Shown: positions 1 to 64,000 of the stretch, piece after piece | Layout: each line of letters begins with the position of its first letter | Position numbering within the stretch: the stretch's first letter is position 1 | From: a virus | Taxonomy: Duplodnaviria; Caudoviricetes | Length of the DNA stretch: 64,000 nt | IMG/VR virus record: IMGVR_UViG_2654587976_000001 | Coordinates: 1 to 64,000 of that record | Reading direction: 5' to 3' (one strand) | Program-made: the position numbers and the translations under genes | Notes under the pieces: model-generated | Seen by the model: the letters and a program-made list of their open reading frames with translations, nothing else | What the model was told of the DNA's origin: nothing | The model's database searches: none

Positions 1-120
1 TTACGTTTCGGCTCTTTCAGCAACCTTGAACGTATCATTTTGTTGTTGGAGATAGGAAGCACCCAATGTTCCGGCAACGCCGAATAATAGAACTGCACAG
101 ATAAATAGTTTAGTTTTCAT
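1..120 (-). CDS. phr: Phr signalling-peptide precursor, 39 aa (MKTKLFICAVLLFGVAGTLGASYLQQQNDTFKVAERAET)
   Basis: Translated by hand (below ORF-track cutoff): ATG overlaps the rap stop (ATGA), signal-peptide-like N-terminus, C-terminal KVA-ERAET resembles Phr peptides with Arg at position 2. Confidence 0.9.
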   Translation of the reverse strand: MKTKLFICAVLLFGVAGTLGASYLQQQNDTFKVAERAET

Positions 121-1277
121 ATTGCTTCTCCCCTTTTGATTTGTCTTCTTGCTTCATTTGCCAAACGATAAAATTCAACTGCACCCCAAGCATCCTGTTT
201 TCCAGTGAGAAAATCTGCTACAGAGACACCATAACTTTCCATGTCAGGGTATATACCTCTTTCTTTGAAGAACTCGAATGTTTTCCTAACTAAGTCTAAA
301 TCATAGTCCAAGAAAAGTCCTTTAACCATTTTTAACTTTTCAAGTACCATTTCATTGTTATGCCGTTCAGCCAGCTGTTTGGCCTGTTCATAAAATTTTT
401 TTGCGTTTTCAACGTCATTTTGCCTTCCCTTTAAGAAGGAGATAACAAATAATGTTTTAGCAGCGTAATCATGATTTTCCGGCTCAATGATTTGAAGTGA
501 CTTATTAAAGTGAAAAAATGCTTTATCAAGTTCTTCCATTTGATTATAACACAATCCAATATTAAACAGTGCTGAACGCATCAAATGCCCACGATTCTTT
601 TCACTTTTGTTTAGCTCTACTGCCTCCTGATACGCTTTGTATGCTTGCTTTAAAGCTTCATCAAACTTCATACTGTCCAGCAAATTACCAAATATGACGA
701 ATTGACAGCGCACCTTTTGTACCCCGTATGTAGGGTTCCCGTCAATAGCAGGTTGTTTTTTAAATATATCGTAAGCCCTCATGGCATAATTCATTGAAAA
801 ATAAGTCTGTTTCATGTGGTAATACACTTCTGACAATTTAAAATAAAATTCAGCTTTTTCAACTTCAATATCTCCACTCTCGATTGAATCCAAATACCTC
901 TCAGCTTGTCTATAGTAATTAAGGGAGAATGTTAACTCTTTTTGTCTGAAATAGAACATGCCCATGAAAAAGTAATAGTAATATTCCAGCATTCCTGTTA
1001 AATTTCCATGACCTTCATATTCTTTTAGCTCGCCATAATTTTTCTCAATGTCTTTTATAGCGTTAGGATACATATATGCCAACATTAGCTTATGTCTAAA
1101 CTCAAGTAGGGAGAAGTATAGTAAAACATCTTGATTTTCTTCCATAACTTTTATTTCCTGCATAACTTCTTTACGCATTTCTTCTGCTCTACCGACCCAA
1201 TTCTTTTTAATAGCCACATACCAATGATTCATCTTTGTTGCTACTAAATCATAAGGAATGACTTTTTCACTCTTCAA
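117..1277 (-). CDS. rap: Rap-family response-regulator aspartate phosphatase (TPR), RapI-like
   Basis: N-terminus IPYDLVATKMNHWY...MEENQDVLLYFSLLEFRH, LEYYYYFFMGM and EKAEFYFKLSEVYYHMKQ are Rap motifs; directly followed by phr. Confidence 0.92.
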   Translation of the reverse strand: MKSEKVIPYDLVATKMNHWYVAIKKNWVGRAEEMRKEVMQEIKVMEENQDVLLYFSLLEFRHKLMLAYMYPNAIKDIEKNYGELKEYEGHGNLTGMLEYYYYFFMGMFYFRQKELTFSLNYYRQAERYLDSIESGDIEVEKAEFYFKLSEVYYHMKQTYFSMNYAMRAYDIFKKQPAIDGNPTYGVQKVRCQFVIFGNLLDSMKFDEALKQAYKAYQEAVELNKSEKNRGHLMRSALFNIGLCYNQMEELDKAFFHFNKSLQIIEPENHDYAAKTLFVISFLKGRQNDVENAKKFYEQAKQLAERHNNEMVLEKLKMVKGLFLDYDLDLVRKTFEFFKERGIYPDMESYGVSVADFLTGKQDAWGAVEFYRLANEARRQIKRGEAI

Positions 1278-1392
1278 GTCCTAAACCCCTTTCATATCCA
1301 TTTTATTATATAGTTGCATTAGAGGAAAGAAATGTAAAGGGGATTTGAGTGAAAATTAAAAACAAATCAATAATTTGTTTATGACCGAAACG

Positions 1393-1423
1393 AAAAAAAT
1401 ACCCTCCTCGTTAGAGAAGGGTA
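1393..1423 (-). terminator. Intrinsic terminator after the collagen-like gene
   Basis: TACCCT...AGGGTA stem followed by a U-tract on the minus strand. Confidence 0.65.
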
Positions 1424-1428
1424 CGTTA

Positions 1429-1707
1429 TCAGTTTGCTGTTGCTTTCAGTGAGGCAAGCCACTCATCCAATGTTCCTGAGAAACCTTGTTGAACGGCTAA
1501 TTCATATGCTGATTTTCCATCTTTACCGGCAGCGCCAGTAGCACCTTTAACCCCGGTTGCACCTGTAGCTCCAGTATCGCCTTTTTCACCTTTTAATGAA
1601 GCTAACCATTCCTCTACAGTTCCTGAAAAACCATTGTCTACTGCAATATCATAAGCAGACTTCCCAGTGACAATTGAGACATTAACCATTGGATTGAAGA
1701 AACTCAT
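1429..1707 (-). CDS. Small collagen-like (Gly-X-Y) repeat protein
   Basis: GEKGDTGATGATGVKGATGAAGKDG flanked by two GKSAY.AV..GFSGT..EWLASLK motifs. Confidence 0.8.
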   Translation of the reverse strand: MSFFNPMVNVSIVTGKSAYDIAVDNGFSGTVEEWLASLKGEKGDTGATGATGVKGATGAAGKDGKSAYELAVQQGFSGTLDEWLASLKATAN

Positions 1708-1994
1708 TTATGCGCCCCCAAAAAATTATATGTTATTCCTGACTCAGAAATTTTGAAGCTTGTGATAGGTGAATCATGAGCGTCCATTTGAAAGCCTTGT
1801 CCAGCTCTTAAATAGATAGGATCACTGCCATTGATTGATACGTGGCATTCCTGATCATTCGAAAAGCTGAATTTATAGAAAGAATATTTAATCGTCCAGG
1901 TTGCAGGTGGGGAAGGGATTACTTCATGGTTAGATTCTGACTTCTCAAGCATTGGACTCCCGATATATCCAGATCCTATTTGCATGGCCAACAA
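1704..1994 (-). CDS. Hypothetical protein, coupled to the collagen-like gene
   Basis: ORF with AAAGGA RBS; 4-nt overlap with the downstream gene. Confidence 0.7.
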   Translation of the reverse strand: MLAMQIGSGYIGSPMLEKSESNHEVIPSPPATWTIKYSFYKFSFSNDQECHVSINGSDPIYLRAGQGFQMDAHDSPITSFKISESGITYNFLGAHK

Positions 1995-2046
1995 TCATTC
2001 CTTTCTTAATTAAAAATGAAAAAAAGGGGAGATGAACTCCCCCGAG

Positions 2047-2298
2047 TTATTTTGGTTCTGTGTATTCCATTGCTTGATCACTGTCTGAGATACCTGTAGT
2101 GGTTGGATCCACTACAACCCCCATTGCAGTTAAAAACGTAAGTAAAGCATTAAATTTCTCAGTGAGATCATCACTAAATACAGAAATATCGTATCCGAAA
2201 GCAGATGCAATAGCTTGTGCAAACAAAAGAGTTGCAGAGAAGATTGCAACCAGGAATGTTTTCTTTTTAAGTCTTACTTTCCAGTTAATTTTAGTCAT
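2047..2298 (-). CDS. Phage holin (phi-LC3-like family)
   Basis: INWKVRLKKKTFLVAI, two TM helices, GVVVDPTT.GISDS..AM.Y motif; next to the endolysin. Confidence 0.9.
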   Translation of the reverse strand: MTKINWKVRLKKKTFLVAIFSATLLFAQAIASAFGYDISVFSDDLTEKFNALLTFLTAMGVVVDPTTTGISDSDQAMEYTEPK

Positions 2299-2318
2299 GA
2301 AATTCGCTCCTGTTCATT

Positions 2319-2711
2319 TTATTTAAGGCCAAAATGTATGAGTAACCAGGCTGCGACAATAGTCGCAATTACACTGGGCAGTACCTTAAACACAAGGTCT
2401 TTAGTAAACTGAGAGGGATCAATTTTGCGAGTAGAATCAGAGCGTTCCAATATTTCAACTCGATTGTCCAGTTTTTCATATGATTTACTCAGATTTTTTA
2501 AACTGTTGCTCATTTCGTTCAGAGTGCTGAACTGTTCTCTCGATTGTGCTTGAGAATCCTTATTAATTTCGACTTGCTGCTCAACAAGCGTAGCAATACG
2601 ACCAATAACATTTGTTCTTTCTTCAAGAGAGTCAATTTTGTTATCAGTGTGCTTAGCTTTTTCTTCAAGTGCACTTAATCTTGAAATGGTGCTTTGCTCA
2701 AAGTTATCCAT
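2319..2711 (-). CDS. Lysis-module coiled-coil protein with C-terminal TM helix (XhlA/BhlA-like role)
   Basis: Coiled coil plus C-terminal hydrophobic anchor, between amidase and holin. Confidence 0.65.
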   Translation of the reverse strand: MDNFEQSTISRLSALEEKAKHTDNKIDSLEERTNVIGRIATLVEQQVEINKDSQAQSREQFSTLNEMSNSLKNLSKSYEKLDNRVEILERSDSTRKIDPSQFTKDLVFKVLPSVIATIVAAWLLIHFGLK

Positions 2712-2825
2712 TTGTCACCAACCTTTGATAAAATAGAAAGGTGACATTACATCACCTCCTAAAATAAGAGGATAATCATTGATATACCTCGATCAACAAT
2801 CATCCTCAAAGATATTTAAATATAT

Positions 2826-3878
2826 TTAGATTTTTGACCCAAACTGACCTGAGATGTAGCCGCGTTTACCTTTATAGATCACTTCCCAGTAACCCTTAGC
2901 ATTGTTTGAACCTTTCACTGAACCAGAAATGCTGAGTGTGTCACCTAACTTTACGGTGCCAAGATTCTTTGCTTTGTTTTTATCGGGTCTGTCCATAACG
3001 ATTGCAGCGCTTTTTACACCGACAATTTTAATTTTGCCTGCAGATTTGATACCACTGCTTTTAGGCTTAGAAGTGGATTTAGGCTTTGGGGTTGATTGTC
3101 CAAGTTCAGCATCACTTTTAATGTACTTCACATTTACGTAACCGCTGTATGTAGCACCTTTAGAGTTTGTATATTTGATATATCCCCAACCATTTTGAGT
3201 TGATCCTTTTTGGTATTGGACAGTGGAGCCTTTAGGAAGAGCGAGTACAATAGAGGAGTTTGCATTGCGTTGGGTTCTCACATTAAGACTGTCAGCGATA
3301 ACTGTGTTCTTAACATAAGAACCATTTGTTTTAACTACTTTTGTTGGCTTTGAAGATGAGGAAGAAGTTTTTCCGCCGAGTGCTTTTAATTCTGCAGCAA
3401 TGGCCGCTTTCACTTGATCCCAACGTCCCTCAGACAGAATACGATGCGGACAGTATTTTCCGTTCCAGTCCTGATGCTTTCTGATTTTGTCAACGCCCCA
3501 TCCGCGCTCTTTGAGAAGTTGCGCCACAAACTTGATAGCCAGTGCCTCTGCTACCCGGTAACGCGCACCACCTGACTTGCTGCAACAGATTTCCACGCCA
3601 ATAGACTTACGGTTCCCGGTTCCGTTTGTGCCATCGCCAGTATGCCAAGCATTCCGATCCAGCGGAATCCCCTGAATTACTTCTTTATCATCGACGGCAA
3701 AATGATAGCTTGTCGATTCGCTGTTTCCTGTCATATAACTGATTTCATTGGCGGCTGATGCGTCGTTTGCTGTGTTATGAATAGTGATATACTCCGGTGT
3801 CATTGGGTTCGGACATTTCAGAGCGTATTTTCCACTTGGAACTAATCTCTTTTTCACTGCAATTGTCATATTGAACAT
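2826..3878 (-). CDS. Endolysin, N-acetylmuramoyl-L-alanine amidase (Amidase_2) with SH3b-like wall-binding domains
   Basis: ITIHNTAN, SYHFAVDD, AWHTGDG, SIGVEIC, KYCPH motifs as in XlyA/CwlA; LNVRT SH3b-like segment. Confidence 0.93.
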   Translation of the reverse strand: MFNMTIAVKKRLVPSGKYALKCPNPMTPEYITIHNTANDASAANEISYMTGNSESTSYHFAVDDKEVIQGIPLDRNAWHTGDGTNGTGNRKSIGVEICCSKSGGARYRVAEALAIKFVAQLLKERGWGVDKIRKHQDWNGKYCPHRILSEGRWDQVKAAIAAELKALGGKTSSSSSKPTKVVKTNGSYVKNTVIADSLNVRTQRNANSSIVLALPKGSTVQYQKGSTQNGWGYIKYTNSKGATYSGYVNVKYIKSDAELGQSTPKPKSTSKPKSSGIKSAGKIKIVGVKSAAIVMDRPDKNKAKNLGTVKLGDTLSISGSVKGSNNAKGYWEVIYKGKRGYISGQFGSKI

Positions 3879-4041
3879 CTCTCCTAAAAATTAAATTTGA
3901 GCACAAAAAAAGAGAGAAGGGGCAAATCCCAATCTCTCTTTATCTCACGTATGCTCTTGTTATCTCTGTTTTTGAATGCTATAAATTGAATAAAATTTAT
4001 ATTTTAACTAGAACATAACCACCTCCTTTAATTTTGAGGGA

Positions 4042-6591
4042 TTACTTAATTAAGCAGATGGCAATGCCATAGCCAAGCTTGTCTGAATATGGGGTTACAA
4101 TCTCCATAGCCTTCCAAGAGTAAAACCTGTCTTCTGTTTTTGTGCCGATGCCATAATTACCTTCAATCCGATCTCCAACAGAAACGGTGTTGTCCACTTT
4201 CACATAAACCTGTCCAAGCAATCCAACTATATTCCATTCAGGGCGTTCTTCACGAGGGACATAATCTATTTTTTCAATCCACTCAGGGTTTACTTTAGGC
4301 AGTTTCTTAACATCACCGGTTTCTGGGTTGACCACATCTTCATATATGTATCCACCGAACTCATTCTTTAAATATCTACCTTGCCAGTGAATATCAGCTC
4401 CGCCTAAAATAGTTCCTGCAGTTTCGGAGATTACTCCGTGTACATCTTCACCTTTTCTCGCCGGGCGAATTTTAGCTCCTTCAAGAGTGACAATTGTCCC
4501 TGTCGGAATCGCTTTTCCGTCAAGGCTTTCAAAATACTCAGCGTAATCACTAAAGGTGGCTCCGCCATTCATCTTTCCTGCAGATGTTATATCCCCATTC
4601 ATGGAGTTTAGCATCCATTTAATATTTGCTCTGGATGGAGTAGCGCCGTATCCGCCAACCACCATATAGCGATCATTTTCACCAAGTTTTACACCGCCAG
4701 AAGCGTGGATTTCACGTGATACATTTTGCCCCTCGATATGAGAATCATTGGAGTTGTAAACACCGCTACGAGATCCGTCTACAGAGCTTCCGCCTGATGA
4801 GCCGAAAACGTTGGTTCTTGTTCCCTTTGCAACGCATCCTCCGGTAGTGGCTCCAACTAAAGTGGCATCTCCAAGAGCTTGAGGTTCACCCGATGAAGCT
4901 AATACTGCACTAGTATTTGTTTTAGCATAGCCAGAAGTCGTAGCCCCGCGTAGACCGCCCTTGAAGTTATTCGGGATAAACGTGTAGGCTTTTCCGGCAA
5001 TTTTACTGGGAGTAGCGTATTGTTCGCACATCGCAGCACTAATATTGGCTTGTGAGTTAGTGCAGTAAATACCTATTGAACCTGCTTTGTTTGTTCCCGT
5101 CATGTTAACGTTATTGATATTGACTGAGTCAACTCTACTTCCCACAGCAATACCCACTAAAGCAGATTGATTAATGGCTACATTTGAGATGTTTACATTG
5201 TCTGATTTTTGAGCTCCACCGATTACATAGATATCGTTACTTGCTGTTGTAAACCCCGAAACAGTGATGTTGCTTAGATTAATATTTCTGCTCTTATATT
5301 GAGTAGAGATTACTGTAGTATTCTTGTAATCATATGTCGGGTCACCAATTGCATTGAAGTTTGATACGTTGACATTTCTATAAGCGGAAACAACAAGTGC
5401 GCGAGGATTTAAACCTTGATAAAGGTCACTGAAAATAGGATGTTGTGCAGTGCAGTTAACAACATTAATGTCAAATGCACTTGTGGAGATTTTTTCGGAG
5501 GCTAGGTGGAAGCCAATATGTCTAAAGTCGAAAGCGCGGATATCATTTTCGGAATAGCAGTTAATTAGGTTTACGTTTCTTGCTGCTGGTGCTCTGTTGT
5601 GAGCTTTGACTTCAAAACCTCTACAGTTTTTTCGGCTGTAACAGTTCACAAGCCACACATTTTTAGAGCCATCATCAATTTCAAAACCGTTTGAATTTGA
5701 AGCTCCTTTACTGTGTGCGGATCCATTAGCGTCATAAGCATAACAGTTAGTGAAGAAGATGTAGTCAGAATAGTGAGTTGTGAAGCCATCATCACCATAA
5801 TTAGTTGCAGTACAATTCTCAATCCAAACATATTTGCTACCGTTTGGCTGATAATGATCTGCTCCATCAGAAGAAGAGTTCCAAACAGGGGAGCTTACAT
5901 CAAAACCGTGTACCCCTGGATTTCGAGCATTGACGTTTCTGACTCGTACAAATTTAGAGTTAACAATGCCCACACAGTTTGCATTTGTGCCGTTTGTAAT
6001 GGTGTTATCCTTTTTGTCTAAATTCCAATCGAGGTCTAAATCTTCAATTAAGATATATTCGTTTCCGTTTGTGTAGTCGCTGTTGGTTAATACACAAGAT
6101 GTTCCAGTAGCAGTTGGGTGAAGTTTGATAACAGACCCTGATCCAACACCATAAAGTCTGACATAAGAGGGGATGTGCAATCCTTGAACCATGTAAATCC
6201 CTGCCGGAACAAAAACCTCTCGTTTCCCACTTGCAAAGGCAGCTTTGAAAGCTTCAGTGTCATCAGTGACACCATCACCCTTAGCTCCAAAATCCTGAAC
6301 ATTGACACTTCGTCTGATAAATTCATTTAAGACTTTATCAACAATTGTTGCACCGGATGCAGGGATTTTTGAAATGTCTCCAATAGTGTTTGTGATATCT
6401 GTTAAACCAGAATCGACTGTGCTTATTACGTTTTTAATATCCTTAGAAGCTTTTTCAAAAGCCTCTTGAATATCGTCTGCAGTATATCTAATATTATTTG
6501 ATTTTAACCCTATAGCATCAATGGGTATCCACTGCTCTGTTTCTTCGTCCATATAACCCATTGTGTTTACGGGAATTAAATTGTCGTTCAA
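4042..6591 (-). CDS. Tail spike/appendage: pectate-lyase-like beta-helix with C-terminal autocleaving chaperone (peptidase G2-like); YomE position
   Basis: VNVQDFGAKGDGVTDDT start of beta-helix; DYAEYFES and PRE.RPEWNIVGLLGQ as in phi29 gp12-type appendages. Confidence 0.85.
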   Translation of the reverse strand: MNDNLIPVNTMGYMDEETEQWIPIDAIGLKSNNIRYTADDIQEAFEKASKDIKNVISTVDSGLTDITNTIGDISKIPASGATIVDKVLNEFIRRSVNVQDFGAKGDGVTDDTEAFKAAFASGKREVFVPAGIYMVQGLHIPSYVRLYGVGSGSVIKLHPTATGTSCVLTNSDYTNGNEYILIEDLDLDWNLDKKDNTITNGTNANCVGIVNSKFVRVRNVNARNPGVHGFDVSSPVWNSSSDGADHYQPNGSKYVWIENCTATNYGDDGFTTHYSDYIFFTNCYAYDANGSAHSKGASNSNGFEIDDGSKNVWLVNCYSRKNCRGFEVKAHNRAPAARNVNLINCYSENDIRAFDFRHIGFHLASEKISTSAFDINVVNCTAQHPIFSDLYQGLNPRALVVSAYRNVNVSNFNAIGDPTYDYKNTTVISTQYKSRNINLSNITVSGFTTASNDIYVIGGAQKSDNVNISNVAINQSALVGIAVGSRVDSVNINNVNMTGTNKAGSIGIYCTNSQANISAAMCEQYATPSKIAGKAYTFIPNNFKGGLRGATTSGYAKTNTSAVLASSGEPQALGDATLVGATTGGCVAKGTRTNVFGSSGGSSVDGSRSGVYNSNDSHIEGQNVSREIHASGGVKLGENDRYMVVGGYGATPSRANIKWMLNSMNGDITSAGKMNGGATFSDYAEYFESLDGKAIPTGTIVTLEGAKIRPARKGEDVHGVISETAGTILGGADIHWQGRYLKNEFGGYIYEDVVNPETGDVKKLPKVNPEWIEKIDYVPREERPEWNIVGLLGQVYVKVDNTVSVGDRIEGNYGIGTKTEDRFYSWKAMEIVTPYSDKLGYGIAICLIK

Positions 6592-6604
6592 TATATACTC
6601 CTCC

Positions 6605-7420
6605 TTATCCTTTTCTAATCCAAACCATACTTCCGTCAGGGGGTTCTACAGAAGGTTTTATCCTCATCTTTTTGGGAGCGTTGTTCGTTCTCAACCATAC
6701 TGACCTGATGTTGTAAGGCTCTACATAGCTAGAAACAATGTTGAAACCGTCATACTTATCTGAGATGCTAATATTTATCCAGTCGAAACCATCCCATCTA
6801 TATTCAATACCTGTTTCTTTTACAGTGACAGTCCAACCAATTTGAGGGGAAGGATAAGTGTTTAATAAATCCTGATAGGTGTACACAAACGGCAAGTAAA
6901 TCTTCCTAGTGTTTTCAACTACATATTCATAATCTGATGTTGCTTGTCTGCACCAATTTGTTATTTCAATACATCGCTTGGTGACACGTTCACATTCAGC
7001 AATACGTTCATTGATACGAATAATGGCATCTTCCGCATCATCAATTAAACCTTGAAGTGTTTCAATGACCATATTTCCTTGCCGTTTAATCCATATTCTT
7101 GAGGCAGGGAAGAAGGATGCGCCTTCTCCTTGATATGTAAAAGTAAGTGATTTGCCTTCATTTGAACCATTGAAAAAGACAACTCCCATAAGGTAATCAA
7201 CCTTAAAGTAGTTGTCTTCTAATTCACCATCTTCAATTTCTCGCCATTCTTTACTGTCACCACTAACCTCGACTCTGTACTCACGGTTAGGCACTTCTGT
7301 AAGTAAGATTCGACCATTGTAAACAGTTAAAGTTTCACTATAGCTTAAATAAGGGTCATCGATTGAACCCTTCCTTTTTTGAGAAAGGGTAGGGTCGTTA
7401 TAGAGCTGAGGAAAATCCAA
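6605..7420 (-). CDS. yomF: YomF-like tail/baseplate protein (probable TTG start at 7420)
   Basis: RBS AAAGGACGGTGA before TTG; position in the tail module. Confidence 0.6.
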   Translation of the reverse strand: MDFPQLYNDPTLSQKRKGSIDDPYLSYSETLTVYNGRILLTEVPNREYRVEVSGDSKEWREIEDGELEDNYFKVDYLMGVVFFNGSNEGKSLTFTYQGEGASFFPASRIWIKRQGNMVIETLQGLIDDAEDAIIRINERIAECERVTKRCIEITNWCRQATSDYEYVVENTRKIYLPFVYTYQDLLNTYPSPQIGWTVTVKETGIEYRWDGFDWINISISDKYDGFNIVSSYVEPYNIRSVWLRTNNAPKKMRIKPSVEPPDGSMVWIRKG

Positions 7421-7479
7421 ACTAAATTCACCGTCCTTTCTTATTGTGTAATTGATTTGAGCAATGCAGTCTTTTCTCT

Positions 7480-7647
7480 TTAAGCCTTTTTCCATGTACT
7501 CCTAACAATTCCCATGATCACTATATATACAATCGCAATACCAACAGTTACACCCTCAATTTTTATAAAAAAACTATTCAAAATTATTAATAAAAACGCT
7601 AGTACTGACGCAAACCAGTGTATAGATTCATATTTTTTGTCACTCAT
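7480..7647 (-). CDS. Small two-TM membrane protein (55 aa), moron-like
   Basis: GAGGGG RBS before ATG at 7647; two hydrophobic helices; lies behind a terminator inside the tail operon. Confidence 0.6.
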   Translation of the reverse strand: MSDKKYESIHWFASVLAFLLIILNSFFIKIEGVTVGIAIVYIVIMGIVRSTWKKA

Positions 7648-7876
7648 TGCTGATCCCCTCACTCTTTCTGTTAAACACTTTATATACCAAAATCCATCAT
7701 GACACAATTTCTGCTATGGGATCAAGTGGTAAAATGGTTTATAATTTACAAGGTATTTTTAAGTGAAGAAGGGGTATTATCGTATGAAAACGGTCAAGTC
7801 TTTGCATAAAGTAGAATTTTATTTATAGAAAGAAAGTTGAAATAAAAAAAGACGCATCCAATAAGGATATGCCTGT

Positions 7877-11286
<3,410 letters not shown>

Positions 11287-11305
11287 TTTTTATCACCTCA
11301 CAAAT

Positions 11306-11332
11306 AAAAAGAGCCAGCATATTAACTGGCTC
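11306..11332 (-). terminator. Terminator-like hairpin after cwlP
   Basis: GAGCCAG...CTGGCTC stem followed by TTTTT on the minus strand. Confidence 0.65.
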
Positions 11333-13814
11333 ATGAGTTGTTGAAATTTATACCTTTGTTTTTAAGACCATTTGCAAATTTATTGAATACAAAATCAGCT
11401 GTTTTCTGAGGATTCCCTGATTCGTTAATGGTGAATTCAACTTTAAAATCATTGTTGTTTACAGTGCCATTTACTGACTTAGCTGCGTCTGGTGGGGAAG
11501 AGAGGTTTTGAATAGTCGGGATCAAACTATTAGAAAGACTCGATAGATTAATATTCGGAATTATTGATGGGATAGTTGTGATTCCTTTGTTAATCAAGGC
11601 TGCTAATTTTCCACCTTGCCCCCATTTAGGTGTCTCTTCACTTGGAGTATTGTTCTCACGTACAGCTTTTACTGTATCTAAGATGTTTGCAGTATCAGTT
11701 TTATTAAGGATAAGTTCCTTATCATGAAGGAAAGCGAGTTTACCTGTGCCTAGTCCTGTACCTGTATATCCACCCGATGCAAAAGAGGATACCTTTTTCC
11801 CAGTTTTATTACCTTTGGTCACAGTATTCAGGGCATTGGAGGCTTCTTTAAGCTTATCGATAAGGTTATTAGAGATACTTTTACCAATGGACTCCATATT
11901 GCTGTTAATGAATTTAGAGAATTCATTCAGTTGCTTAGCAATATCAGTAATCTTCCCATCCATTAGCTTTTTCTCAAGTTCCTTAAATCCACGCTCATCA
12001 TTGACGAGATCATCATATTTCTTGTTAATTGAATCTTCGTCTTTTTGAAGCTGATCTTGTAACGATTCTTTTCGTTTACTGTTTTCACGATCTTTAAGAA
12101 ACTCATCTAATGCTTCTTGCTGTTCTTGAAGTTGCTTTTCTAAGTCTTTAACCTGTGATTTTGCTTCATCTGAGTCATCGAGAGACAGTTTATTTAGCTT
12201 ATCTTTGGTTTCCTGAATAGCCTGATTCTTTTCTTTGAGCTCTTTTTGGTATTTAGCTTCATCATCAGTTTTATCAATCTCATCAATCAAGTCTTGTGTA
12301 GCTTTTTGGTGCGCTTTTAATTCGATATCACGCATCTTTTCGTACATCTCTTTGTAGATAGAGACAACTTCATCAGCAAGAGATTTGTACACATCTTTGA
12401 TTGATTTCTTTGTGTTGTAAAGCTCCAGGTTGTAATCCTTCTGCTTGTCTTTCCAGTTCTCGATTTCTTCAGTAATTTGTTTCTGAATATCCGGGAACCC
12501 TTTAGCAGCTTTCTTTTGTGCTTCCAACTGTTTGATATACTTCTTCGCTTCAGTCTGTTGCTGCTGAATAAGCTTAATCTGTTGGCTATAATATTTAACC
12601 TTGTCTTTATCTTCCTCGGTCATGGATATTTTGTTTCCAACATCTTTAAGCTTGGATTCAGTTTTCTTGGTTGATTTCTCTATGCCGTTAAGCGTTTCAT
12701 CAACTTTGGATTGGATGAGCTGTCCCTGAAGTTCTCTTACTTCTTCTTGGAAATTGATGAGATCAATCTTAGCTTGTTTTAATTCCTCAGCAAGCTGTGC
12801 TCTTTGAGCGGCATTCAGAGTTTTGTTTGTTTTGATTTCTTTTTCAATAAAAGAAACCTTCTGGCTCTGAATCTTTTGCTGTTCAGTTAAAGCTTTTTTC
12901 TGATCGTTTGTATACTTGCGGAATTCTTTACTGTCGCTCAGGTAATGACTAGCGAGCGCTTTGTCTTTAGCGATTCTTACGTCAAAATCGCCAATACGCT
13001 TGTCATATTCATCGAGTTTCGATTGAACGATCTCATATCTGAGCTCTTGTATCTGATCGTTTACTGAATCAATGTCACCTTGGAGAGAGAGGAGGTCTGA
13101 TTTAGCTTGTGCGATTGCTTGCTGTCGTTCTGCTTCAGCTTGAGATGCATCTGAAATAGATGTACCGACACCTTTTAAATACTTCTCAGGGTCAATCGTC
13201 TTTCCGTTTTCCTCAATTTGAAGATGAAGGTGATTTCCTGTTGAATTACCCGTACTGCCAACTTTACCGATGGTCTGACCAGCTTTAACAGTTTGACCGG
13301 CTTTAACAGAAGGGGTATCAAGCATATGCATATACTTAGCAACTTTTCCATCATCCTGCTGAATGACAACCCAGTTACCGGCAGTCTTGCTATAACCAGC
13401 AATTTGAACTTTTCCACTCTGAACCGATTTAATTGCGGTTCCAGCTTTTGCGGCAAAGTCTGTCCCTTTATGTGGAGTTGATCGGTAAGCGCCATCTTTC
13501 GCATTATATTTAGAACTTATTTTAAACGCACTGTTCTTCGTGTAGTAGCTTGCAATGGAGGAATTAGCAGAAGTCATTGACTTAGTGTAATTTGACATGA
13601 TCTTCTGAACATAATTCTGCGTTTCCTTGAAAGGAGGGATGCCACCATATTTGATTACATTCCCAGGCCCTGCGTTATAAGCAGCAAGTGCTTTCTCAAC
13701 ATTGCCACCAAATTTACTTAGTTGTTGGGCTAAATATTTCGTACCACCCATAATGCTCTGATAAGGATCATAAACATTGTTTACACCTAAACTCTTAGCT
13801 GTGGATGGCATCAA
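11331..13814 (-). CDS. cwlP: cwlP/yomI exon 2: rest of the SLT lytic transglycosylase, M23 peptidase and C-terminal coiled coil
   Basis: Begins TTG ATG CCA (LMP) right after the intron 3' end; AAYNAGPG, ETQNYV, HKGTD, YMHM and HLH motifs. Confidence 0.92.
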   Translation of the reverse strand: MMPSTAKSLGVNNVYDPYQSIMGGTKYLAQQLSKFGGNVEKALAAYNAGPGNVIKYGGIPPFKETQNYVQKIMSNYTKSMTSANSSIASYYTKNSAFKISSKYNAKDGAYRSTPHKGTDFAAKAGTAIKSVQSGKVQIAGYSKTAGNWVVIQQDDGKVAKYMHMLDTPSVKAGQTVKAGQTIGKVGSTGNSTGNHLHLQIEENGKTIDPEKYLKGVGTSISDASQAEAERQQAIAQAKSDLLSLQGDIDSVNDQIQELRYEIVQSKLDEYDKRIGDFDVRIAKDKALASHYLSDSKEFRKYTNDQKKALTEQQKIQSQKVSFIEKEIKTNKTLNAAQRAQLAEELKQAKIDLINFQEEVRELQGQLIQSKVDETLNGIEKSTKKTESKLKDVGNKISMTEEDKDKVKYYSQQIKLIQQQQTEAKKYIKQLEAQKKAAKGFPDIQKQITEEIENWKDKQKDYNLELYNTKKSIKDVYKSLADEVVSIYKEMYEKMRDIELKAHQKATQDLIDEIDKTDDEAKYQKELKEKNQAIQETKDKLNKLSLDDSDEAKSQVKDLEKQLQEQQEALDEFLKDRENSKRKESLQDQLQKDEDSINKKYDDLVNDERGFKELEKKLMDGKITDIAKQLNEFSKFINSNMESIGKSISNNLIDKLKEASNALNTVTKGNKTGKKVSSFASGGYTGTGLGTGKLAFLHDKELILNKTDTANILDTVKAVRENNTPSEETPKWGQGGKLAALINKGITTIPSIIPNINLSSLSNSLIPTIQNLSSPPDAAKSVNGTVNNNDFKVEFTINESGNPQKTADFVFNKFANGLKNKGINFNNS

Positions 13815-16299
13815 GTAGAGTAAGAACCCGGCGCCTTGGCATATCTCTATGCTAGGTTTCCAAGAACTCCTCTCCGAACCGTACGTACACCTCTCGATGT
13901 ATACGGCTCTCCACTTATCAATCTAGCTTTCCGTTGTGCAATTTGAGATGGCAGTCTTTACAAAGCGCCATGGTTTTACGTTTTCTTTCAACCATGCGCT
14001 TTTCCCATCTTTTCTTGCCTTTTAGGTCTTTTAGCTTCCTAACGTGATGAATTTCAAGTGGCACGTTTGTACTATTGCACCATTCGCATTTTTCCGCTAA
14101 AAGTCTATCAATCAAACTCGTTCTATTATAAATAATTCCTCGTCCCATCGGGACGGCGTCTATAGAGATATCTTTGGAAATTTCGGTTTGCTTTCTAAAC
14201 CCATTATTGTAAAAGTAGGAAATTCTTTGCCCATTCTTCGTCTGATACCTTACGGCAAATTTGCCATTCACACTATACTTACTGATGATTTTGCTAACGC
14301 TTGATTTGTACTTACAAGCAAATGTTTTGTACATGCTGTATTCCATAATGTAACTAAAGCGATGAAGCTTGTATGCATTATTTGCTAAGCGATAATAGTT
14401 GTATAACCCTCTGATTTCAGCATTGTATATCGCAAGGATCTCTAAGTCATCATTTTGAAGAAGATGGGATCTGTGCATTGATTTCCATTTCTGATTCTTC
14501 GAATCTATTCTTATCGCTTTGTATTCAATAAGCTTGTTTCTCCACGCTTCATGAGGGACAAGAAGTTCACAAACCATTGATCTGGTTCGTTGCTTGTGTC
14601 CACTACTGGTGCGTTTTGAAGTTGAAGGATCATGACTGACCTTTATGTCATATCCCAAGAATCTTGCTCTGTTGGATGAGTGGGTGATTAGTGTTTTCTC
14701 TTGAGATAGCTCGACTTTGAGCTCTTGGATAAGATATTCTGTGATGTCTTTTTTAATTCTTTCACAGTCCTCTTTGCTACCAATAACACCGATAATGAAA
14801 TCATCAGCGTATCGCACGTATTGCAACCTTTTAAAACCATCGTCCATAGGGTCTTTATATGGTAATTCCATCATTTCATTTTTAAGTTGTTTAAGGTGAA
14901 CTATTGCATCTTCTTTTTCTTGTTCGTTCATGTCGTCCCAATTGTTTTTGTATTTATTTCTCGCTCGGAAGAGCCGCGTTTCTTTTGTGCGGTACTCTGT
15001 CGATCTCTTGCGAGAATTACCTTTGTCGAAAGATGTTTTATATTTCTCGATGAACTGATCCAGTTCATTCAAGTAGATATTCGACAGTATGGGGCTTATG
15101 ATCCCACCTTGAGGTGTTCCACTGTAAGTTTTACGATACACCCAATCTTCAAGAAAGCCTGCTCTGAGGAATTTCCATATGAGACTAATAAAGTTTTCGT
15201 CATCAATTTTCCTTCTGAGAATGTTTATAAGGATATGATGATCTATGTTGTCAAAGAAACCTTTTATATCGCCTTCTATGAACCACTTAGTACCAGTGAA
15301 TTTATTTTTTGCCTGGGTTAGAGCAGTATGACAACTTCGATTAGGCCGAAACCCGTGGGACACTGTGGAAAACGTTTTGTCATAGATGCTTGAAAGAAGC
15401 ATTCTCACTACTTCCTGTAGCAACTTATCTTCGAATGATGGTATACCCAATGGACGTTTTTTCCCGTTCTTCTTTGGGATATATGTTCGTTTCGATGGTT
15501 TTGGTTGATAGCTGTGATCTTTAAGACTGTTAATCAAATTCTCAATGCGTTCTAGGCTCATACCGTCGATAGTTTGACCGTCGGCACCTTCTGTCATATT
15601 TCCTTCTTTAGAATAGATGTTTGAATAGGCTAAGAGATAAAATTCCGTGTTGTACAAATTTCTATATAGACGTTTAAATTTATAATCCGAACGAGTTGTT
15701 TGTCTCGCTAGACTGTCTAACACGACTTGTGGACTTCTCATAGAGCCTCACGCTCCTTTCCATTTTTGTGTAAGACATGATAAGCTGTTTCCCTTCGCCA
15801 TGTGGTAGGCTTTCCCTACCTCGGACTACTACGGAAACTCCGTTACCTTATTGGATATTCAGGCACTAAATGCCATAGCTATTAAGCGTTCCAACTTAGG
15901 TAATCACCGTTTAGCACATGTAAGAACAAGCGCGTTGTAATTTCGGATGCGACGTTCGTCCTTTTCTTCTTATTGAAGACGGTCAACCTTTAGATCACTC
16001 CCGATTGACATGCAATTAATCAATAGGGTATTGGTTGTATAACGTTTATAAATACCTTCCGTTATAGATGGCCCTTTAATCACCTCGGACTATCGTTTAA
16101 GCAGTTTAGCTTTCACCCTTGTTTACAACTTTTCATCTTGCCATTCAGTCGTACCGTGGTATTTCGATAACTTATGGCTTTCTCAACATGCTACACTCCC
16201 CGTTCAGTTTCCTTCCCGGATAAGTTGAGTGATGACAGGAGACGTGATCGTACCTGTTTCTTGCTAAAGAAAATTTCTTACATGACCTTACGGTCGCAC
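13815..16299 (-). mobile_element. Group II intron (2485 nt, Ll.LtrB-like) in cwlP
   Basis: 5' GTGCG at 16299, 3' ...CTCTAC at 13815, domain V GAGCCGTATACATCGAGAGGTGTACGTACGGTTC; candidate EBS1 TTGCAT (16010-16015) in a stem-loop pairs with exon end ATGCAG; removal restores GLMQLMP in frame. Confidence 0.95.
13918..15741 (-). CDS. ltrA: Intron-encoded reverse transcriptase/maturase with HNH endonuclease
   Basis: RPLGIP, GTPQGGIISP, YVRYADD, domain X, C-terminal CEWC...EIHH...LCKDCH. Confidence 0.95.
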   Translation of the reverse strand: MRSPQVVLDSLARQTTRSDYKFKRLYRNLYNTEFYLLAYSNIYSKEGNMTEGADGQTIDGMSLERIENLINSLKDHSYQPKPSKRTYIPKKNGKKRPLGIPSFEDKLLQEVVRMLLSSIYDKTFSTVSHGFRPNRSCHTALTQAKNKFTGTKWFIEGDIKGFFDNIDHHILINILRRKIDDENFISLIWKFLRAGFLEDWVYRKTYSGTPQGGIISPILSNIYLNELDQFIEKYKTSFDKGNSRKRSTEYRTKETRLFRARNKYKNNWDDMNEQEKEDAIVHLKQLKNEMMELPYKDPMDDGFKRLQYVRYADDFIIGVIGSKEDCERIKKDITEYLIQELKVELSQEKTLITHSSNRARFLGYDIKVSHDPSTSKRTSSGHKQRTRSMVCELLVPHEAWRNKLIEYKAIRIDSKNQKWKSMHRSHLLQNDDLEILAIYNAEIRGLYNYYRLANNAYKLHRFSYIMEYSMYKTFACKYKSSVSKIISKYSVNGKFAVRYQTKNGQRISYFYNNGFRKQTEISKDISIDAVPMGRGIIYNRTSLIDRLLAEKCEWCNSTNVPLEIHHVRKLKDLKGKKRWEKRMVERKRKTMALCKDCHLKLHNGKLD

Positions 16300-19200
16300 C
16301 TGCATTAATCCGGCTGCGCCTGCTCCAGAACGAGCTCTTGCATTGAATCCTGATTCTTGTTGGATTACAGCTGCAATTAGAGCTGGATCAACACCGTATT
16401 TGCTTGCGGCAGAATTAATGTAGCTGGAGTATTTACCGGAGTAAGACCCGCCACCAGAAGAATAAGAACCACCAGAAGATGAACCAGAGGAAAGGGAAGA
16501 GGTTACGATACCGTATTGTGCAATGTTCCCTGACTTAATTTGATCCTTGAGGAGTTTGGCTTGCTCCTGCATAAGCTTTTTCTTTTGTTGAAGAGCTTTA
16601 ATTTCTTTCTGCAGGGCATTTCGATAACTTTGAGAATACTTTGGATAGTCGTTTACCTGCTTATTGTACTTTTCAACTTCAGCGGTGACTTTCTCCAGAG
16701 CTTCCTTGTATTTATCAGCCACGTACATAGATGTTTTCATTTCCTCAGAGGCTTTATCACTTGAAGAAGAAAGGTCGTCAAGAGATGTTCCTGTTTCGGA
16801 TAGGGAAGTTGAAGCCAAATCGGCTAGTTTATCAAGCTCTTTAAGCTGATCAGTGATATCAGTGACCTGGTTTAAATCATCCTGTGTTTTGGGTAGGAAC
16901 TGCAGCGCACCACTGTTCCCTTTTTTTAGTTCGTCGTATATCTTTTTCTTGTTGTCTTCAAGCTCAGACTTCATTTTATAAGCGTCTTGAACAGTCTTGA
17001 TAGCCTTGACTTCAGACTTATACATATTAATCTTTTTATTTAATGCATTAGCCTGATTAATTAGATCTTGTCTTACAGATTGTTGCATATCATTATAAGC
17101 TTTGAGTTTTGTGTCCCGAAGCTTAACAACTGCATTTCTGTTGATTTTTACAACACCATTTTCAACTGAAATTGCATCAGCAAGATCATGTTCTTTCTGA
17201 ATAAGCTTCATGGCTTCTGTTGCAGATATGCTTTTACCTTCAGACATTTTTTCAAGGAGGTTGTTTAAAGGGGAAATGCTGTCAGACATAGTATCATAAG
17301 CTTCATTTTGAATAGCAGATATAGCAGCATCATTTTGCTTCGATTCAACTAATTCATCGATGATTCCTTTAATTGCTTCAAAATCACCTTTAGCTTCTTT
17401 GAGCTTGTCAGATAAATTCCCGACTTGCTCACCTAATGCATCTACACCTTCACCATTTTCATCCCAGGTTACTTTTGCAGTTTGTGCAGAATCGTTTGTA
17501 GAGTCAATGGCAGTTTTAAGATCATCATAAGATAAAGCCAAACCATTAGCTTTATCTTTACCACTCATATATTGATTAACAAGCTGTTCTAAGCTTTTAG
17601 AGGCGGAATCAAAATTATTTTTATTCCCCGATTGCAGAGCTTTTTGGATATTATCCATGTATTTCGAAACATTTATTGAAAATGACTCAAGTTCATCTGC
17701 ATTCATTTTGCTGAAGTCAATTTTATCAAATGCGTTAGATATTTCCCTTGAAAGATTCGGATTTATCTTTATTGAGTTAAAGGCATCAATTGTCTGTTGT
17801 ACTTGCTCTCTAATTTTAGCCTGTGAGCTGGATAGCTCTTGTTCAGTACGTAGTGCATCTTGTTCAGCTTTAATACCTTGATTTTTTTTGTCATTTTCAG
17901 AAGAGAAAATATCCCAACTCTTGCCGTTTTTATAATAATCGGCAACCTGCTTGTACTGTTTAATCTTATCATTGAGTTTATCAATGTCTTTTAAGCTTTC
18001 CTTAAAGTTACTATTGGCACCTGTTTGAATGTCTTTTTTGTTTAAATTACTAAGGTCTTCAGTGTACTTTATAGCATCCTTAAGTGCTTGGTTTTTCTTT
18101 AATATTGCTTGCCCTTGAGAATCATAACCAGCGATCAAATTCGGGAATGTTTGTGCTAATTGTTGTGTTACTTGCAGATATTCTTGCTCTTGGTCAGCCG
18201 ATAAAGCTCCGCCATCTTTAGCCTTTTGTAATTCTTTGTATTGACTAATCAGTTTGTCTGTTTCATCTTTATTCGTTGTAATTGCTTCAATGCTAGTAGT
18301 TTTAGCTTGCTCAAAGTCTTCTCTAGCTTGTTTTAATTCAGAATAAGAGGAAATGAGTTTCTCGATAACGACGCCAAGTCCAACCATAGCTGCCATTGGA
18401 AGAAAACTGCCCGCTAAAAACGCGCTTGCAGAGACTGCTACTTTCTTTAGATTGCTCATCGCAACGCTTGAAGCATTAACCACTCGAGTCCAAACTGCAG
18501 TTTTAGCTGAAGCTGTGGTTGCGCCAATCCCAACAGCATTAAAGTTTAAGACAAGATTTTTAAGGGTTGATATTGCAGACATTCCAGTTGAGATGGTAGC
18601 TGTACGAAGAGAGGTGTTGAAAAGCAGGATTGCAGTTGTCGCAGAACCAAAAACTTGAGGGAGGAGCCCGACTGTTTTAGTAATTTGAGCACTTGTTTGC
18701 ATTAATCCTTTAAGTGCTTCTGCAAAAACAACAATGCTATTAGAGATGAAGGCTTCACTTGAGGCAACCGACATTTCTGTAAATGCATTTGACAGCCTGT
18801 TTAATCTTGCCTGTAAACTGTCAGCGTATTTCTGCTGTTCACTCCAAGCGCTTCCTGCGGAATTAGCTGCAGTGGTCGCTGCATTTTGTGATATGGAAAA
18901 ATTATTCATCAAGGCATTAAATCTAGAAAGCTGATAAATGCCCGCTACACCTATTGAGGTATTTTGTTTTTGAGCATCGCTGAGGGTATTCCATTTGTCT
19001 GCTAACTCATTAATTAAATCAGTAGCAGATTTCGCCTCACCACTGGCAGTTTTCACAGAAATACCAATCTGTTCTAAGGCTTTAATTGAGCTATCATTAT
19101 TTCCAATACGTGCGAAAATGGTTTTAAGTGAGTTACCAACAATGTTTCCTGATTCACGGGTTGTGCTTGCAATTGCTGTAGTATAACCAATCAGATCGTT

Positions 19201-20700
19201 TAATTCAACACCAAAAGTGGAAGCGGTGCTTCCTGCTTTTCGAATCGAATTCGCTAGGTCAAGAGTAGTTACAGCATAGTTGTTATCGACTTCATTAAGC
19301 TTATCTGCAATTGAAATAGAATCATTCGCAGCAATATTGAAGTTTAACATTGCGGCAGTTAAAGTGTTAACTGTGTCGTCAGGAGTCAAGTCAGAGACGT
19401 TTTGAAGTACCTGAGCGGTTTTTGTTAGAGTGGACAGTTCACTTTCATCGAACCCCATACGCCCGAAATCGCCAGTCATTTGAAGTATGTCAGTGATCTT
19501 GTTTGAAAGAGTGTCTCCTAGGTTTATTGATTCCTCGAGTAGCTCATTGTACTTATAATCAGGCTCATTCATTACACGTCTGATGTTTGTCATTAGAGTA
19601 TCAATTTCAACAGCCTGGGAGACCATTTCCTTGAGTCCAGATATAGCGCCATAGAATAAAGAACCGGAGATCAAATATGTCGACATACTTTTGAAAGCTT
19701 GAGTTAACTCCGTGCCAAAAGAGGAGGCTTGACTAGACGCTGTTTGAGCATTTGAAGCCAACTCCCTAAATTGCATGTTCAAGCTTTGCATTTGAGATCT
19801 GATATTACTACCGCCGGCACTTACATTAAGACTATTTACTGCATTTAAATAATCTTGAGCAGCTTGTCTATTGCCGGCACCCATTGTATCGCCGTAACGT
19901 GTATTAAGGTTTTGTACGTTTACCTGCGCTTGGCGTTGATACAACTCAATAGTTTTTCTGAGTTCATTATTTTTCGCCACAGCAGCAGACTTATCATCGA
20001 GCATCTTAATTCTGTTTTGTAATGCTTCAATTTGTTGTGCTGTTTGAGCAGTATTTAGTTTCCGTCCAAGGGAAGAGAGAGTGGTGTCAGTTACAATCCC
20101 TTGTTGTCTAAGTTTTTCTAAATCCAGCTTTAATTGTTCAATTGCTTTTCGTTGTTGATCATAGTTTGTTGTAACTTTCGACGATGTAGCGTTTGTTTTT
20201 GGGTCTGTTGTATAGGAAATATCGTCAAAGCCGTTGCGGTTCTTTTGAGTAACCCTCGTTGTTTGTCCTTGAGCATTCTTTTGTTCTGTTTTCTTCTGTA
20301 CCTGACCAAGTTTTTCAGTCGCTTGGGCAAGCCTGTTAACTTCTTGTGTTTGTTCACGTAATGATTGATTACGATTGTCTATGGTCTTTGTTTCACGCTG
20401 AATTATTTCGCCATTTTTCTTATACTGCTGCGTTAGTTTTTCAACAGTACCATCGGCATTTCTGGTAATCGTTGTAGTTTCTTTAACTGTTTGATTGAAG
20501 GATTTGAGATGTTTTTGGTAAGAGTCAACCGCAGAGGAGAAGTCGTTGAGAGTCTTTAAAGCAGAGGCATCAATATTGGTCTTTAAATTAAGGGAATTTA
20601 GCTTTTTCTCTAAAGATTTAATTTGCTGATTTAACTGTTCGACAGTTTTTGAAGAAGTATCAGCTTTGGGTGTGAGTATGATCTTTAAATCTTGACTCAA
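16300..20700 (-). CDS. cwlP: cwlP/yomI exon 1: tape-measure domain and N-terminal half of the SLT domain (probable TTG start at 20700; spliced product ~2294 aa)
   Basis: TP901-type tape-measure core (TRESGNIVGNSLKTIFARI); IQQESGFN...GAAGLMQ ends at the intron start. Confidence 0.92.
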
Positions 20701-20763
20701 ATATAGGTCACATCCTTTCGAATAGGGGAGAGTGATTTTTAGGGCATATAAAAAAGCCACTCG

Positions 20764-21390
20764 TTATTGAGCGACTTTGTTTGCTTTCCGTATTGCTATC
20801 TCCATAATACCCTGCCATATTTCGGCCTTTGATAAAGCATCTTTAACTTTTAGATCGTCCTGTCTAAACCCTTTAACATTCTCTAGGCCAAATTCATCTT
20901 TACTCGTTAGGAAATCAAATCTGTAAATAGGGGAGGAGAAATCATCGAGCTTTAATTTTAAATCAATTTTTTTAAAGTACTTTGTTTCTGTCTTATTAGA
21001 AGACAGCCCGCCAACTAACGCTCCAATACTTCCTGCTGCTAACCCACCAACAACAGCGCCTGTTATTTGACTTCCTTTGGACACTTTTGTAACTGTGTTA
21101 TCATCAATTGTAACTTCAGCTTGAATTATTTTGCTGAAGGGGACAATTCTCTCTTCTATTGTTCCATCCTGTTTGAAGCTGTGAATTACAAATTTATTTT
21201 CTGGATCAATTAAAGTAAGCTTTGCATTTTTATCTGGATTTATGATGGACTTATAATTAGAAGGGAAATTTCCAACCGTTTCAATCTCGCCAGCTCTTTT
21301 TTTGTCCATTTCTTTTTGCTTATCCGAAGCGCTAACCCCAATAATAATGAAAGCGCCAACCACTAAAATTAGAATGATAGCCCAGATCAT
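20764..21390 (-). CDS. Membrane-anchored accessory protein
   Basis: N-terminal TM helix, glycine-zipper GAVVGGLAAGSIGALVGG; own TGATATAAT -10 upstream. Confidence 0.7.
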   Translation of the reverse strand: MIWAIILILVVGAFIIIGVSASDKQKEMDKKRAGEIETVGNFPSNYKSIINPDKNAKLTLIDPENKFVIHSFKQDGTIEERIVPFSKIIQAEVTIDDNTVTKVSKGSQITGAVVGGLAAGSIGALVGGLSSNKTETKYFKKIDLKLKLDDFSSPIYRFDFLTSKDEFGLENVKGFRQDDLKVKDALSKAEIWQGIMEIAIRKANKVAQ

Positions 21391-21748
21391 CCAACCACCA
21401 CCAGTATTATTTTCCTACATTATATCATGATTTCCAAAAGGTTAGAACTGGATCAAAAAAAGGGGGGAGTAGAATCCATCTTTTTTTCGTCTCGAGCTTT
21501 ATCTTCTTTAATTCTAATTAATAAATCTTGAAAGAAGGTTGAAGTGTTATGCCTCCTTCTGTCAAAAATCAGCTATTGTAATAGTGCCGCGCTAAATAAA
21601 AACTTCAATTTTGTTATTCTGGGAAGTAGCTCGTTGTTCGCTTAATAAGTTCGGCTATATTTAATTCCCAAAATTTATGTCTGTTCATTTAAGCAATGAC
21701 CACCTCTATACAGCGTTAAAGTAAATAAACATCCTCTTTAAGAGGATG

Positions 21749-22228
21749 TTAGTTTTGATTTTGTAAATTTAAATAAAAAGGGATAAAAGAGTCTTCTGGG
21801 CTGTTCTGTTTTGGTTTAATATCAACAACAACTTTAATTTTGAGTAACACTTTTATACCATTTTCTTTATAATAAGTATTTAACAAAGTGATATGAGAGT
21901 CTAAAATAGGTTTAAAATAAATAATCGATATCCAAATCACTCTGAAAATTGTCCTAAACTTAGAATTCAGTCTTCTTTTAATTTTTTTCTTAACACTTTC
22001 TGGTATATTATTTTTGCTATTTAAAATACTTATAAGATCAGTTTTGTGTTTGATGAAATTTTTATATGCATAATACGGATGAAATATTGTTACTAAAAAA
22101 ATATTTGAAATATGTATCAGGAAAAATTTTTTATGGTCAGTATAGTAAACAATTCTTAAAAGTAAGCCCATAATAACTGAAACAATAAATACAATAATTA
22201 ATATTTTATAATCTTGTGTTGTAAGCAT
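21749..22228 (-). CDS. Low-GC membrane protein (moron)
   Basis: GGAGG RBS, hydrophobic segments, very AT-rich. Confidence 0.65.
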   Translation of the reverse strand: MLTTQDYKILIIVFIVSVIMGLLLRIVYYTDHKKFFLIHISNIFLVTIFHPYYAYKNFIKHKTDLISILNSKNNIPESVKKKIKRRLNSKFRTIFRVIWISIIYFKPILDSHITLLNTYYKENGIKVLLKIKVVVDIKPKQNSPEDSFIPFYLNLQNQN

Positions 22229-22243
22229 TTATTGCACCTCCAG

Positions 22244-22717
22244 TTAACTAGCCTTTACCTCAGGCTTTATTGCCATTGTGTCCTTATTAGTTTTCCTGAA
22301 ATACCTTGTAGCCATGTTGATTAATTCCAATCCCATCATGGCTATAACGGCTACAGATGTACATATAATATAATTATACAGAGGGATTGGACTTATTCCA
22401 TTTAATAAGTAGTTATTTGCATTTCCTTGAATAAAATATTCATTTTTAATATGGGCTAGAATAAAAAAATCAAATGCTCCCATTGATTCGAATATACTTA
22501 TTAATAATGTTACTACAAAACAAGAAATCGAAATCGCTCGTTCTAGCTTTTCACTTGAAAAGGTAGCATTCAAATAGTCTGCACATAACATTAAAAAGAA
22601 TACTAGCCTTGTAACAAAAAACACTTTGCTATCAGTTTCTGTAGTTACTGCTGGACAGATAAGAATAATATTGAATATTATAATAATCATTCTAAAAATA
22701 ACTAAAAGTGGATGCAT
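22244..22717 (-). CDS. Low-GC four-TM membrane protein (moron)
   Basis: Four hydrophobic helices; upstream TTGAAA-N17-TAAAAT sigmaA-like promoter. Confidence 0.65.
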   Translation of the reverse strand: MHPLLVIFRMIIIIFNIILICPAVTTETDSKVFFVTRLVFFLMLCADYLNATFSSEKLERAISISCFVVTLLISIFESMGAFDFFILAHIKNEYFIQGNANNYLLNGISPIPLYNYIICTSVAVIAMMGLELINMATRYFRKTNKDTMAIKPEVKAS

Positions 22718-22845
22718 TTTAGGAACCTCTTCATTTTAGGATATCACTGTCATTTTACCTTAAATTCCAAAAATTTTCAACTTTTTTACGAAAAAGCAAA
22801 ATCCCTCTTGATGAAGGATCTTGATTCTACATAAAAGAGTGATAC

Positions 22846-23100
22846 CTAAAGTAAATCAATTGATATGTCTCCCAACAGGCTTTTCTTAATCTTTCCGTAT
22901 TCAAGTTTACGGGTACTTGCGTTGTAAACAAGAACTTTTCCATCACTGATCTTGGATTCATCAATATGTTTAGACCCGAATTGATTCTTATCTGCTTTAG
23001 TATCAAGATGCCTAGTTAATTCAACAACAGCTTCGTTCAATTCATTAATTTGCTGTTGCATATTCTCAATTGAACTTTGGTGAGGATTGAAGAGGCTCAT
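22846..23100 (-). CDS. Hypothetical coiled-coil protein
   Basis: ORF directly after yomM. Confidence 0.55.
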   Translation of the reverse strand: MSLFNPHQSSIENMQQQINELNEAVVELTRHLDTKADKNQFGSKHIDESKISDGKVLVYNASTRKLEYGKIKKSLLGDISIDLL

Positions 23101-23105
23101 AATGT

Positions 23106-24107
23106 TTACGAGAAGATTTGATTCTTTTCTTCTTTAAAATCACGAAGGTCGTAATGCTTAATTGTTGTAGACACGTCATTATGCTGTGCAACATATTTAC
23201 TCACGAGCTCAATCTTAATTTTCTTGACTTCAAGAAGGTAAGTAATACAGGAGGCCTTAAAGAGGTGAGGGTTAATGCGCCGACCGAGGATATCAGAAAG
23301 AACATCAGAACAAAAATAGTCAGCCCAACCCTCTGACATTTGCCTTGGTTGACCACCGTACTGTGTAGTAAATAGATATTCATGGTCATATCCCCGTTGT
23401 TCATGCCAAAGCTTCAAATATTCCAGAGCTTCTGTGTTAATCATGTAGTCGAGGGGTTTTCCTTCGCCTTTTCCTTTTCCAAGAACTTTGTGAGCCATGA
23501 CATAAGATTGACCTTCAGGTATCTCATAATTCAGGATTTCGGTTTTAAACTGAATGATTTCAGCTCTTCTGGCACCTACATTAAAGGCAGTAGCTAACCA
23601 AGCCATCCCCAAATAGTTTTTATCTTCTTCAAGCACTTTCATCATTGTTCTGTATTCATCGTAAGTAACCTTTACTTTTTCATACGTGGTTGTTTTAGGG
23701 ATGGCAGGGAGACCTCTTGTGAAGTTCCTGAATGATTTGTAATTATCGTCATCTTCAGCAACAACATTTTCAATGTAGTTATTTAAAGAAGATACTCCAG
23801 CCTTTTTTAAAGCTATTCCACTTGAAGACATCCCTCTATTTTTCAGGAAGCTTTGATATCTGATGAAGTCCCTTTTGGATATTTTGTAAAGCTTCTTCCC
23901 ATTCAAGGAATTATGTACCCACCAGAAGAACTGACGAAGAGAGGAGTTGTATTGCTTCCTGGTTTTATCTCGGAATGAGTGGGCGTCAAGAAACTCTTGA
24001 GTTAAGCTTCTATGCTCGTCATCAACCTGACCCCACATTTCATCCGTGACTTCGGGCAACTTTTCGGCTCTAGAGCGCATCATGTTTTGTTTTATTTCTC
24101 TGGCCAT
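23106..24107 (-). CDS. yomM: Tyrosine recombinase, YomM-like (probable start ATG 24107, 333 aa)
   Basis: SAM-like N-domain; GARRAE, HLFKAS, QH and KHYD catalytic-motif positions; embedded in the late operon as in SPbeta. Confidence 0.85.
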   Translation of the reverse strand: MAREIKQNMMRSRAEKLPEVTDEMWGQVDDEHRSLTQEFLDAHSFRDKTRKQYNSSLRQFFWWVHNSLNGKKLYKISKRDFIRYQSFLKNRGMSSSGIALKKAGVSSLNNYIENVVAEDDDNYKSFRNFTRGLPAIPKTTTYEKVKVTYDEYRTMMKVLEEDKNYLGMAWLATAFNVGARRAEIIQFKTEILNYEIPEGQSYVMAHKVLGKGKGEGKPLDYMINTEALEYLKLWHEQRGYDHEYLFTTQYGGQPRQMSEGWADYFCSDVLSDILGRRINPHLFKASCITYLLEVKKIKIELVSKYVAQHNDVSTTIKHYDLRDFKEEKNQIFS

Positions 24108-24120
24108 TAATACACCACCG

Positions 24121-24537
24121 TTATTCTGTTTTAATACCACTTGCATTTAAATCTTTTTTCATAGCAGCAACTAATCGTCCATCTTTTAAGGATTCAGCAG
24201 TATTCTTCATGACTGGACGAGGTTTTCCGTAACCATAACCGTATTTATCTGGATACGTATATCCTTGACCCGTCTCAACAACCGTAGCAACATCCTTGCC
24301 GTTGTCTTCACGGGTATTGTCTAATGAAATTCCGTTAGATTCGTTTTGAATGACAAAAGAGTCCTTCAAAAGAGAAGTACGTTCATATACAAGAGGTTCG
24401 TATGTGTCATATACATCAGATTGCACATGCTCTTGACCTGTTTTAATCATCGTATTTTTTGTGTTTGCCTGTTTTTGAACGGCTTGCTTCGCGGCATATT
24501 CAATTAGTGCTGCTATATCTTTTATATTCTTGGCCAT
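24121..24537 (-). CDS. Virion morphogenesis protein (YomN position; HK97 gp10-like)
   Basis: YERT..LKDS, VETG and PRP motifs; synteny. Confidence 0.6.
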   Translation of the reverse strand: MAKNIKDIAALIEYAAKQAVQKQANTKNTMIKTGQEHVQSDVYDTYEPLVYERTSLLKDSFVIQNESNGISLDNTREDNGKDVATVVETGQGYTYPDKYGYGYGKPRPVMKNTAESLKDGRLVAAMKKDLNASGIKTE

Positions 24538-25022
24538 TATTCAGCCTCTTGTTCATTTTCAATCTCTTCGACCTTATTAAGGATAAGATCATTTATTTCT
24601 TCTTGAGATATGTTTGACAGTTTGTCTAAATTTTCTTGCATCATCTTTGTTGCTTCTCTAAATTTCTTCATGCTTTCTTCAGGGAAACTACTGATAATCA
24701 ATGGGAAAAATTCAGAGTCCACAAGCTTAACAAACCACTTTACCTTGTTTTTGATATCACTTGGAATACCTAATTCTGTAAATTCCTTAATTAATGAAAA
24801 GAATCCCCATTGAACAGGATTAATATCTTCAAACTTAATTCCTGCTTCTTTAGTCTCTTCTTGATCCGTAATAAATTCAGTAAGCATTTTGGTCAAGCGG
24901 GTAGGGGAGAAGTAAGGGTAAATAAAAACATGAACGTCATCAGTTAGTTGCACTCGTTCTTTTTTGTCATATTTACTTACACTTTCTTCGATCAACCCAA
25001 GATTTAATTTTTTCGATGCCAT
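24537..25022 (-). CDS. Putative tail assembly chaperone (YomO position)
   Basis: Acidic 161-aa ORF in the tail operon; synteny only. Confidence 0.5.
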   Translation of the reverse strand: MASKKLNLGLIEESVSKYDKKERVQLTDDVHVFIYPYFSPTRLTKMLTEFITDQEETKEAGIKFEDINPVQWGFFSLIKEFTELGIPSDIKNKVKWFVKLVDSEFFPLIISSFPEESMKKFREATKMMQENLDKLSNISQEEINDLILNKVEEIENEQEAE

Positions 25023-25104
25023 CTCATTTCCTCCTTATATATCCTCTGCATACATTAAAAAAGACACCTCAAAAGGGGAGAGGTGTCTAAATAAAACTTG
25101 TATT

Positions 25105-25299
25105 TTATTCTGTGTCTGCTTCTTCGTAGTCTTCGCCAGTGATTTCTTTGTACTCTTCTAAAGTGACTAAACCATTCTTTACTCCTAATTGGAGCTCTTC
25201 TTTTGTCACATCGTTGAATTCCTGGTAAGCTTCTTTGACTTGATCGACGGTTGCCCATTTTCGACTCAGGGCATTAACCCAATAATTGTATGTAGTTAT
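25105..25299 (-). CDS. XkdX-family protein (YomP position), 64 aa, apparent ATA start
   Basis: Hand translation ITTYNYWVNALSRKWATVDQV...GLVTLEEYKEITGEDY; GGAGG 9 nt before ATA; no in-frame ATG. Confidence 0.75.
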   Translation of the reverse strand: MTTYNYWVNALSRKWATVDQVKEAYQEFNDVTKEELQLGVKNGLVTLEEYKEITGEDYEEADTE

Positions 25300-25301
25300 T
25301 T

Positions 25302-25619
25302 TTATGAACCTCCCTTTAGATCAGCAATATCTTTTAACATTGTGTTTATTGTTTTGTTGACTTGCAGCAAGCTTAGGCGGAGTTGGGATAGGGTCTGTCC
25401 TATTATTTCAAAATCGTTAGGTTCAGGGATACTTGGTTTAACGCTATCCTTGTATTCTTCAGTTGCTGATTCAATCCATTTATTTTTCTTGGGATCATAT
25501 TTGGGCAAGATTATTGTGGGGTCTGGGACAGCAGTTGTACTGTTTGGAGGAAGATTATCGCCTTCAATGAAGTCTTCTCCAGCGTACATAAAGTTCTCAT
25601 CATAATAAAGAACATGCAT
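25302..25619 (-). CDS. Tail-fibre-associated protein (YomQ position)
   Basis: YYDENF.Y.GED...P.NST...P...PKYD...WIE pattern; between the fibre gene and xkdX-like gene. Confidence 0.6.
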   Translation of the reverse strand: MHVLYYDENFMYAGEDFIEGDNLPPNSTTAVPDPTIILPKYDPKKNKWIESATEEYKDSVKPSIPEPNDFEIIGQTLSQLRLSLLQVNKTINTMLKDIADLKGGS

Positions 25620-25633
25620 AATATTTTCACCTA

Positions 25634-26968
25634 CTACCATAAAGGAATTCCTATATTAAATGAAACTCTGGAAACACTGTTAATGTCATTAGCGTACAAT
25701 CCATCAAAACGTAAATCTCCATCTGTTGTGAAGGCAAATCTCGCTGTTCCATATGATCCAATTGTGGGTACTACAAAATCTACCAGCTGTGTTGGCTTAG
25801 TTGAGAATTTAGCAACTGCAGTTCCAATTGCCGGCAATGTTCCGAAAGATCCTCTTAGCCATAACACATTGTTTACACTTGAGAATTTGAAAGGGTAAGT
25901 GGAGTATTGTGTAGCTCCATTGATAAGTGTGACTGGGTTCCAAGAACCTGATGTGCCACTCCATCTGGCTTTGTCATCTAAAGTAACGTGAATATCAGTT
26001 TTTGCTTCGTGGGCATCAGTATAGGCTTTCGCTGAGTTGAGTGCGGTAGTAGCTCTTACTTGTGCCCCGTCAGTCGTTTCGTGTGTTTGCCATGAAGTCC
26101 AAGCTGAATCACTTTTTCTAAAACGGAAATAAGTATGTGTTCCGTAATACGCCTCTAATGCAAATTGTGCAATTGTAGTTCCATAATTCATGACAACTAA
26201 ATAGACATTGGATAAGTTGGCAGGGGAGTGAAGCCCTTGGTTGGCGATTAAATAAAACCCAGTATTAATCAAATCGTTGTACTCTGTTTTTTCGGAACTG
26301 TCTTTGTAGATTACTTTTCCATCATCGGCAGTGAGTTTGAAAAGTTGAGCAGCGTCCCATCTATCCCGATCAGATTTGTTGATATGGACATTAGTGTCAT
26401 TCAGATGATTATCAAAGTCACTTTTAGTAGCTTGTTTTACATTGTCTACATTCCCAAGTCCAACCTGTTCAGCAGTAACCTTGTGTGGGTTTGATTGATT
26501 GTCAGTATGTTCAGCTAAAAAAGACTTTGACCTTTCATCGGAGCTGTTCCAATAACTGCGCTCATCCTTTGTGATATGTCGATCCAGGTCTGCATCATGA
26601 GCGTCAAAATCCACCTTCGATGCCTGTTGAATATTATCAACCTTAGACAAACCAACTTGGCTTTTAGTAACTGCATGAGGATTTTTCTTGTCGTCAAGAT
26701 GTCCATCAAAATCCACCTTTGTGGCTTGCTCTTCATTAAGTACATTTGATAATCCGACTTGCTCTTTAGTTACATGGTGAGGGTTTTCAATGTTCTGAGT
26801 ATGCGACTTTAATTCTGAATTTTGCTTTTCCATGAACTCATCGACCTTATCGGATAAACGTTTTTCATGATCAGACATGTGAGATTCAGTTCTGAAAAAT
26901 TGATCTTTAAGATTATTGATTTGTATATTGTTTTGTTTGAGCTGACCTACAAATTTACTGCTGCTCAT
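25634..26968 (-). CDS. Tail fibre/baseplate protein (YomR position)
   Basis: Three NPHxVTxxQVGL repeats, knob-like domain and C-terminal receptor-binding-like domain. Confidence 0.75.
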   Translation of the reverse strand: MSSSKFVGQLKQNNIQINNLKDQFFRTESHMSDHEKRLSDKVDEFMEKQNSELKSHTQNIENPHHVTKEQVGLSNVLNEEQATKVDFDGHLDDKKNPHAVTKSQVGLSKVDNIQQASKVDFDAHDADLDRHITKDERSYWNSSDERSKSFLAEHTDNQSNPHKVTAEQVGLGNVDNVKQATKSDFDNHLNDTNVHINKSDRDRWDAAQLFKLTADDGKVIYKDSSEKTEYNDLINTGFYLIANQGLHSPANLSNVYLVVMNYGTTIAQFALEAYYGTHTYFRFRKSDSAWTSWQTHETTDGAQVRATTALNSAKAYTDAHEAKTDIHVTLDDKARWSGTSGSWNPVTLINGATQYSTYPFKFSSVNNVLWLRGSFGTLPAIGTAVAKFSTKPTQLVDFVVPTIGSYGTARFAFTTDGDLRFDGLYANDINSVSRVSFNIGIPLW

Positions 26969-27333
26969 TAACTCACCGCAATTCCTTTAACCGTAACATC
27001 TCCATTTACGGAAATGACCTCAACCATGAATTTGAAAAGCCCCGCAATATCGAAATCCCAGTTTTCATTTGTATTCAATGTGCCCGTACCTAATTGAAAA
27101 TCAGTTTTGTTTGTTCCAGCAATTTCTGTCTTTTCACCATTTTCATCTACGGCAAAGAATTTTATTTCTCTTGAAGTTGAGGAACCAGAGATCTTAACAG
27201 TAATATCCCGATAATGTGATACTACAAATTCTTCACCTTCAGACGGGGCAGTTGTTGCTTCGTGGAATGTAAAGGTTGCTTTATCTGGAATGGTTTTTAA
27301 AATATTTTCATCGGTTTCTGTCAACAACTCCAC
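26968..27333 (-). CDS. Phage structural protein (YomS position)
   Basis: ORF in the late operon; synteny. Confidence 0.6.
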   Translation of the reverse strand: MELLTETDENILKTIPDKATFTFHEATTAPSEGEEFVVSHYRDITVKISGSSTSREIKFFAVDENGEKTEIAGTNKTDFQLGTGTLNTNENWDFDIAGLFKFMVEVISVNGDVTVKGIAVS

Positions 27334-27395
27334 CTCCTAAATCTGTTTAAAAACTGACTTTTATTTAAAAAGGAGAGGGGAAGAATCCCCTCAAA

Positions 27396-27860
27396 TTATT
27401 TAGCTTCAAATACTCTTACGTCTCTGTCAGTACCGTCATTGATCACATAGACATAAAGTGTTTTACCAGCGGCGACAGGAACTGAAAAAGGTTTGTCACC
27501 GGCTGTCAATGGGATACCTGTATCAGCAGTTACAGTTGAGTTCCCAATGTAAATCGTGCCTTCTGTAGGTGGGTAAATAGTAAGTGCTGTTCTGTCAGTG
27601 ATACCTGCGGTAACTTTTTGAGCTGTTGAAGTAACAGTGAATTTATCCGTTTTAAAAGAGGAGAAACCAGGATCTCTTTCATTCAAGGTCACGGAAGGGG
27701 ATTGTACTTGGATGCCTTTGATAGCATCCAAACCAGCTTGAGGAAAGTCAACTTGTAGTGGTTTTTCTTGTGATTTTAGATGAATATCGGTGATTGGTTT
27801 ACCAGTTCCATCGTCTCTAGCTGAAGTGTAAATGTCTCCGTCTTTGTTTAAAAGTGCCAA
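27396..27860 (-). CDS. Hypothetical virion protein
   Basis: Beta-rich ORF after the major tail gene. Confidence 0.6.
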   Translation of the reverse strand: MALLNKDGDIYTSARDDGTGKPITDIHLKSQEKPLQVDFPQAGLDAIKGIQVQSPSVTLNERDPGFSSFKTDKFTVTSTAQKVTAGITDRTALTIYPPTEGTIYIGNSTVTADTGIPLTAGDKPFSVPVAAGKTLYVYVINDGTDRDVRVFEAK

Positions 27861-27878
27861 GATATCAAGCTCCTAACG

Positions 27879-28682
27879 TTATTTTGTTTCTTGCGTTGTT
27901 CCAATGTCTACACTGCTATTCGATGTCGCATCTTCTTGTTCAGTTTTAATTCCTTTTGTCCCATCAGGGTTACGCTTAACACGGGCAAAAGTACCGATCT
28001 TGCCATTATCATCAGCTAATGCTCGGTATCCAATTTCAGGTGTGTAGGCTTGTCCAGCCTCTAAAGACATGTCTGCTTCACCAGAGAAATTAACTTTAGG
28101 TAACTGGATATAAAGGTCACTGTAAATTTTTGATGTCTTTGGATCGTACTCAAGTGTGTGGATTTCGAAGTAATAGTTCTCGGAGAATTTTTCACCACTA
28201 ATTTCAACTGTTTCTGCATCAACTTCAATTTGATAGTGAGCTGTTACAGCGTTCCCTTTAGCAGCAAACGTTTCAGGAACAGTAATTGTTTTGTCTGAAA
28301 CATTAAATTCTTGTTGATCTCCGTCTTCATTTGTAAGTGAGACTTTGGATAAAGGAGTATACGCGATTTTGATTGTGCCGGTATCACTTACAGTAAGACT
28401 TTCATCTTCCCATACAGAAATCGTCTCGTTTTCAATTTTGACACCTTGCTGCATTGCCATAAAATCAAGATCAAAGAAAGCATTTTTTACGTTGCCTGAA
28501 ACCTCTTTGCTTGAGTTGATGACATACAGGTCTCTATTTCCCCATCCACCTTTTAAAAAGTCTTGTTGGACTTGTTGGGAGAACTGAGTCATTTGTGTTA
28601 CAGAAGATGCAACAACCTTGTGGTCACTAAGTCTTTTGGTTAGCACCTTGCCAACTTCATGGATAACTGTTTGTTTTGCCAA
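27879..28682 (-). CDS. Probable major tail tube protein (YomU position)
   Basis: Size, strong AGGAGG RBS, GGWGN motif, position after the head-tail genes. Confidence 0.6.
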   Translation of the reverse strand: MAKQTVIHEVGKVLTKRLSDHKVVASSVTQMTQFSQQVQQDFLKGGWGNRDLYVINSSKEVSGNVKNAFFDLDFMAMQQGVKIENETISVWEDESLTVSDTGTIKIAYTPLSKVSLTNEDGDQQEFNVSDKTITVPETFAAKGNAVTAHYQIEVDAETVEISGEKFSENYYFEIHTLEYDPKTSKIYSDLYIQLPKVNFSGEADMSLEAGQAYTPEIGYRALADDNGKIGTFARVKRNPDGTKGIKTEQEDATSNSSVDIGTTQETK

Positions 28683-28722
28683 GTGTTTTCCTCCTAATTT
28701 AAAATGAAAAAGAGACTGTAAA

Positions 28723-29433
28723 TCAGTCTCCGAATAATTGCTCTAAATTTTTAGCATCTGCTGTACTGAGGTGGTGTTTTTCTTCTCTATACATATCAAC
28801 ATGACTATTCCAGTCACCGATTTTCACATCAGTTGATACAGTGGCAAATAACGCAGAAGTGTTATAATTCATTATTTCACCCATTCTGTAATATGACAGG
28901 TACAATTGATAAATTGTCATATCGGCTACCTCTTGATATGTGTATCCATTAAATGCAGCCACACAGCTAGCGATGTCCTTTAAATCATTTTGAGAATTTT
29001 GGAGTTTTAATTGATTATTCAAATCATGAAACTCCTGTAATTCATCATTCTCAACAATTTTTTCTTCAGTCAGGCAATGCATCTCTAATATCAATTTTCT
29101 AACATTATTAAATGCTCTCTGATCAATAAGATGTAGTGATTCCTTGTCCACAAATACTTTGCTAAACACTTTAAAATAAGCCTGGTTAAATTCGGGTAAG
29201 TAATCATGAACAATTTTGAAGAGACTATTCTTCTTCAATTCGATAATTAAATCATTTAATGAACCGTCATTGTTGATTTTTGAAAAGTTTCTGATGATTT
29301 CCTTCTTGCTCATTTTCATCATATTTAGCTCGCTTATGTACTCTGGGTAATCTCTTAAGTGGATAAAGTTTATTGCACCGACTTCAGTATTAATAGGTCT
29401 TCCTAAAAAGAAAAAATCCTTTAACACATTCAT
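28723..29433 (-). CDS. Hypothetical tail protein (YomV position)
   Basis: ORF in the late operon; synteny. Confidence 0.6.
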   Translation of the reverse strand: MNVLKDFFFLGRPINTEVGAINFIHLRDYPEYISELNMMKMSKKEIIRNFSKINNDGSLNDLIIELKKNSLFKIVHDYLPEFNQAYFKVFSKVFVDKESLHLIDQRAFNNVRKLILEMHCLTEEKIVENDELQEFHDLNNQLKLQNSQNDLKDIASCVAAFNGYTYQEVADMTIYQLYLSYYRMGEIMNYNTSALFATVSTDVKIGDWNSHVDMYREEKHHLSTADAKNLEQLFGD

Positions 29434-29936
29434 TTACTTGCTCCGAAAGTGAATATCAATTTGTATCCCAAGTACCCTTCCGGCGCATTTGATATGAGCA
29501 ACCTTGTATATTTAACATTTTTACCGATGCCAGCAAAATTTTGATTGAAGAGCATGTCACAAATACGATCCGTAATTTTCAGGTTCCTGAATTCAGTCTC
29601 TTCATAGGTGTTAATGTGTGTATAAACATCAATCATCAAATCTTGATCTAGCAGCATCACACTTTGGGTTGAGGGTTTAGGGATTCCATTGCCAAGATAG
29701 ACACAAAGCCTGCAAATTGGTTGATCGGTTAAATCATCAGTTTTGGGAGCACGTTTAATTATGGAGCTTAATATCGATGGGGAATCATCAACTGGATCAT
29801 AATAATTTTCCAACGTCTGAACGTCAGGGAGAGAAGAGGAGAGAGGGTCATCTTTATAATATAAAAGACGATTCAATTCAGTATCATTCATAATGGTTCT
29901 GAATACAGTTGTCATATGTTCGACCATCATACTCAT
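29430..29936 (-). CDS. Putative tail terminator/completion protein (YomW position)
   Basis: Size and position in the head-tail joining cluster. Confidence 0.55.
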   Translation of the reverse strand: MSMMVEHMTTVFRTIMNDTELNRLLYYKDDPLSSSLPDVQTLENYYDPVDDSPSILSSIIKRAPKTDDLTDQPICRLCVYLGNGIPKPSTQSVMLLDQDLMIDVYTHINTYEETEFRNLKITDRICDMLFNQNFAGIGKNVKYTRLLISNAPEGYLGYKLIFTFGASK

Positions 29937-30598
29937 TCACTATCACCTCCAACTTTCTTTTTGGCTATAAGTCTAATTGTCCCGGTGTCTCCATAGACCT
30001 TGGAATAGTCTATATCATCAACACGGAATTCCTCGCCATAAAAAGAAAGAAAAAGACCCTTCCTTAATTTTTCATGTTTTAAAAAGGGGATGGTGACATG
30101 TGCTTGTCCTTCGGGAATGTTTATGGCCAATTCGGATCCAATTATTGAGGTTGTGCGCTCAAAGACACAAGGAACTTCAAGCTTTTCACCAGGAACTGTA
30201 ATCATAATTGGTTTTCCTGTAATTTCATTAATCTTTCCAGATGGAATCTTACGATCAGATGATGTTAGTGAAATAGATGAGTTACATAATTTAGCCTTGG
30301 CTATGGGATAAAGTCTGTTTGTATCAAACTCTGTAATAAGAAAAGGGGAATCGTTTATTTCCGCAATAGCTCCCTTATGGGATTCATAATCAGGTCGAAA
30401 CAGTAATGTTTTATCTTCGGAGGTTTTCCCCTGATTTATTATTACATCGGTTAATTCACCGTTGATCGGAATGCTCTCAGAGAAGAGTGAAGAATCAAAA
30501 GACTTATTTATTGTGTCTTTCGTGTTATTAATTATAACTTCATCAGGAGTAGAGCCGTATGCAAGTAACCTCTTTTTATATGTTTCAAAAGAGTTCAA
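29933..30598 (-). CDS. Putative head-closure protein (YomX position)
   Basis: Position in the head-tail joining cluster. Confidence 0.5.
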   Translation of the reverse strand: MNSFETYKKRLLAYGSTPDEVIINNTKDTINKSFDSSLFSESIPINGELTDVIINQGKTSEDKTLLFRPDYESHKGAIAEINDSPFLITEFDTNRLYPIAKAKLCNSSISLTSSDRKIPSGKINEITGKPIMITVPGEKLEVPCVFERTTSIIGSELAINIPEGQAHVTIPFLKHEKLRKGLFLSFYGEEFRVDDIDYSKVYGDTGTIRLIAKKKVGGDSE

Positions 30599-30915
30599 TG
30601 TTCCATTCTCCCCATTATTTTTTCAATGGTTGCAAGAACTTTAAACACTTCTTTTCTAACGACATGAAAACTGTAGTCATGTGATGAAATATTCAATCGA
30701 ATGGACTCTAGAGTTGCAAGTATCACAACATAATCAGAGCAATCATGTGCAGATTTAATAGTATCCTGAGCTCCATATAATTCGAAGATTAGTGAACTGA
30801 CATAATTATTAATACCATAATTACTTTCTTCTAGGAGGGGAATGATTTTAAAGATGCGTGACTTTAAAAAGTTGAAGTATGCTAACTGAGTTTTTGAATC
30901 TGTTATCATCTTCAT
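30595..30915 (-). CDS. Hypothetical protein (YomY position)
   Basis: Translationally coupled ORF. Confidence 0.55.
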   Translation of the reverse strand: MKMITDSKTQLAYFNFLKSRIFKIIPLLEESNYGINNYVSSLIFELYGAQDTIKSAHDCSDYVVILATLESIRLNISSHDYSFHVVRKEVFKVLATIEKIMGRMEH

Positions 30916-31343
30916 GATCTAAAGCCTCTCATACTTATATTTGAGTATGTATATTGCACCATTAAATCTTCAGCTTCTTTTTTGATTAAATTACGTAGCT
31001 CTCTAATCTCCTTAATATGGTTCGCTTGCGAATACAATTTGAAGTCCTTAGAGCTCAGAGTTTGATGTAAAAGGTCAGCAGTGACTATTTTGGGAGTGAG
31101 ATATTCTACAACCATAAAGCATGCCAGAATTTCTTTTTCTTCATCAGATAGATCTTCATTGAATTGTTTGAGTTCTTGATCCCTGTCAGTTAAGTCCTTT
31201 TTACACCTTCTAAATTTAATAGATGACGACCTTAATAAAGGCTCTAAGGTATCAGCCAAATCTTGGTCGGAAATGTTTAAAAATGAGTAATCAGTTAACT
31301 TAGGAAGGAAAAACCCGTAGATTTCTTCAAAAGGAGTAGGCAA
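30912..31343 (-). CDS. Putative head-tail adaptor (YomZ position)
   Basis: Helical ~140-aa ORF after the capsid cluster. Confidence 0.55.
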   Translation of the reverse strand: MPTPFEEIYGFFLPKLTDYSFLNISDQDLADTLEPLLRSSSIKFRRCKKDLTDRDQELKQFNEDLSDEEKEILACFMVVEYLTPKIVTADLLHQTLSSKDFKLYSQANHIKEIRELRNLIKKEAEDLMVQYTYSNISMRGFRS

Positions 31344-31355
31344 ATATTACGCCTC

Positions 31356-31889
31356 CTAATCTGCTAATGAAAGAATGTCCAAATGGAGCTCTTTTTCCAA
31401 TAGCTTAAGAAGCTGAAGATTATTAAATTCTCCACTTTCAACACCTTTTCTAGCTTTGTCAGCAATCAATTCCTTCATTCCTCTAGGTAATTTAAGTAAG
31501 ATATCTTTGGCATCTGTGACTGAAAGATTGAAGAATTCTTCAACTTCATCAATAGGAATAATGTGTTGATAAACCTTGGTTAAACCTAAGTATTGTACAA
31601 CTTCCTCATCATCGATAAAAATCCAAGGCTCTGTTAGAAACTTAGGCTGAGACGATTTCATTGTTAACAATTCAGATACCTCTATGTATTCTTCATCCCC
31701 ATACGCACTCCATACAGTTTCTAGCCCAGTTTTTTTTGAGATGTATTTCAAACTTCCATTCGTAACATTGAAACATGACACCAACTGATTACGATTTATT
31801 TGTTTCTTTTTCTTAACTGTTTTCTTTTTTGGTGCTTCTTTTTCAGTAACCACTTCATTAGATTCAATTGCAGTTTCTTTTGTTGCCAT
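31356..31889 (-). CDS. Hypothetical protein (YonA position)
   Basis: ORF with AAGGAG RBS; synteny. Confidence 0.6.
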   Translation of the reverse strand: MATKETAIESNEVVTEKEAPKKKTVKKKKQINRNQLVSCFNVTNGSLKYISKKTGLETVWSAYGDEEYIEVSELLTMKSSQPKFLTEPWIFIDDEEVVQYLGLTKVYQHIIPIDEVEEFFNLSVTDAKDILLKLPRGMKELIADKARKGVESGEFNNLQLLKLLEKELHLDILSLAD

Positions 31890-31941
31890 TTAAAACTCTC
31901 CTTTTTCATCAAAAATATATGAGGGCTATTTAGCCCTCATA

Positions 31942-32934
31942 TTATGCAAATTGATACATGCCGTACATTACGTTAAATACTGTGTCCACTCCGTATTGAG
32001 TAATGAATTTGTACTCCATAGACATATCTTGGTTGGTTGTACCATCGGATACTTCTTTAATAAAAGGAGTTCCTTCTTTGACAACCTTAATAGGTTTGGC
32101 GTTGGCTGGTAGAACCATCAAACGATCATTTGCAATTTGGAATTCAAAAGTGTTTGGTTTGTGGCTTTGAGGGATAGGAAGGAGGGAGTATCCGTTCCAA
32201 ACGGAGAGAACACCGTTTTTGTTAATTTGATCTTTCATATTTTCACTCATGAGAGTAGTAGCACCGGATAGTTTAGACAATGCTGTGCGTGTTCCAGCAA
32301 TAATGATTTGAGATCCTTGGTTTGCTGCTTGAACATGCTCTGCCTGCTCAATTAGTGTTGCGTCATTATAGGTGCCAGTCTGTTTGAACTCAGCAGGTAA
32401 GTATGCCATAGAAGCCATGAATTCAGTATAGATACGTGAATTCAACTCCTGAGTGAATGCTTCACTTACTTTTTTGATGAAAGCGTCCCAATCAATGCGA
32501 CCGGCTAAGAACCGTTTGAAGTCAGTGTAAATTGCAATAGCATACGGCTCAGTTTGTACAGTAAAGGTATCCCCAATATTCAATTTTTGCCGTCTGATGC
32601 TCCAATGGTTACCTGAATGGCGCGCTGCTACTAGCATTGTTCTATCTTCAACATAAAATTCATTGGTATCACCAAGAGCTAAATCACGGTAATCCACGAA
32701 TTGTTCGAAGAAAGGGCTGGCAATCATACCATCGGTAATTGTTTGATCAAGTACCTCTTCAATAATTTCGAAGATATCATTCTTATAGCGTCTAAATTGA
32801 CTAAAGTTTGGCTTGTCCGTGCCGATAATCTCTACAAATGCTTTACGGATAACATCATTTGCCTGATTATTTGAGTAATCTGTAACTCTGTTTTTATATA
32901 AATCAATACCCAATTTCACAAGATCTTGTTTCAT
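31942..32934 (-). CDS. yonB: Major capsid protein (YonB position)
   Basis: 330 aa, after portal-protease-decoration genes, followed by a hairpin. Confidence 0.75.
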   Translation of the reverse strand: MKQDLVKLGIDLYKNRVTDYSNNQANDVIRKAFVEIIGTDKPNFSQFRRYKNDIFEIIEEVLDQTITDGMIASPFFEQFVDYRDLALGDTNEFYVEDRTMLVAARHSGNHWSIRRQKLNIGDTFTVQTEPYAIAIYTDFKRFLAGRIDWDAFIKKVSEAFTQELNSRIYTEFMASMAYLPAEFKQTGTYNDATLIEQAEHVQAANQGSQIIIAGTRTALSKLSGATTLMSENMKDQINKNGVLSVWNGYSLLPIPQSHKPNTFEFQIANDRLMVLPANAKPIKVVKEGTPFIKEVSDGTTNQDMSMEYKFITQYGVDTVFNVMYGMYQFA

Positions 32935-32958
32935 TAATTAACCTCCAAGTTATGATTA

Positions 32959-33501
32959 TTAGTTTTGTTCTACTCTGATAACGACTAAATCAAGCATTCC
33001 GCCCACATAACCAGGTTTCCCGGTTACTGTTTGAGTGCCAATCTTTTCGATGGCTTCGATTCGCCCTACAAATCTTTGATCGGCTACATCTGCCTCTACA
33101 ATCTCTTTATATTTGAAAGAATTAGCTTGTAAGGTGACCTTATTTCCAATTACAACTTGTTCACCAAGAGCATCAATTAGATCTGGTGAAACAGAAAAGA
33201 TATCGCCTTCAACAAGGTCGTATACTCTAAAAATTTGACCGGCGTCAATTTTGAAATACTTTAAATTGTTTTGTGATCTGCGAGTCTGGTCATACATAAT
33301 CTCATCTTGTGCTACAATAGCAGCTTTTTCTTTGGCTGGATCTGTAGCTCTTTTAAATAGGCGCAACTCTCGTTCACCTTCATACGGAACTCCAACCACA
33401 CCAACATTACCATTTTCAACATTAAGTTTTGCTTTTACAGAATGAATATGGGCACCGCCGTATACGGCAGCCAAATTATCTAAACGAACAACTCCTGACA
33501 T
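32959..33501 (-). CDS. Capsid-associated/decoration protein (YonC position)
   Basis: Between scaffold/protease and capsid genes. Confidence 0.55.
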   Translation of the reverse strand: MSGVVRLDNLAAVYGGAHIHSVKAKLNVENGNVGVVGVPYEGERELRLFKRATDPAKEKAAIVAQDEIMYDQTRRSQNNLKYFKIDAGQIFRVYDLVEGDIFSVSPDLIDALGEQVVIGNKVTLQANSFKYKEIVEADVADQRFVGRIEAIEKIGTQTVTGKPGYVGGMLDLVVIRVEQN

Positions 33502-33525
33502 TTAAATGCCTCCTCCAAATGTTAT

Positions 33526-35007
33526 TTAGTTTGAAAACTTTTCGAACAACCCGCCATAAACCAGTTGTGTATCATCATTTTCTTTATTAAAAGGTATTTT
33601 CACAGTTGTATCTTTTTCTTTTTTCGAAGATGAAAAATTTGCTTTCTTTTTTCCTAAAAGAGTGAAGAGTTTCTCTTCAATCTGTTGAATAGATAAACCT
33701 TCAGAAATCGCTTTAACTGAATTGATATCATCTTCAGATAGTTCAAGATTGAACTTTTCATAAAGCTCTTTTTCTTTTTCCTTACGTTGTGAAGAAAGAG
33801 TGTCAGCTTTAAATTGTTTGAGCGCCTCATTTTCTTCTTTAACCGACGCGTAAGTATGTTCAACCTCTTTTTCCTTTGCTTCAAGTTCATCTTTTAGTTT
33901 TTCAACAGGCACCACAGAAAATTTTGATTCATTGCCTTCGATAAAATCTACAATTTCAAACTTCTTTCGGTGTTTTGTTGAAAAATCAATTGTCACCTTG
34001 TCTTCTGAAATGGAGAATTTGAAGCCATACAGTAATCCGTCTTCTTTGTTATCAAATGCAAAAACTTCATCGTCTTTTTGATCTGCGTAGTAATAGCGAA
34101 TTCGCTCTTCAGATTCACCCCAACTATAAGTTTTCACAAACTTTTCTTCACTAAGGGCACGTTTTAATTCAGCTTCTAACTGATTAGCTGACAAGGAAAA
34201 GCTGCTGTCAACTTTGTATGCTGTTTTGAGTTTTTGATTTAACTCTTCATATGAAAGGGCTTCATAATTGATTCCGTTTGCGGCTAACTCTTCTTTAGTA
34301 ACAGAGAATTGTTTTAAAAGTTCTGTTTTATCCAAAGTCTTTATACCTCCTTTATCAGTGTTGATGGATTTAAACAGTTCCATTTTTTCTTGAATACCTT
34401 TGAACATTTTGTCTTCTGAGAATTGAGTTTCGATAGTTGCAGACTGCATAGCAGGGAGGACATCAGTTCCTAATGCACAAGCACCAAAAAAGCTAAATTT
34501 AGTGAAATGGAACACTTCATCAATCCATTCCCCTTCAAAATCATCATGGAGTTCCATGGACTGTGACTTCACGCTGTTTCTGTTGAATATTTCGATTGGA
34601 TCGTCCCATTTTTGCCATACAAGTCCTTCGCAAGTAAGGAATTCTCTTTCTATTCCGTCATCACAAACTCGTTTTTCAAACTTTGCATTGTTCGACTCAG
34701 GAATGAGCCCGATAGCTTGTCCGATATACTTAACTTTAAAGTGACCATCCTCTTTAATTAAAACCATGCGGTGGTCTGAAAAATCAATATCCCCATCAGA
34801 GTTCTCTTCTATGTAGGATAAAATAGGAGTATTAGCAAGAGAGGGGATAGCGGCTTGAACTGCTTCTTTATTAAAATAGCTTCCATTTAGGTTTTCCCCT
34901 AAATGCATCAGCCAAATTTTCACCTTTAAGAATCGAGTGTCTTCTGTTTCAAATGAATCCAAGCTCTGAAAGAGAAGAGGCACATAATTATCTACCGTTT
35001 TGTCCAA
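33526..35007 (-). CDS. yonD: Prohead protease/scaffold fusion (YonD position; probable TTG start 35007)
   Basis: H.GENLNGS.F, SQSMEL and GACALG.DVLPAM protease-like N-half; acidic coiled C-half. Confidence 0.7.
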   Translation of the reverse strand: MDKTVDNYVPLLFQSLDSFETEDTRFLKVKIWLMHLGENLNGSYFNKEAVQAAIPSLANTPILSYIEENSDGDIDFSDHRMVLIKEDGHFKVKYIGQAIGLIPESNNAKFEKRVCDDGIEREFLTCEGLVWQKWDDPIEIFNRNSVKSQSMELHDDFEGEWIDEVFHFTKFSFFGACALGTDVLPAMQSATIETQFSEDKMFKGIQEKMELFKSINTDKGGIKTLDKTELLKQFSVTKEELAANGINYEALSYEELNQKLKTAYKVDSSFSLSANQLEAELKRALSEEKFVKTYSWGESEERIRYYYADQKDDEVFAFDNKEDGLLYGFKFSISEDKVTIDFSTKHRKKFEIVDFIEGNESKFSVVPVEKLKDELEAKEKEVEHTYASVKEENEALKQFKADTLSSQRKEKEKELYEKFNLELSEDDINSVKAISEGLSIQQIEEKLFTLLGKKKANFSSSKKEKDTTVKIPFNKENDDTQLVYGGLFEKFSN

Positions 35008-35036
35008 ATTTTCACCTCCTTTCAAAAATCATTTGA

Positions 35037-36479
35037 TTACTCTCGATTAAGGTTTCCTTCATTTTCCCTCGTTTCAACACCTTTATCGGAAAGAGCATCT
35101 TCTTTTTTCTTTGGGGCGCCAGCGGATTTAACGCTTTGTGTGTGAGAGCTGGACAAAGGTATTAAATTATCTGGCAAGTTCATAATTTCATTCTCAAGAA
35201 ATGCCATGTTGTTTAAATTGCTCTGTGTAACCCCCAATGTAGAAGCTAATGCAGACTTAACAGGCATTCCATATTGAGCTGCTTGTAACAAACTGTCTCG
35301 TACAGTTTCTACATTCAATTTTGTAGTTTCTAATAGCTCAATTCTGAATTTATATTCACTATCCATTTTTTTGAGCTTCCTATTTAGCCATCGTTCCAAT
35401 TGTTTTAACACTCTAAAAGCGACTTGTTCATCTGTGATTATCGATTTAGATAGGCCTGTTCCACTCATTCCATCACTGTTGAATAATATTTGACTGACTC
35501 CGGCCGCATTATAATAATCTCTTTCAGCTTTTGCGACAGCATCTGCATCATTGCTTTTTCTTTCAAGCTTAATTGCTTCAATTTGCATAGGAGAGGTTAC
35601 TAGACCAACTTCTTCTGGCAGAGCATTCATTGCCATATTGTGAAAATCAATGGCTGTTTCCATGTTCAATAAAAGCTTGTCTGCTTCTCCAGATTTCTCA
35701 TCCATGGGGATTTTTTGTGTTAGGATCATATAATTGTCCATCTTGTTTTTTACATTGCGAAGTCTTTTGGTTTCATCTATATCAAGAACTGATTCAAAAA
35801 CTGAAGAGAAAGGGGGAAGTAGATATTCAAGTTCCTCATTTACCTTGATACATATAGTGTTTTCGGAGCTCAGTTCTTGCCACCTTAAGCCTGTTTTGTC
35901 TTTGGTGTATTTCAGATACTTAACCCTAAATTCTTTAGGATAATCCTTTAAGATGTCCTTATTAGAATCAAAATAAGCAAAGTCAAAACTGTAGTTGAAA
36001 ACTCCATCTTCAATGGAACTTATCCTACAATAATCTGGGTCAAGTTTTTGAATGAAATACGAATCAGATGTTGTATGCTCATATCCATAAAAGACGTCTT
36101 CTTTAAAGGCAATTAGCAATAGTTTTGTGAATTCGTGCTGAAGATTCATTGTTTCAATAAGTTTTAATATGCTGGAATATTGATCTTTAAAGGGTTTTTC
36201 TTTGAATTTGTCTATATTTAAATCGAAAGGTTTGATTATGTAATCAAAGCGGAGCATAGTTGCAAAATATTGAATCAGGCGTTTATAGTTAGGCGAGGTG
36301 TTATATAAAAAACGGCTAACTCTTCTCAATTCTTTTTGGCTTTTTTGAGGGTTTTGAAGGTACATAATGATATTTTCTTTAGTGAATTTTGAGGAAATAG
36401 CTGATTTGTTATTATTTAAGCTCATGTCGTTGAGAAGTAGCTTGGACAGCTGCGCAAAACTTATTAATTTTTGATCCAT
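35037..36479 (-). CDS. yonE: Portal protein (YonE position)
   Basis: 480 aa between terminase and protease; AAGVSQILFN segment. Confidence 0.75.
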   Translation of the reverse strand: MDQKLISFAQLSKLLLNDMSLNNNKSAISSKFTKENIIMYLQNPQKSQKELRRVSRFLYNTSPNYKRLIQYFATMLRFDYIIKPFDLNIDKFKEKPFKDQYSSILKLIETMNLQHEFTKLLLIAFKEDVFYGYEHTTSDSYFIQKLDPDYCRISSIEDGVFNYSFDFAYFDSNKDILKDYPKEFRVKYLKYTKDKTGLRWQELSSENTICIKVNEELEYLLPPFSSVFESVLDIDETKRLRNVKNKMDNYMILTQKIPMDEKSGEADKLLLNMETAIDFHNMAMNALPEEVGLVTSPMQIEAIKLERKSNDADAVAKAERDYYNAAGVSQILFNSDGMSGTGLSKSIITDEQVAFRVLKQLERWLNRKLKKMDSEYKFRIELLETTKLNVETVRDSLLQAAQYGMPVKSALASTLGVTQSNLNNMAFLENEIMNLPDNLIPLSSSHTQSVKSAGAPKKKEDALSDKGVETRENEGNLNRE

Positions 36480-36505
36480 TTGTTACAAATTTCAACTCCT
36501 TTCTT

Positions 36506-38320
36506 TTAAGAAATTTGCGGTTGTTTAAACAGGAACATTTTATTCATATCAATTTTGGGATGCTCTTTTTTTGTTATGTTTTCACGTCTTAGTTGCTTTA
36601 AGTACCAAGCAAGCATTGCAATTGTATATGCACGGTCGTCGTGAACTTTACTTTTCTTATCAGGAGGCAAGTCATACCTTACTTTGCTACTACTCCCAGA
36701 AGAAAATTTATAGATGCTGACAAGCTCTTCTTTTGCTAAATCAATATTTGTTAAAGACAAAATTTCTTCATCGGTTAGCTTGTACTTTTTTCCTTCACCG
36801 TTATCAGTAGGTAAAGTGATTTCTCCCTTATAATCATAGGTTTCAGTAAAAGATATTAAGTTTAAATCCATCATCTCAATTAAAGATTCAAACATGTCGC
36901 TTTTTAGTTTTTGAGGTGAGAGGAGGGAGAGTTTGTCACTGGCGTTTGGATACTTGGAAATGTAAGATTTGTACTCTTCGTGTTGTTTATCAATAAGACC
37001 CCTGTGTTTAACACCCTTAGTATCTGTCCAGTCCTCCAGTAAACCATCTGCCCAGGCATTCATACCGCCACCGCCAGCACCGGCATCTAAGAGAATTCTT
37101 TCGATATTTTCATAATCAGCTGCCTTTGTTCCATTGTAATTTAGAAGCATCCTTTTAAAATCCTTAACTTGATCAGGAGTCTTAATTGGGGTTTTCTTTT
37201 TCTTTTCTAGATCAGTCCAAGAAACATTATTAGAAATTTCAAGCCGGTAGCCTACATTCTCATCATTAATTAGCTCTGCAACTGTGCATACTGAGTTGTC
37301 ATGATTTCTTGCAGGGTCGATGGCCATTAAAAATTTTCTGGAGCCATCATTAGCAAGAACAGGGGGGCGCGTTACAGAATTTCTGATAATCATTGCACGT
37401 TTGATGATTTGATTGTCTGATCCCTCGGTGGTGAATATGTTCTTATATTCACGCATAGCTTTTTCTTTGTTATCTCTCATTGCTGCATCCACAGTTTCTT
37501 GGGATAGCAAAGACACAGGGTACAGTTTTCCATTAAAGGTGGCATTTATAACAATGTCTGAACTGATATCTGCGACAAAATATCTTTTGTCTCCTAAGAA
37601 CATCTTTTTAGCAAAATCGCTATATTTTCGATAGAAGTAGGTATCTGTTGAAGAGGCTGACGAGGCATAAATCAGTTGGTTGGGCATTTGTTTAGGAAAT
37701 AGAGTGACATCAACATCTCCACCTAGTCTAAAATCACTGTTCTGAACAGCAAACGGTTCAGAAGTCGTAAAAAGCTCATCAGGAGCAAAACCACTTTCAT
37801 CATAGAAATTTAGATTAGAACGCTTCGAGCGGTTGTTGTCAAAGGATCCGTTTAATGAATTTACAATACTTCCGTTATAAAGTTTGTATTGAAATGATGC
37901 GGGGTTGTGGGTGAAGCCATCAGTGTTTGCTGCACTCTTAACGGTTTCGTTATAAAAAATGTCTGTAAGGCCGGTAAAGGACGCAATCTCTCTTTTCGCT
38001 ATTTTTTCAATTTTTAAGAACATCTCTTGCGATTGTGAACCAACACCAGCCAAGATATACGCTTGGAAATTGGGGATCAGGAGACTTTTGGCCATAATAA
38101 AAGGGCTTCCCAGTGTTGTTTTTCCTGAGTTTCGCCCCATGCACCAAAGAACATATTGCTTGTACCAACTTTCAGTAAAAGCGTACTTTTGATAATCTAA
38201 AAGTTCCATGCCGAAGAATCTTTCTACAAATTTGACCGGGTTTTTTCGCCCCCACTGAATGACTTCGGCAAGCTTAATAAATCCATCTATTTTCCGTTGA
38301 GACATATTAGCTTTAGTCAT
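36506..38320 (-). CDS. yonF: Terminase large subunit
   Basis: Walker A GRNSGKT, Walker B FYDE, nuclease AIDPAR and HDDRAY motifs. Confidence 0.9.
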   Translation of the reverse strand: MTKANMSQRKIDGFIKLAEVIQWGRKNPVKFVERFFGMELLDYQKYAFTESWYKQYVLWCMGRNSGKTTLGSPFIMAKSLLIPNFQAYILAGVGSQSQEMFLKIEKIAKREIASFTGLTDIFYNETVKSAANTDGFTHNPASFQYKLYNGSIVNSLNGSFDNNRSKRSNLNFYDESGFAPDELFTTSEPFAVQNSDFRLGGDVDVTLFPKQMPNQLIYASSASSTDTYFYRKYSDFAKKMFLGDKRYFVADISSDIVINATFNGKLYPVSLLSQETVDAAMRDNKEKAMREYKNIFTTEGSDNQIIKRAMIIRNSVTRPPVLANDGSRKFLMAIDPARNHDNSVCTVAELINDENVGYRLEISNNVSWTDLEKKKKTPIKTPDQVKDFKRMLLNYNGTKAADYENIERILLDAGAGGGGMNAWADGLLEDWTDTKGVKHRGLIDKQHEEYKSYISKYPNASDKLSLLSPQKLKSDMFESLIEMMDLNLISFTETYDYKGEITLPTDNGEGKKYKLTDEEILSLTNIDLAKEELVSIYKFSSGSSSKVRYDLPPDKKSKVHDDRAYTIAMLAWYLKQLRRENITKKEHPKIDMNKMFLFKQPQIS

Positions 38321-39362
38321 TTGTCAAAGTTCCTTCTGTTTTTCTCAGGCTAAATAATTCTTTCTTAAGCTTCCGGTTTTCTTCTTCAAGAGTAATTGTT
38401 CTTGCATCTAAGCTCTGAATAATTTCTCTTTGTTCCATAATCATTGAAGTATAATCATTCTCGTCGAATTGCAATTGATCCATAATACTTTTATTGCTTA
38501 AATCAGCTACTTGTCTTATCCCTTGTGCTGTTTCAATATCAAATTGATTAACTTCTCCTTCTTCAAAGCCTTTCTCCTGAAGTGTTTTAATAATTCCAGA
38601 AAGAGTCCCGGCACCTTTGCTTTTATTGTTGTTATGGTTTACCGAGATACCATTGTCTTTAGCTAAAGCCAGCATGGATTTGAGAATCTTTTCTTTGGAG
38701 TCAATTAAGGATTTAATGCCGCCTGCCTGATTAGACATATTAGCTACGTCACTTGTAATTGTCGCAATTGCTCGGTTTATTTTATCAATTTGATTAAATC
38801 CTTTTACAATTTCAATTACAGCGGGTAGTTTGAAATTGTCCTCTAATGTTCCTTCGTCAAGGAAGTTGACTAGGTTATTGTAAAGAAGACGTTTATCACT
38901 CTCAATTTCTCCTTCGAACGGATCATATCCCAACATCCTTAATACATCTTTTTTATTGGTATCATCTAACTGAATGCCATCATCTTTAGATGGATGATCT
39001 GCGTTTATTTCTTGCTGTGTTTTCGTGCCATCTTCGTCGAACTCACTGTCTTGCCATGTTTTCATGCGGTTATGTCTTAGACCTAAATTCTTCATGTAAA
39101 TTGAAAATAAATGCCTATTTCTATTTGCTGCTTCTTCAATTGAAGAAATCCAGGTAGTGTGTAAGTATGGTTTATCAAGCATTCGTAAGAGATTTTGTAT
39201 ATGGATAGGACTTTCTATGTCTGAGTCAGCAATTTTTAATAAGCATTGTTTACAGACGTGTAGCTTACCTGTTGCAGCGTGAAAAGGGGAGGCAGAGGCG
39301 TAATATTGCCCTGCGTCTCTTTCTTTTCCACAACAGGAGCAAACAATTTTTTCAATATTCAT
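38313..39362 (-). CDS. yonG: YonG-like protein with N-terminal Zn finger (possible terminase partner)
   Basis: CSCC...CKQC; overlaps the terminase start. Confidence 0.6.
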   Translation of the reverse strand: MNIEKIVCSCCGKERDAGQYYASASPFHAATGKLHVCKQCLLKIADSDIESPIHIQNLLRMLDKPYLHTTWISSIEEAANRNRHLFSIYMKNLGLRHNRMKTWQDSEFDEDGTKTQQEINADHPSKDDGIQLDDTNKKDVLRMLGYDPFEGEIESDKRLLYNNLVNFLDEGTLEDNFKLPAVIEIVKGFNQIDKINRAIATITSDVANMSNQAGGIKSLIDSKEKILKSMLALAKDNGISVNHNNNKSKGAGTLSGIIKTLQEKGFEEGEVNQFDIETAQGIRQVADLSNKSIMDQLQFDENDYTSMIMEQREIIQSLDARTITLEEENRKLKKELFSLRKTEGTLTND

Positions 39363-39462
39363 CTACTCACCTCCGTTAATTTCTAAAAACACGTTTTATA
39401 AAACGCCCAGCAATAGAGCGGAAGGGGGTACCGCAATCATCCTGGGCGTTCTAAAAAGGTGT

Positions 39463-39828
39463 TTAAACTAAAGAAGAGAGGACTTCATCATGATGAAATC
39501 CTCCTTTGATCTCAATTCCTAATTTTTTAATTGTTTTGAGTTGATCTTTAGTAACAGTACTGTCGATATAAACGCCATTCGGAAAATGGTTACCTTCTAA
39601 ATAATTGACTGAGATAATAGTACAACTAATTCCTTTTTCTTTGGCTAAGTCTTTGTAAACCTTTTGATGAGCACCTACAAGTAAAGGAATATTATTCTCT
39701 TGTGATAGCCTAAGAAGAGTTGTTTTACCTTTACCTCTCTGAGAACCATTTACCAGCAGTATTTTGGGTGCATTTTTATGAAATTTTTCTTGTAGTGATT
39801 TATCCACGTCATTAAAAACAACTTTCAT
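39463..39828 (-). CDS. YonH-like small P-loop protein; reading frame stays open upstream to 39996
   Basis: QRGKGKTT Walker-A-like motif. Confidence 0.55.
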
Positions 39829-39995
39829 TCGCTTGGATGGAGGTTGGATTTTCTCTCCAAAAATAGTTAAATGAATAGCTTCTAATACACGCTTAATCTC
39901 AGAATCACATCTGTATCCAGACTGTTTTAACTCTGAGAGGGTTTCTAAATGTTTATTTAAGTATTTAAAATCTTCATCCTCAATCGTTTTTTGTA

Positions 39996-40325
39996 TTACT
40001 TTAATAAACTTTCAATAGCTCCTAGGCTCACAACTGTCTCATAAGGTGAATAGTGTTTTGCTGCCACACTCATGTTTCTTAAATCATCTATGGCAATTCT
40101 TTTATTTATAAAAGCTTCTCTATGAGTCTCAATAACATATTTAGGATCAGCAAATGGCTTACTTACAGTATTACAAGTCACTTCTTCATAAACAGCAGGA
40201 ATTGAATCCAACAGATACTTATAATCACACAGCTCTTTCATTAATTGTTCTTTGTTAATATTTCCTGTTCCATCTTCAATGATTTCCTTCCAGAAAGACT
40301 CGTAAACATCTTTGTAATCAGTCAC
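39996..40325 (-). CDS. Hypothetical phage protein
   Basis: ORF with GGGG RBS and GTG start. Confidence 0.6.
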
Positions 40326-40361
40326 TTACACTGCCCCAATCCGAATAAAATTAAAGTTTTA

Positions 40362-40841
40362 TCAATAGTGAATTTTAAAGAATTCGTTATCTTGTGGGTT
40401 TACTTTGAAAATCAAATCTAAACCTGAAACTTCTCCACTAACACCTTTAAGTTCTGCTCTAGAAATAATTTCGACATTGTTAAATTCTAAAGTAACCTTG
40501 TGTGACTTTGTTGTCTCAATATGGCGACCAATTGTTTCAGCTAATAGTTTGAATTCAGAGCGAGGAGTTTCTTTTAAAACTGAAATATATTGTTTCTTCC
40601 CTAACTTTGATTCAAAGGAGGTAGGAGCTTTATATTCACCTAAAAATTTAAGTACATCAAAGTTAAGCAGAGCATTCTTTGCAAAAATCAAATACGTTTC
40701 ATGTTCATCGCTATAAAAGATTTCAACATCTTGAAGAGTTGTTAAATCAATTAAAGACTCTTCAGTTTTTTTATCATACAAATGAAGGTTATACACTTCG
40801 TGCATTGCTAAGTCCACGTATATTTCCTCCCTGATTATCAT
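40362..40841 (-). CDS. Hypothetical protein (true start probably the GTG after GGAGG, ~40817)
   Basis: ORF; stop abuts a TAAAA-N6-TTTTA site. Confidence 0.6.
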   Translation of the reverse strand: MIIREEIYVDLAMHEVYNLHLYDKKTEESLIDLTTLQDVEIFYSDEHETYLIFAKNALLNFDVLKFLGEYKAPTSFESKLGKKQYISVLKETPRSEFKLLAETIGRHIETTKSHKVTLEFNNVEIISRAELKGVSGEVSGLDLIFKVNPQDNEFFKIHY

Positions 40842-42030
40842 TTTTAAATCTAATTATGTATGTAGCTTCAATACCTGCATCATCAAAAACCATAAATTTT
40901 TGAGAAGGTTTTGTTCCGAACCGACCTTGCATCGCATAATCATCTGCACCGACAAGCGCTCCGTTTACTACAACTGTTGTGCTACCGTACTCTTTTTCAT
41001 AATTGTGATGAATATGACCACCGAATATGTAAGAAGGGATGTAGCCAAGTAATTGAGGTAATCGTGTTACACACTGATCAACACGATCGTAGTGTCCGTG
41101 TACAAACACGACTTCCTGATTGTTGATTTTAGCGGGGATGAAACCGTCTTGCTCAGGTTCAATGGAGATGTTCTTTATGTTCTTCAATCTGGCTTCGAGG
41201 TACCAATTAATGAGGTATTCAAAGTTTTCCTTAATCCCTACATCATTTTTAGAAGGGGAGAGGCGACCGTGATTACCTGCCACGTTGTAGAACTTAACTT
41301 CTTGAAACTCACTTGCCAACATCGCTAAAACCTCGGCAAGCGTTTCTGATACATATTTAATTTGTTCTACAGCATCTTCATTGGCCTGAACTCTTGTAGA
41401 CACATGAATAAGACCTCCGATTAAATCACCGAGGTTTGCTACATGTAATGTGGAGACATGATTCTGCTTACCATACTCAATCACTTTGTTGGTGAGATGT
41501 TCTACACGCTCATTAAAAATTTCTTTATTGAATTTGTTAATGCGGTTGTCGATTTCCATTCCGAAGTGCCAATCACTGAATAAAGCAAGTCCGTGTTTTT
41601 CAGCAATAGCAGGTGATGGGAAGGTGAAGCGAAGGGGTCTTTTTGACTCTAGAGATGCAATAGCTTGAACAACATCATCTTTAATTTGTTCAAACCGTGC
41701 TTGATTGGCAATGAATTTCCGGTATTCTCTTTTTTGATCTCGTGCTTTGATTGTTTGTTTTTCGGATTCAATGCGAATTTCTTCATGTTTTTGTTGAACT
41801 TCTTTGTTCATATTCTTTGAGATAAAGTAATCGTGCCAGCGCTCAAATTGTTTAAAGTCTTTACGCCATTTGCTTTCATCATAGTTGGTTCCCTGATCCT
41901 TGTTTAAAAGGGTAGCAATTGTTTTTGTGTCAATGTGATAAGTATCTTTGTTTTTGAAAAGTCTAATATGATAATCAGTGAACGATTCGTCTTTTTCTCG
42001 TTGTAAAACAGTATCTAAAATAGCTGTCAT
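40789..42030 (-). CDS. yonJ: Calcineurin-like metallophosphoesterase, YonJ-like
   Basis: SDWH, GDLI, GNHG, HGH and GHIH motifs. Confidence 0.85.
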   Translation of the reverse strand: MTAILDTVLQREKDESFTDYHIRLFKNKDTYHIDTKTIATLLNKDQGTNYDESKWRKDFKQFERWHDYFISKNMNKEVQQKHEEIRIESEKQTIKARDQKREYRKFIANQARFEQIKDDVVQAIASLESKRPLRFTFPSPAIAEKHGLALFSDWHFGMEIDNRINKFNKEIFNERVEHLTNKVIEYGKQNHVSTLHVANLGDLIGGLIHVSTRVQANEDAVEQIKYVSETLAEVLAMLASEFQEVKFYNVAGNHGRLSPSKNDVGIKENFEYLINWYLEARLKNIKNISIEPEQDGFIPAKINNQEVVFVHGHYDRVDQCVTRLPQLLGYIPSYIFGGHIHHNYEKEYGSTTVVVNGALVGADDYAMQGRFGTKPSQKFMVFDDAGIEATYIIRFKNDNQGGNIRGLSNARSV

Positions 42031-42041
42031 TCAGTCACCAC

Positions 42042-42251
42042 CTACTCAGAAAGTCCTTCAGTTTCTTGAGGAACAACATCACTGTCGCTTTTTAACGTGA
42101 AATCAATTGGATCTGTTTTGCTTTCAAGCTCTCTTAGGTATTTAGATAGTGAGTGAATTTGTATACCATCACCTTTATGTTCAATAATTTGATCTTCATC
42201 TACATTTACAGTGCATTTTTTAAAAGAATATTCTTTCTTGCCTTTAGCCAA
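42042..42251 (-). CDS. yonK: YonK-like small protein (probable TTG start 42251)
   Basis: GGAGG RBS; first gene of the late cluster by synteny. Confidence 0.6.
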   Translation of the reverse strand: MAKGKKEYSFKKCTVNVDEDQIIEHKGDGIQIHSLSKYLRELESKTDPIDFTLKSDSDVVPQETEGLSE

Positions 42252-42283
42252 ATTAAATTCCTCCAATATGTGTTTTATTTACG

Positions 42284-42470
42284 TTCAATAAGCTCCTTCG
42301 GAAGCCCGATGATCCGAAGCATCGGTAACGACCGAAAAGGGGATATAAAGGAGATGAAAAGATAAGTCGGATAGACGTTGGGGAAACGCCCGAAGGAGAT
42401 TATTGATTACTTGCGTACCGAAAGGCTCGTAAGCACATTCCGGCTGATCGGTAAAGTGAAACGCAAGCAC
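42284..42470 (-). ncRNA. Candidate structured RNA upstream of yonK
   Basis: Long stem (42284-42301 pairs with ~42390-42406) enclosing CUCCUUU and UCCCCUUUU single-stranded tracts; second stem CTTGCG-TACCGA...TCGGTA...CGCAAG. Confidence 0.55.
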
Positions 42471-42514
42471 AAAAAGACCTCGCCATAGGATGCGGAAGCC
42501 TCGTTCTGATTGCG

Positions 42515-42745
42515 TTATTTGTGGTTTACTAATTTAAATCCAGGTTCCAGTACGAGCTTACCGTACATGTCGAGAGATCCGACAAATACTTTGCGACCTT
42601 TCCGATCCTTTCCAAAATATTCTTCAGTGGGTTCGTTAAGGATAGCATCGATAATCTCGCCGGCATAAGTTTCATTAATAATCTCGCCCCATTTATTATA
42701 TACCGTGTCATCATACATAACTTTAACGCGAATATTTGTGTCCAT
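42515..42745 (-). CDS. Hypothetical 76-aa protein inserted in the non-coding region
   Basis: GGGAGG RBS and ATG. Confidence 0.65.
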   Translation of the reverse strand: MDTNIRVKVMYDDTVYNKWGEIINETYAGEIIDAILNEPTEEYFGKDRKGRKVFVGSLDMYGKLVLEPGFKLVNHK

Positions 42746-42886
42746 CTTTTTCGTCCTCCCTTGAAAATTATACGAAATTAGCGTTTCCTTACATATTATT
42801 CATTAACCCAAGTAGGTACGCAAAATCGACAGGGAATACGCTGATTACGAATTCATCGATCGAAATCTTTGTAAGTCGAAAATAAC

Positions 42887-42908
42887 AAAAGACGCCAAAT
42901 AACGTCTT
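42887..42908 (-). terminator. Intrinsic terminator closing the yonN-downstream transcript
   Basis: AAGACGTT-ATTT-GGCGTCTT followed by TTGTTATT on the minus strand. Confidence 0.7.
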
Positions 42909-44165
42909 CAGAAACTCCTTGTACATCAAGGTACATGAGCATAAAAGGCTGGTTATCGCTGTGCGAAATCCAGCTGGCTCCTTCTACACCTGGCAGATGA
43001 GCTATGACAACAAATAATACACGCTTTCCGGAACGTATTTAAAGTCCCCACCGGCGGAGAATTCACGGTTGTCTCGTGAACTGCTTAGTATCGCTCTGTC
43101 AAGCATCACCTTAAAAGAGCTTGCACGTTAGCTGTTTATAGATATTAAAAATATAAGAAGGAAAGACCCATTATAAGCCTTCTCAATGGCATTTTCAGTC
43201 TCTCTTGTCAGGTTACACGCCTTATTGAGAAACAAAGCGTCTCAAACGCTCGCCATTTATTTTGCACAGTTTTCTCTGACCCGTGTAAGGAGGTATGTGC
43301 ATGGGAAAGATAAGTCTCCATACAGAACATTGAAGGAGATGAAGTGAAATAAAGTGAACGTGTTGCTAAGTGAAATTGAAAAGGCAAGACCGAAAATAAT
43401 CCTTTTCTGTGAAATGGGAGCGGTGATCAAGCGCCCAAAAACCATTTCACTTATTTTACGAGGGTATGTAATTACAAAGCCTCGCTAACCCGGAAAAATT
43501 TTTGATTACCTCTAATAAGCAACAAAGCTTACAAGGGCATTATTTAAAGGTAAGGGAGACGCATCTGCCTTACCTAAGTGCAGCCGAAGCAGTACACCGA
43601 ATTAATATTCAGGTTATATGCCACCCATAATAAGACCCTGATGGGATTCAGTCGCAATTTGCATTAATGCGTTAAGTCTTATCTGCATATTTAGCCCGAT
43701 AATAGCCATTTACCTGTCTCTTTTAGATACAGACATCCGAGTTAACCTCGAACCCTCATAAGTGACCATTATCCGACTAACTACAATGACCAGTTGTAGC
43801 TGTAAAGTCGAATTTAATGCTTTTGTTCGTATGAAAGTGAGAATAGAAATGTTTAGAAAAAGCTTAACCCACGGTGGGGCAATACCCCGCTAATATCCAC
43901 TTATCCGAAACCCTGGCATTCCAAGTCCTCAAACAAATGAATATTAGCCGAGAACTGATATCCCACATATCAGTAAACAGCTTATTATTGACGACACCCC
44001 CATGCCATCAATAAAAGAACTCTAATTAATTAACCTGGAGCTGAACACATGCGGAAAGAGGAGAGGGCGACAATTTCCTCCATAACATCTAACTCTGCCA
44101 CTTTTAGGAGCATAAGCTCTATGTGACAAAGCGTGCAGGAAGCCTTTCCTGTCGTCCTCATTAAT
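42887..44165 (-). ncRNA. Candidate large structured ncRNA or sRNA array (~1.3 kb)
   Basis: No credible ORF; many consecutive hairpins, several needing G-U pairs that work only on the minus strand; CUUCGG and GAAA tetraloops. Confidence 0.65.
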
Positions 44166-44170
44166 TTTTA

Positions 44171-44446
44171 TTAAGCTTTAACTGCGTCTTTTAGAGCTTT
44201 AGCAGCCTTGAATGCTGGTGCCTTTGTAGCTGGAATATCAATTTCCTCACCCGATTTTGGATTTCTCCCTTTACGAGCTGCACGTTCACGAACCTCAAAT
44301 GTTCCAACTCCAGGAATCTTGATTGATTCACCTTTTGTAAGTGTTTCAACGATTACATTAAATACTGCTTCTACTTTAGGCGTAGCTTCTTTCTTAGTAA
44401 CTCCTAATTTTTCTGCAACTTCTCCAACAAATTCTGTTTTGTTCAT
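44171..44446 (-). CDS. yonN: HU-family DNA-binding protein
   Basis: MNKTEFV...GVGTFEVRERAARKGRNP.SGEEI.IPA.KAPAFKA.KALKDAV. Confidence 0.95.
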   Translation of the reverse strand: MNKTEFVGEVAEKLGVTKKEATPKVEAVFNVIVETLTKGESIKIPGVGTFEVRERAARKGRNPKSGEEIDIPATKAPAFKAAKALKDAVKA

Positions 44447-44706
44447 GTTTTAATTCCTCCTAGTGATTTTGCTTATTTTTGTGTTAAAGTATAATTACGG
44501 TAACGTTTGTGCTTCTTTTGAAAAATGGGAGACGTACTCACCCTTATATGTGGAAATTAGCTTTCTTTCTCCCTTATGGCGATTATCTCAAAAGGGGCTT
44601 TTAGACCAGTCATATCAAGGGTTCAAGGCACTTTTTTTGTTAAACTTTTTCCGGTAAAATCGCTGTACCCCTTGGGGGAGTAAGGCTCAGGGCACTTTTA
44701 TTACCG

Positions 44707-45354
44707 TTACACCTTTTGATTTCTAAATCGGATGACTCGTTCCTTTGTTTTTTGTTTATTCCTCTTGACTGTACATTTCCCACAGAAAAGCTTCTTACTT
44801 GTTTTAGCCCTAAATAGCGTTTTACAATCACTACAAACTCTTAGTGTTTTCAGGTTGTGTGTTAGGTTGTTCAATATACAAGCACCGAAACATTCCCACA
44901 AAGTCGATTTGAATTTACTCTTCTTTTTATACAGATACTTAATCAGAACATCAGCAACATATTGCTCGTCTTCATGAATCTTCAGCAATCTGTCTTTAAT
45001 GACCTTATAAACATAAAGTTTTTGTCCAGGCTTAATGTCTTCATCATTCATGAGCCATTTCTTGTTTTGGTCTAATCGTTTGTACTCACTAATAATTGCC
45101 TCGTCCAACTTAATATCCTTGTTCTTGAGCAGGAAGCGATAATCGAACTTCCCTGCAACAGCTGCAAAATTAATTCGGTCTGAGGGGATAATGGAGTCTA
45201 ACTTATTTACTGTGCTTTCATTAATTAACTCAACGCTATGTTCTTCTTTATCCTTTGCATTGATGAAGAAGTGGGGTACTTTATTTTTTATGTAATCTTT
45301 GATTTTTTCATCGACATGATCAGGTCGGGTAGGCATGAATAAGGTTTTTGCGAA
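44707..45354 (-). CDS. yonO: yonO exon 2 (C-terminal 215 aa, with Zn-finger-like Cys motif)
   Basis: Begins TTC GCA AAA (FAK) after the intron's terminal G, in frame with the tracked ORF. Confidence 0.88.
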
Positions 45355-45685
45355 CTTTGATACCCTCGGTTTCCCGATATTTTATTAGGGAATAGACCAT
45401 ATCATCATCTGTGCTAGACAGATGGTCAGCGCTTCATAATAAGGAATTTCACCTTATTATTACTCCATAAAGGATGGTCGTTGCACCTTCATTTACAAGT
45501 GCTTCCCAGCATGATGTAAACGCTTGGCACAGGGTTATCGTATCGATAAGGACTTAGAATTCCCCTGTTAGCACACTCATTGACGATCATTTCCTATCGC
45601 TGCTTTTCGCTGAATGCACACCCTAGATTTCTAGGTTCACTGACTTTTCATCCGCATATCGCTATGCGACGCGACTAAAAATTTA
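45355..45685 (-). mobile_element. Group I self-splicing intron (331 nt, no homing endonuclease) in yonO
   Basis: Exon ends in U with P1 CGAU|UAA...UUAGUCG (U-G wobble at the splice site); P7 elements CAACGACCAT and GATATGGTC; ends in G; removal gives in-frame ENNFTID|FAKTLF. Confidence 0.92.
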
Positions 45686-47560
45686 ATCGATAGTAAAGTT
45701 ATTTTCCATACATAACCATTTGATCACGTCCATATTTATGTTGTCACTGTTCCATATCTTAGTGATGTTGTTGCTGTACTCCCCGATATTGATCCCATAA
45801 GCAAGAGTTAGTGCTTCATAGATGTTTTTGCTATTAATCTCTTGTTTCTGGGCTACAGACATTTCATAATACAACGGAACGATGTTTTCCATATTACGCT
45901 TGGCAATATTGACGATTAACTCATCAGGAATAATTAAGGCCTTATCCCCGTCATTGTCGAACTGCAGCAGTTTAGATATTGGATCATGAATGCTGGTGTA
46001 AACACCTGGGGTAATGAACCACTTTTCATATTCCTCATCTTTTTTGTTCCACCTAACACCATGCTCTCTGAATAGGTGAGGGGAGCGGAGGATATCAATA
46101 TACCCTTCATCATATAAAGAACAATGGACATCACTTCCTGAAAGCAGTCCTTTTGGATTCTGGATGTTCAGAAATAATTTTTCGCAGAAAGCATACAGGT
46201 CAGGGCATAAGTATGTATAACGAGCACCATCAACAAGCAATTTTCCTGATTTGGCATCTTTAATCATGCTTTTCTTTTTATTTTTAATAATTTCTTTCGT
46301 GTGATCATCGTTAAGAAGTTCTGGATATAGAAGCAAAGCGTTCTGAAGAGCTGTTCGATGTTTCTTTTTCTCCGTAGCTCCAAGAACTCTTAACATGGTT
46401 TCTTTGTCAGTTCCCAATGTGGTAATCTCTTTTACAGTCTTAGAGCTCATTTGAATTAATTCTTCATCGGAGATATCTGTAAGTGTCTGGAGCATTTGAT
46501 AAGTGAGTTTACCTTCAATAGAAGGGTCTTCTTCGTTGAGTTTTGCCCCTAAGCATCCATATTTTTTATAATTGCCTTGATATTCTTCCCACGATGAATA
46601 ATACTTCCACATTTTAAACTGGCTTTTAGTGAAGATAATTTGAACATCATCTTTCACTACGTCCCATTCCTTGCCGTATATATCAGTTACTTTAAAAGCT
46701 TTGTTTTCCTCAGCAAATTTACGAAAATCAAAAGGGACTAATAAACCCTTTACCCATGGGAGTCTTACCATGAAGCTTTTACGACTTAGAGTGGGGAGTA
46801 TCATTCCGCAGCCATCTGTATGTTCAATGGGAATGTTCATTGTTTTTCGTGTGATATCGTAGGTATCTCGATCAATGTAGTCAACGAGACTCGACACATC
46901 AGTTTCTAAGTCGTTGACAACAATGGCTTTATCAATATCAATCTCCCAAGGGCTACTGGCACTGTTAGAAAGGGCCATATAGCTATTCCATTTGTTAATG
47001 CTACTACCACCAAGGGAGTTGATCTTTTCAATACTTAAGCCGCATGTCAAAGCATCCTGATACTTATCGTAGGTGCTTTTTTTAATGAAACATGACTTCT
47101 TTGTACGAATTTGACCGGCGCTGCTCGTGAAATAAATGTATTTTTCATTGTTATGTAAAAATCCCTGATCAATAATGTCCTTCAATACTTCAAAATGGTA
47201 AGTCTGGACAACCATGATTTCCTCTGAAAGGGTGTTTTCTTTAATCCCTAATGTTCGGGTCAACACTGAATCAAATAAAGAAATCACTTTATTATCCCTT
47301 AAGCTGTCAGTTCGAAGTGTTCTTATGTTATTATGTTCTTCGAATGCGGAATAGAGGCATTCTTTAAGGTATGTAATTCTTTGTGATATGTATTTCTTAT
47401 GTTTATTATTTACATTGTCTAATGTCTTAAGATAATCTCTGTATCTATAAGACTTCAAAATCTTATTATGTAATGAATTTTCTTTGTCATTATAAAATGC
47501 TGATGTGTCCACGCTGTATATGTGAACTTGCTTAGACAATCCGTCTTTTTTTCTTTTCAA
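45686..47560 (-). CDS. yonO: yonO exon 1: single-subunit double-psi-barrel phage RNA polymerase (spliced product 840 aa)
   Basis: Catalytic QFDNDGD, LRSPHL and HTDGCG motifs; adjacent to yonN. Confidence 0.92.
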
Positions 47561-47576
47561 TCAATCCCCTCCATTT

Positions 47577-47877
47577 ATTTTATTTTTACTCTAAAAGTGC
47601 TTAATATTCGCTATTAAGATATTGATTTACTAAACTTCGATATGTAAAGCTTTGCTTATTAATCTTTCCGTACCATTTATAATCCTGATAAAGGTATTCT
47701 TCTTCGGGTGTTGCTGTCCCATCGACTACTTTTCCCTCAATAAATCCCATTAAATGACTAAATAAATACTGCTTTTTCATCTTACACCTCCATACTATTT
47801 TATTTTTACTCTTAAGTAATTAAAATAAAGACCACTTCATGTGGTTGTGTCTTTATTATATATTTTATTTTTACTCT
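47577..47877 (-). promoter_or_regulatory. Three exact copies of AGAGTAAAAATAAAAT (47577, 47797, 47862) upstream of yonO/yonP
   Basis: Exact 16-mer repeats; further copies at 50629 and 52999, variants at 52920, 56583 and 56672. Confidence 0.8.
47601..47780 (-). CDS. yonP: YonP-like small protein (59 aa, MKKQYLFSHLMGFIEGKVVDG...)
   Basis: Hand translation; GGAGGTG RBS; directly upstream of yonO. Confidence 0.7.
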   Translation of the reverse strand: MKKQYLFSHLMGFIEGKVVDGTATPEEEYLYQDYKWYGKINKQSFTYRSLVNQYLNSEY

Positions 47878-47898
47878 TGTAAACATAAAAATCCAAAG

Positions 47899-48135
47899 TT
47901 AATTGGATTTAATTTCGATTAATTCAAAAAGATCGTCAACTTTACAATTTAGAATATGTGCCATCAATAAAAGATTGTATGTACTAGGGAGGACGGTTGC
48001 AAATCCCTCGCTGTCATTTTTACACCATCTAGATATACTTGCTCTTTCAGCTTTTATTTGCTCTGCTAACCAGCCTTTTTCGATACCTTTGCTGCTTAGA
48101 AATGAATCCAACTTACTTTTAACCCTATATTCCAT
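47899..48135 (-). CDS. Xre/Cro-type HTH regulator
   Basis: WLAEQI.A.RASISRWC...LL.MAHIL.C.VDDLF; divergent from the tubulin operon. Confidence 0.85.
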   Translation of the reverse strand: MEYRVKSKLDSFLSSKGIEKGWLAEQIKAERASISRWCKNDSEGFATVLPSTYNLLLMAHILNCKVDDLFELIEIKSN

Positions 48136-48313
48136 TTAAATCATCCTTTTGCTGTTTGAATAAATTTTATAAAATGACTGGTTTACATACAAGCAGAGTG
48201 TAATTATTTGCATTAAGATACAAAAATATTTGCATTTAAATGCAAATAGACAATATAATAATCGTATATCAACCAAGATACTTCAAAATCATCAGATATT
48301 AAGGAGGGGTCAC

Positions 48314-48598
48314 ATGGATACTTATTTTGCTTCTGTCATTGACAACTTAACTCGAAATGATCTGTATATTCTAGGCTTATTGAGCGATGAAGGGGCTGAT
48401 TTAAAGTTTAAATCAATTAGGAAGAAAACCATTCAAGCTAAAACTCAGTTAACTGATGCTACCTTTAGAAAGAGTATCGATCGTCTGGAGGCCTTGCAAT
48501 TTATTAATATAGTGAAAAACAGTAAAGAGCATACAATTTTTATTACTCAATATGGTCAAGAAGCTTTGAGATATCAATTAGAAGGGGAGAGGGTTTAA
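48314..48598 (+). CDS. Winged-helix DNA-binding protein (TubR-like candidate), 94 aa
   Basis: AAGGAGG RBS; LTDATFRKSIDRLEALQFI...ITQYG wHTH pattern; TAATG coupling to the tubulin gene. Confidence 0.75.
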   Translation: MDTYFASVIDNLTRNDLYILGLLSDEGADLKFKSIRKKTIQAKTQLTDATFRKSIDRLEALQFINIVKNSKEHTIFITQYGQEALRYQLEGERV

Positions 48599-49710
48599 TG
48601 TTTGGTTTTATTGGAGTTGGTCAGGCCGGCGGAAGTGTAGCAGATGAAGCAATGAAGAGAGGATTTCATTCTGTCGCAATAAATTATTCACTTTCAGACC
48701 TTAATTCATTGGTCAATATTCAAGATAAGCTTCATCTGGTTGGGACAGAAGGAGTTGGCAAAGAAAGAAGTGTAGCAGCGAAACATATGAAAAACAACTG
48801 GGAATCTTCTATTGAGTTTATAAAGAACACAATGGAAAAGCCTTCAGTACAAGTCATTTTTGTTGTTTTCTCTGCAGCTGGTGGAACTGGTTCAGGGGTA
48901 GCTCCTATATTATTAGAATTGTTAAACGAATGTCTTACTCATAAAACAATAGTTGCTGTACCCATCCTTCCTGACAACAATGAAGTATTGGTCAATCAGA
49001 TGAATTCACTGGAGTTGCTTGATGACTTATCTATGCCAGAGACATGTGTTTTACCTTTGGATAATCAAATGGTTTTGAGCAAATATGAAGGGAAGATTTC
49101 TGAAAGCAGACTATACAAGGAGACAAACAAGATGTTCCTTGATTTAATCGAAGTCTTACTCAATTACACGGACAGAGGATCAAAGATCAGTACATTAGAC
49201 AGGAAGGATTTAAATCAGCTTTTTGACACATCAGGAATCATGACTATTGCTCAAACAGACCTCAATGAATTTACAAATGAGGGTAAGTATTTTGATAAGC
49301 TGCATGAAGATATACAAAAGTCGTGGAACAATTCGATTTTCACTCCTGTTGAGTTTACAAATGTGATGAGAGCTGGAGTTATTCTGGATGTTCATGAGTT
49401 CTTAACGGAACATATATCGTATAATGAGCTGTTTAATGTCTTTGATAACAAGATGCCCCTAGACTTATTTAAAGGGCATTATGATAAAGGTAATAGGGCG
49501 ATAACGATTCTTAGTGGATTAACCTGGATCAATGAGCGAATGAAGCAGTTAGATGATTTAATTGAAAATGGGAACACTGAAGTTAAAGAAACAACTGTTT
49601 ATAAAGCGAAGAATCGCCGTAGAGAGGATTTATTTAAACCGAAAAAACTGGAGAACAAGGAATCGAAAAAGACCTCTTATATGGAGGCACTGAAGAGACT
49701 AAAGCGCTAA
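48598..49710 (+). CDS. Tubulin/FtsZ-superfamily GTPase (TubZ/PhuZ-like)
   Basis: T1 GVGQAGG, EGVGK, T4 signature AAGGTGSG, LDN, T7-like TLDRKDL; basic C-terminal tail. Confidence 0.9.
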   Translation: MFGFIGVGQAGGSVADEAMKRGFHSVAINYSLSDLNSLVNIQDKLHLVGTEGVGKERSVAAKHMKNNWESSIEFIKNTMEKPSVQVIFVVFSAAGGTGSGVAPILLELLNECLTHKTIVAVPILPDNNEVLVNQMNSLELLDDLSMPETCVLPLDNQMVLSKYEGKISESRLYKETNKMFLDLIEVLLNYTDRGSKISTLDRKDLNQLFDTSGIMTIAQTDLNEFTNEGKYFDKLHEDIQKSWNNSIFTPVEFTNVMRAGVILDVHEFLTEHISYNELFNVFDNKMPLDLFKGHYDKGNRAITILSGLTWINERMKQLDDLIENGNTEVKETTVYKAKNRRREDLFKPKKLENKESKKTSYMEALKRLKR

Positions 49711-49720
49711 TTTTAAAGGG

Positions 49721-49746
49721 AAGCTGCCTATTTTGGTGGCTTTTTT
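49721..49746 (+). terminator. Terminator after the tubulin gene
   Basis: AAGCTGCC-TATTTT-GGTGGCTT followed by a T-run. Confidence 0.75.
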
Positions 49747-50698
49747 ATTTTGATTTTTTATGACCCCCCTTGGTGATCGTGAGCTAAAAAAGTGCTTATC
49801 GTCAATGAAGATCGGAAAGGGTTAATTAGTTGATATAGCAATGTTTTAGAGCTGTCAAAGGGGATAATAGGTGTTTTGTGATCGTAAAACGTAGACAGGA
49901 GAGAGGAAAAGTGGTTGTTTATTTAAAAATCCAATGAAAAAGGGGAGAATGAGGGGTAGAAAAACATTGATATTATAGGCTTTTACGATAGCGGTTACGA
50001 TGCGAAAATAGGCTGAAAAATGGGAAAGTGAAAAAATAAGTTGGGTGTGGAAATGGAAGTGCTAGGGGTACATTTGTTCTTGTTTTTTGGCCTTTAGATG
50101 TTAATATACCCCCTATATATTGGTAGTGAATTCCCTATATAAGATACGTTATGCAGGGTTTTTATGATTTAACTGATAAATTTGCACAACTAACACAATT
50201 TCAAATGAAAAACAATATTTATTTTTGAAAAAATAATTAAGCGGTCAACTTAAAAGTGAATACCCATTCATTAAAAAAAATCGTGTATATAACGAAAGGA
50301 AGCAAATCGAAGTCTTATTTTTTATCTATACAATTTACTTATCTAATCCATACACCTATTTTATATTCACCCTAATCGTGTTCCTTCTCATCTCATTACA
50401 TCCACCCATAACCTTACTTGTCCTCATCTCTATTCCGTTTCCTTCACCATACATTATATATCCATCCTATACACACTAACCACACATCATCAGAAGCATT
50501 CTAATACACCTAGAATCAATTTTAATTTAATCATAGTATCATTGGTATCCAATCCACATACATGCCTTATACAGCCTATAAACACCCATGAATAATAGTG
50601 CCAAAATAATTTAAAAAAATCCATTTTAAGAGTAAAAATAAAATGACTCGAAAGGGAAAATGTGCTATAATAGAGTTATAGGAAAGGAGGTGTACATA

Positions 50699-50878
50699 GT
50701 GCTTGAGAAAGTGGGTATAACAATTGCTTTCCTTATTCCTATCACGGTTTTAATCATCAACTGTTTAACAATAGCTGAGAAGATTCAAAACCTGATGAAG
50801 AATAAAGAAAGCAAAAAGAAAAAGCGTACACGCAAGCGCCTCCGTAGCAAGAGACAACGCAAACGTATACGCAGATAA
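50699..50878 (+). CDS. yonT: Type I toxin YonT (59 aa, GTG start)
   Basis: AAAGGAGG RBS; LEKVGI...TM helix plus very basic tail (KKKKRTRKRLRSKRQRKRIRR) like SPbeta YonT; TGCTATAAT extended -10 upstream. Confidence 0.88.
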   Translation: MLEKVGITIAFLIPITVLIINCLTIAEKIQNLMKNKESKKKKRTRKRLRSKRQRKRIRR

Positions 50879-50912
50879 CACGCTAAAGGGGAATTAATCC
50901 CCTTTAGTCACT
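50810..50912 (-). ncRNA. SR6-like antisense antitoxin RNA (ends approximate)
   Basis: Minus-strand TTTACA-N16-TATAAT promoter with TG extension at 50919-50946; hairpin 50883-50907; overlaps the yonT 3' end as known for SR6. Confidence 0.6.
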
Positions 50913-50926
50913 ACCCATATTATAAC

Positions 50927-51130
50927 ATGGACAAGCACATTGTAAACATGAAACGATTCTCATTATGGTTTACGAACATTACATTTGTTGTTTTATTCTT
51001 GTTGTTCCTGTTCATCAAAGATTACTTCAGCAGCGGAATACAGTCGCTTATTACGGCTATCTTCATAGTAACGTGTATCATTGTCATTTTGTTATGGATC
51101 GCTTACTTTGTATACGCCAAAAGAAGGTAA
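50927..51130 (+). CDS. yoyJ: YoyJ-like small two-TM protein
   Basis: Hydrophobic ORF directly after yonT, as in the yonT-yoyJ/SR6 locus. Confidence 0.55.
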   Translation: MDKHIVNMKRFSLWFTNITFVVLFLLFLFIKDYFSSGIQSLITAIFIVTCIIVILLWIAYFVYAKRR

Positions 51131-51180
51131 ACAAATCTAGCTAACATCATGCTATACTAAGCTTATTAGAGGTGAGCGGA

Positions 51181-51420
51181 ATGGAAAATCAGATCCTTGA
51201 AGCGATACAGCAACTATCCAAGGATATTAACACAATTAAGCAGGACGTTAAGGATATTAAAGAAACGGTTAAACGGATCGAAGAAAATGAACCTGAAGAA
51301 GTTGTATCCATGCTTAAGATTATTAACAAGAATATTGAAAGTGACCACCGATACAATGATAAGAAATTCTCTGGACTTGAAAGACGTATTCATGATCTTG
51401 AAGAAAGAATCAACAATTGA
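51181..51420 (+). CDS. YonU-like coiled-coil protein
   Basis: GAGGTGA RBS; TGCTATACT -10; synteny. Confidence 0.6.
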   Translation: MENQILEAIQQLSKDINTIKQDVKDIKETVKRIEENEPEEVVSMLKIINKNIESDHRYNDKKFSGLERRIHDLEERINN

Positions 51421-51500
51421 ATTTCATACATGAGAAGGAGCGGTAAAACATTTATCCGTTCCTTTATTTTTAATATTAAAGGGGGAAGTCTATATTTATT

Positions 51501-52733
51501 ATGAATAAAATTAAAATAATTGACTCTATAATGGGATCGGGTAAGACAAGTTACATGATTCAAAAGATGAATGAAGCACCCAAAGAGGATAAGTTTATTT
51601 TTATTACACCATATCTTGATGAGGTAAAGAGGATAAAGGAAGCGTGTCCAGATAAGAAGTTTATTGAACCTAAGATACACAGCGTAAACGGAGAAACATT
51701 TTATAAGCTAGACTCATTACATAAACACCTTTCAGATAATAAGAATATAGCAACTACACACGCACTCTTTAAGATGGCAAATGAGACAACAAAAGAACTC
51801 ATCTATTCAGGTAATTATACTTTGATACTGGATGAAGCAATAGAGGTTGTAAAGCAGTTAAACATATCTGCAGATGACCTGGATATGTTATTTAAAAATA
51901 ACTGGATAATTAACAAAGACGACCGAATAATATGGAACATGGAACAAGAAAAGAATATGCAAAGGGAATATGATGGAGAGTTTAAACACTTGAAACAGCT
52001 TGCATTAAATAACAATTTAATATTACATAATGATTCAGTCATACTCTGGAACTTTCCTGCTGACATATTCAAATTGTTTAAAGAAGTATACAACTTAACA
52101 TATCTGTTCGATGGACAGTTACAGAAGTATTATTATGATTTAAACAATATTCCTTATGAGAAATATATGATTAAAAAAGATAAGGGAAAGTATAAGTGTG
52201 TGCCCTATGATTCAGCAGCAGATAAGCATATTAAGGGTAAAATTAAAATAAAGATAAATATTTACGATGGAGATCTTAATAAAATCGGTGAAGAAAAGTA
52301 CTCTTTATCAAAAGGATGGTACAGAAATAAAAGGGTTTTACATAAGCGACTGCAGAATAATATCCTGAATTACTTTCAGAACATATGTAAGTCTAAATCA
52401 AACTTTAATATGTGGACAACGTTTATTGATTATAAACCAAGGCTTTCAGGCAAGGGATATACTAAGGGGTTCATACCATGTAATATCCGGTCTACAAATG
52501 AACATAGTCATAAAAATACACTGGTTTATGCTATTAACCGTTATTGTAATCCCTTGTTAGTTGAATATTTTATCTCTAAGGGTGTTAAAGTTGATGAGAC
52601 TTACTTTGCCCTTTCAGAGATGATTCAGTGGATATGGAGAAGCAGCATAAGAAATAATGATTCGATTTCAATTTACATTCCATCAAGAAGAATGAGGTTA
52701 ATGTTTATTGATTGGTTAAATAATGATTTATAA
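51501..52733 (+). CDS. yonV: YonV-like P-loop/SF2 helicase-like protein (410 aa)
   Basis: DSIMGSGKTS, ILDEA and QWIWRSSIR motifs. Confidence 0.75.
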   Translation: MNKIKIIDSIMGSGKTSYMIQKMNEAPKEDKFIFITPYLDEVKRIKEACPDKKFIEPKIHSVNGETFYKLDSLHKHLSDNKNIATTHALFKMANETTKELIYSGNYTLILDEAIEVVKQLNISADDLDMLFKNNWIINKDDRIIWNMEQEKNMQREYDGEFKHLKQLALNNNLILHNDSVILWNFPADIFKLFKEVYNLTYLFDGQLQKYYYDLNNIPYEKYMIKKDKGKYKCVPYDSAADKHIKGKIKIKINIYDGDLNKIGEEKYSLSKGWYRNKRVLHKRLQNNILNYFQNICKSKSNFNMWTTFIDYKPRLSGKGYTKGFIPCNIRSTNEHSHKNTLVYAINRYCNPLLVEYFISKGVKVDETYFALSEMIQWIWRSSIRNNDSISIYIPSRRMRLMFIDWLNNDL

Positions 52734-52919
52734 CCCTTATTGCAAATAAAGCAATAAATCATAAAAAAAAGTCAACTGTCCCAAGGGTTTGAGGGGTGTG
52801 TCCCTTAAAGGGGAAGAGGGGTAATAATTAAATAAAAAAATAATAAATTCGTCCGTAAAGTGCCTTTACGGCCGTCTCGTTTCAGCAAGCTGAACCTCGA
52901 TAATATGTTTTTCTTTTTT

Positions 52920-53014
52920 AGAATAAAAATAAAATAATTATTGAATATTTATAGTGATCATGTTAAAATTAAATCAAGTCAAAGGATTACATACATTTAG
53001 AGTAAAAATAAAAT
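52920..53014 (+). promoter_or_regulatory. Operator-flanked sigmaA promoter cassette, copy 1
   Basis: 16-mer - TTGAAT - TGTTAAAAT - TAAATCAAGT - CATACAT - 16-mer; homologous to 56583-56687. Confidence 0.75.
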
Positions 53015-53040
53015 TTTTATAAAGAATGGGGAGATTGAAA

Positions 53041-54912
53041 ATGACAGCTGTTTTAAGAATTAACGAAGAGTTAAACGGAATTGAACTTTATTTTGATAGT
53101 AAACCAGAACAAGAGGTTTTAACTCATCTTAAATCAAACGGTTTTCGATACTCTGGATTCAAAAAATGTTGGTGGAGCAAACGGACAGAAAAATCAATGC
53201 AGGTCGCTAATGGTGTCACTAAACAAGAAATCTCATCTTCTAAAACAATCACTAAAACCAAAAAGAAAGCTAAGGGCGTAAAAATGAGTCTGTGGGATGC
53301 AACACAATGGAGTGAATTCGAGGTTAACAAGGAACAAGAAGTGAAAGAAATGGCAAAGGAAATAAGAAAGCATTTGAGACAACGTTTCCCACAATGCAAA
53401 TTCTCTGTTACTACTGGGGGAAGCAATTCACATAGCACTATTAACATCACAATCAAATCAAGTCCTTATGAAAAAGGCTCAGCTTATTTGACTGCGATTT
53501 ATAATTATTGCAACAGCCTTTTAAACAATTATCGCCATTGCTACAGCCCAGCAGATCCATACACTGATTACGCAGGTAGTTACAATTTCTATGGTCGTGT
53601 TTCATTAGATTGGGAATACACAGTGACAGAACAAACAGAAGAAATTAAAGAAGATATGACACTGTTTGATTCAAAGATGGAAGAATTCGAAGAAGCCGAG
53701 AAAGCGAGAAAAGAAAAAGAACTTCAGGAATATTTAAAAGAGCAAGAGCTTAAAAATGCTGAATATAAGAGACGGCAAGAAGAAGAAAAGAAACAAGTCG
53801 AAAAAATCTATAGCAGCATTGTAGTAAAACAACTGAATGAAGATCAAGAGTATTTTGTTATTGATGCACAGTTTGCCAACTTAAACAAAAATCAAACACT
53901 TAATCAATATAAAGACGAGGTTGTTAAAGGTGACTACAGACTTGAAAATGTGAAAATTACAAAAGAAGTGCATTTCAATACTGAAGAAGCTTTAAACAAC
54001 TTTTCTAACTTGCTTTTAAATGATTTTGATTTTCTTGCGGAAACCGGTGGAAGTTTTACGGAAGACAATAGAATCAACTCAATGATTGATTATTACAATA
54101 TGGACGATCTTGAAAAGAACACAGTCAAATGGAATTTATATGGCGTAGGAGTGTACTACGGCGGGAAATTGCAATTCATTGTAGACGCTCAAGGCCATTC
54201 TTATGCAAGATACGTTGGTTTAGTGGACAATGCAAAAATTGAAAAGTCATTTTCTCATAAACAAGCGATAAAAGAAGGAGAGTTAGACGAGTTAAAACAT
54301 CAAGCGGGAAAAATAGAAGATCTTTCTAGTTCAGTCATTGAAGAATTAAATATATTTCTAACCTGGAATAATGAAGACTGGGACAAATATAAAACTTCAC
54401 TCAAAGGAAAATTGAAATTGAATAATTTGAATTTGAGTAAAAATGTTATCCAACAAGCAGATACAGAAAAATTAAAAACTGCTTTATACAGAATTCTCCA
54501 TGAAGTTGACAGTATTCAAGAACAATTTAAAAATGCTGATCTTGAAAAAGGTGAAAAATATACTCTGTTTCACATATCTGATCTTGGATCTTTAATTACT
54601 GAAAGAATAACGTATGACAGTTGCCAGTCAACTAAATATGCTCAATATGATAATGCAGTGAAGTTGACATATCGGCCTGAAAATAAAAGGAATTTATATT
54701 ACCGACACTTCTATTCAGAATTATTGATGTTCAAAGGATGGCACTCGCTGCCCGAAACAGTGTTGAATAATGTAGAGGTTAAACCAGATGGGACTAAAAT
54801 AATTCACAGTAAGTACTACTCGTGTGACAAAAGACAATTTGACGAGGTTTTAAATTACTTAAATAATAAAAGATTCAAACCTTTAATCAATACTTATAAG
54901 TCTAATCTATGA
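53041..54912 (+). CDS. Multidomain early protein with an LPD29-like (polyvalent-protein) segment
   Basis: GIELYF..KP...L...GFR.S...CWW N-domain; AKEIRKHLRQRFPQCKFSV segment; domain naming from recall. Confidence 0.6.
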   Translation: MTAVLRINEELNGIELYFDSKPEQEVLTHLKSNGFRYSGFKKCWWSKRTEKSMQVANGVTKQEISSSKTITKTKKKAKGVKMSLWDATQWSEFEVNKEQEVKEMAKEIRKHLRQRFPQCKFSVTTGGSNSHSTINITIKSSPYEKGSAYLTAIYNYCNSLLNNYRHCYSPADPYTDYAGSYNFYGRVSLDWEYTVTEQTEEIKEDMTLFDSKMEEFEEAEKARKEKELQEYLKEQELKNAEYKRRQEEEKKQVEKIYSSIVVKQLNEDQEYFVIDAQFANLNKNQTLNQYKDEVVKGDYRLENVKITKEVHFNTEEALNNFSNLLLNDFDFLAETGGSFTEDNRINSMIDYYNMDDLEKNTVKWNLYGVGVYYGGKLQFIVDAQGHSYARYVGLVDNAKIEKSFSHKQAIKEGELDELKHQAGKIEDLSSSVIEELNIFLTWNNEDWDKYKTSLKGKLKLNNLNLSKNVIQQADTEKLKTALYRILHEVDSIQEQFKNADLEKGEKYTLFHISDLGSLITERITYDSCQSTKYAQYDNAVKLTYRPENKRNLYYRHFYSELLMFKGWHSLPETVLNNVEVKPDGTKIIHSKYYSCDKRQFDEVLNYLNNKRFKPLINTYKSNL

Positions 54913-54964
54913 AATAAGAGGGGGATGGGAAAACATCTCATTCCCTAAAAAGGGAGAACAAAAA

Positions 54965-56566
54965 ATGTTTAAAGATAATCCGGATTTTTATCCGACACCA
55001 CCACAGTTAATCCGAAAAATGACATCTAAAGTAGAATGGAAGTACATTAACTCCGTTTTGGAGCCGTCAGCAGGTAAAGGAAACTTAGTAGAAGCTATTC
55101 ACAATCAATTTAAAAACACCAGCAACTATAGAAGGAATTCGAAATATGACATTGATGCAATTGAACAAGATGAAAACTTACGACACATACTTAAAGGCAA
55201 AGATTACAGAGTGATAGCAGACGATTTTCTGACGTTTAACACTTACAAGAAGTATGATTTGATTTTTATGAATCCACCTTTTAGTAGCGGTGTTAAACAT
55301 TTATTAAAGGCGATTGAATTAATTGAAAAGCAACAAAGATCCGGACAAATTGTTTGCTTACTAAATGCCGAAACATTAAAAAATCCGTATTCAAATGACA
55401 GGAAATTTCTTATACGTAAGCTAGAGGAAATAAATGCAGAAGTTGAATACATTCAAAACGCTTTTTCGAACTCAGAGCGAAACACAGAAGTTGAAACGGC
55501 GCTAATTTACATAAGCATTGAAAAACAAGAATATGACAGTGTTCTAATAGAAGAATTGAAAAAAGATGAGTCCCATAAAATTAGTGCCGATTATAAAGCA
55601 ACACAGTTAGTGAATGCAGACTTTATAAAAGGAATTGTAGAACAGTTCAATTATGAAATCAAAGCGGGTTTAAAATTAATCAATGAATATAACAGTTTAA
55701 AACCATTAATGCTACATAGTTTCAATGATGACAGTACTCCAATATTGAAGCTGCTAATTGACAAGAATACCGAAGAAAATGACATAGAGAATGCATATAT
55801 AAAACAAATTAGGGCGAAGTATTGGAATACGTTATTTAACAATGATCAATTTATGGGGCTCTTCACAAGCAATTTAAAACAAAAGTATTTGCAGCACGTT
55901 GAGGAATTAAAAGATTATGATTTTTCTTTGTTCAATATCTATACATTAAGAATTCAGATGAGTAAAGAGATGACGCAGGGCGTAGAAGATACAATACTTA
56001 ACCTTTTTGAAGAATTTAGCCACAAGCATTACTATGATGAATCATCAAAAAATGTGCACTTATATAATGGGTGGAAAACAAATAAATCATATAAAATTAA
56101 TAAAAAAATAATTATTCCACTAAACGGGTATTGTAGTTGGCTCGGTCACTATAGTCCAACAGACTACAAGGTCTTAGAAAAGTTGAAAGATATCGAAAAA
56201 GTTTTCAATTACCTTGACAATGGGTTAACAGAAGACATAAACATTGATGAAACTATAAAACTAGCTAAGCATTACGGTGAAACGAAAAAAATAGAATTAA
56301 AGTACTTCTATGTAACTTTCTATAAAAAAGGAACATGTCACATCGAGTTTAAAGATATGGAAATTCTCAAGAAATTTAATATCTTTGGCAGCCAAAAGAA
56401 AAACTGGCTTCCTCCTTCGTATGGTAAGGTAAAATATCAGGATATGACAGCAGAAGAAAAAGACGTAATTAATAATTTTGAGGGTGCGCAATCTTACAAT
56501 GAAACGGTAAATAACGCTTCTTATTATATCCTGGATACATCAAAGCTTCTATTGCTTACATCATAA
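54965..56566 (+). CDS. Amino-DNA methyltransferase with DUF4942-like C-terminus
   Basis: DFYPTP, VLEPSAGKG (motif I), MNPPF (motif IV), YKKGTCHI.F C-terminal motif. Confidence 0.85.
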   Translation: MFKDNPDFYPTPPQLIRKMTSKVEWKYINSVLEPSAGKGNLVEAIHNQFKNTSNYRRNSKYDIDAIEQDENLRHILKGKDYRVIADDFLTFNTYKKYDLIFMNPPFSSGVKHLLKAIELIEKQQRSGQIVCLLNAETLKNPYSNDRKFLIRKLEEINAEVEYIQNAFSNSERNTEVETALIYISIEKQEYDSVLIEELKKDESHKISADYKATQLVNADFIKGIVEQFNYEIKAGLKLINEYNSLKPLMLHSFNDDSTPILKLLIDKNTEENDIENAYIKQIRAKYWNTLFNNDQFMGLFTSNLKQKYLQHVEELKDYDFSLFNIYTLRIQMSKEMTQGVEDTILNLFEEFSHKHYYDESSKNVHLYNGWKTNKSYKINKKIIIPLNGYCSWLGHYSPTDYKVLEKLKDIEKVFNYLDNGLTEDINIDETIKLAKHYGETKKIELKYFYVTFYKKGTCHIEFKDMEILKKFNIFGSQKKNWLPPSYGKVKYQDMTAEEKDVINNFEGAQSYNETVNNASYYILDTSKLLLLTS

Positions 56567-56582
56567 CAAAATACACACTTTA

Positions 56583-56687
56583 ATAATAAAAATAAAATAA
56601 GTATTGATAATTTAAAATAGTCATGTTATACTTAAATCAAGTTAAAACAACAGCAGAGCATACATATTTTAAGAATGAAAATAAAAT
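56583..56687 (+). promoter_or_regulatory. Operator-flanked sigmaA promoter cassette, copy 2
   Basis: 16-mer variant - TTGATA - TGTTATACT - TAAATCAAGT - CATACAT - 16-mer variant. Confidence 0.75.
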
Positions 56688-56743
56688 AACTAAAACAAAA
56701 TGAAATGCATATTTTAAACAAAATTCTAGGTAGGTGATAATAA

Positions 56744-57349
56744 ATGAATAAGGTTGATGATAAAGAAATACGAACAGCTCTCATTTCCAGACTAACAACT
56801 TATAAAAATTGTGCAGTTTCAGAAGAAGTAACTGTGCCCTCTGGTAAAGCTAGAGCAGATGTAGTAGCTGTAAATGGTCATGTTGTTGCATACGAAATAA
56901 AGAGTGACTTTGATTCAATAAAACGATTAACAATGCAAATATACGAATATGACAAGAATTTCGAAATGAATTATATAGTAGTGGGTCAGAAATTCGCAGA
57001 ATCAATCACTAAAATCGTACCTGAACATTGGGGGGTTATCGTAGCTGAAAAAACAAGAGTGACTGTTCGTTTAGCCTTTTTAAAAAAGGCAAGATTAAAT
57101 CCGAATCTTTCTTTTAAAGACTTTTTATCTTGGTTGCCTTCGGAAGATGTAAAAAAAATAGCTTTAATGGATGATTACTTAGGAAATAAGCTTCCGAAAA
57201 GTAAAATAAGAACGCTTTTTAAACAAGATGTTATTAAAAGGTTAGAAGAAACAGTTCCAAGCCTACATAAAAATGAGCTAAAAAATAGAGTTCGACTCTT
57301 ACTGAAAAATAAGGGTAAGGCAAATAAGAAATCTGAAATAATTGGTTAA
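56744..57349 (+). CDS. sce7726-like PD-(D/E)XK-fold protein
   Basis: EE..V....RADVVAVNG...AYEIKSDFDS..RL..Q...Y and WGV motifs. Confidence 0.75.
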   Translation: MNKVDDKEIRTALISRLTTYKNCAVSEEVTVPSGKARADVVAVNGHVVAYEIKSDFDSIKRLTMQIYEYDKNFEMNYIVVGQKFAESITKIVPEHWGVIVAEKTRVTVRLAFLKKARLNPNLSFKDFLSWLPSEDVKKIALMDDYLGNKLPKSKIRTLFKQDVIKRLEETVPSLHKNELKNRVRLLLKNKGKANKKSEIIG

Positions 57350-57369
57350 AACAGAATGGAGAGATTGAA

Positions 57370-57498
57370 ATGAAAGAGGTTAGCCACAACGAATGGATGG
57401 ATACGGTTAAAAAGTTGAATGAAGGGAAACCAAGTCTTACTGGTCTGATTGATCAGCAAGTTGAATCATATGAGAAAGATAAGGAGTGCAAGGAATGA
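57370..57498 (+). CDS. Small hypothetical protein (42 aa, MKEVSHNEWMDTVKK...)
   Basis: Hand translation; GGAGAG RBS; ATGA overlap with the next ORF. Confidence 0.55.
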   Translation: MKEVSHNEWMDTVKKLNEGKPSLTGLIDQQVESYEKDKECKE

Positions 57499-57713
57499 AT
57501 CATTCCGAGAGAGTCGTTATGAATGTTGAAAAAAACGAGAACGGATTTGTAGTTGTAAAAGAGCATTATACAGAAGAGGGTATCCGCGAAAACCAATGCT
57601 TTTGTTTTGATAGAGATAAGGCTAGTGCAGAGGCTGAACGTATTCAAAATGAAATTGATCCAGAACATAACGAATGGAAAGTGACTTATGAACCTGTAGA
57701 GATTATTAGATAG
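57495..57713 (+). CDS. Small hypothetical protein
   Basis: AAGGAG RBS; stop lies at the start of the 58-bp repeat. Confidence 0.6.
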   Translation: MNHSERVVMNVEKNENGFVVVKEHYTEEGIRENQCFCFDRDKASAEAERIQNEIDPEHNEWKVTYEPVEIIR

Positions 57714-57809
57714 TCGTTTGGGTGACTATAAACAGACATTAAGCCCAGAGCGTCCTTCCTGCTGCGGGAAAAGAAAACAACTCATAAAACATAAGGAAGT
57801 GTTATTCAG

Positions 57810-57977
57810 TTGAAAAAAGAGTGTATGTTTAAAACGATAAGTTCAAAATGTCCAAATTGTCTCGCGTCTAATTCATTTAATATACCGATTGATATAAAAA
57901 AAATTAGCGATGTAGATGTGCCTTGGTTTCAATGTTCATTCTGTTTTAATAGAAGTGATAAACAATTATGGAAATGA
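57810..57977 (+). CDS. Small Zn-ribbon protein (55 aa, CPNC...CSFC)
   Basis: Hand translation from TTG 57810; AAGGA RBS; two CxxC pairs. Confidence 0.6.
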   Translation: MKKECMFKTISSKCPNCLASNSFNIPIDIKKISDVDVPWFQCSFCFNRSDKQLWK

Positions 57978-58065
57978 TGGTTTAGATAGTCGTTGAGCGA
58001 CTATAAACGAGAATTACGAGTTGTGTTGACGGATCTGTCAATATTTATTAAATGGGGGGATTAAT

Positions 58066-58305
58066 TTGAGTTATGAACGTCCAGGCTTTACTTTTGCGGA
58101 AGCAGTAGTATTGTCCCTGAAGATCATGTTAACGATTGCTATTGTAATTGGTGATGCATTCTTTATACGTTGGCTTTACACAAATGATTACGTTATTTCG
58201 ACTTATGTGACTGGTGGATTTTCATTTTTTGTTTTTTGGTTTTTATGTTTTGGACTCCCGAATGAGAGATTAAATGTCGCCTGGGCGACTATAAACAGAC
58301 ATTAA
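58066..58305 (+). CDS. Small two-TM protein
   Basis: GGGGGA RBS; hydrophobic; 3' end runs into the last repeat copy. Confidence 0.6.
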   Translation: MSYERPGFTFAEAVVLSLKIMLTIAIVIGDAFFIRWLYTNDYVISTYVTGGFSFFVFWFLCFGLPNERLNVAWATINRH

Positions 58306-58339
58306 GCCCAGAGCGTCCTTCCTGCTACGGGAAGGGGTT

Positions 58340-59086
58340 GTGAAAAATATAAGGAGAGAATGGGGGCGTTTTAAAAAAATGGCAGCAGTACTAAAAATGA
58401 AAGAATCTGATTTGTTCGAACCTGTTAAGTCGTTTCTAATAAAAAATGGTTGCTCGAAAGTTTATGGGGAAGTTCTCGGATGTGATGTATTTGGGATAAA
58501 TGGAGTGTGTGATATTGTCGTAGAATTGAAGACAACGTTGAGTTTTAAACTGATTGATCAAGCTTTAGACAGATTGAACCATGGTCATTACGTTTACATT
58601 GCAGTACCTAAGAGAAAAGGGCATATACCTAGATGTGTGAAATACCTACTTGAAGAAAAAAATATAGGTTTACTTGAAGTAGGTAAAGACAAATATTCAG
58701 ACGACATTATAGTACATGTTTCAATTCCTGCAAAATACAATCGCCTTGCTACTGAATGGAAGAAGAGAGGATTAAAGTCAACCAGAGACTATATAAAGGA
58801 CTACCACGAAACACAAATGGGGGGTGTAAAGGGGGGAGAGAGTGTTACTGAGTATTCTAACATGATTGATAATATTAAAGATTTCTTGTACCGCAGAATG
58901 CGTGGAAAATGGGCTACAATTGAAGAAATATTGAACCATTGTGAAACGTATTATTCAAATCCAAAACCAAGTCTAAACGCAACTTTGCAAGCGAAATGGA
59001 ATAGTGATTGGTGTGAATCTAAAGTGGTTAATCGAAAAAGATATTTCAGAATTCGAAAGGAACAATATTATGGGGAAGGGATCTAA
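58340..59086 (+). CDS. DUF2161-like PD-(D/E)XK protein (true start probably 58379 or 58397)
   Basis: MKESDLFEPVK.FL...GEV..CDV...IVVELK..L...LI.QA.DR....VYIAVP. Confidence 0.7.
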   Translation: MKNIRREWGRFKKMAAVLKMKESDLFEPVKSFLIKNGCSKVYGEVLGCDVFGINGVCDIVVELKTTLSFKLIDQALDRLNHGHYVYIAVPKRKGHIPRCVKYLLEEKNIGLLEVGKDKYSDDIIVHVSIPAKYNRLATEWKKRGLKSTRDYIKDYHETQMGGVKGGESVTEYSNMIDNIKDFLYRRMRGKWATIEEILNHCETYYSNPKPSLNATLQAKWNSDWCESKVVNRKRYFRIRKEQYYGEGI

Positions 59087-59090
59087 TTTC

Positions 59091-59354
59091 ATGAACGAAA
59101 AAAAAGTATTTCTTGGAGCATATGGTAGATCACTTGAAATATTTTGGCAGTTGCCTGTAATTCAAAGCAATAAAACAGATCATAATTGGATACATCCAAA
59201 AGCAAAATACCATGCCTATATTAATAATGAGTCTGTTTGTGGAAAGTATGGTCAAAATACTGATTACTTTGAAATAGGAATCAAAGAATCTGACCTGATG
59301 GCAAATAAGGAATTGGCTTGCAAAGTATGCTTGAAAAAGTTAGGACTTTCTTAA
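59091..59354 (+). CDS. Small Cys/His-containing protein
   Basis: H...SVCG...CKVC motif; RBS before ATG 59091. Confidence 0.6.
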   Translation: MNEKKVFLGAYGRSLEIFWQLPVIQSNKTDHNWIHPKAKYHAYINNESVCGKYGQNTDYFEIGIKESDLMANKELACKVCLKKLGLS

Positions 59355-59408
59355 AGAGGATGGAAGGATAGTGGAACGCCTGTTAAATTCACAAGGGGGA
59401 AATAGCCT

Positions 59409-59687
59409 ATGAAAGTGAAGTACAGTCATAGTGAAGGAAATTTTCCATTTGCTAAAGGTGATTATGTGACAGTTGTTGTCAGATATCTTTATGTGAAAGG
59501 TTTGGAAGATGAACTTTATTATCATGGAACTGTAACAGAGATTGATGAGCAAGGGTTTCGGTGTGTTTTGGATGATGATAAAACAAAGGAAGAGTATTTC
59601 AGTTTTCTTGACGTTGAAAACGTTATAGATGGCGATAGAATACCTTTTTTTGCAGGAACAACTAAACGTATAAAAGGCAAAGACTAA
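59409..59687 (+). CDS. Hypothetical protein
   Basis: AAGGGGG RBS. Confidence 0.65.
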   Translation: MKVKYSHSEGNFPFAKGDYVTVVVRYLYVKGLEDELYYHGTVTEIDEQGFRCVLDDDKTKEEYFSFLDVENVIDGDRIPFFAGTTKRIKGKD

Positions 59688-59730
59688 TTCTCAATAATAC
59701 AACAATTTCAAACAGAAAGAGGGCGTATAA

Positions 59731-59970
59731 ATGAGTACGATGGTTAATACAATAGGCGAATTCAATCTATATGATGTATTTGCCTTTAAGGACAGGCCAA
59801 ACGTTGAAATAAAAATAAGTATGATTATAGATGATCTTTATTACTTATGGTGTACAGATAGAGGGGAAATGACGGACGTTATCTTGATGAAAAATAGCGA
59901 TTTTAAAGAACAATCTTATAAGTTGCTTAAAGTAGCCAGTGGAATACCAAAGTGCAAGGAGAGAAGTTAA
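59731..59970 (+). CDS. Hypothetical protein
   Basis: GAGGG RBS; TAATG coupling to the next gene. Confidence 0.6.
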   Translation: MSTMVNTIGEFNLYDVFAFKDRPNVEIKISMIIDDLYYLWCTDRGEMTDVILMKNSDFKEQSYKLLKVASGIPKCKERS

Positions 59971-60230
59971 TGAAGGATGTATTGTTGCCAATTGGTACAA
60001 TTTTTAAAGCGAAAGAACCGAATGGATATGAAGAGAATCAACCCATCATAGAATACATAATTATTGGGAAGCGTACAATCAATCCACGATCAATGAAGGC
60101 TTGGGATTATGTTGTAGTTCCTTTTGACGCAGGCTACAAAAATGAGTATAAAGAGCATACAAAAGAGTGGGAAAATAACTTTGTATATTTCAACCATATT
60201 GATATAGAAGAAGTTATAAAAAAGCTTTAA
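59970..60230 (+). CDS. DUF4176-like protein
   Basis: LLPIGT...IIGKR...WDY..VP...GY...YFNH.DIEEV pattern. Confidence 0.7.
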   Translation: MKDVLLPIGTIFKAKEPNGYEENQPIIEYIIIGKRTINPRSMKAWDYVVVPFDAGYKNEYKEHTKEWENNFVYFNHIDIEEVIKKL

Positions 60231-60347
60231 GGATTCTAAATAAAACAGCAGTTTTAAAGAGAGTTAACAGATAGAGTATCATGCTATAATATTGAATTAA
60301 TTAGAAGTAGTGTTTAGTAAGAGAAAAATATTTAGGGCGGGAAGAGA

Positions 60348-61853
60348 TTGGATAACTATGAGTCTAACATAAATATACTTAATGAGATTGATAAAAGATT
60401 AAGGAGATTTAATTTTAATTCTAAACTTGAATTATTAAGAGTGTTACATCATGCTACATCTGTAATTAATCCTAATGATGATTTTTTAATCAGTCTATTG
60501 CCTAATAATATATTAAGAAAACAAATTAGAGGTAACATATATAATCATGAACTAGCATATCTCTCCTTAGCCTCTATAATAGGGAAAGAGTGGGGTGGAT
60601 ATACGCCAGATATTAGTTATAATGATTTAGTGAAAGTAATTAAGTTATATCGAGAATATAATATTCCATTTAAGCATAAAGATGATTTGAATTTGTCTGA
60701 TCAGGAATTATTGTCACAATTTTCTGTGAGAGTCGGTTTACAACAATTTATTTATCAGAGGCATCCTTTTAAAAGTTTTTATAGGTATCACTATCTGTTT
60801 AATTATGAAAGCCCTGAAATTAATGTTAAAAAAATTTTTCTTGAATTGTTTGGTTATGAGTATGAAGATTATTTGTTATTCTCTTGGGCTTTATATAATT
60901 GTTCCTCGAAATACTGGGAAATTGATAAAGATAATTTTATTAGAACACTTGGGGAAATTTTCCGATTTTCTGAAACAAAAGTGAAAACTTTAATAAATAC
61001 CTTTTTAATTAATAGAGAAGAATTTATAGTTTTGTATGAACAATTTGCAACAATTGATCCAAAAATGAAAGTCTATGATTTCAACCCATTACTAATGAAA
61101 CCGATTGTAACCTCAAATGGCTCTGACCTTTTATTTCCAATGCCTTTTTCAATTTTCATAGCTGTTACAGAGGGGATGTATCAACAAATTTGCACTGCAA
61201 AAGGTTTGGAATTCAAAAGTGCTTTTGGAAAACACCCTTACGAAGATTACATAGAACATATTTTAAAACTTCATAATTATCTTTATATAAAAGAGTTTGT
61301 GTATAGATTTCAAAAGAACAATTTAAGATCCCCTGATTTTATGTTAGTTAAAAATAATCACGTTATCTTTATTGAATTAAAAGCAAGAGTACCCATGATA
61401 AGTTTAAGAACAACAAATTATACAAAATATAAAGAAGAGCTTAAAACTTCACTTGGTGCTGCACTTGCTCAGTGTTTTAAAAAGGAAGGTCATCTAAAAA
61501 GCGGCTTTATAAACCATGAAAAGTTACCTAAAAATATTTCGCGAATTTCACATATTGCTATTACACTTGAAGAATTTAATATTGCAGATGAAACTGGACT
61601 CGAAGAAGCAATAAAGGAAAATGGTGGAGTGCTTAGTGACTCTTCTTACCATGTTATGAGCACAGGAACATTAGAATCAATATTAGAAGAAGACACAAGG
61701 GATATTTTTCAATATTGTATCGATAGAGAAGAAGCTGGAACAACCAATAGGCACTTATCAGATGGAGATGTAAAAAGAGAAAAGTTAACTTCCACAAGAG
61801 ATCAAAATTTAATGGAACTCATTGTGAAAAAGAATAATCTAATTTCTAAATAA
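60348..61853 (+). CDS. Low-GC 501-aa protein with C-terminal PD-(D/E)XK nuclease-like motif
   Basis: YEDY...SPDF.L......IFIELKA...Q; own TGCTATAAT promoter. Confidence 0.7.
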   Translation: MDNYESNINILNEIDKRLRRFNFNSKLELLRVLHHATSVINPNDDFLISLLPNNILRKQIRGNIYNHELAYLSLASIIGKEWGGYTPDISYNDLVKVIKLYREYNIPFKHKDDLNLSDQELLSQFSVRVGLQQFIYQRHPFKSFYRYHYLFNYESPEINVKKIFLELFGYEYEDYLLFSWALYNCSSKYWEIDKDNFIRTLGEIFRFSETKVKTLINTFLINREEFIVLYEQFATIDPKMKVYDFNPLLMKPIVTSNGSDLLFPMPFSIFIAVTEGMYQQICTAKGLEFKSAFGKHPYEDYIEHILKLHNYLYIKEFVYRFQKNNLRSPDFMLVKNNHVIFIELKARVPMISLRTTNYTKYKEELKTSLGAALAQCFKKEGHLKSGFINHEKLPKNISRISHIAITLEEFNIADETGLEEAIKENGGVLSDSSYHVMSTGTLESILEEDTRDIFQYCIDREEAGTTNRHLSDGDVKREKLTSTRDQNLMELIVKKNNLISK

Positions 61854-61910
61854 AAACACCATTTCATGCTAAATGGGACACGGGCTGCCTACATGAACAG
61901 CCCTTGGCCA

Positions 61911-63002
61911 TTAGCTCGCAATCTTCGTTTTGACTTGCTTGCGTGTCTCTATATTACGTAATTTAAGAGCCGGTTTTTCCACTATTCTGTATGAAAGGAA
62001 TGCGACGGTAGCAGTGACAGCCATCAGAACGATGATCAGCGGGTAATCAGACAATGTTTTATTAATTCCAGTGTATAAGAAGATGTTGATGATCACCATG
62101 TGCCATATGAAAATCCCCATACTGATATCATCTAACCGGTTCAGCTGCCACAATATCTTCGGCCCATTGTACCCGAACCAAATAATTGCATAGCTCAAAG
62201 GAATGAACCATAAAAAACTCCATAATGTGCTGTTTATTGAGCTGAGATGTAGAAGGTCAAATTTAAAGAATAAAAATAAAATAATAGAACATAAAAATAA
62301 AACGATATGCTGCGGTAACTTGCTCCATGCCTTAGCCCAGAAGATGCCCAAAGTGAAATAAAACATCTGCGGCAGGAAAGAATGTAAGTACAGGTTACCG
62401 AACACACTGCCAGGCGCGAGCTTTAAGATTATGAAAGAGACTAACACACTGAAAGCGGCAACAGCAAAAGAGCAAAGAATCATTTTTTGGAATCCGAAAC
62501 GTTTATAAAACCAATAAATTGCGGGTAACACCAGGTAAAAGCTAAGCTGAACAGGAATTGTCCAAAGTGAATCGTTAAGGCGACCTGTGCCAATGTGATG
62601 GAATATGTCAGGGAAGTATTGAGGGTATAACACAAAATTGCTAAGAAGCCATGTCCAGTACTCTTTAGTAGTGAGTACTGAGAATGAAAGAGCTCCTAGA
62701 ACAATTAACAGTACCGTGGAGGCAATAGCATAGGTGTATATTGCGGGTGCGATCCTGATAATTCGGCTCCAATAAAAATCGGTTGCATTATTTCCTTTAA
62801 GCTTGTATCTCTCATAAGAAGTGAAAAGAAAAAATGCGCTTAGAAAAAAGAAGATTGATATGCCGGTGTGAAACATTGCTTTACTCTCTGGGGTATAACC
62901 AAAGACAGAAATGTTTAGATCTCTTGTAGCATGGCCAACCAGCACACACAGAGCAGCAAACAGCCTGATAACAAAGAAACAATTAGAATGCTTTACGTTC
63001 AT
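61911..63002 (-). CDS. Acyltransferase-3 (OafA-like) membrane O-acyltransferase
   Basis: RLFAALCVLVGH, FFFLS, RIIRIAP, SLWTI, DISMGIFIWH and SY..VEKP; ~10 TM helices. Confidence 0.88.
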   Translation of the reverse strand: MNVKHSNCFFVIRLFAALCVLVGHATRDLNISVFGYTPESKAMFHTGISIFFFLSAFFLFTSYERYKLKGNNATDFYWSRIIRIAPAIYTYAIASTVLLIVLGALSFSVLTTKEYWTWLLSNFVLYPQYFPDIFHHIGTGRLNDSLWTIPVQLSFYLVLPAIYWFYKRFGFQKMILCSFAVAAFSVLVSFIILKLAPGSVFGNLYLHSFLPQMFYFTLGIFWAKAWSKLPQHIVLFLCSIILFLFFKFDLLHLSSINSTLWSFLWFIPLSYAIIWFGYNGPKILWQLNRLDDISMGIFIWHMVIINIFLYTGINKTLSDYPLIIVLMAVTATVAFLSYRIVEKPALKLRNIETRKQVKTKIAS

Positions 63003-63307
63003 TTTAAAGAACCTCTTTCCTATACCATATGGCGAATAAGCAGTAAGGTTGCCTATAAGCAGTGATGATTATATCATAAAAATGGAAGATTTGTTCTTAA
63101 AAATGAACTAAAATAAATATTTTTGTTCTCAATAATGTATTTTCGTGAGGTATAGAGCGGTATAGATACTTATAAATACACGTAGATATTCGTAGATACA
63201 TGCATATCTAGCTATATCATGAAGAATGCAGATAAATCACGAAGCTTCTGCCTGTTCTTTCACCTTTATTTCAAATATAGTATAATTTGGAAAAGGGGGG
63301 AGAGTGA

Positions 63308-63745
63308 ATGAAAAAGCTAATCTTTTTGGCTGTAATTTGCATTGGTTTTATATTGAGTATTAACACACCAAGTGCTGAGGCGAAGCTTACATTAGACTAC
63401 AAAAATGTGAATTTTCACATGACTGAGGATTCAGAGAGCTTTTCCATGGCAGATTATTTTGATCGGAATTATGATCGCACTTGGCTCTTCTACAAATTCA
63501 CAATTAGCAATGCAGAAGGGTGTACTCTAAATATGAAAATCAGTAGGATAACTCTTGCTGGCTGGGTATTCCCACGTAGTGAGAAGCAGTTTGTAGGGAA
63601 CTATGCCGACTATACTGCTGCAGATCGAGTAGAGGGAGATGCAAATCGTAATCATGTGCTAGAGATTACAAAGAACCCAGGCTGCGGAGACGTGTGGATT
63701 AAAGGTATTTATGGATTTGAACATGAAGATTCATTTGATTGGTAA
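63308..63745 (+). CDS. Secreted hypothetical protein
   Basis: Sec signal MKKLIFLAV...AEA; TAGTATAAT -10; terminator at ~63759-63784. Confidence 0.75.
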   Translation: MKKLIFLAVICIGFILSINTPSAEAKLTLDYKNVNFHMTEDSESFSMADYFDRNYDRTWLFYKFTISNAEGCTLNMKISRITLAGWVFPRSEKQFVGNYADYTAADRVEGDANRNHVLEITKNPGCGDVWIKGIYGFEHEDSFDW

Positions 63746-63838
63746 GCTTAATACATAGTCAAGGTATATCCTTGACCTTTTTTATGCATATGGTGATAAT
63801 TTAAAGTGATCATACATAATGAATGTGAGGTAGTAAAA

Positions 63839-64000
63839 TTGATTAAATCAAATTTAAAGCCGATATTAGACGAAAGGAATATCAGTATTCGAAAGCTGTC
63901 CAATGATATTGACCATGGTTTTAACACAGTCAGGAAGCTGTATCATGACGAAATGGAGCGGTACCCAAGGGATCTGTTGGATAAAGTCTGTACATATTTA
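63839..64000 (+). CDS. yopB: YopB-like Xre HTH regulator (truncated by the window end)
   Basis: Hand translation [21 protein letters not shown]...[17 protein letters not shown]. Confidence 0.7.

What the first reader, a model, noticed from the sequence alone, without database searches (positions are those of the whole stretch)
11331..20700. Intact-looking group II intron inside the catalytic GLMQ|LMP motif of the tape-measure/CwlP gene
Seen: phase-0 insertion 13815-16299 with GUGCG...AC ends, domain V, an intact RT (YADD), maturase and HNH domain. A stem-loop presents UUGCAU, complementary to the exon end AUGCAG. Unspliced mRNA gives a tape measure ending VRP* without most of the SLT, the M23 domain and the C-terminus. 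Established: Ll.LtrB-type introns usually sit in conserved motifs of mobile-element genes such as relaxases. Inference: virion assembly depends on maturase-assisted splicing, and the intron can home into sister phages or other SLT genes.
Basis: partly seen in the sequence, partly recalled or inferred. Interest (0 to 1): 0.7.

Follow-up and report, generated by a model that had tools for sequence, protein, structure and literature searches.

The report
Mobile intron inside phage tail gene
A complete, LtrB-type self-splicing group II intron sits exactly inside a conserved cell-wall-cutting motif of the giant tail tape-measure gene of an SPbeta-like Bacillus prophage; this kind of element in phages was described in 2025, so it is a well-built new example and not a new principle.

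Summary
On the minus strand, 13815-16299 is a 2485-nt group II intron with these features:
- a GUGCG 5' end and an AC 3' end;
- an Rfam domain V/VI match (61.9 bits);
- a DI-DIII fold that keeps 143 of 148 family consensus pairs;
- an intact 607-aa RT-maturase-HNH protein, collinear with LtrA (E 7e-163).

It splits the yomI/cwlP tape-measure gene in phase 0 at GLMQ|LMP. Uninterrupted homologues run straight through the site: phi3T, and a B. velezensis protein 96-97% identical.

An 11-bp EBS1/delta helix fits the junction, and the same loop covaries with the target in relatives. EBS2-IBS2 pairing is at chance level here.

The closest intron relatives (8 loci) sit at the same GxMQ|FMP motif of two-domain cell-wall hydrolase genes. 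A 99% identical copy lies antisense in a Tn3-type transposase, which argues for recent mobility.

Splicing itself is not shown. The one exon-exon joint seen in RNA contigs may come from an intron-less allele.

Group II introns in phages, including an SPbeta-like phage, were published by Merk et al. in 2025. This is a new member of a known kind, of moderate interest.

The parts
16300..20700 (-). Exon 1 of the tape-measure/CwlP (yomI homologue) gene, 1467 codons. It holds the PhageMin_Tail domain and the first third of the SLT domain, and ends ...SGAGAAGLMQ.
   Evidence: ORF. Pfam PhageMin_Tail and SLT profile positions 2-42 of 117. The start, TTG at 20700, is set by collinearity with phi3T_24 and P0017.
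13815..16299 (-). Group II intron, 2485 nt, IIA / LtrB-like. It is the single copy in the 128,870-b provirus record.
16295..16299 (-). 5' terminal GUGCG. The in-frame read-through gives VRP then stop.
15906..16294 (-). Domain I (intron nt 6-394).
   Evidence: RNAalifold consensus of 11 related introns. The window forms 143 of 148 consensus pairs.
16010..16020 (-). EBS1 plus delta: AUUAAUUGCAU, in the loop of the hairpin at 16000-16028. It pairs with exon -6..+5 AUGCAG|UUGAU (9 Watson-Crick and 2 G-U pairs).
   Evidence: The homologous loop covaries with the target in L034, L017 and L002.
16069..16075 (-). Presumed EBS2 (AGGGCCA, intron nt 225-231). It is poorly matched to exon -13..-7 CGGAUUA.
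   Evidence: The same position pairs with 7 bp in L007, 6 bp in L017 and 5-6 bp in L008, L010, L014 and L016. The window scores 4.0, a value reached by 39% of random 10-mers.
15843..15903 (-). Domain II (intron nt 397-457).
15787..15838 (-). Domain III (intron nt 462-513).
13918..15741 (-). Intron-encoded protein in domain IV, 607 aa. It has RT (YADD at about 14800-14811), the maturase X domain and a C-terminal HNH endonuclease. A conserved GGAAAGGAG Shine-Dalgarno hairpin lies just upstream (15742-15756).
   Evidence: Pfam. TIGR04416 scores 293 bits against a cut-off of 300. LtrA 5g2x, E 7e-163, residues 5-600 against 5-593.
13876..13909 (-). Domain V (GAGCCGUAU...ACGUACGGUUC, GAGA loop).
   Evidence: Rfam RF00029 alignment.
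13815..13873 (-). Domain VI with a bulged A at 13821, 7 nt from the 3' end, and the terminal AC.
   Evidence: Rfam alignment and sequence.
11331..13814 (-). Exon 2, 827 codons plus stop. It begins LMPSTAKSLG and holds the rest of the SLT domain, Peptidase_M23 and the TMP C-terminus.

Best explanation
This is a functional, recently mobile subgroup IIA (Ll.LtrB-like) group II intron. It lives in the tape-measure/virion-lysin gene (yomI/cwlP homologue) of an SPbeta-like Bacillus prophage.

Proposed mechanism (inferred from the Ll.LtrB model):
- When the late operon is transcribed, the intron RNA folds.
- It pairs EBS1/delta with the last 6 nt of exon 1 and the first 5 nt of exon 2.
- With its own RT-maturase bound near the domain IVa start-codon hairpin, it splices through the bulged A at 13821.
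- Splicing joins ATGCAG|TTGATG and restores a 2294-aa protein (shown by collinearity).

Without splicing, only a 1470-aa fragment can be made. That fragment lacks two thirds of the SLT domain, the M23 domain and the C-terminus.

The excised RNP can reverse-splice into intron-less GLMQ|LMP sites (inferred). The lineage is a specialist of the GxMQ|[FL]MP coding motif of lysozyme-like domains. Its nearest relatives sit in two-domain hydrolase genes, and at least one of those lies next to a conjugative-mobilome membrane protein gene.
For: Anatomy is complete:
- Termini.
- Domains V/VI, 61.9 bits.
- DI-DIII: 148 consensus pairs, 66 of them with compensatory changes among 11 introns. The window keeps 143 of 148.
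- The IEP is full-length and collinear with LtrA, with YADD and the Cys/His endonuclease motifs.

Insertion is exact:
- phi3T_24 residues 1-1463 and 1464-2292 align to the two exons.
- P0017 (2294 aa, B. velezensis, on 3 contigs) is 1409/1467 and 802/827 identical, with no gap at the junction.

Target pairing:
- An 11-bp EBS1/delta helix.
- Mean helix score 8.07 for cognate pairs against 5.88 for non-cognate pairs.

Exon 2 is an intact 827-codon frame, 97% identical to the intron-less allele.

Mobility and spread:
- The exact IEP is seen on 15 contigs, and its 90% cluster has 10 members.
- 20 of 24 listed runs, from 12 studies, hold the stretch or part of it.
- Run X8 carries the intron at the same site, with only 5 differences listed inside the intron. 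Its exon-2 contigs differ at 17 of 222 and 9-11 of 190 places.
- L007 carries the same intron (17 substitutions plus one 15-nt deletion) antisense in a Tn3-family transposase gene.

Lineage:
- 8 loci with IEPs 72-77% identical all lie in phase 0 at G[HP][ML]Q|FMP of hydrolases that pair an SLT_2-like domain with NlpC/P60 or M23.
- The window plus L007 group with them in a clade of 12 rows with 100/100 support.
- L010's upstream neighbour is a CD3337/EF1877 mobilome membrane protein, 217.9 bits.

One RNA-library contig (X17, depth 22.5) joins 13814 to 16300 exactly.
Against: No direct proof of splicing:
- The X17 joined contig differs from the window at 24 of 515 and 19 of 348 exon positions. 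It could be a P0017-like intron-less allele.
- X1 holds the whole stretch in one 20.8-kb contig, from a run whose longest contig is 190 kb. That is probably DNA in the library.
- X4 shows no joint.

EBS2-IBS2 pairing at this site is at chance level. The copy in L007 fits its own site better, with 7 bp.

The window intron, L007 and BUCT083 lack a hairpin of about 38 nt that L008-L017 have.

No promoter-like site above chance was found in the intron. IEP supply probably depends on late transcription.

No Rfam D1-D4 model matched at E <= 0.01.

Whether this prophage forms plaques is unknown.
Confidence: 0.8

Rival explanations
1. The intron no longer splices efficiently at this ectopic site. The insertion then simply inactivates the tape-measure gene, and the element is carried passively in a defective prophage.
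For: EBS2-IBS2 is at chance level. No spliced joint was seen in the isolate RNA runs X1 and X4. Intron-less alleles 96-97% identical exist, so the intron-bearing form is not the only one in nature.
Against: Every RNA and protein element is intact. Exon 2 keeps an open 827-codon frame at 97% identity to the intron-less allele. The provirus record is rated 100% complete. The same intron has recently moved to another site. The intron-bearing allele occurs in several strains and studies.
Confidence: 0.12
2. The gene works as two products or as regulated isoforms. A 1470-aa tape measure ending VRP would be made without splicing. The lysin half would be supplied only when splicing occurs, or by separate initiation at the TTG that opens exon 2. 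Splicing efficiency would then tune virion lysin content.
For: Exon 1 retains the whole PhageMin_Tail domain. Gene callers in public records list the 1470-aa form as a protein (P0015, P0026). Exon 2 begins with TTG. Alternative splicing of a bacterial group II intron is on record for Clostridium tetani (passage in PMC4430133).
Against: No Shine-Dalgarno sequence precedes the exon-2 TTG; the upstream sequence is the DVI 3' strand GGGUUCUUACUCUAC. All 24 SPbeta-like phage records with a match keep one continuous gene annotation. The tape-measure C-terminus is generally needed for tail initiation (recalled knowledge).
Confidence: 0.06

Closest known systems
Ll.LtrB intron and LtrA of Lactococcus lactis (PDB 5g2x and others)
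   Same: The IEP aligns over its whole length (E 7e-163) with the same RT-X-D-En order. The EBS1 loop has an adjacent delta that pairs with the first exon-2 bases, which is the IIA style. It sits in a conserved motif of a mobile-element gene.
   Different: The host gene is a phage tape-measure/lysin, not a relaxase. The DNA and IEP are diverged. EBS2-IBS2 pairing is not evident at this site. Splicing and mobility are untested here.
Group IIA intron of Bacillus phage BUCT083 (ON107264), listed by Merk, Jones and Eddy, NAR 2025 (PMC12350094; Results read in full)
   Same: It is also in an SPbeta-like phage. The RNA 5' part is 72.4% identical over 44% of the intron. Its DV/DVI match is 60.1 bits. 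It also lacks the extra DI hairpin. Its EBS1/delta loop covaries with its own site.
   Different: It interrupts uvrX (…NQL|YYHAHG), not the tape-measure gene. Its IEP falls outside the 12-row clade that holds the window.
Introns at GxMQ|FMP of two-domain cell-wall hydrolase genes (loci L008, L010-L016; I found no name for them in print)
   Same: Nearest IEPs apart from L007 (72-77% identity). Same phase-0 position in the same protein motif, and nearly the same EBS1/delta loop.
   Different: Host genes combine an SLT_2-like domain with NlpC/P60 or M23 and are about 360-720 aa, not a tape measure. They carry an extra hairpin of about 38 nt in DI. Their EBS2 fits their IBS2.
Group II intron in orf14 of Tn5397, Clostridioides difficile (review PMC4430133, passages only; the primary paper is not held)
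   Same: A group II intron in a gene of a mobile element. The review reports that it splices in vivo and needs its IEP.
   Different: It sits in a conjugative transposon, not a phage. Whether the insertion is at the same motif was not checked here. That orf14 encodes a cell-wall hydrolase is my recollection.
Group I introns in tape-measure genes of Bacillus cereus-group prophages (Tourasse and Kolsto 2008, PMC2504315, passages)
   Same: Self-splicing introns inserted in frame in prophage TMP genes.
   Different: They are group I, not group II, and move by a different mechanism. That paper stated that group II introns were not found in bacteriophages.

Membership tests
Group II intron (ribozyme plus IEP retroelement) | 5' GUGYG and 3' AY termini | tested here: met
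   GUGCG at 16299-16295 and AC at 13816-13815.
Group II intron (ribozyme plus IEP retroelement) | Domain V with the AGC triad, and domain VI with a bulged branch A | tested here: met
   RF00029 scores 61.9 bits against a gathering score of 40. The bulged A is at 13821.
Group II intron (ribozyme plus IEP retroelement) | Conserved DI-DIII secondary structure supported by covariation | tested here: met
   148 pairs, 66 with compensatory changes. The window keeps 143 of 148.
Group II intron (ribozyme plus IEP retroelement) | IEP with RT (YADD), maturase X and an endonuclease domain in domain IV | tested here: met
   Pfam RVT_1, Intron_maturas2 and AI2M-like HNH, and the LtrA alignment. TIGR04416 scores 293.4 bits, just under its cut-off of 300.
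Group II intron (ribozyme plus IEP retroelement) | EBS1-IBS1 pairing with the 5' exon | tested here: met
   UUGCAU pairs with AUGCAG inside an 11-bp helix. The loop covaries in L034, L017 and L002.
Group II intron (ribozyme plus IEP retroelement) | EBS2-IBS2 pairing | tested here: inconclusive
   The best score in the homologous loop is 4.0, reached by 39% of random 10-mers. Relatives score 5-6.5.
Group II intron (ribozyme plus IEP retroelement) | Splicing in vivo | tested here: inconclusive
   One joint, 13814|16300, occurs in RNA contigs of X17, on exons about 5% diverged. There is none in X1 or X4.
Subgroup IIA / LtrA-like lineage | IEP closest to LtrA-type proteins | tested here: met
   Best PDB match is 5g2x at E 7e-163. 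The next best is 4e-43.
Subgroup IIA / LtrA-like lineage | Delta adjacent to EBS1 pairs with the first bases of exon 2 (not a separate EBS3) | tested here: met
   The helix runs without a break from -6 to +5.
Subgroup IIA / LtrA-like lineage | IIA-type lambda/epsilon' loop (the criterion quoted by Merk et al.) | not tested
   I did not map it. No Rfam D1-D4 model matched at E <= 0.01.
SPbeta YomI/CwlP tape-measure-lysin | PhageMin_Tail, SLT and Peptidase_M23 in one collinear protein of about 2290 aa | tested here: met
   Pfam. Exons of 1467 and 827 aa give 2294 aa, collinear with phi3T_24 (92% and 78% identity) and with P0017 (96% and 97%).
SPbeta YomI/CwlP tape-measure-lysin | Muramidase and DD-endopeptidase activities, and virion location | not testable with these tools
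   Known for SPbeta CwlP only through citations of Sudiarta et al. 2010 in PMC5380687 (passages).

The most novel reading that the evidence does not exclude
The intron lineage tracks one short coding motif (GxMQ|[FL]MP of lysozyme-like domains). Through that motif it crosses between conjugative-element hydrolase genes and phage tape-measure genes.

In the phage it would act as a competitive device. During co-infection or induction, its RNP would cut and invade the near-cognate site in rival SPbeta-like phages; 4 of 4 sites checked by script pair at 10-11 of 11 positions. The carrier's own virion production would be tied to its maturase.
Probability: 0.15. Interest if true: 0.7.

Novelty: new member of a known kind. 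Interest (0 to 1): 0.4.

Why it matters
Group II introns were long thought absent from phages. Since 2025 they are known to occur, but none has been shown experimentally to splice or move in a phage; Merk et al. say they did not test splicing.

This case is well suited for such a test:
- It lies in a genetically tractable Bacillus/SPbeta system.
- It splits an essential structural gene.
- A natural intron-less allele 96-97% identical is available.
- Near-cognate targets exist in laboratory phages (SPbeta, phi3T).
- A sister copy sits at an unrelated site.

It also documents a site-specific intron lineage shared between hydrolase genes of different kinds of mobile element.

Tried and rejected
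- Rfam at E <= 0.01 on the intron loci gave no D1-D4 model hit, only RF00029.
- An exact 20-mer of the intron 5' end found 0 matches in viral contigs.
- An 18-mer of the exon-1 end in metagenome contigs gave 21 hits. All were chance matches or unrelated genes. Two were foreign intron-less SLT sites (L097, L104), and none belonged to this phage lineage.
- In plasmids the best intron match is 74.5% identical, with no near-identical copy among 80 matching records.
- The viral contigs protein scan found only 3 distant IEPs, 42-51% identical.
- RNA contigs:
  - X1 holds the stretch in one piece, in a run that also has a 190-kb contig. That is likely DNA and uninformative.
  - X4 has separate intron and exon contigs (depth 8.67 against 2.4-3.9) and contig ends near both splice sites. 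The ends do not fall where a k=31 branch at the junction would put them, and contig depth cannot rank parts of a gene. I draw nothing from this.
  - The X17 joint is ambiguous.
- The promoter scan of the intron gave 6 sites against 6.6 expected.
- Pfam and PHROGs gave almost nothing for the neighbours of L008 and L010. Only NCBIfam named one neighbour. The conjugative-element context therefore rests on one locus.
- In one search the phi3T row hit the wrong place, an earlier GLMQ codon string in the same gene, and was dropped. The true phi3T site was read.
- My first guess, that the extra hairpin of relatives holds EBS2, was rejected. Pairing analysis places EBS2 at intron nt 225-231.
- Kin search for a virus record, earlier findings and the Tn5397 primary paper were not available.
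- Literature: two searches combining 'group II intron' with SPbeta, tape measure, yomI, CwlP, Spbetavirus, phi3T or SPbeta-like found no paper describing this intron. The SPbeta-relatives preprint has 0 occurrences of 'intron'.
- Supplementary Table S2 of Merk et al. lists 9,229 IMG/VR contigs with hits and may include this record. I could not read it.
Full report
**What is there**

The window is the first 64 kb of a 128,870-b provirus record rated 100% complete. It is an SPbeta-like Bacillus phage.

On the minus strand three ORFs follow each other:
- 16288-20760, 1490 aa, ending ...AGLMQVRP;
- 13918-15741, 607 aa;
- 11331-13814, 827 aa, beginning at a TTG and reading LMPSTAKSLG.

Pfam assigns these domains:
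- PhageMin_Tail and SLT profile positions 2-42 of 117 to the first ORF;
- RVT_1, Intron_maturas2 and AI2M-like HNH to the second;
- SLT positions 44-116 and Peptidase_M23 to the third.

Rfam places a group II domain V/VI at 13815-13911(-), with 61.9 bits against a gathering score of 40 and E 9.6e-10. The sequence shows ...GGATTAATGCAG|GTGCGACCGTAA... at 16300|16299 and ...CTTACTCTAC|TTGATGCC at 13815|13814.

**The insertion is exact**

phi3T gene 24 is the yomI homologue, 2294 aa, annotated as one CDS. It reads ...GVGAMGLMQLMPATAKSLG. Its residues 1-1463 align to exon 1 at 92.4% identity. Residues 1464-2292 align to exon 2 at 77.9%.

A much closer uninterrupted allele exists. P0017 is a 2294-aa 'phage tail tape measure protein' named by its source as Bacillus velezensis, seen on 3 contigs. 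It is 1409/1467 identical to exon 1 and 802/827 identical to exon 2, and it passes AGLMQ|LMPSTAK without a gap. With the start at TTG 20700, the spliced product would be 1467 + 827 = 2294 aa.

Among 50,697 phage records, the intron DNA finds only BUCT083, at another locus. The 24 SPbeta-like records that match exon 2 do so at 74.6-76.0% identity. Their annotations there name a single gene (checked in detail for phi3T, SPBc2, SPbetaL4 and Goe11).

**The intron looks functional**

The IEP aligns to LtrA over residues 5-600 against 5-593 (E 7e-163). YADD and the C-terminal Cys/His endonuclease motifs are kept.

I aligned the 5' parts of 11 related introns. RNAalifold predicts 148 pairs, and 66 of them show a compensatory change in at least one sequence. 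The window forms 143 of the 148; 2 more fall in a hairpin it lacks, and 3 are broken.

Domain VI has a bulged A at 13821, 7 nt from the end.

Intron nt 280-290 (AUUAAUUGCAU) form the loop of a hairpin. They pair without a break with exon positions -6 to +5 (AUGCAG|UUGAU; 9 Watson-Crick and 2 G-U pairs).

The assignment does not rest on this helix alone. The homologous loop changes with the target in relatives at other sites:
- L034: AACCAUUC against GAAUGG|UU;
- L017: GUUGCGUA against UGCGCAAC;
- BUCT083: AGUAUAGCUG against CAGUUG|UAUU.

Cognate intron-site pairs score 8.07 on average, against 5.88 for 120 non-cognate pairs. Shuffled versions of the window's site reach its score in 13 of 2000 trials.

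**A weak point**

The loop that serves as EBS2 in relatives pairs well at their sites:
- 7 bp in L007;
- 6 bp in L017;
- 5-6 bp in L008, L010, L014 and L016, always with exon -13/-12 to -7.

In the window it offers only a chance-level match to CGGAUUA. The score is 4.0, and 39% of random 10-mers reach that.

The window intron, L007 and BUCT083 also lack a hairpin of about 38 nt that the other relatives have. I take this to mean that the yomI site is recognised mainly through IBS1 and delta'. It may be a secondarily acquired site.

**Relatives and mobility**

A scan of species-representative genomes found 177 IEP relatives, of which 80 were kept.

The nearest is L007, with a 99% identical IEP. 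It is the same intron, with 17 substitutions and one 15-nt deletion. There it lies antisense inside the C-terminal part of a Tn3-family transposase frame, on a 2968-nt scaffold. From that position it cannot be spliced out of the host mRNA. This looks like a recent ectopic insertion.

The next nearest are L008 and L010-L016, with 72-77% identity. All 8 lie in phase 0 at ...G[HP][ML]Q|FMP[CL]T. Their host genes have exon 2 carrying a weak SLT_2 match followed by NlpC/P60 or M23. L009 shows the same 3' exon. L030, at 60% identity, sits at GHTQ|FMD.

In an IEP tree of 26 rows, the window plus L007 are sister to these within a clade of 12 rows with 100/100 support, and L030 is next outside at 89/76. 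The root is at the midpoint only, so I do not claim a direction of transfer.

One of these loci, L010, has a CD3337/EF1877 'mobilome membrane protein' gene just upstream (217.9 bits, cut-off 120). For L008 nothing was named.

Other LtrA-like lineages are equally site-specific. For example, 14 loci sit at HPRE[VI]|[FY][KR]EA (83 loci examined, both ends found in 64 by my criteria).

**Spread**

The exact IEP occurs on 15 contigs, and its 90% cluster has 10 members. Of 24 listed public runs, 20 hold the stretch or a part of it, from 12 studies.

In run X8 a 2961-nt contig carries the intron at the same site. Only 5 differences are listed inside the intron. Neighbouring exon-2 contigs differ at 17 of 222 and 9-11 of 190 places. 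That fits an intron younger than the alleles it sits in. The difference table was truncated, so I treat this as a hint.

**RNA evidence**

In metatranscriptome X17 one 6395-nt contig (depth 22.5) joins 13814 to 16300, skipping exactly 2485 nt. Intron pieces are present at depth 3-10 with no foreign flanks.

The contig's exons differ from the window at 24 of 515 and 19 of 348 places. P0017 shows that intron-less alleles of about that similarity exist. The joint therefore cannot be assigned to splicing.

X1 and X4 show no joint, and X1 probably contains DNA. Splicing thus remains inferred from intactness, from the preserved exon-2 frame and from the family's known behaviour.

**Homing potential**

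Intron-less sites in SPBc2, SPbetaL4 and Goe11 (GGGATTAATGCAA|CTGATGCC) give 10 of 11 pairs with EBS1/delta, with a single mismatch at +1. phi3T, read by eye, has the same sequence. Geobacillus virus E3 gives 11 of 11. IEP contacts with the DNA target could not be assessed.

**What is known**

- Tourasse and Kolsto 2008 described group I introns in prophage TMP genes. [quoted passage not shown]
- Merk, Jones and Eddy 2025 (Results read in full) reported 20 group II introns in curated phage genomes, including ON107264 (BUCT083) as type IIA. They also reported hits in 9,229 IMG/VR contigs, and they did not test splicing. Their main text has no occurrence of tape measure, tail or transglycosylase. 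Their supplementary list, which I could not read, may contain this record.
- SPbeta CwlP is cited as a 252-kDa virion-associated lysozyme plus endopeptidase (passages).
- A group II intron in orf14 of Tn5397 is reported to splice in vivo and to need its IEP (passages).

**Verdict**

The feature is real and correctly described, and it is very probably a working mobile IIA intron. The kind is known, and the case is a new member with two useful extras. It belongs to a lineage tied to the GxMQ|[FL]MP motif across different mobile-element hydrolase genes. Natural intron-plus and intron-less alleles exist for experiments. Interest is moderate.

Noticed in passing
window 57712-57766 (+) and 58275-58342 (+): Two Pistol ribozyme matches (RF02679; 41.3 and 66.0 bits against a gathering score of 34.5), about 500 nt apart in the prophage.
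   Followed up: no
window 50813-50910 (-): Match to the Bacillus SR6 antitoxin RNA (RF02892, 86.2 bits), as expected for an SPbeta-type type I toxin-antitoxin locus. BUCT083 shows BsrG at L002:523-800.
   Followed up: no
L007:250-2719: The same intron (99% identical IEP) lies antisense in a Tn3-family transposase frame, on a 2968-nt scaffold labelled Thermoflavimicrobium daqui. Its EBS2 fits that site (7 bp) better than the window's intron fits yomI. A scaffold this short could belong to another organism in the culture.
   Followed up: partly
intron nt 117-147 (window 16153-16183) compared with L007 and L002: In this stretch L007 differs from the window at 10 positions and instead matches the BUCT083 intron. 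This suggests recombination between intron lineages.
   Followed up: no
window 11331-20700 compared with L001: The tape-measure gene is mosaic. Exon 1 is 92.4% identical to phi3T_24 at the protein level, while exon 2 is only 77.9% identical.
   Followed up: no
L001 (phi3T), an earlier place in the same gene: A second GLMQ codon string (…DALKGLMQ|TSAQIT) carries the same IBS1-like hexamer ATGCAA but has no delta' match. It is unoccupied. The window's exon 1 has the same peptide, ALKGLMQTSAQ.
   Followed up: no
loci L020-L086: Other LtrA-like introns fall into strictly site-specific groups. Examples: 14 loci at HPRE[VI]|[FY][KR]EA; 4 Paenibacillaceae loci at FKMG|AGTNV in a protein of about 1300 aa; 3 Enterococcus loci at KMTYG|DDNKN; 6 Bacteroidota loci at Y[IL]KYL-F-KTVRKFF.
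   Followed up: no
window 15782, run X17: One RNA contig leaves the intron sequence at 15782, just upstream of the IEP start, with 91 foreign letters. This may be a related intron with a different 5' part.
   Followed up: no

Follow-up and report, generated by a model that had tools for sequence, protein, structure and literature searches.

A group I intron within a YonO-type RNA polymerase gene of Bacillus prophages

Related phage introns and the interrupted gene

Group I introns are carried by the bnrdE and bnrdF genes of SPbeta (PMC8270828, citing Lazarevic et al. 1998 and 2001) and by multisubunit RNA polymerase genes of the jumbo phages PhiPA3 and 201phi2-1 (gp273/274; PMC11878797, PMC2919709). 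The intron described here shared with those of bnrdE and bnrdF the group I type and the residence in SPbeta-type prophages, but it differed in host gene, an RNA polymerase gene instead of ribonucleotide reductase genes, and in the associated enzyme, a GIY-YIG endonuclease in its relatives versus an HNH endonuclease in the bnrd copy seen. The same provirus also contained an intron of the bnrdF type, likewise with an HNH ORF. With the jumbo-phage introns it shared an apparent mobility and the location in a gene for a phage two-barrel RNA polymerase, whereas those introns, as described in the two sources above, interrupt beta/beta'-like multisubunit genes of Pseudomonas phages and encode an HNH nuclease, in contrast to the predicted single-chain enzyme of Bacillus prophages considered here.

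The intron of the SPO1 DNA polymerase gene (gene 31) shared 73–75% blastn identity with nt 44–126 of the present intron, a region comprising P3, the extra hairpins and P4; relatives of the SPO1 intron, with partial sequence similarity, occurred in phages of Bacillus, Staphylococcus, Listeria, Enterococcus and Clostridium and in different host genes, among them those for DNA polymerase and terminase. A total of 294 phage records matched the present intron by blastn, and its 3′ core resembled other phage introns. In the T4 td intron, which has a different host gene, the ORF for the GIY-YIG endonuclease I-TevI lies in a peripheral loop, in P6a; Goe11-type relatives of the present intron were similar in this respect, but their ORF was situated in the P5a loop, and the copy studied here had no ORF. 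The closest counterparts, found in sequenced SPbeta-like phages, had the same insertion point (ATCGAT|TTCGCA), the same intron ends and a core 97–99% identical to the present one. They were 400 nt long in phi3T, SPR and SPbetaL3, the last codons of the ORF being kept in phi3T whereas the present copy had no remnant, and about 1290 nt long with a GIY-YIG ORF in Goe11, Goe14, SPbetaL4-L7 and BUCT083, in contrast to the ORF-less form here. The records of these phages annotate two or three separate CDSs and no intron.

The DNA analysed here (the window) was a stretch of 64,000 nt of the IMG/VR record IMGVR_UViG_2654587976_000001. On the basis of homology to SPbeta YonO and a DxDGD metal-binding motif, the gene at 47,560–44,707 on its minus strand was assigned as yonO, encoding a probable YonO-type single-chain two-barrel RNA polymerase; the catalytic motif (DNDGD) was located at residues 535–539, within exon 1, the Pfam RdRP family PF05183 matched exon 1 (E 6.8e-8), and the order of the yonP and yonN-like neighbours agreed with that in SPBc2. 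YonO is required for transcription of the late operon of SPbeta, a role shown in SPBc2 (PMC5467207). Exon 1 (47,560–45,686; 625 codons with a TTG start) and exon 2 (45,354–44,707; 215 codons and a stop) were 86% and 77% identical, respectively, to SPBc2 YonO, in which they are contiguous. In the ORF list they appeared as two minus-strand ORFs, 45,683–47,560 (625 aa, ending in TAA) and 44,707–45,336 (209 aa). The 331 nt between the exons (45,685–45,355) lay between codons 625 and 626, and their removal, as the preliminary description had proposed, kept the frame to give a product of 840 aa, colinear with the 839-aa SPBc2 YonO over the junction and identical to it, residue for residue, at ...NNFTID|FAKTLF.... 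The PHROG 8308 profile (847 positions) was covered by the exons as consecutive halves, 2–644 by exon 1 and 645–847 by exon 2. As had also been proposed, the unspliced reading frame ended at the first intron codon, UAA, and no homing endonuclease was encoded, there being no ORF of at least 40 aa within 45,355–45,685 on either strand.

Intron-less loci read ...TID[F/Y]AK... at this position, with all 74 distinct junction peptides (106 loci) sharing the D and the K, so that the test by which the preliminary description had offered to be refuted, a different reading in intron-less homologues, did not refute it. The site was situated in a near-invariant motif, NNFxID|[YF]AKTL, as would be expected for homing targets. 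Taken together, it is very probable that 45,685–45,355 is a functional phage IA-type group I intron lacking an endonuclease ORF and inserted within yonO.

Helices of the intron and their covariation

A P1–P9 model with P7.1 and P7.2 was scored on 12 distinct same-site introns; all coordinates below are on the minus strand, and the helix names P3.1 and P3.2 are our own. The intron ended in G (45,355), as noted in the preliminary description, and all 23 distinct same-site inserts were readable as G-ending, 20 as extracted and three (L153, L154 and L155) after a by-eye shift of the boundary. P1 (45,689–45,672), placed from the Rfam alignment and pair counts, consisted of 7 bp formed by exon CGAU plus intron UAA with intron nt 8–14 and contained the U·G pair claimed earlier for the 5′ splice site, between the exon-final U45686 and G45675 (intron position 11). 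This wobble was retained in 10 of the 12 introns, the exceptions being L154 and L155, the splice site of which was read 4 nt upstream. P2 (45,668–45,653) was a 6-bp hairpin with a GCGA loop, 4 of its 6 pairs showing changes on both sides and 100% of its cells being paired. The 5′ strand of P3 (45,644–45,638) paired with 45,431–45,425, with both-side changes in 5 of 7 pairs and, again, 100% pairing. Between P3 and P4 were two extra hairpins, P3.1 and P3.2 (45,635–45,573; intron nt 51–64 and 69–113), in which 2 of 5, 7 of 7 and 4 of 5 pairs were changed on both sides; they were missing from the 228-nt introns of L154 and L155, their sequence showed blastn similarity to a region of the SPO1 DNA polymerase intron, and no published name for them was found in PMC11878797.

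P4 (CAGGG/CCCUG) enclosed a short P5/P5a hairpin at 45,567–45,530, as placed from the alignment and the comparison of P5, and its pairs were invariant or alternated between G-C and G-U only. P6/P6a/P6b followed at 45,528–45,485, with both-side changes in 6 of 8 P6a pairs. The 5′ strand of P7 (45,479–45,475) paired with 45,399–45,395 to form a pseudoknot with P3; it was 100% paired, a C-G pair was replaced by U-A in 5 of 12 sequences, and the strands GACCAU/AUGGUC recognized in the preliminary description fell, at intron nt 207–212 and 286–291, into the P7 strand columns of the Rfam consensus. Hairpins P7.1 and P7.2 (45,474–45,436), the latter with both-side changes in 6 of 9 pairs, were located between P7 and the 3′ strand of P3. 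Hairpins in this position are given as a mark of subgroup IA in PMC3984707, and the presence of both would place the intron in this phage-type subgroup. P8 (45,423–45,407) had both-side changes in 4 of 6 pairs, and P9 with its inner hairpin (45,390–45,363) had a GAAA loop invariant in 12 of 12 sequences and both-side changes in 3 of 4 inner pairs. P4 and the outer pairs of P9 did not vary and were thus uninformative for covariation. A P10 pairing with exon 2 could not be drawn convincingly by reading the sequence. The label "minimal" given to the intron in the preliminary description holds only in a relative sense, as same-site relatives were as short as 228 nt.

Over the 12 introns, both-side changes occurred in 44 of the 89 pairs, the covariation score was 0.345, and 94.0% of 953 cells were paired, a percentage inflated by the relatedness of the alignment rows and by the derivation of the model from the window sequence. 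None of 500 shuffled alignments reached the observed pairing and covariation values, and moving the partners by 1–3 columns gave 35–43% pairing, 6–20 both-side pairs and scores of 0.04–0.075. The free minimum-energy fold recovered P3, P4, P6a, P7.1, P7.2 and P8, with a z of -4.68 relative to 100 shuffles, none of which was as good. Covariation therefore supports a conserved P3-P4-P5-P6-P7-P8-P9 core with the P3/P7 pseudoknot.

Rfam group I models were run, as suggested earlier. RF00028 (Intron_gpI) matched over its full length (model positions 1–253) with 38.3 bits (E 4.1e-8 in an 801-nt search) and, across the whole provirus, with 37.3 bits (E 3.1e-9), but these scores are below the gathering cut-off of 50 bits, and no group I match was obtained in the whole window at Rfam gathering thresholds. 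The alignment wrongly placed P4/P5 on the 63-nt insertion between P3 and P4. Among same-site relatives, L154, which is without this insertion, scored 67.4 bits and hence above the cut-off, L133 43.4 bits and L025 23.1 bits. When eight loci (57.8 kb) were searched by E-value, RF00028 gave no match even for L008, which has an identical intron; this is read as insensitivity of the filter on long input, not as absence.

Spliced RNA and the role of the intron

In RNA-seq run X1, a 59-nt contig with a depth of 90.3 and no mismatches joined 45,353 to 45,685, skipping 331 nt; the joint has a 1-nt ambiguity, making it equivalent to removal of 45,355–45,685. The exon contigs of this run ended exactly at 45,354 and 45,685. 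The exons were thus precisely ligated in RNA at the predicted sites, as seen in this one short contig from one of three RNA runs (X1, X8 and X9), and the lack of a spliced product, named beforehand as a refuting outcome, was not what was found. Contig depths in X1 were 90 for the junction, 184 for the intron and 125–143 for the exons, indicating coexistence of spliced and intron-bearing forms, although such depths are unfit as a splicing ratio or efficiency. Run X9 yielded an intron-bearing contig only and no joint, in run X8 no contig covered 45,296–45,407 and hence the junction, and in run X4, probably of DNA and from another study, the intron was inside one contig without a joint.

In the proposed mechanism, the yonO transcript would adopt the P1–P9 core fold, an external guanosine would attack after U45686 in the U·G pair of P1, and the released 3′-OH of exon 1 would attack after the terminal G (45,355), thereby joining the exons into an mRNA for the full-length 840-aa YonO. 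Ribosomes may be halted at the 5′ splice site by the first intron codon, UAA, and would then be kept from running through the ribozyme.

Since translation before splicing ends at this UAA, after residue 625, full-length YonO formally depends on splicing, and the preliminary description had proposed guanosine-dependent splicing as a gate on the switch to late expression. Conditional splicing, responding to guanosine/GTP, Mg2+, the state of translation or a factor from phage or host, would then time the appearance of full-length YonO and late transcription, acting as an RNA-level timer that delays commitment to late genes, and intron carriers would differ in lysis schedule from intron-less SPbeta. 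The requirement of YonO for the late operon (PMC5467207), the discussion of introns as condition sensors (PMC11878797) and the presence of both RNA forms in X1 agree with such a gate, although the depths in X1 cannot be read as efficiency. However, no sign of conditional splicing was observed in the sequence or the data, and the intron is dispensable, being absent from SPBc2, Goe12, Goe13 and 47 of 68 scored IMG/VR loci; as SPBc2 is where the late role of YonO was shown, the intron is not needed for the late switch. Its core, near-identical across divergent hosts, has the pattern of a selfish invader and not of a co-evolved regulator. To our knowledge, every group I intron uses guanosine, and the cofactor is therefore no specific signal. 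A regulatory gate is thus considered improbable.

The separate CDSs in public records (yonO_1/yonO_2) imply yet another arrangement, in which products of 625 and 209 aa are translated separately and assemble without splicing. An ATG (45,336) is indeed located 18 nt into exon 2, and PHROG 37506 represents the C-terminal piece alone, but this ATG is not preceded by a Shine-Dalgarno-like purine run and the Met is variable (14 of the 74 distinct intron-less junction peptides have M at this position and 50 have K), and with the interruption being a covariation-supported ribozyme and a ligated junction found in RNA, a two-piece enzyme is extremely unlikely. An equally slight chance is given to a decaying remnant, an ORF-less intron splicing so inefficiently that yonO is effectively a pseudogene. 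The missing endonuclease ORF, the shortened P5a and the Rfam score below cut-off would fit decay, and since the P5 hairpin in the window was very short (2+2 bp) and a receptor-like motif was one base off the consensus of its relatives, the intron might fold less robustly than the ORF-bearing copies do. Against this, all core helices were intact and paired in the window sequence, both exons were open and conserved, two further records contained an identical 331-nt form and one more a 330-nt form, and the spliced junction was present in RNA. The reading preferred here is a functional intron belonging to a selfish mobile lineage, which would move among SPbeta-like phages by homing.

Distribution and mobility among YonO loci

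The survey of yonO alleles called for in the preliminary description revealed both intron-bearing and intron-less alleles, 25 of 149 YonO loci having an insert at the same site. The same-site intron was present in 16 of 24 SPbeta-like phage records, including phi3T, SPR and Goe11, and in some of them it contained a GIY-YIG endonuclease ORF. Intron-less alleles included ones whose exon 1 was 95–98% identical to that of the window, and among exon 1 sequences 94–99% identical to it there were inserts of 0, 330/331 or 1291 nt. The ribozyme core was 97–99% identical between alleles, versus 80–82% for exon 1 and 74–80% for exon 2, which points to horizontal spread of the intron among alleles. Presence/absence polymorphism at one conserved site, together with an intron more conserved than its exons, corresponds to the pattern expected from mobile introns.

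The long copies encoded a 300-aa GIY-YIG/NUMOD3 protein matching the I-TevI catalytic domain (PDB 1mk0, E 2e-8), which may mediate homing. The window copy encodes no such enzyme, in contrast to its sister copies, and would thus be unable to home by itself, but its own target site is disrupted. No co-conversion tract attributable to homing was found in the exon flanks of intron-bearing and intron-less alleles, exon identity being high (25–30 of 30 per bin) in both allele types from about 300 nt upstream to about 150 nt downstream. The 400-nt form of phi3T, with the last ORF codons retained, can still be read as a simple deletion of the ORF form. The same origin was considered for the window copy and rejected, because its P5 hairpin matched that of the copies in the sequenced phages at only 18 of 28 positions, versus 298 of 303 elsewhere, and was close to that of a distant ORF-less intron, L133 (21 of 24).

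The element seems to be of an ordinary mobile kind in a host gene without an apparent earlier report, and understanding of how group I introns work is unchanged by it. The preliminary description had known of no intron reported in yonO; no paper reporting one was found, although supplementary tables (PMC11878797, gene tables of SPbeta relatives) might mention one, but the intron itself lies unannotated in many public phage records, including that of phi3T. The annotations of phi3T, SPR, Goe11, Goe14 and many prophages break YonO up into yonO_1/yonO_2 or into two or three unrelated "hypothetical proteins"; since these phages are models of arbitrium signalling and prophage recombination, it is of practical use to know that their late RNA polymerase mRNA is likely to be spliced. 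ORF-bearing, ORF-remnant, ORF-less and intron-less alleles occur side by side in related, tractable phages of B. subtilis, a set that permits the study of homing, of exclusion between co-resident prophages and of protection of ORF-less copies from the endonuclease of a relative.

Few phage genes are known to harbour group I introns, and those for YonO-type polymerases can now be counted among them; their inserts were found at three conserved places, of which one falls within the catalytic DxDGD motif. The inserts at residues 535 and 190 are probably also group I in nature, as judged from blastn similarity to the window intron and the core motif GATAT[AG]GTC. RF00028 gave no match over the residue-535 insert of L154 and none in the genome holding L074, and its matches in the genome holding L083 were all outside the yonO locus; the residue-190 insert of L154 was covered by an RF00028 match. 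The three conserved places again show that homing elements target invariant coding sequence.

Exon arrangement and spliced RNA of yonO

The yonO gene lay on the minus strand of the window, the first 64 kb of a provirus totalling 128,870 bp (IMG/VR), and was divided into an upstream ORF (45683..47560; 625 aa, TTG start, TAA end) and a downstream ORF (44707..45336; 209 aa). No ORF of at least 40 aa was present between them, in agreement with the earlier statement that the intron encodes no endonuclease. The flanking small ORFs and a downstream HU-like gene gave the order yonP-yonO-yonN as in phage SPBc2, with whose YonO the exon 1 and exon 2 proteins shared 86% and 77% identity, respectively. 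Exon 1 matched Pfam RdRP (E 6.8e-8) and contained DNDGD (residues 535-539); one PHROG profile covered both pieces consecutively (exon 1 at 2-644, exon 2 at 645-847).

Excision of 45355-45685 (331 nt) kept the frame and gave a product of 840 aa colinear with SPBc2 YonO, confirming the exon join of the preliminary description. At the joint the DNA of the window reads ...ACTATCGAT + 331 nt + TTCGCAAAAACC..., whereas that of SPBc2 is uninterrupted (...ACTATCGAT|TTTGCAAAAACC...), and the joined protein equals SPBc2 YonO there with no residue differing. Intron-less homologues not reading TIDFAK at this point had been named as evidence against the intron; since the joint sits in a near-invariant motif in 106 intron-less loci, this objection falls. 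Among their 74 distinct junction peptides, conservation was 100% for N -4, D 0 and K +3, 99% for I -1, and 96% for A +2, T +4 and L +5.

The stretch was contained, wholly or partly, in 20 of 24 listed public sequencing runs, four of which were compared in detail (X1, X8 and X9, RNA; X4, probably DNA). In X1, an RNA-seq run, one contig of 59 nt (depth 90.3, no mismatch) joined 45353 to 45685 with 331 nt skipped, one ambiguous base making the skipped segment identical to the predicted 45355-45685. The same run held an exon-2 contig ending exactly at 45354, an exon-1 contig starting exactly at 45685, and an intron-bearing contig (45325-45714); together these form a bubble in the assembly graph that coincides exactly with the predicted splice sites, and both of its arms connect to the window's own exons. 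In X4, from another study and with 9 differences, one contig ran through the intron and no joint was seen; X9 had the intron-bearing contig only, and the junction was uncovered in X8; the ligated form was thus seen in one of three RNA runs, as one contig. We conclude that yonO truly contains a group I intron of IA type, which lacks an ORF, is spliced and, we infer, catalyses its own splicing.

RNA structure of the intron

At gathering thresholds, Rfam gave no match at the yonO intron. When 801 nt were searched sensitively with the group I model, a check proposed earlier, RF00028 matched over its full length at 38.3 bits, short of the cut-off of 50 (E 4.1e-8). In this alignment P1, P2, P3, P6, P8, P9 and the P7 strands occupied consensus columns; these included the splice-site U.G pair of P1 and the P7 strands of the preliminary description. 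P4 and P5 were mis-aligned. This mis-alignment and the low score were due to a pair of additional hairpins, at intron positions 51-64 and 69-113, which separate P3 from the canonical UAA-P4; neither hairpin occurred in the introns of the related loci L154 and L155 (228 nt), and that of L154 scored 67.4 bits, over the cut-off.

A model comprising P1, P2, P3, the two extra hairpins, P4, P5, P6/6a/6b, P7, P7.1, P7.2, P8 and P9/9a was compared with a MAFFT alignment of 12 distinct same-site introns, whose host YonO proteins were 52-99% identical to that of the window (exon 1). With rows that are related and a model derived from the window sequence itself, 94.0% of 953 cells were paired (35-43% when partners were slid 1-3 columns), 44 of 89 pairs were changed on both sides (6-20 when slid), and the covariation score was 0.345 (0.04-0.075 when slid); none of 500 shuffles attained any of the three values. 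Both-side changes were found in P2 (4/6 pairs), P3 (5/7), the extra hairpins between P3 and P4 (2/5, 7/7 and 4/5), P6a (6/8), P7 (1/5, C-G to U-A in 5 sequences), P7.2 (6/9), P8 (4/6) and P9a (3/4). P4 and outer P9 were invariant and therefore uninformative on covariation. An unconstrained fold independently recovered most helices (-98.2 kcal/mol, z = -4.68, equalled by no shuffle). By its predicted P7.1 and P7.2, the modelled intron is of subgroup IA. The GAAA loop of P9a was invariant, and we take it and the P5 internal loop (UCUAAG...UACGA) to resemble the tetraloop and 11-nt tetraloop receptor. No convincing P10 pairing could be drawn.

Distribution and origin of the intron

Among 24 records of the phage collection spanning yonO, 9 carried the intron at this position in a 400-nt form (phi3T lines, SPR, SPbetaL3) and 7 in a version of ~1290 nt (Goe11, Goe14, SPbetaL4-L7, BUCT083); 8 were intron-less (two records of SPBc2, Goe12, Goe13, SPbetaL1, L2, L8 and one hybrid) as read from match spans, with a direct check in SPBc2 only. 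The ORF of the long version, located in the P5a loop, encoded a GIY-YIG/NUMOD3 protein of 300 aa, which matched the catalytic domain of I-TevI (PDB 1mk0) at E 2e-8. With one genome per species, 80 YonO loci comprised 4 with an insert at the site, 72 with none, 1 ambiguous and 3 without detectable exon 2; in IMG/VR, an insert was present in 21 of 68 scored loci and absent from 47, exon 2 being unmatched in 1 additional locus. At L153, L154 and L155, the introns at the residue-625 site appear, from P1 pairing and reading frame, to be inserted after GUGAU and inside an Ile codon, 4 nt upstream of the point used in the window; this would be a second sub-site within the same motif. Locus L008, titled Streptomyces sp., shared 97% yonO identity with the window and had an identical 331-nt intron; a Bacillus-type prophage under a Streptomyces label suggests that the assembly was mislabelled or contaminated.

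No report of an intron in yonO, or of a group I intron in phi3T, was found among the listed matches from freely accessible main texts, and the yonO intron was unmentioned in the available parts of the SPbeta review (PMC8270828), the SPbeta-relatives preprint (10.1101/2021.11.22.469490), the YonO paper (PMC5467207), Ruprich-Robert and Thuriaux 2010 (PMC2919709) and the bacterial group I intron review (PMC3984707). The preliminary description likewise knew of no such report; the intron is nevertheless present in public phage records, where the pieces are entered as individual CDSs ("hypothetical protein", yonO_1/yonO_2) and the intron is left unmarked. Introns are already known in jumbo-phage multisubunit RNA polymerase genes (PMC2919709, PMC11878797, available parts). 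The split annotation has reached family databases, PHROG 37506 being a family composed solely of this C-terminal piece (profile length 214, matched by exon 2 at positions 1-206).

Between the window and phi3T, Goe11, SPbetaL5 and others, DNA identity was 80-82% in exon 1, 74-80% in exon 2 and 97-99% in the ribozyme core, and alleles whose exon 1 was 94-99% identical to the window's included some with no insert and others with inserts of 330/331 or 1291 nt; both patterns are signs of horizontal spread. The yonO intron belongs to a mobile lineage, widespread in SPbeta-like phages and unannotated. The 400-nt form of phi3T retains the final codons of the endonuclease ORF and is therefore a deletion derivative. 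For the window's ORF-less form, plain ORF deletion was ruled out by intron positions 124-151, which resemble the ORF-less intron of the distant homologue L133 (21/24 identical; 228/289 elsewhere) and not that of Goe11 (18/28; 298/303 outside). With this segment near L133 and far from Goe11, the ORF-less P5 hairpin would be either the ancestral, pre-endonuclease state or a swapped cassette. Exon identity near the site was high in all alleles, intron-bearing or intron-less, so that co-conversion cannot be demonstrated. Across L088-L141, exon 2 (44707-45354, C-terminal 215 aa) was mosaic relative to exon 1 (L088: exon 1 99.7% identical to the window, exon 2 86.9%; L111: 80.5% and 91.7%), a pattern that suggests recombination at the intron site or close to it.

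Role of splicing and additional RNA elements

That splicing gates the switch to late expression, as the preliminary description proposed, is highly improbable: full-length YonO in this phage requires splicing and YonO drives the late operon in SPbeta (PMC5467207, available parts), but SPbeta itself and close relatives of the window allele lack the intron, it is distributed and conserved like a selfish element, and every group I intron depends on guanosine. The intron is mechanistically unsurprising; its value is for annotation and as a system in which to study homing experimentally. In phage introns, an in-frame stop codon is the usual device keeping ribosomes out of the ribozyme, and by analogy the in-frame UAA, the first intron codon, is better read as probable ribosome exclusion than as a gate.

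YonO homologues in other Firmicutes and phage contigs had inserts at two further sites: residue ~535 in 9 of 149 loci (L025, L034, L072, L074, L083, L152, L153, L154, L155), inside or just before the DxDGD codons at what we read as two positions 5 nt apart, and residue ~190 in 3 (L083, L154, L155). All contained the group I core motif GATAT[AG]GTC, and several had blastn similarity to the window intron. L154 and L155 each carried three small inserts in one gene (250, 242 and 228 nt); the IMG/VR record with L154 (G004, 51,806 bp) is an unusually intron-dense contig, with eight RF00028 matches in 52 kb, seven over the Rfam cut-off.

Beyond the window, the provirus contained another group I match that fell short of the threshold (31.7 bits; G000:C1:114218-114496, plus strand; locus L007). 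It lay between two halves of a ribonucleotide reductase small-subunit gene, adjoining an HNH ORF, and is the bnrdF-type intron known from SPbeta. Within the window, a group II intron (13815-16287, minus strand) split a tape-measure/tail lysin gene inside its SLT domain; domains V/VI were at 13815-13911 on the minus strand (RF00029, 61.9 bits) and the RT/maturase/HNH ORF at 13918-15741, the upstream ORF (16288-20760) ending at SLT profile positions 2-44 and the downstream ORF (11331-13814) starting at SLT 44-116, followed by Peptidase_M23. Other matches over Rfam cut-offs were SR6 antitoxin RNA (50813-50910, minus strand, 86.2 bits) and two Pistol ribozymes ~500 nt apart on the plus strand, at 57712-57766 (41.3 bits) and 58275-58342 (66 bits).

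What the first reader, a model, noticed from the sequence alone, without database searches (positions are those of the whole stretch)
47899..49746. Tubulin/FtsZ-family operon (Xre <- -> wHTH + TubZ-like) in an SPbeta-like phage
Seen: a 94-aa winged-helix gene coupled by TAATG to a 370-aa GTPase with GVGQAGG, AAGGTGSG and TLDRKDL motifs and a basic tail, with its own terminator and a divergent Xre gene. The spacer holds a 22-bp palindrome TATTTGCATTTAAATGCAAATA (~48227-48248) and repeated AGATA words. It lies between yonP and yonT, where I recall SPbeta having yonR/yonS. Established: TubR/TubZ/tubC partition Bacillus cereus-group plasmids and clostridial phage c-st; PhuZ positions jumbo-phage DNA. 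Inference: segregation or positioning of the excised or replicating phage genome (SPbeta-type prophages excise during sporulation), or interference with host FtsZ.
Basis: partly seen in the sequence, partly recalled or inferred. Interest (0 to 1): 0.78.

Follow-up and report, generated by a model that had tools for sequence, protein, structure and literature searches.

The report
TubR-TubZ partition module in SPbeta-like prophage
An integrating SPbeta-like Bacillus prophage carries a well-preserved tubulin-like DNA-segregation gene pair of the kind that plasmids use, with its own repressor gene, which suggests that this phage can also look after its genome while it is a free circle.

Summary
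Window 47899-49746 holds a leftward 78-aa Xre gene, a 178-bp spacer, then a 94-aa gene overlapping (TAATG) a 370-aa gene, followed by a terminator.

The 94-aa protein is a TubR: E 3e-17 over its full length to the solved pBM400 TubR, and its model superposes at 0.9 A. The 370-aa protein is a TubZ: Pfam Tubulin 71.8 bits, best solved matches phage c-st TubZ, and 41% identity to pBM400 TubZ. It is not FtsZ (29 bits against a cut-off of 295).

The host element is an SPbeta-like prophage that runs into a truncated permease gene. Twenty of 23 related IMG/VR records are proviruses. Near-identical (99.7%) and 52%-identical copies lie on circular 122-125-kb "plasmids" that also encode a large serine recombinase.

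tubZ is intact in 25 of 26 related loci, with dN/dS about 0.06. Three swapped Xre-operator-TubR cassettes serve one TubZ.

The module fills a variable slot between yonP and the conserved pac region. It is absent from SPbeta and phi3T. My searches found no paper describing it.

Most likely function: segregation or positioning of the extrachromosomal phage genome, gated by Xre. This is inferred, not shown. It is a new variant of a known kind.

The parts
47899..48135 (-). Xre-type HTH gene (78 aa), transcribed away from tubR; likely repressor of the module
   Evidence: ORF. Pfam PF13443 HTH_26, E 6e-06, 26.8 bits against cut-off 22. Intact in 18 of 18 type-A loci, with 6 protein variants. Replaced together with the operator and most of TubR in types B and C.
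47830..47846 (.). hairpin between yonP and the end of the Xre gene, terminator-like on both strands
   Evidence: sites at 47830-47846 on + and 47845-47831 on -
48205..48226 (.). operator unit 1: imperfect 22-bp palindrome (TATTTGCAT ... ATACAAA), holding the first AGATAC word
   Evidence: direct repeat of 22 nt at a spacing of 22; inverted repeat I1. The two direct ATTTGCAT copies are present in 18 of 18 type-A loci.
48227..48248 (.). operator unit 2: perfect 22-bp palindrome TATTTGCATTTAAATGCAAATA. It overlaps the -35 region of the likely tubR promoter. Candidate Xre operator and/or tubC-like TubR site.
   Evidence: Perfect in 8 of 18 type-A loci; the right arm reads ATGCAAAT in 9 and ATACAAAT in 9. 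It is the only cluster of three ATTTGCAT words in the 128,870-bp record.
48230..48262 (+). promoter-like region for tubR-tubZ. By eye: TTGCAT, 18 nt, TATAAT (48254-48259). Scan hit: TTTAAA, 16 nt, AATAAT (48235-48262).
   Evidence: 9 of 12 matches; the scan finds no more sites in the region than in shuffles, so this is tentative. CAATATAATAAT is present in 18 of 18 type-A loci.
48276..48299 (.). two further AGATAY words (48276-48281 and 48294-48299) just upstream of the tubR ribosome-binding site; weak candidate TubR sites
   Evidence: Three per spacer in 18 of 18 type-A loci. Read on the other strand they resemble the AGTATCT words repeated upstream of pBM400 tubR. Not significant on their own.
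48314..48598 (+). tubR: 94-aa winged-helix centromere-binding adaptor
   Evidence: phmmer against PDB 4asn TubR (pBM400): E 3.2e-17, residues 1-89. AF2 pLDDT 93.3. Foldseek top hit 4asn_A: TM 0.89, rmsd 0.9 A, 39% identity. 107 cluster representatives of about 94 aa in 1.84 billion proteins. dN/dS about 0.05.
48598..49710 (+). tubZ: 370-aa tubulin/FtsZ-superfamily GTPase with a disordered basic C-terminal tail ending in a short helix
   Evidence: PF00091 at 71.8 bits against cut-off 33. PDB c-st TubZ E 1e-14. Foldseek 4xcq/3v3t TMt 0.82-0.84. AF2 pLDDT 84.7, residues 327-359 below 50, helix 361-369. 41% identity to pBM400 TubZ. Intact in 25 of 26 related loci. dN/dS 0.06-0.07.
49717..49746 (+). 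intrinsic-terminator-like hairpin ending the tubRZ operon
   Evidence: 12 pairs, then a T run

Best explanation
This is a genuine type III (TubZRC-like) DNA-segregation module carried by an integrating SPbeta-like temperate phage of the Bacillus velezensis/amyloliquefaciens group.

Shown:
- tubR and tubZ are true members of the TubR and TubZ families.
- They are translationally coupled.
- They are conserved under strong purifying selection.
- They sit in a variable slot next to the pac region of a prophage that is inserted in the chromosome.

Inferred mechanism:
- TubR dimers bind repeated sites in the 178-bp spacer (the two 22-bp units at 48205-48248 and/or the AGATAY words). This makes a centromere-like complex that also sits on the operon promoter.
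- TubZ polymerises with GTP into filaments. The invariant D201/D204 of one subunit complete the GTPase site of the next.
- TubZ's flexible basic tail, ending in the helix at 361-369, holds the TubR-DNA complex, so the filament moves the DNA.
- The divergent Xre protein binds the palindromic units and sets when the operon is on. This layer is not found in the plasmid systems.

The cargo is the phage genome while it is a free circle: after excision, or after infection before integration. That would let the circle be inherited like a low-copy plasmid by daughter cells, and possibly by forespores.
For: Family membership:
- TubR.
- TubZ.
- 41% identity to pBM400 TubZ, whose partner TubR has a solved structure.
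- The GTP-binding and T7-type residues are invariant.

Coupling and own signals.

Selection:
- tubZ is 370 aa in 25 of 26 related loci.
- Median dN/dS is 0.059 for tubZ (150 pairs) and 0.045 for tubR (74 pairs).

A free circular form exists:
- A 99.7% identical tubZ lies on the circular 122,487-bp B. velezensis plaBV1.
- A 52% identical tubZ lies on a circular 124,561-bp B. pumilus replicon.
- Both are SPbeta-like and both carry a large serine recombinase.

Integration:
- The record ends in a permease ORF that lacks profile positions 1-127.
- 20 of 23 related IMG/VR records are classed as provirus.

The operator travels with the DNA binders: three cassettes (A, B, C) each bring another Xre, another TubR body and another palindrome-plus-extra-half-site array. 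TubZ stays 95-97% identical between types A and C, as do the last 12 TubR residues.

RNA-library contigs from two studies cover tubR and tubZ, and one bridges the tubR/tubZ junction. This is a weak hint only, because such libraries can hold DNA.

Precedent for a cytomotive filament with an adaptor in an integrated prophage: AlpAC of CGP3 (PMC4446434; search-listing abstract only).
Against: - No experiment or read-level analysis here shows that the element is ever stably episomal. A circular "plasmid" record may simply be excised phage DNA.
- One SPbeta-like circular 118-kb B. subtilis "plasmid" has YonO but gave no TubZ match. Circular records therefore arise without TubZ.
- SPbeta, phi3T and the other 20-odd isolated SPbeta-like phages lack the module. 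A close relative (yonV 99%) carries small phi3T-like ORFs in the slot instead. The module is therefore dispensable for the phage life cycle.
- No array of direct iterons like those of described tubC sites was found. The sites are palindromic and few. I could not tell whether Xre or TubR binds them.
- There is no TubY-like gene downstream.
- One related locus (L024) has a frameshifted tubZ.
Confidence: 0.55

Rival explanations
1. Lytic-cycle organiser. The same TubR-TubZ machine acts only after induction, placing or spreading replicating phage DNA (or the packaging site next to it) within the cell. This would resemble PhuZ in jumbo phages or the actin-like AlpAC of prophage CGP3. It would not serve plasmid-like inheritance.
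For: - The element is integrative and mostly found integrated. In the lysogen it would not need partition.
- The module lies directly beside the conserved non-coding stretch that corresponds to the place where a preprint maps the SPbeta genome-opening/pac point (10.1101/2021.11.22.469490; passages and section 18 read).
- The lytic jumbo phage G has a small gene and then a TubZ-like gene at 30% identity.
- An Xre gate fits induction-dependent expression.
- Precedent: AlpAC (PMC4446434; search-listing abstract only).
Against: - The closest characterised relatives (pBM400, c-st) are plasmid or plasmid-prophage systems.
- PHROG PhuZ matches less well than an unnamed PHROG: 9.7e-10 against 3.7e-16.
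- Most SPbeta-like phages grow lytically without the module.
Confidence: 0.25
2. Replication helper. TubR/TubZ act at or near an origin to support initiation or copy control of the phage replicon, as was first proposed for RepX/TubZ of the large B. cereus-group plasmids (recalled, not checked here).
For: - The module adjoins a conserved non-coding region with repeated TATCGTAAA words, three direct and two inverted.
- TubZ/TubR genes of pXO1 and pBtoxis were first found on minimal replicons (recalled).
Against: - Those repeats are equally present in SPbeta and phi3T, which lack tubRZ, so they are not TubR-specific.
- The phage encodes its own replication genes elsewhere (large ORFs at 86-100 kb; not annotated further).
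- Later work treats TubZRC as partition (PMC6009700, passages read).
Confidence: 0.07
3. Host manipulation. The tubulin-like protein interferes with host FtsZ or cell division or sporulation septation, with the wHTH protein acting only as a regulator.
For: The protein belongs to the same superfamily as FtsZ. A paper reports that phi3T, an SPbeta-like phage, alters host cell shape (PMC12361552; passages read). phi3T itself lacks this gene.
Against: - FtsZ equivalog score is 29.4 bits against a cut-off of 295.2, and there is no FtsZ_C domain.
- Its partner is a full-length structural match of a centromere-binding TubR.
- The tail resembles the TubZ family's conserved KK.S..DIL.KYK end.
Confidence: 0.05
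4. Passenger. This is a plasmid-derived cassette that rides in a variable cargo slot and does nothing for the phage, being kept only by recent transfer.
For: Presence and absence vary among close relatives: 15 of 67 yonV-anchored loci have it. There is cassette swapping and one frameshifted copy.
Against: - dN/dS is about 0.06 across 18 alleles.
- The SPbeta-type TubZ forms one clade (SH-aLRT 100) spanning the velezensis, licheniformis and pumilus types at 52-66% identity. That implies long retention within this phage lineage.
Confidence: 0.08

Closest known systems
TubR-TubZ of Priestia (Bacillus) megaterium plasmid pBM400 (TubR structure 4ASN)
   Same: - Same gene order: a small wHTH gene directly followed by a TubZ of about 370 aa.
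- TubR: E 3e-17, 39% identity, TM 0.89.
- TubZ: about 41% identity, in the same 65-row Bacillaceae clade.
   Different: - pBM400 is a 54-kb plasmid.
- It has no divergent Xre gene; a 326-aa HTH protein lies upstream in the same direction.
- Its upstream region holds direct AGTATCT words rather than 22-bp palindromic units.
- The paper on its tubC (PNAS 2012, Aylett and Lowe) was not held, so its centromere could not be compared.
TubZRC(Y) of Clostridium botulinum plasmid prophage c-st
   Same: - Phage-borne TubR then TubZ.
- Best solved sequence and fold match for TubZ.
- The c-st-type plasmids also carry HU and YonO-like RNA polymerase genes near tubRZ, as SPbeta-like phages do.
   Different: - Only 26% identity, and in a sister clade.
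- c-st lives as a plasmid (PMC8026635 table, passage read).
- It has a MerR-type TubY gene downstream.
- Its tubC spans more than 350 bp of iterons, and its TubR lacks the N-terminal helix (PMC6009700, passages read). The model here has that helix (residues 2-10).
TubZ/RepX of B. thuringiensis pBtoxis, B. cereus and B. anthracis pXO1 plasmids
   Same: Same fold: Foldseek 2xka, 4ei7 and 3m89 at TMq 0.70-0.75. Same logic of TubR adaptor plus centromere upstream of tubR (PMC6009700).
   Different: 16-19% identity in the structural alignments, and the chains are longer. None is among the 60 listed of 89 sequence hits. No sequences of these were available from the tools for the tree.
PhuZ / phiKZ TubZ of jumbo Pseudomonas phages
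   Same: Phage tubulin-superfamily filament that positions phage DNA. The PHROG PhuZ family matches at E 9.7e-10.
   Different: It has no TubR-type adaptor gene and belongs to a separate subgroup (PMC3678025, passages read). The match is weaker than to the TubZ structures.
AlpA-AlpC of Corynebacterium glutamicum prophage CGP3
   Same: An integrated prophage with a cytomotive filament plus a DNA-binding adaptor, reported to serve phage DNA after induction (PMC4446434 and PMC5539076; search-listing abstracts only).
   Different: It uses the actin superfamily (ParMRC-like), not tubulin. There is no sequence relation.

Membership tests
TubZ (type III partition GTPase, tubulin/FtsZ superfamily) | Tubulin/FtsZ GTPase domain with the GGGTGS/TG-type signature | tested here: met
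   PF00091 at 71.8 bits against cut-off 33. AAGGTGSG at residues 93-100, with G95/G96/G98/G100 invariant in 16 sequences.
TubZ (type III partition GTPase, tubulin/FtsZ superfamily) | T7-type acidic residues that complete the neighbouring subunit's GTPase site | tested here: met
   D201 and D204 in STLDRKDL are invariant. They follow the long helix 169-191 of the model. Calling this stretch the T7 loop is by position, which is an inference.
TubZ (type III partition GTPase, tubulin/FtsZ superfamily) | Closest solved relatives are TubZ proteins | tested here: met
   phmmer: 4xcq/3v3t c-st TubZ at E 1e-14, ahead of CetZ and FtsZ. Foldseek ranks 1-2 are c-st TubZ at TMt 0.82-0.84. B. cereus and B. 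thuringiensis TubZ are within ranks 5-10. CetZ is close behind at rank 3.
TubZ (type III partition GTPase, tubulin/FtsZ superfamily) | Flexible C-terminal tail that engages TubR-tubC | tested here: inconclusive
   Residues 327-359 are predicted disordered and 361-369 helical. The tail is basic, and the family end KK.S..DIL.KYK is conserved.
TubZ (type III partition GTPase, tubulin/FtsZ superfamily) | GTP-dependent assembly into helical, treadmilling filaments | not testable with these tools
   Needs purified protein or imaging.
TubZRC system | TubR winged-helix adaptor encoded directly upstream of tubZ | tested here: met
   Stop and start overlap (TAATG).
TubZRC system | tubC: blocks of direct repeats upstream of tubR, bound by TubR and overlapping the promoter (PMC6009700) | tested here: inconclusive
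   The 178-bp spacer holds two tandem 22-bp units built from three ATTTGCAT half-sites, plus three AGATAY words. Type C has five half-sites and type B four. Their palindromic form also fits Xre operators. The downstream TATCGTAAA repeats were rejected as tubC.
TubZRC system | Carried on a low-copy plasmid or plasmid prophage | tested here: not met
   The window's element abuts a truncated host permease gene. 20 of 23 related records are proviruses. Circular 122-125-kb copies exist, but their status as stable plasmids is unproven.
TubZRC system | TubY (MerR-type third protein), present in some systems | tested here: not met
   No ORF of 40 aa or more on the + strand between 49711 and 50659. c-st and p1BKT015925 have one.
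FtsZ (the name given in RefSeq) | Reaches the FtsZ equivalog score and has the FtsZ C-terminal domain | tested here: not met
   TIGR00065 at 29.4 bits against cut-off 295.2. No PF12327. True FtsZ rows fall outside as the outgroup.
PhuZ (jumbo-phage spindle tubulin) | Best match to the PhuZ family; no adaptor; jumbo-phage context | tested here: not met
   phrog_4733 at 9.7e-10, weaker than phrog_17961 at 3.7e-16. A TubR adaptor is present. The phage is about 125 kb and SPbeta-like.

The most novel reading that the evidence does not exclude
A lineage of SPbeta-like phages has two prophage states: integrated through its serine recombinase, or kept as a low-copy plasmid by an Xre-gated TubZRC machine. 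The switch would turn partition on only when the genome is a free circle, for example after excision in sporulating or stressed cells, or in hosts without the attachment site. That would carry the phage into daughter cells and spores. The swapped Xre-operator-TubR cassettes would then act as incompatibility or immunity types that let related phages coexist. The shared HU, YonO and TubRZ genes would link SPbeta-like phages to the plasmid prophages of Clostridium botulinum group III.
Probability: 0.25. Interest if true: 0.8.

Novelty: new variant of a known kind. Interest (0 to 1): 0.6.

Why it matters
- Tubulin-based partition is known from large Bacillus plasmids and from one plasmid prophage. 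Finding it under purifying selection in integrating prophages, which should not need it while integrated, points to an unrecognised free-circle stage in this model phage group. Alternatively it points to a DNA-positioning step in the lytic cycle of a mid-sized phage.
- The hosts are non-pathogenic and genetically tractable Bacillus species, so the question can be tested directly.
- The three natural cassette swaps are ready-made specificity experiments: same TubZ, different TubR, Xre and operator.
- Genome annotation calls the protein "cell division protein FtsZ", which it is not.

Tried and rejected
1. tubC downstream of tubZ. I noticed ATCGTAAA-type words (direct ones, then two inverted) at 49774-50000, conserved in the B. 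pumilus element. They are also conserved in SPbeta and phi3T, which lack tubRZ. The octamer is not enriched in the window: 4 against 3.0 expected. Rejected as TubR sites. They belong to the shared region corresponding to where a preprint places the pac/opening point.

2. AGATA words as a significant repeat. They are not enriched over the locus. Kept only as a weak lead.

3. Assigning the palindromes to Xre or to TubR by covariation. Both proteins change together with the operator in all three cassettes. Loci without Xre (pBM400, phage G, L070) gave no clear common repeat pattern. Undecided.

4. Defence-system reading. PADLOC gave nothing for TubZ and only weak generic wHTH/HTH hits for the other two proteins.

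5. The Xre dN/dS figure (pooled 0.83) was a frame artefact of fixed offsets. re-extracted the ORF, which is intact in 18 of 18 loci with 6 variants. I give no dN/dS value for it.

6. RNA evidence. Contigs of four RNA libraries from two studies were laid. In run X1 one contig spans the whole stretch, which may be DNA. In X4, X17 and X18 separate contigs cover tubR and tubZ. X17 also has a contig over Xre, and X4 has none over Xre. The stretches without cover and the depths cannot be read as expression levels.

7. Alignment-based scan of the species genomes failed for lack of a conserved stretch. The single-protein scan found one locus, on a 133-kb contig of an assembly labelled Streptomyces, which is not informative.

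9. Papers not held: Aylett and Lowe 2012 and Oliva et al. 2012.

10. Literature searches:
- SPbeta + TubZ: the 1 paper listed is on a B. thuringiensis plasmid toxin-antitoxin system, judging by its title and abstract; it was not opened.
- SPbeta + tubulin: 9 papers listed. One was opened and was irrelevant. The titles and abstracts of the rest were unrelated.
- SPbeta-like/phage-plasmid/B. velezensis.
- TubZ/prophage/integrated/B. amyloliquefaciens.
- TubZ/c-st/phage-encoded/partition.
None of the listings shows a description of this module.

Supplements were not opened. Supplementary dataset 3 of 10.1101/2020.05.06.055103 lists strains with extrachromosomal phage DNA, and the supplementary tables of 10.1101/2021.11.22.469490 may also bear on this.
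Full report
**What is there**

The window is the first 64 kb of a 128,870-bp IMG/VR record classed as a provirus.
- a 78-aa gene on the minus strand (47899-48135);
- a 178-bp spacer;
- a 94-aa gene (48314-48598) behind a strong ribosome-binding site;
- a 370-aa gene (48598-49710) whose ATG overlaps the preceding TAA;
- a terminator-like hairpin (49717-49746).

The 22-bp palindrome is at 48227-48248. A third TATTTGCAT half-site lies 22 bp to its left. The element is therefore two tandem 22-bp units, one imperfect and one perfect. The octamer is not enriched in the whole record (17 against 14.0 +/- 4.1). The only place with three copies within 100 bp is this spacer.

**Identity of the proteins**

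The 78-aa protein is an Xre/Cro-type HTH (Pfam HTH_26, 26.8 bits against cut-off 22). It is not an orthologue of SPbeta YonR (20% identity, E 0.059).

The 94-aa protein is a TubR:
- It matches the solved TubR of Priestia megaterium plasmid pBM400 over residues 1-89 at E 3.2e-17.
- Its AlphaFold model has pLDDT 93.3.
- That model superposes on the pBM400 structure with TM 0.89 and rmsd 0.9 A.
- An exhaustive search found 107 cluster representatives, mostly 90-100 aa long.

The 370-aa protein is a TubZ:
- It passes Pfam Tubulin at 71.8 bits against cut-off 33.
- Its best solved sequence relatives are c-st TubZ at E 1e-14, ahead of CetZ, FtsZ and gamma-tubulin.
- Its model (pLDDT 84.7) has c-st TubZ as best fold match (TMt 0.82-0.84), followed by CetZ and the B. 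cereus and B. thuringiensis TubZ structures.
- It is about 41% identical to pBM400 TubZ.
- The nucleotide-binding glycines and two aspartates in STLDRKDL are invariant in a 16-sequence alignment.
- Residues 327-359 are predicted disordered and 361-369 helical. This fits the flexible tail that papers on TubZ describe (PMC5322520, search-listing abstract only).
- It fails the FtsZ equivalog model (29.4 bits against 295.2). The database name "cell division protein FtsZ" is therefore wrong.

**The host element**

The flanks are SPbeta-like:
- a YonO RNA polymerase gene, here split by a group I intron-like insert;
- yonP, which matches an unnamed 64-residue PHROG family at E 2e-28 and corresponds to the genes annotated yonP in SPbeta and phi3T;
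- a yonT-type toxin with its SR6 antitoxin RNA (Rfam 86 bits);
- a yonV-like gene.

A 770-bp non-coding stretch right of tubZ (from 49880) is conserved at 71-84% in SPbeta, phi3T, SPR and the Goe phages. In SPbeta that stretch lies between yonP and yonR. A preprint places the genome-opening/pac point between those two genes (10.1101/2021.11.22.469490; passages and section 18 read). The Xre-tubR-tubZ module therefore fills a slot between yonP and the pac region. phi3T and a close relative of this phage (yonV 99%) have small unrelated ORFs in that slot. In SPbeta itself yonP is followed directly by the non-coding stretch.

The record ends in a xanthine/uracil-permease ORF that lacks the first 127 profile positions, as expected for a prophage inserted in a gene. 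The record itself holds no serine recombinase. A near-identical element, plaBV1, has about 10.7 kb more between the two record ends, including a 695-aa large serine recombinase. The provirus borders therefore probably cut that part off.

**Distribution**

- Isolated phages: TubZ relatives occur only in phage G (30%) and the c-st group (26%). That is 5 records in all, none of them SPbeta-like.
- Plasmid records: 34 hits.
  - Two are Bacillus circles of SPbeta size and content: B. velezensis plaBV1 (122,487 bp, 99.7%) and a B. pumilus replicon (124,561 bp, 52%).
  - Eighteen are Priestia plasmids of the pBM400 type at about 41%.
- IMG/VR:
  - 18 loci have a 95-100% identical TubZ and 5 have the pumilus type.
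  - 20 of these 23 records are proviruses and 3 are linear.
  - A large serine recombinase lies at a record end in 4 of them and on both circular records.
- yonV-anchored survey: among 67 IMG/VR loci, 15 have TubZ with TubR upstream. In 9 of the 52 without, less than 4 kb of upstream DNA was held, so absence is not shown there.
- One of the 15 (L070) is a distant metagenomic relative (yonV 42%). It has two wHTH genes and a divergent TubZ at the same place.
- Protein search: 93 relatives across Bacillaceae, on contigs from plasmid size to several Mb.
- Quick tree of 86 rows:
  - The velezensis, licheniformis and pumilus types form one clade (8 rows, SH-aLRT 100).
  - That clade lies inside a 65-row clade (99) that also holds pBM400 TubZ.
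  - c-st TubZ lies in a sister clade of 12 rows (95), together with L070.
  - Rows under 300 aa and the weak hits P0076-P0088 were left out.
  - pBtoxis TubZ, RepX and PhuZ could not be included.

**Is it kept for a reason?**

- tubZ is a full 370 codons in 25 of 26 related loci; L024 has a frameshift.
- Among 18 alleles from 20 type A/C sequences, median dN/dS is 0.059 (150 pairs) and the pooled value is 0.072.
- For tubR, 13 alleles from 18 sequences give 0.045 and 0.056. L024 and the pumilus-type loci were left out of both, and the type C loci out of tubR.
- Xre is intact in 18 of 18 type A loci.

**The regulatory and centromere question**

Three cassette types exist:
- Type A (the window and 17 related loci): TATTTGCAT half-sites.
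- Type C (L016, L024, L026): a different yonP, a different Xre, a different TubR body, the palindrome TTGTAATCATTAATGATTACAA, and further ATGATTAC half-sites, one of them 22 bp on.
- Type B (pumilus): again other proteins, with GTTGTCTATATAGATAAC and further half-sites.

Between types A and C, TubZ stays 95-97% identical, and so do the last 12 residues of TubR (YG.EALRYQLEGERV). The operator thus travels with the two DNA binders, and the recombination joint lies near the end of tubR.

This does not tell which protein binds the repeats. Palindromic 22-bp units fit an Xre dimer. Described tubC sites are blocks of direct iterons upstream of tubR (PMC6009700, passages read). The perfect palindrome is present in only 8 of 18 type A loci; the right arm is G or A, 9 each. 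By eye, unit 2 overlaps a -35-like hexamer 18 nt upstream of a perfect TATAAT at 48254-48259. The scan's own hit there is weak.

My odds: Xre operators 0.55, TubR sites 0.3, both 0.15.

**Mechanism and rivals**

The best-supported reading is a TubZRC-type machine that acts on the phage genome while it is extrachromosomal, with Xre as an added gate.

Points in favour of plasmid-like inheritance:
- the nearest characterised relatives are plasmid or plasmid-prophage systems;
- two complete circular records exist;
- the genes are under selection.

Points against:
- nothing shows a stable episome;
- one TubZ-less SPbeta-like circle also exists;
- the module is dispensable for SPbeta-like phages in general.

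A role in positioning DNA during lytic growth is the main rival. Its precedent is the actin-like AlpAC system of the integrated prophage CGP3 (abstract only). Replication help, FtsZ interference and a passenger role rank lower, for the reasons given in the rival entries.

RNA-library contigs from two studies cover tubR and tubZ, and one bridges their junction. Such libraries can hold DNA, and contigs cannot give expression levels.

**Novelty**

The families are known, so this is not a new kind of system. Three things are new:
- The setting: an integrating, serine-recombinase SPbeta-like phage.
- The divergent Xre gate with palindromic units.
- The natural cassette swaps.

Five literature searches turned up no description of the module, judging from the titles and abstracts listed. 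Two preprints on SPbeta-like diversity do not mention tubulin, FtsZ or TubZ in their main text. Supplements were not seen.

**Limits**

Noticed in passing
window 45373-45695 (-): The YonO RNA polymerase gene is split into a 625-aa part (45683-47560) and a 209-aa part (44707-45336). The insert matches the Rfam group I intron model over its whole length (38.3 bits, below the gathering score of 50; E 3e-08 in a 600-base search). phi3T and L039 show the same split. L016 has one 836-aa ORF.
   Followed up: partly
window 49774-50650: A non-coding stretch is conserved in all SPbeta-like phages searched (71-84% identity). It has TATCGTAAA-type words, three direct and two inverted, and an invariant GGGTGTGGAAATGGAAGTGCTA block. 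It corresponds to the place where a preprint puts the pac/genome-opening point. Two phage records (BUCT083, BUCT082) start inside it. RNA-library contigs of two runs show an opposite-strand joint at 49961/50031.
   Followed up: partly
window 47577-47592, 47797-47812, 47862-47877 (-); 50629-50644, 52999-53014 and others (+): The 16-mer AGAGTAAAAATAAAAT occurs 10 times (up to 2 mismatches) against 0.5 expected. Copies left of the module are on the minus strand and copies to its right are on the plus strand. At yonO, yonP and yonT they sit just upstream of the gene start. It looks like a phage-specific promoter or leader element diverging from this locus.
   Followed up: no
window 50660-50910: A yonT-like small toxin ORF (50660-50878, +) overlaps an SR6 antitoxin RNA on the other strand (Rfam RF02892, 86.2 bits against gathering score 55, 50813-50910).
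   Followed up: no
L038 (C. botulinum plasmid p1BKT015925, 183000-199000): YonO-like RNA polymerase genes (about 50% identity to the window's) occur on three of the Clostridium botulinum group III plasmids listed. On p1BKT015925 an HU gene and tubR-tubZ-tubY lie within about 10 kb. This hints at kinship between SPbeta-like phages and c-st-type plasmid prophages. About ten 35-39-kb C. perfringens plasmids also carry YonO homologues at about 44%.
   Followed up: partly
L001 / plaBV1 against the window: plaBV1 shares a 99.7% identical tubZ with the window, but its YonO-like gene is only 24.7% identical. Neighbouring modules are mosaic.
   Followed up: no
L107 (phage G) 2189-3616: The lytic jumbo phage G has a 98-aa gene (gp137) directly followed by its TubZ-like gp138. 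That is the same two-gene layout. Whether gp137 is a TubR was not tested.
   Followed up: no
window 117-1277 (-): A 386-aa Rap-type TPR protein (RapH_N 80.9 bits) lies at the left end of the record. It may be a Rap phosphatase or an arbitrium-type receptor. Not examined further.
   Followed up: no
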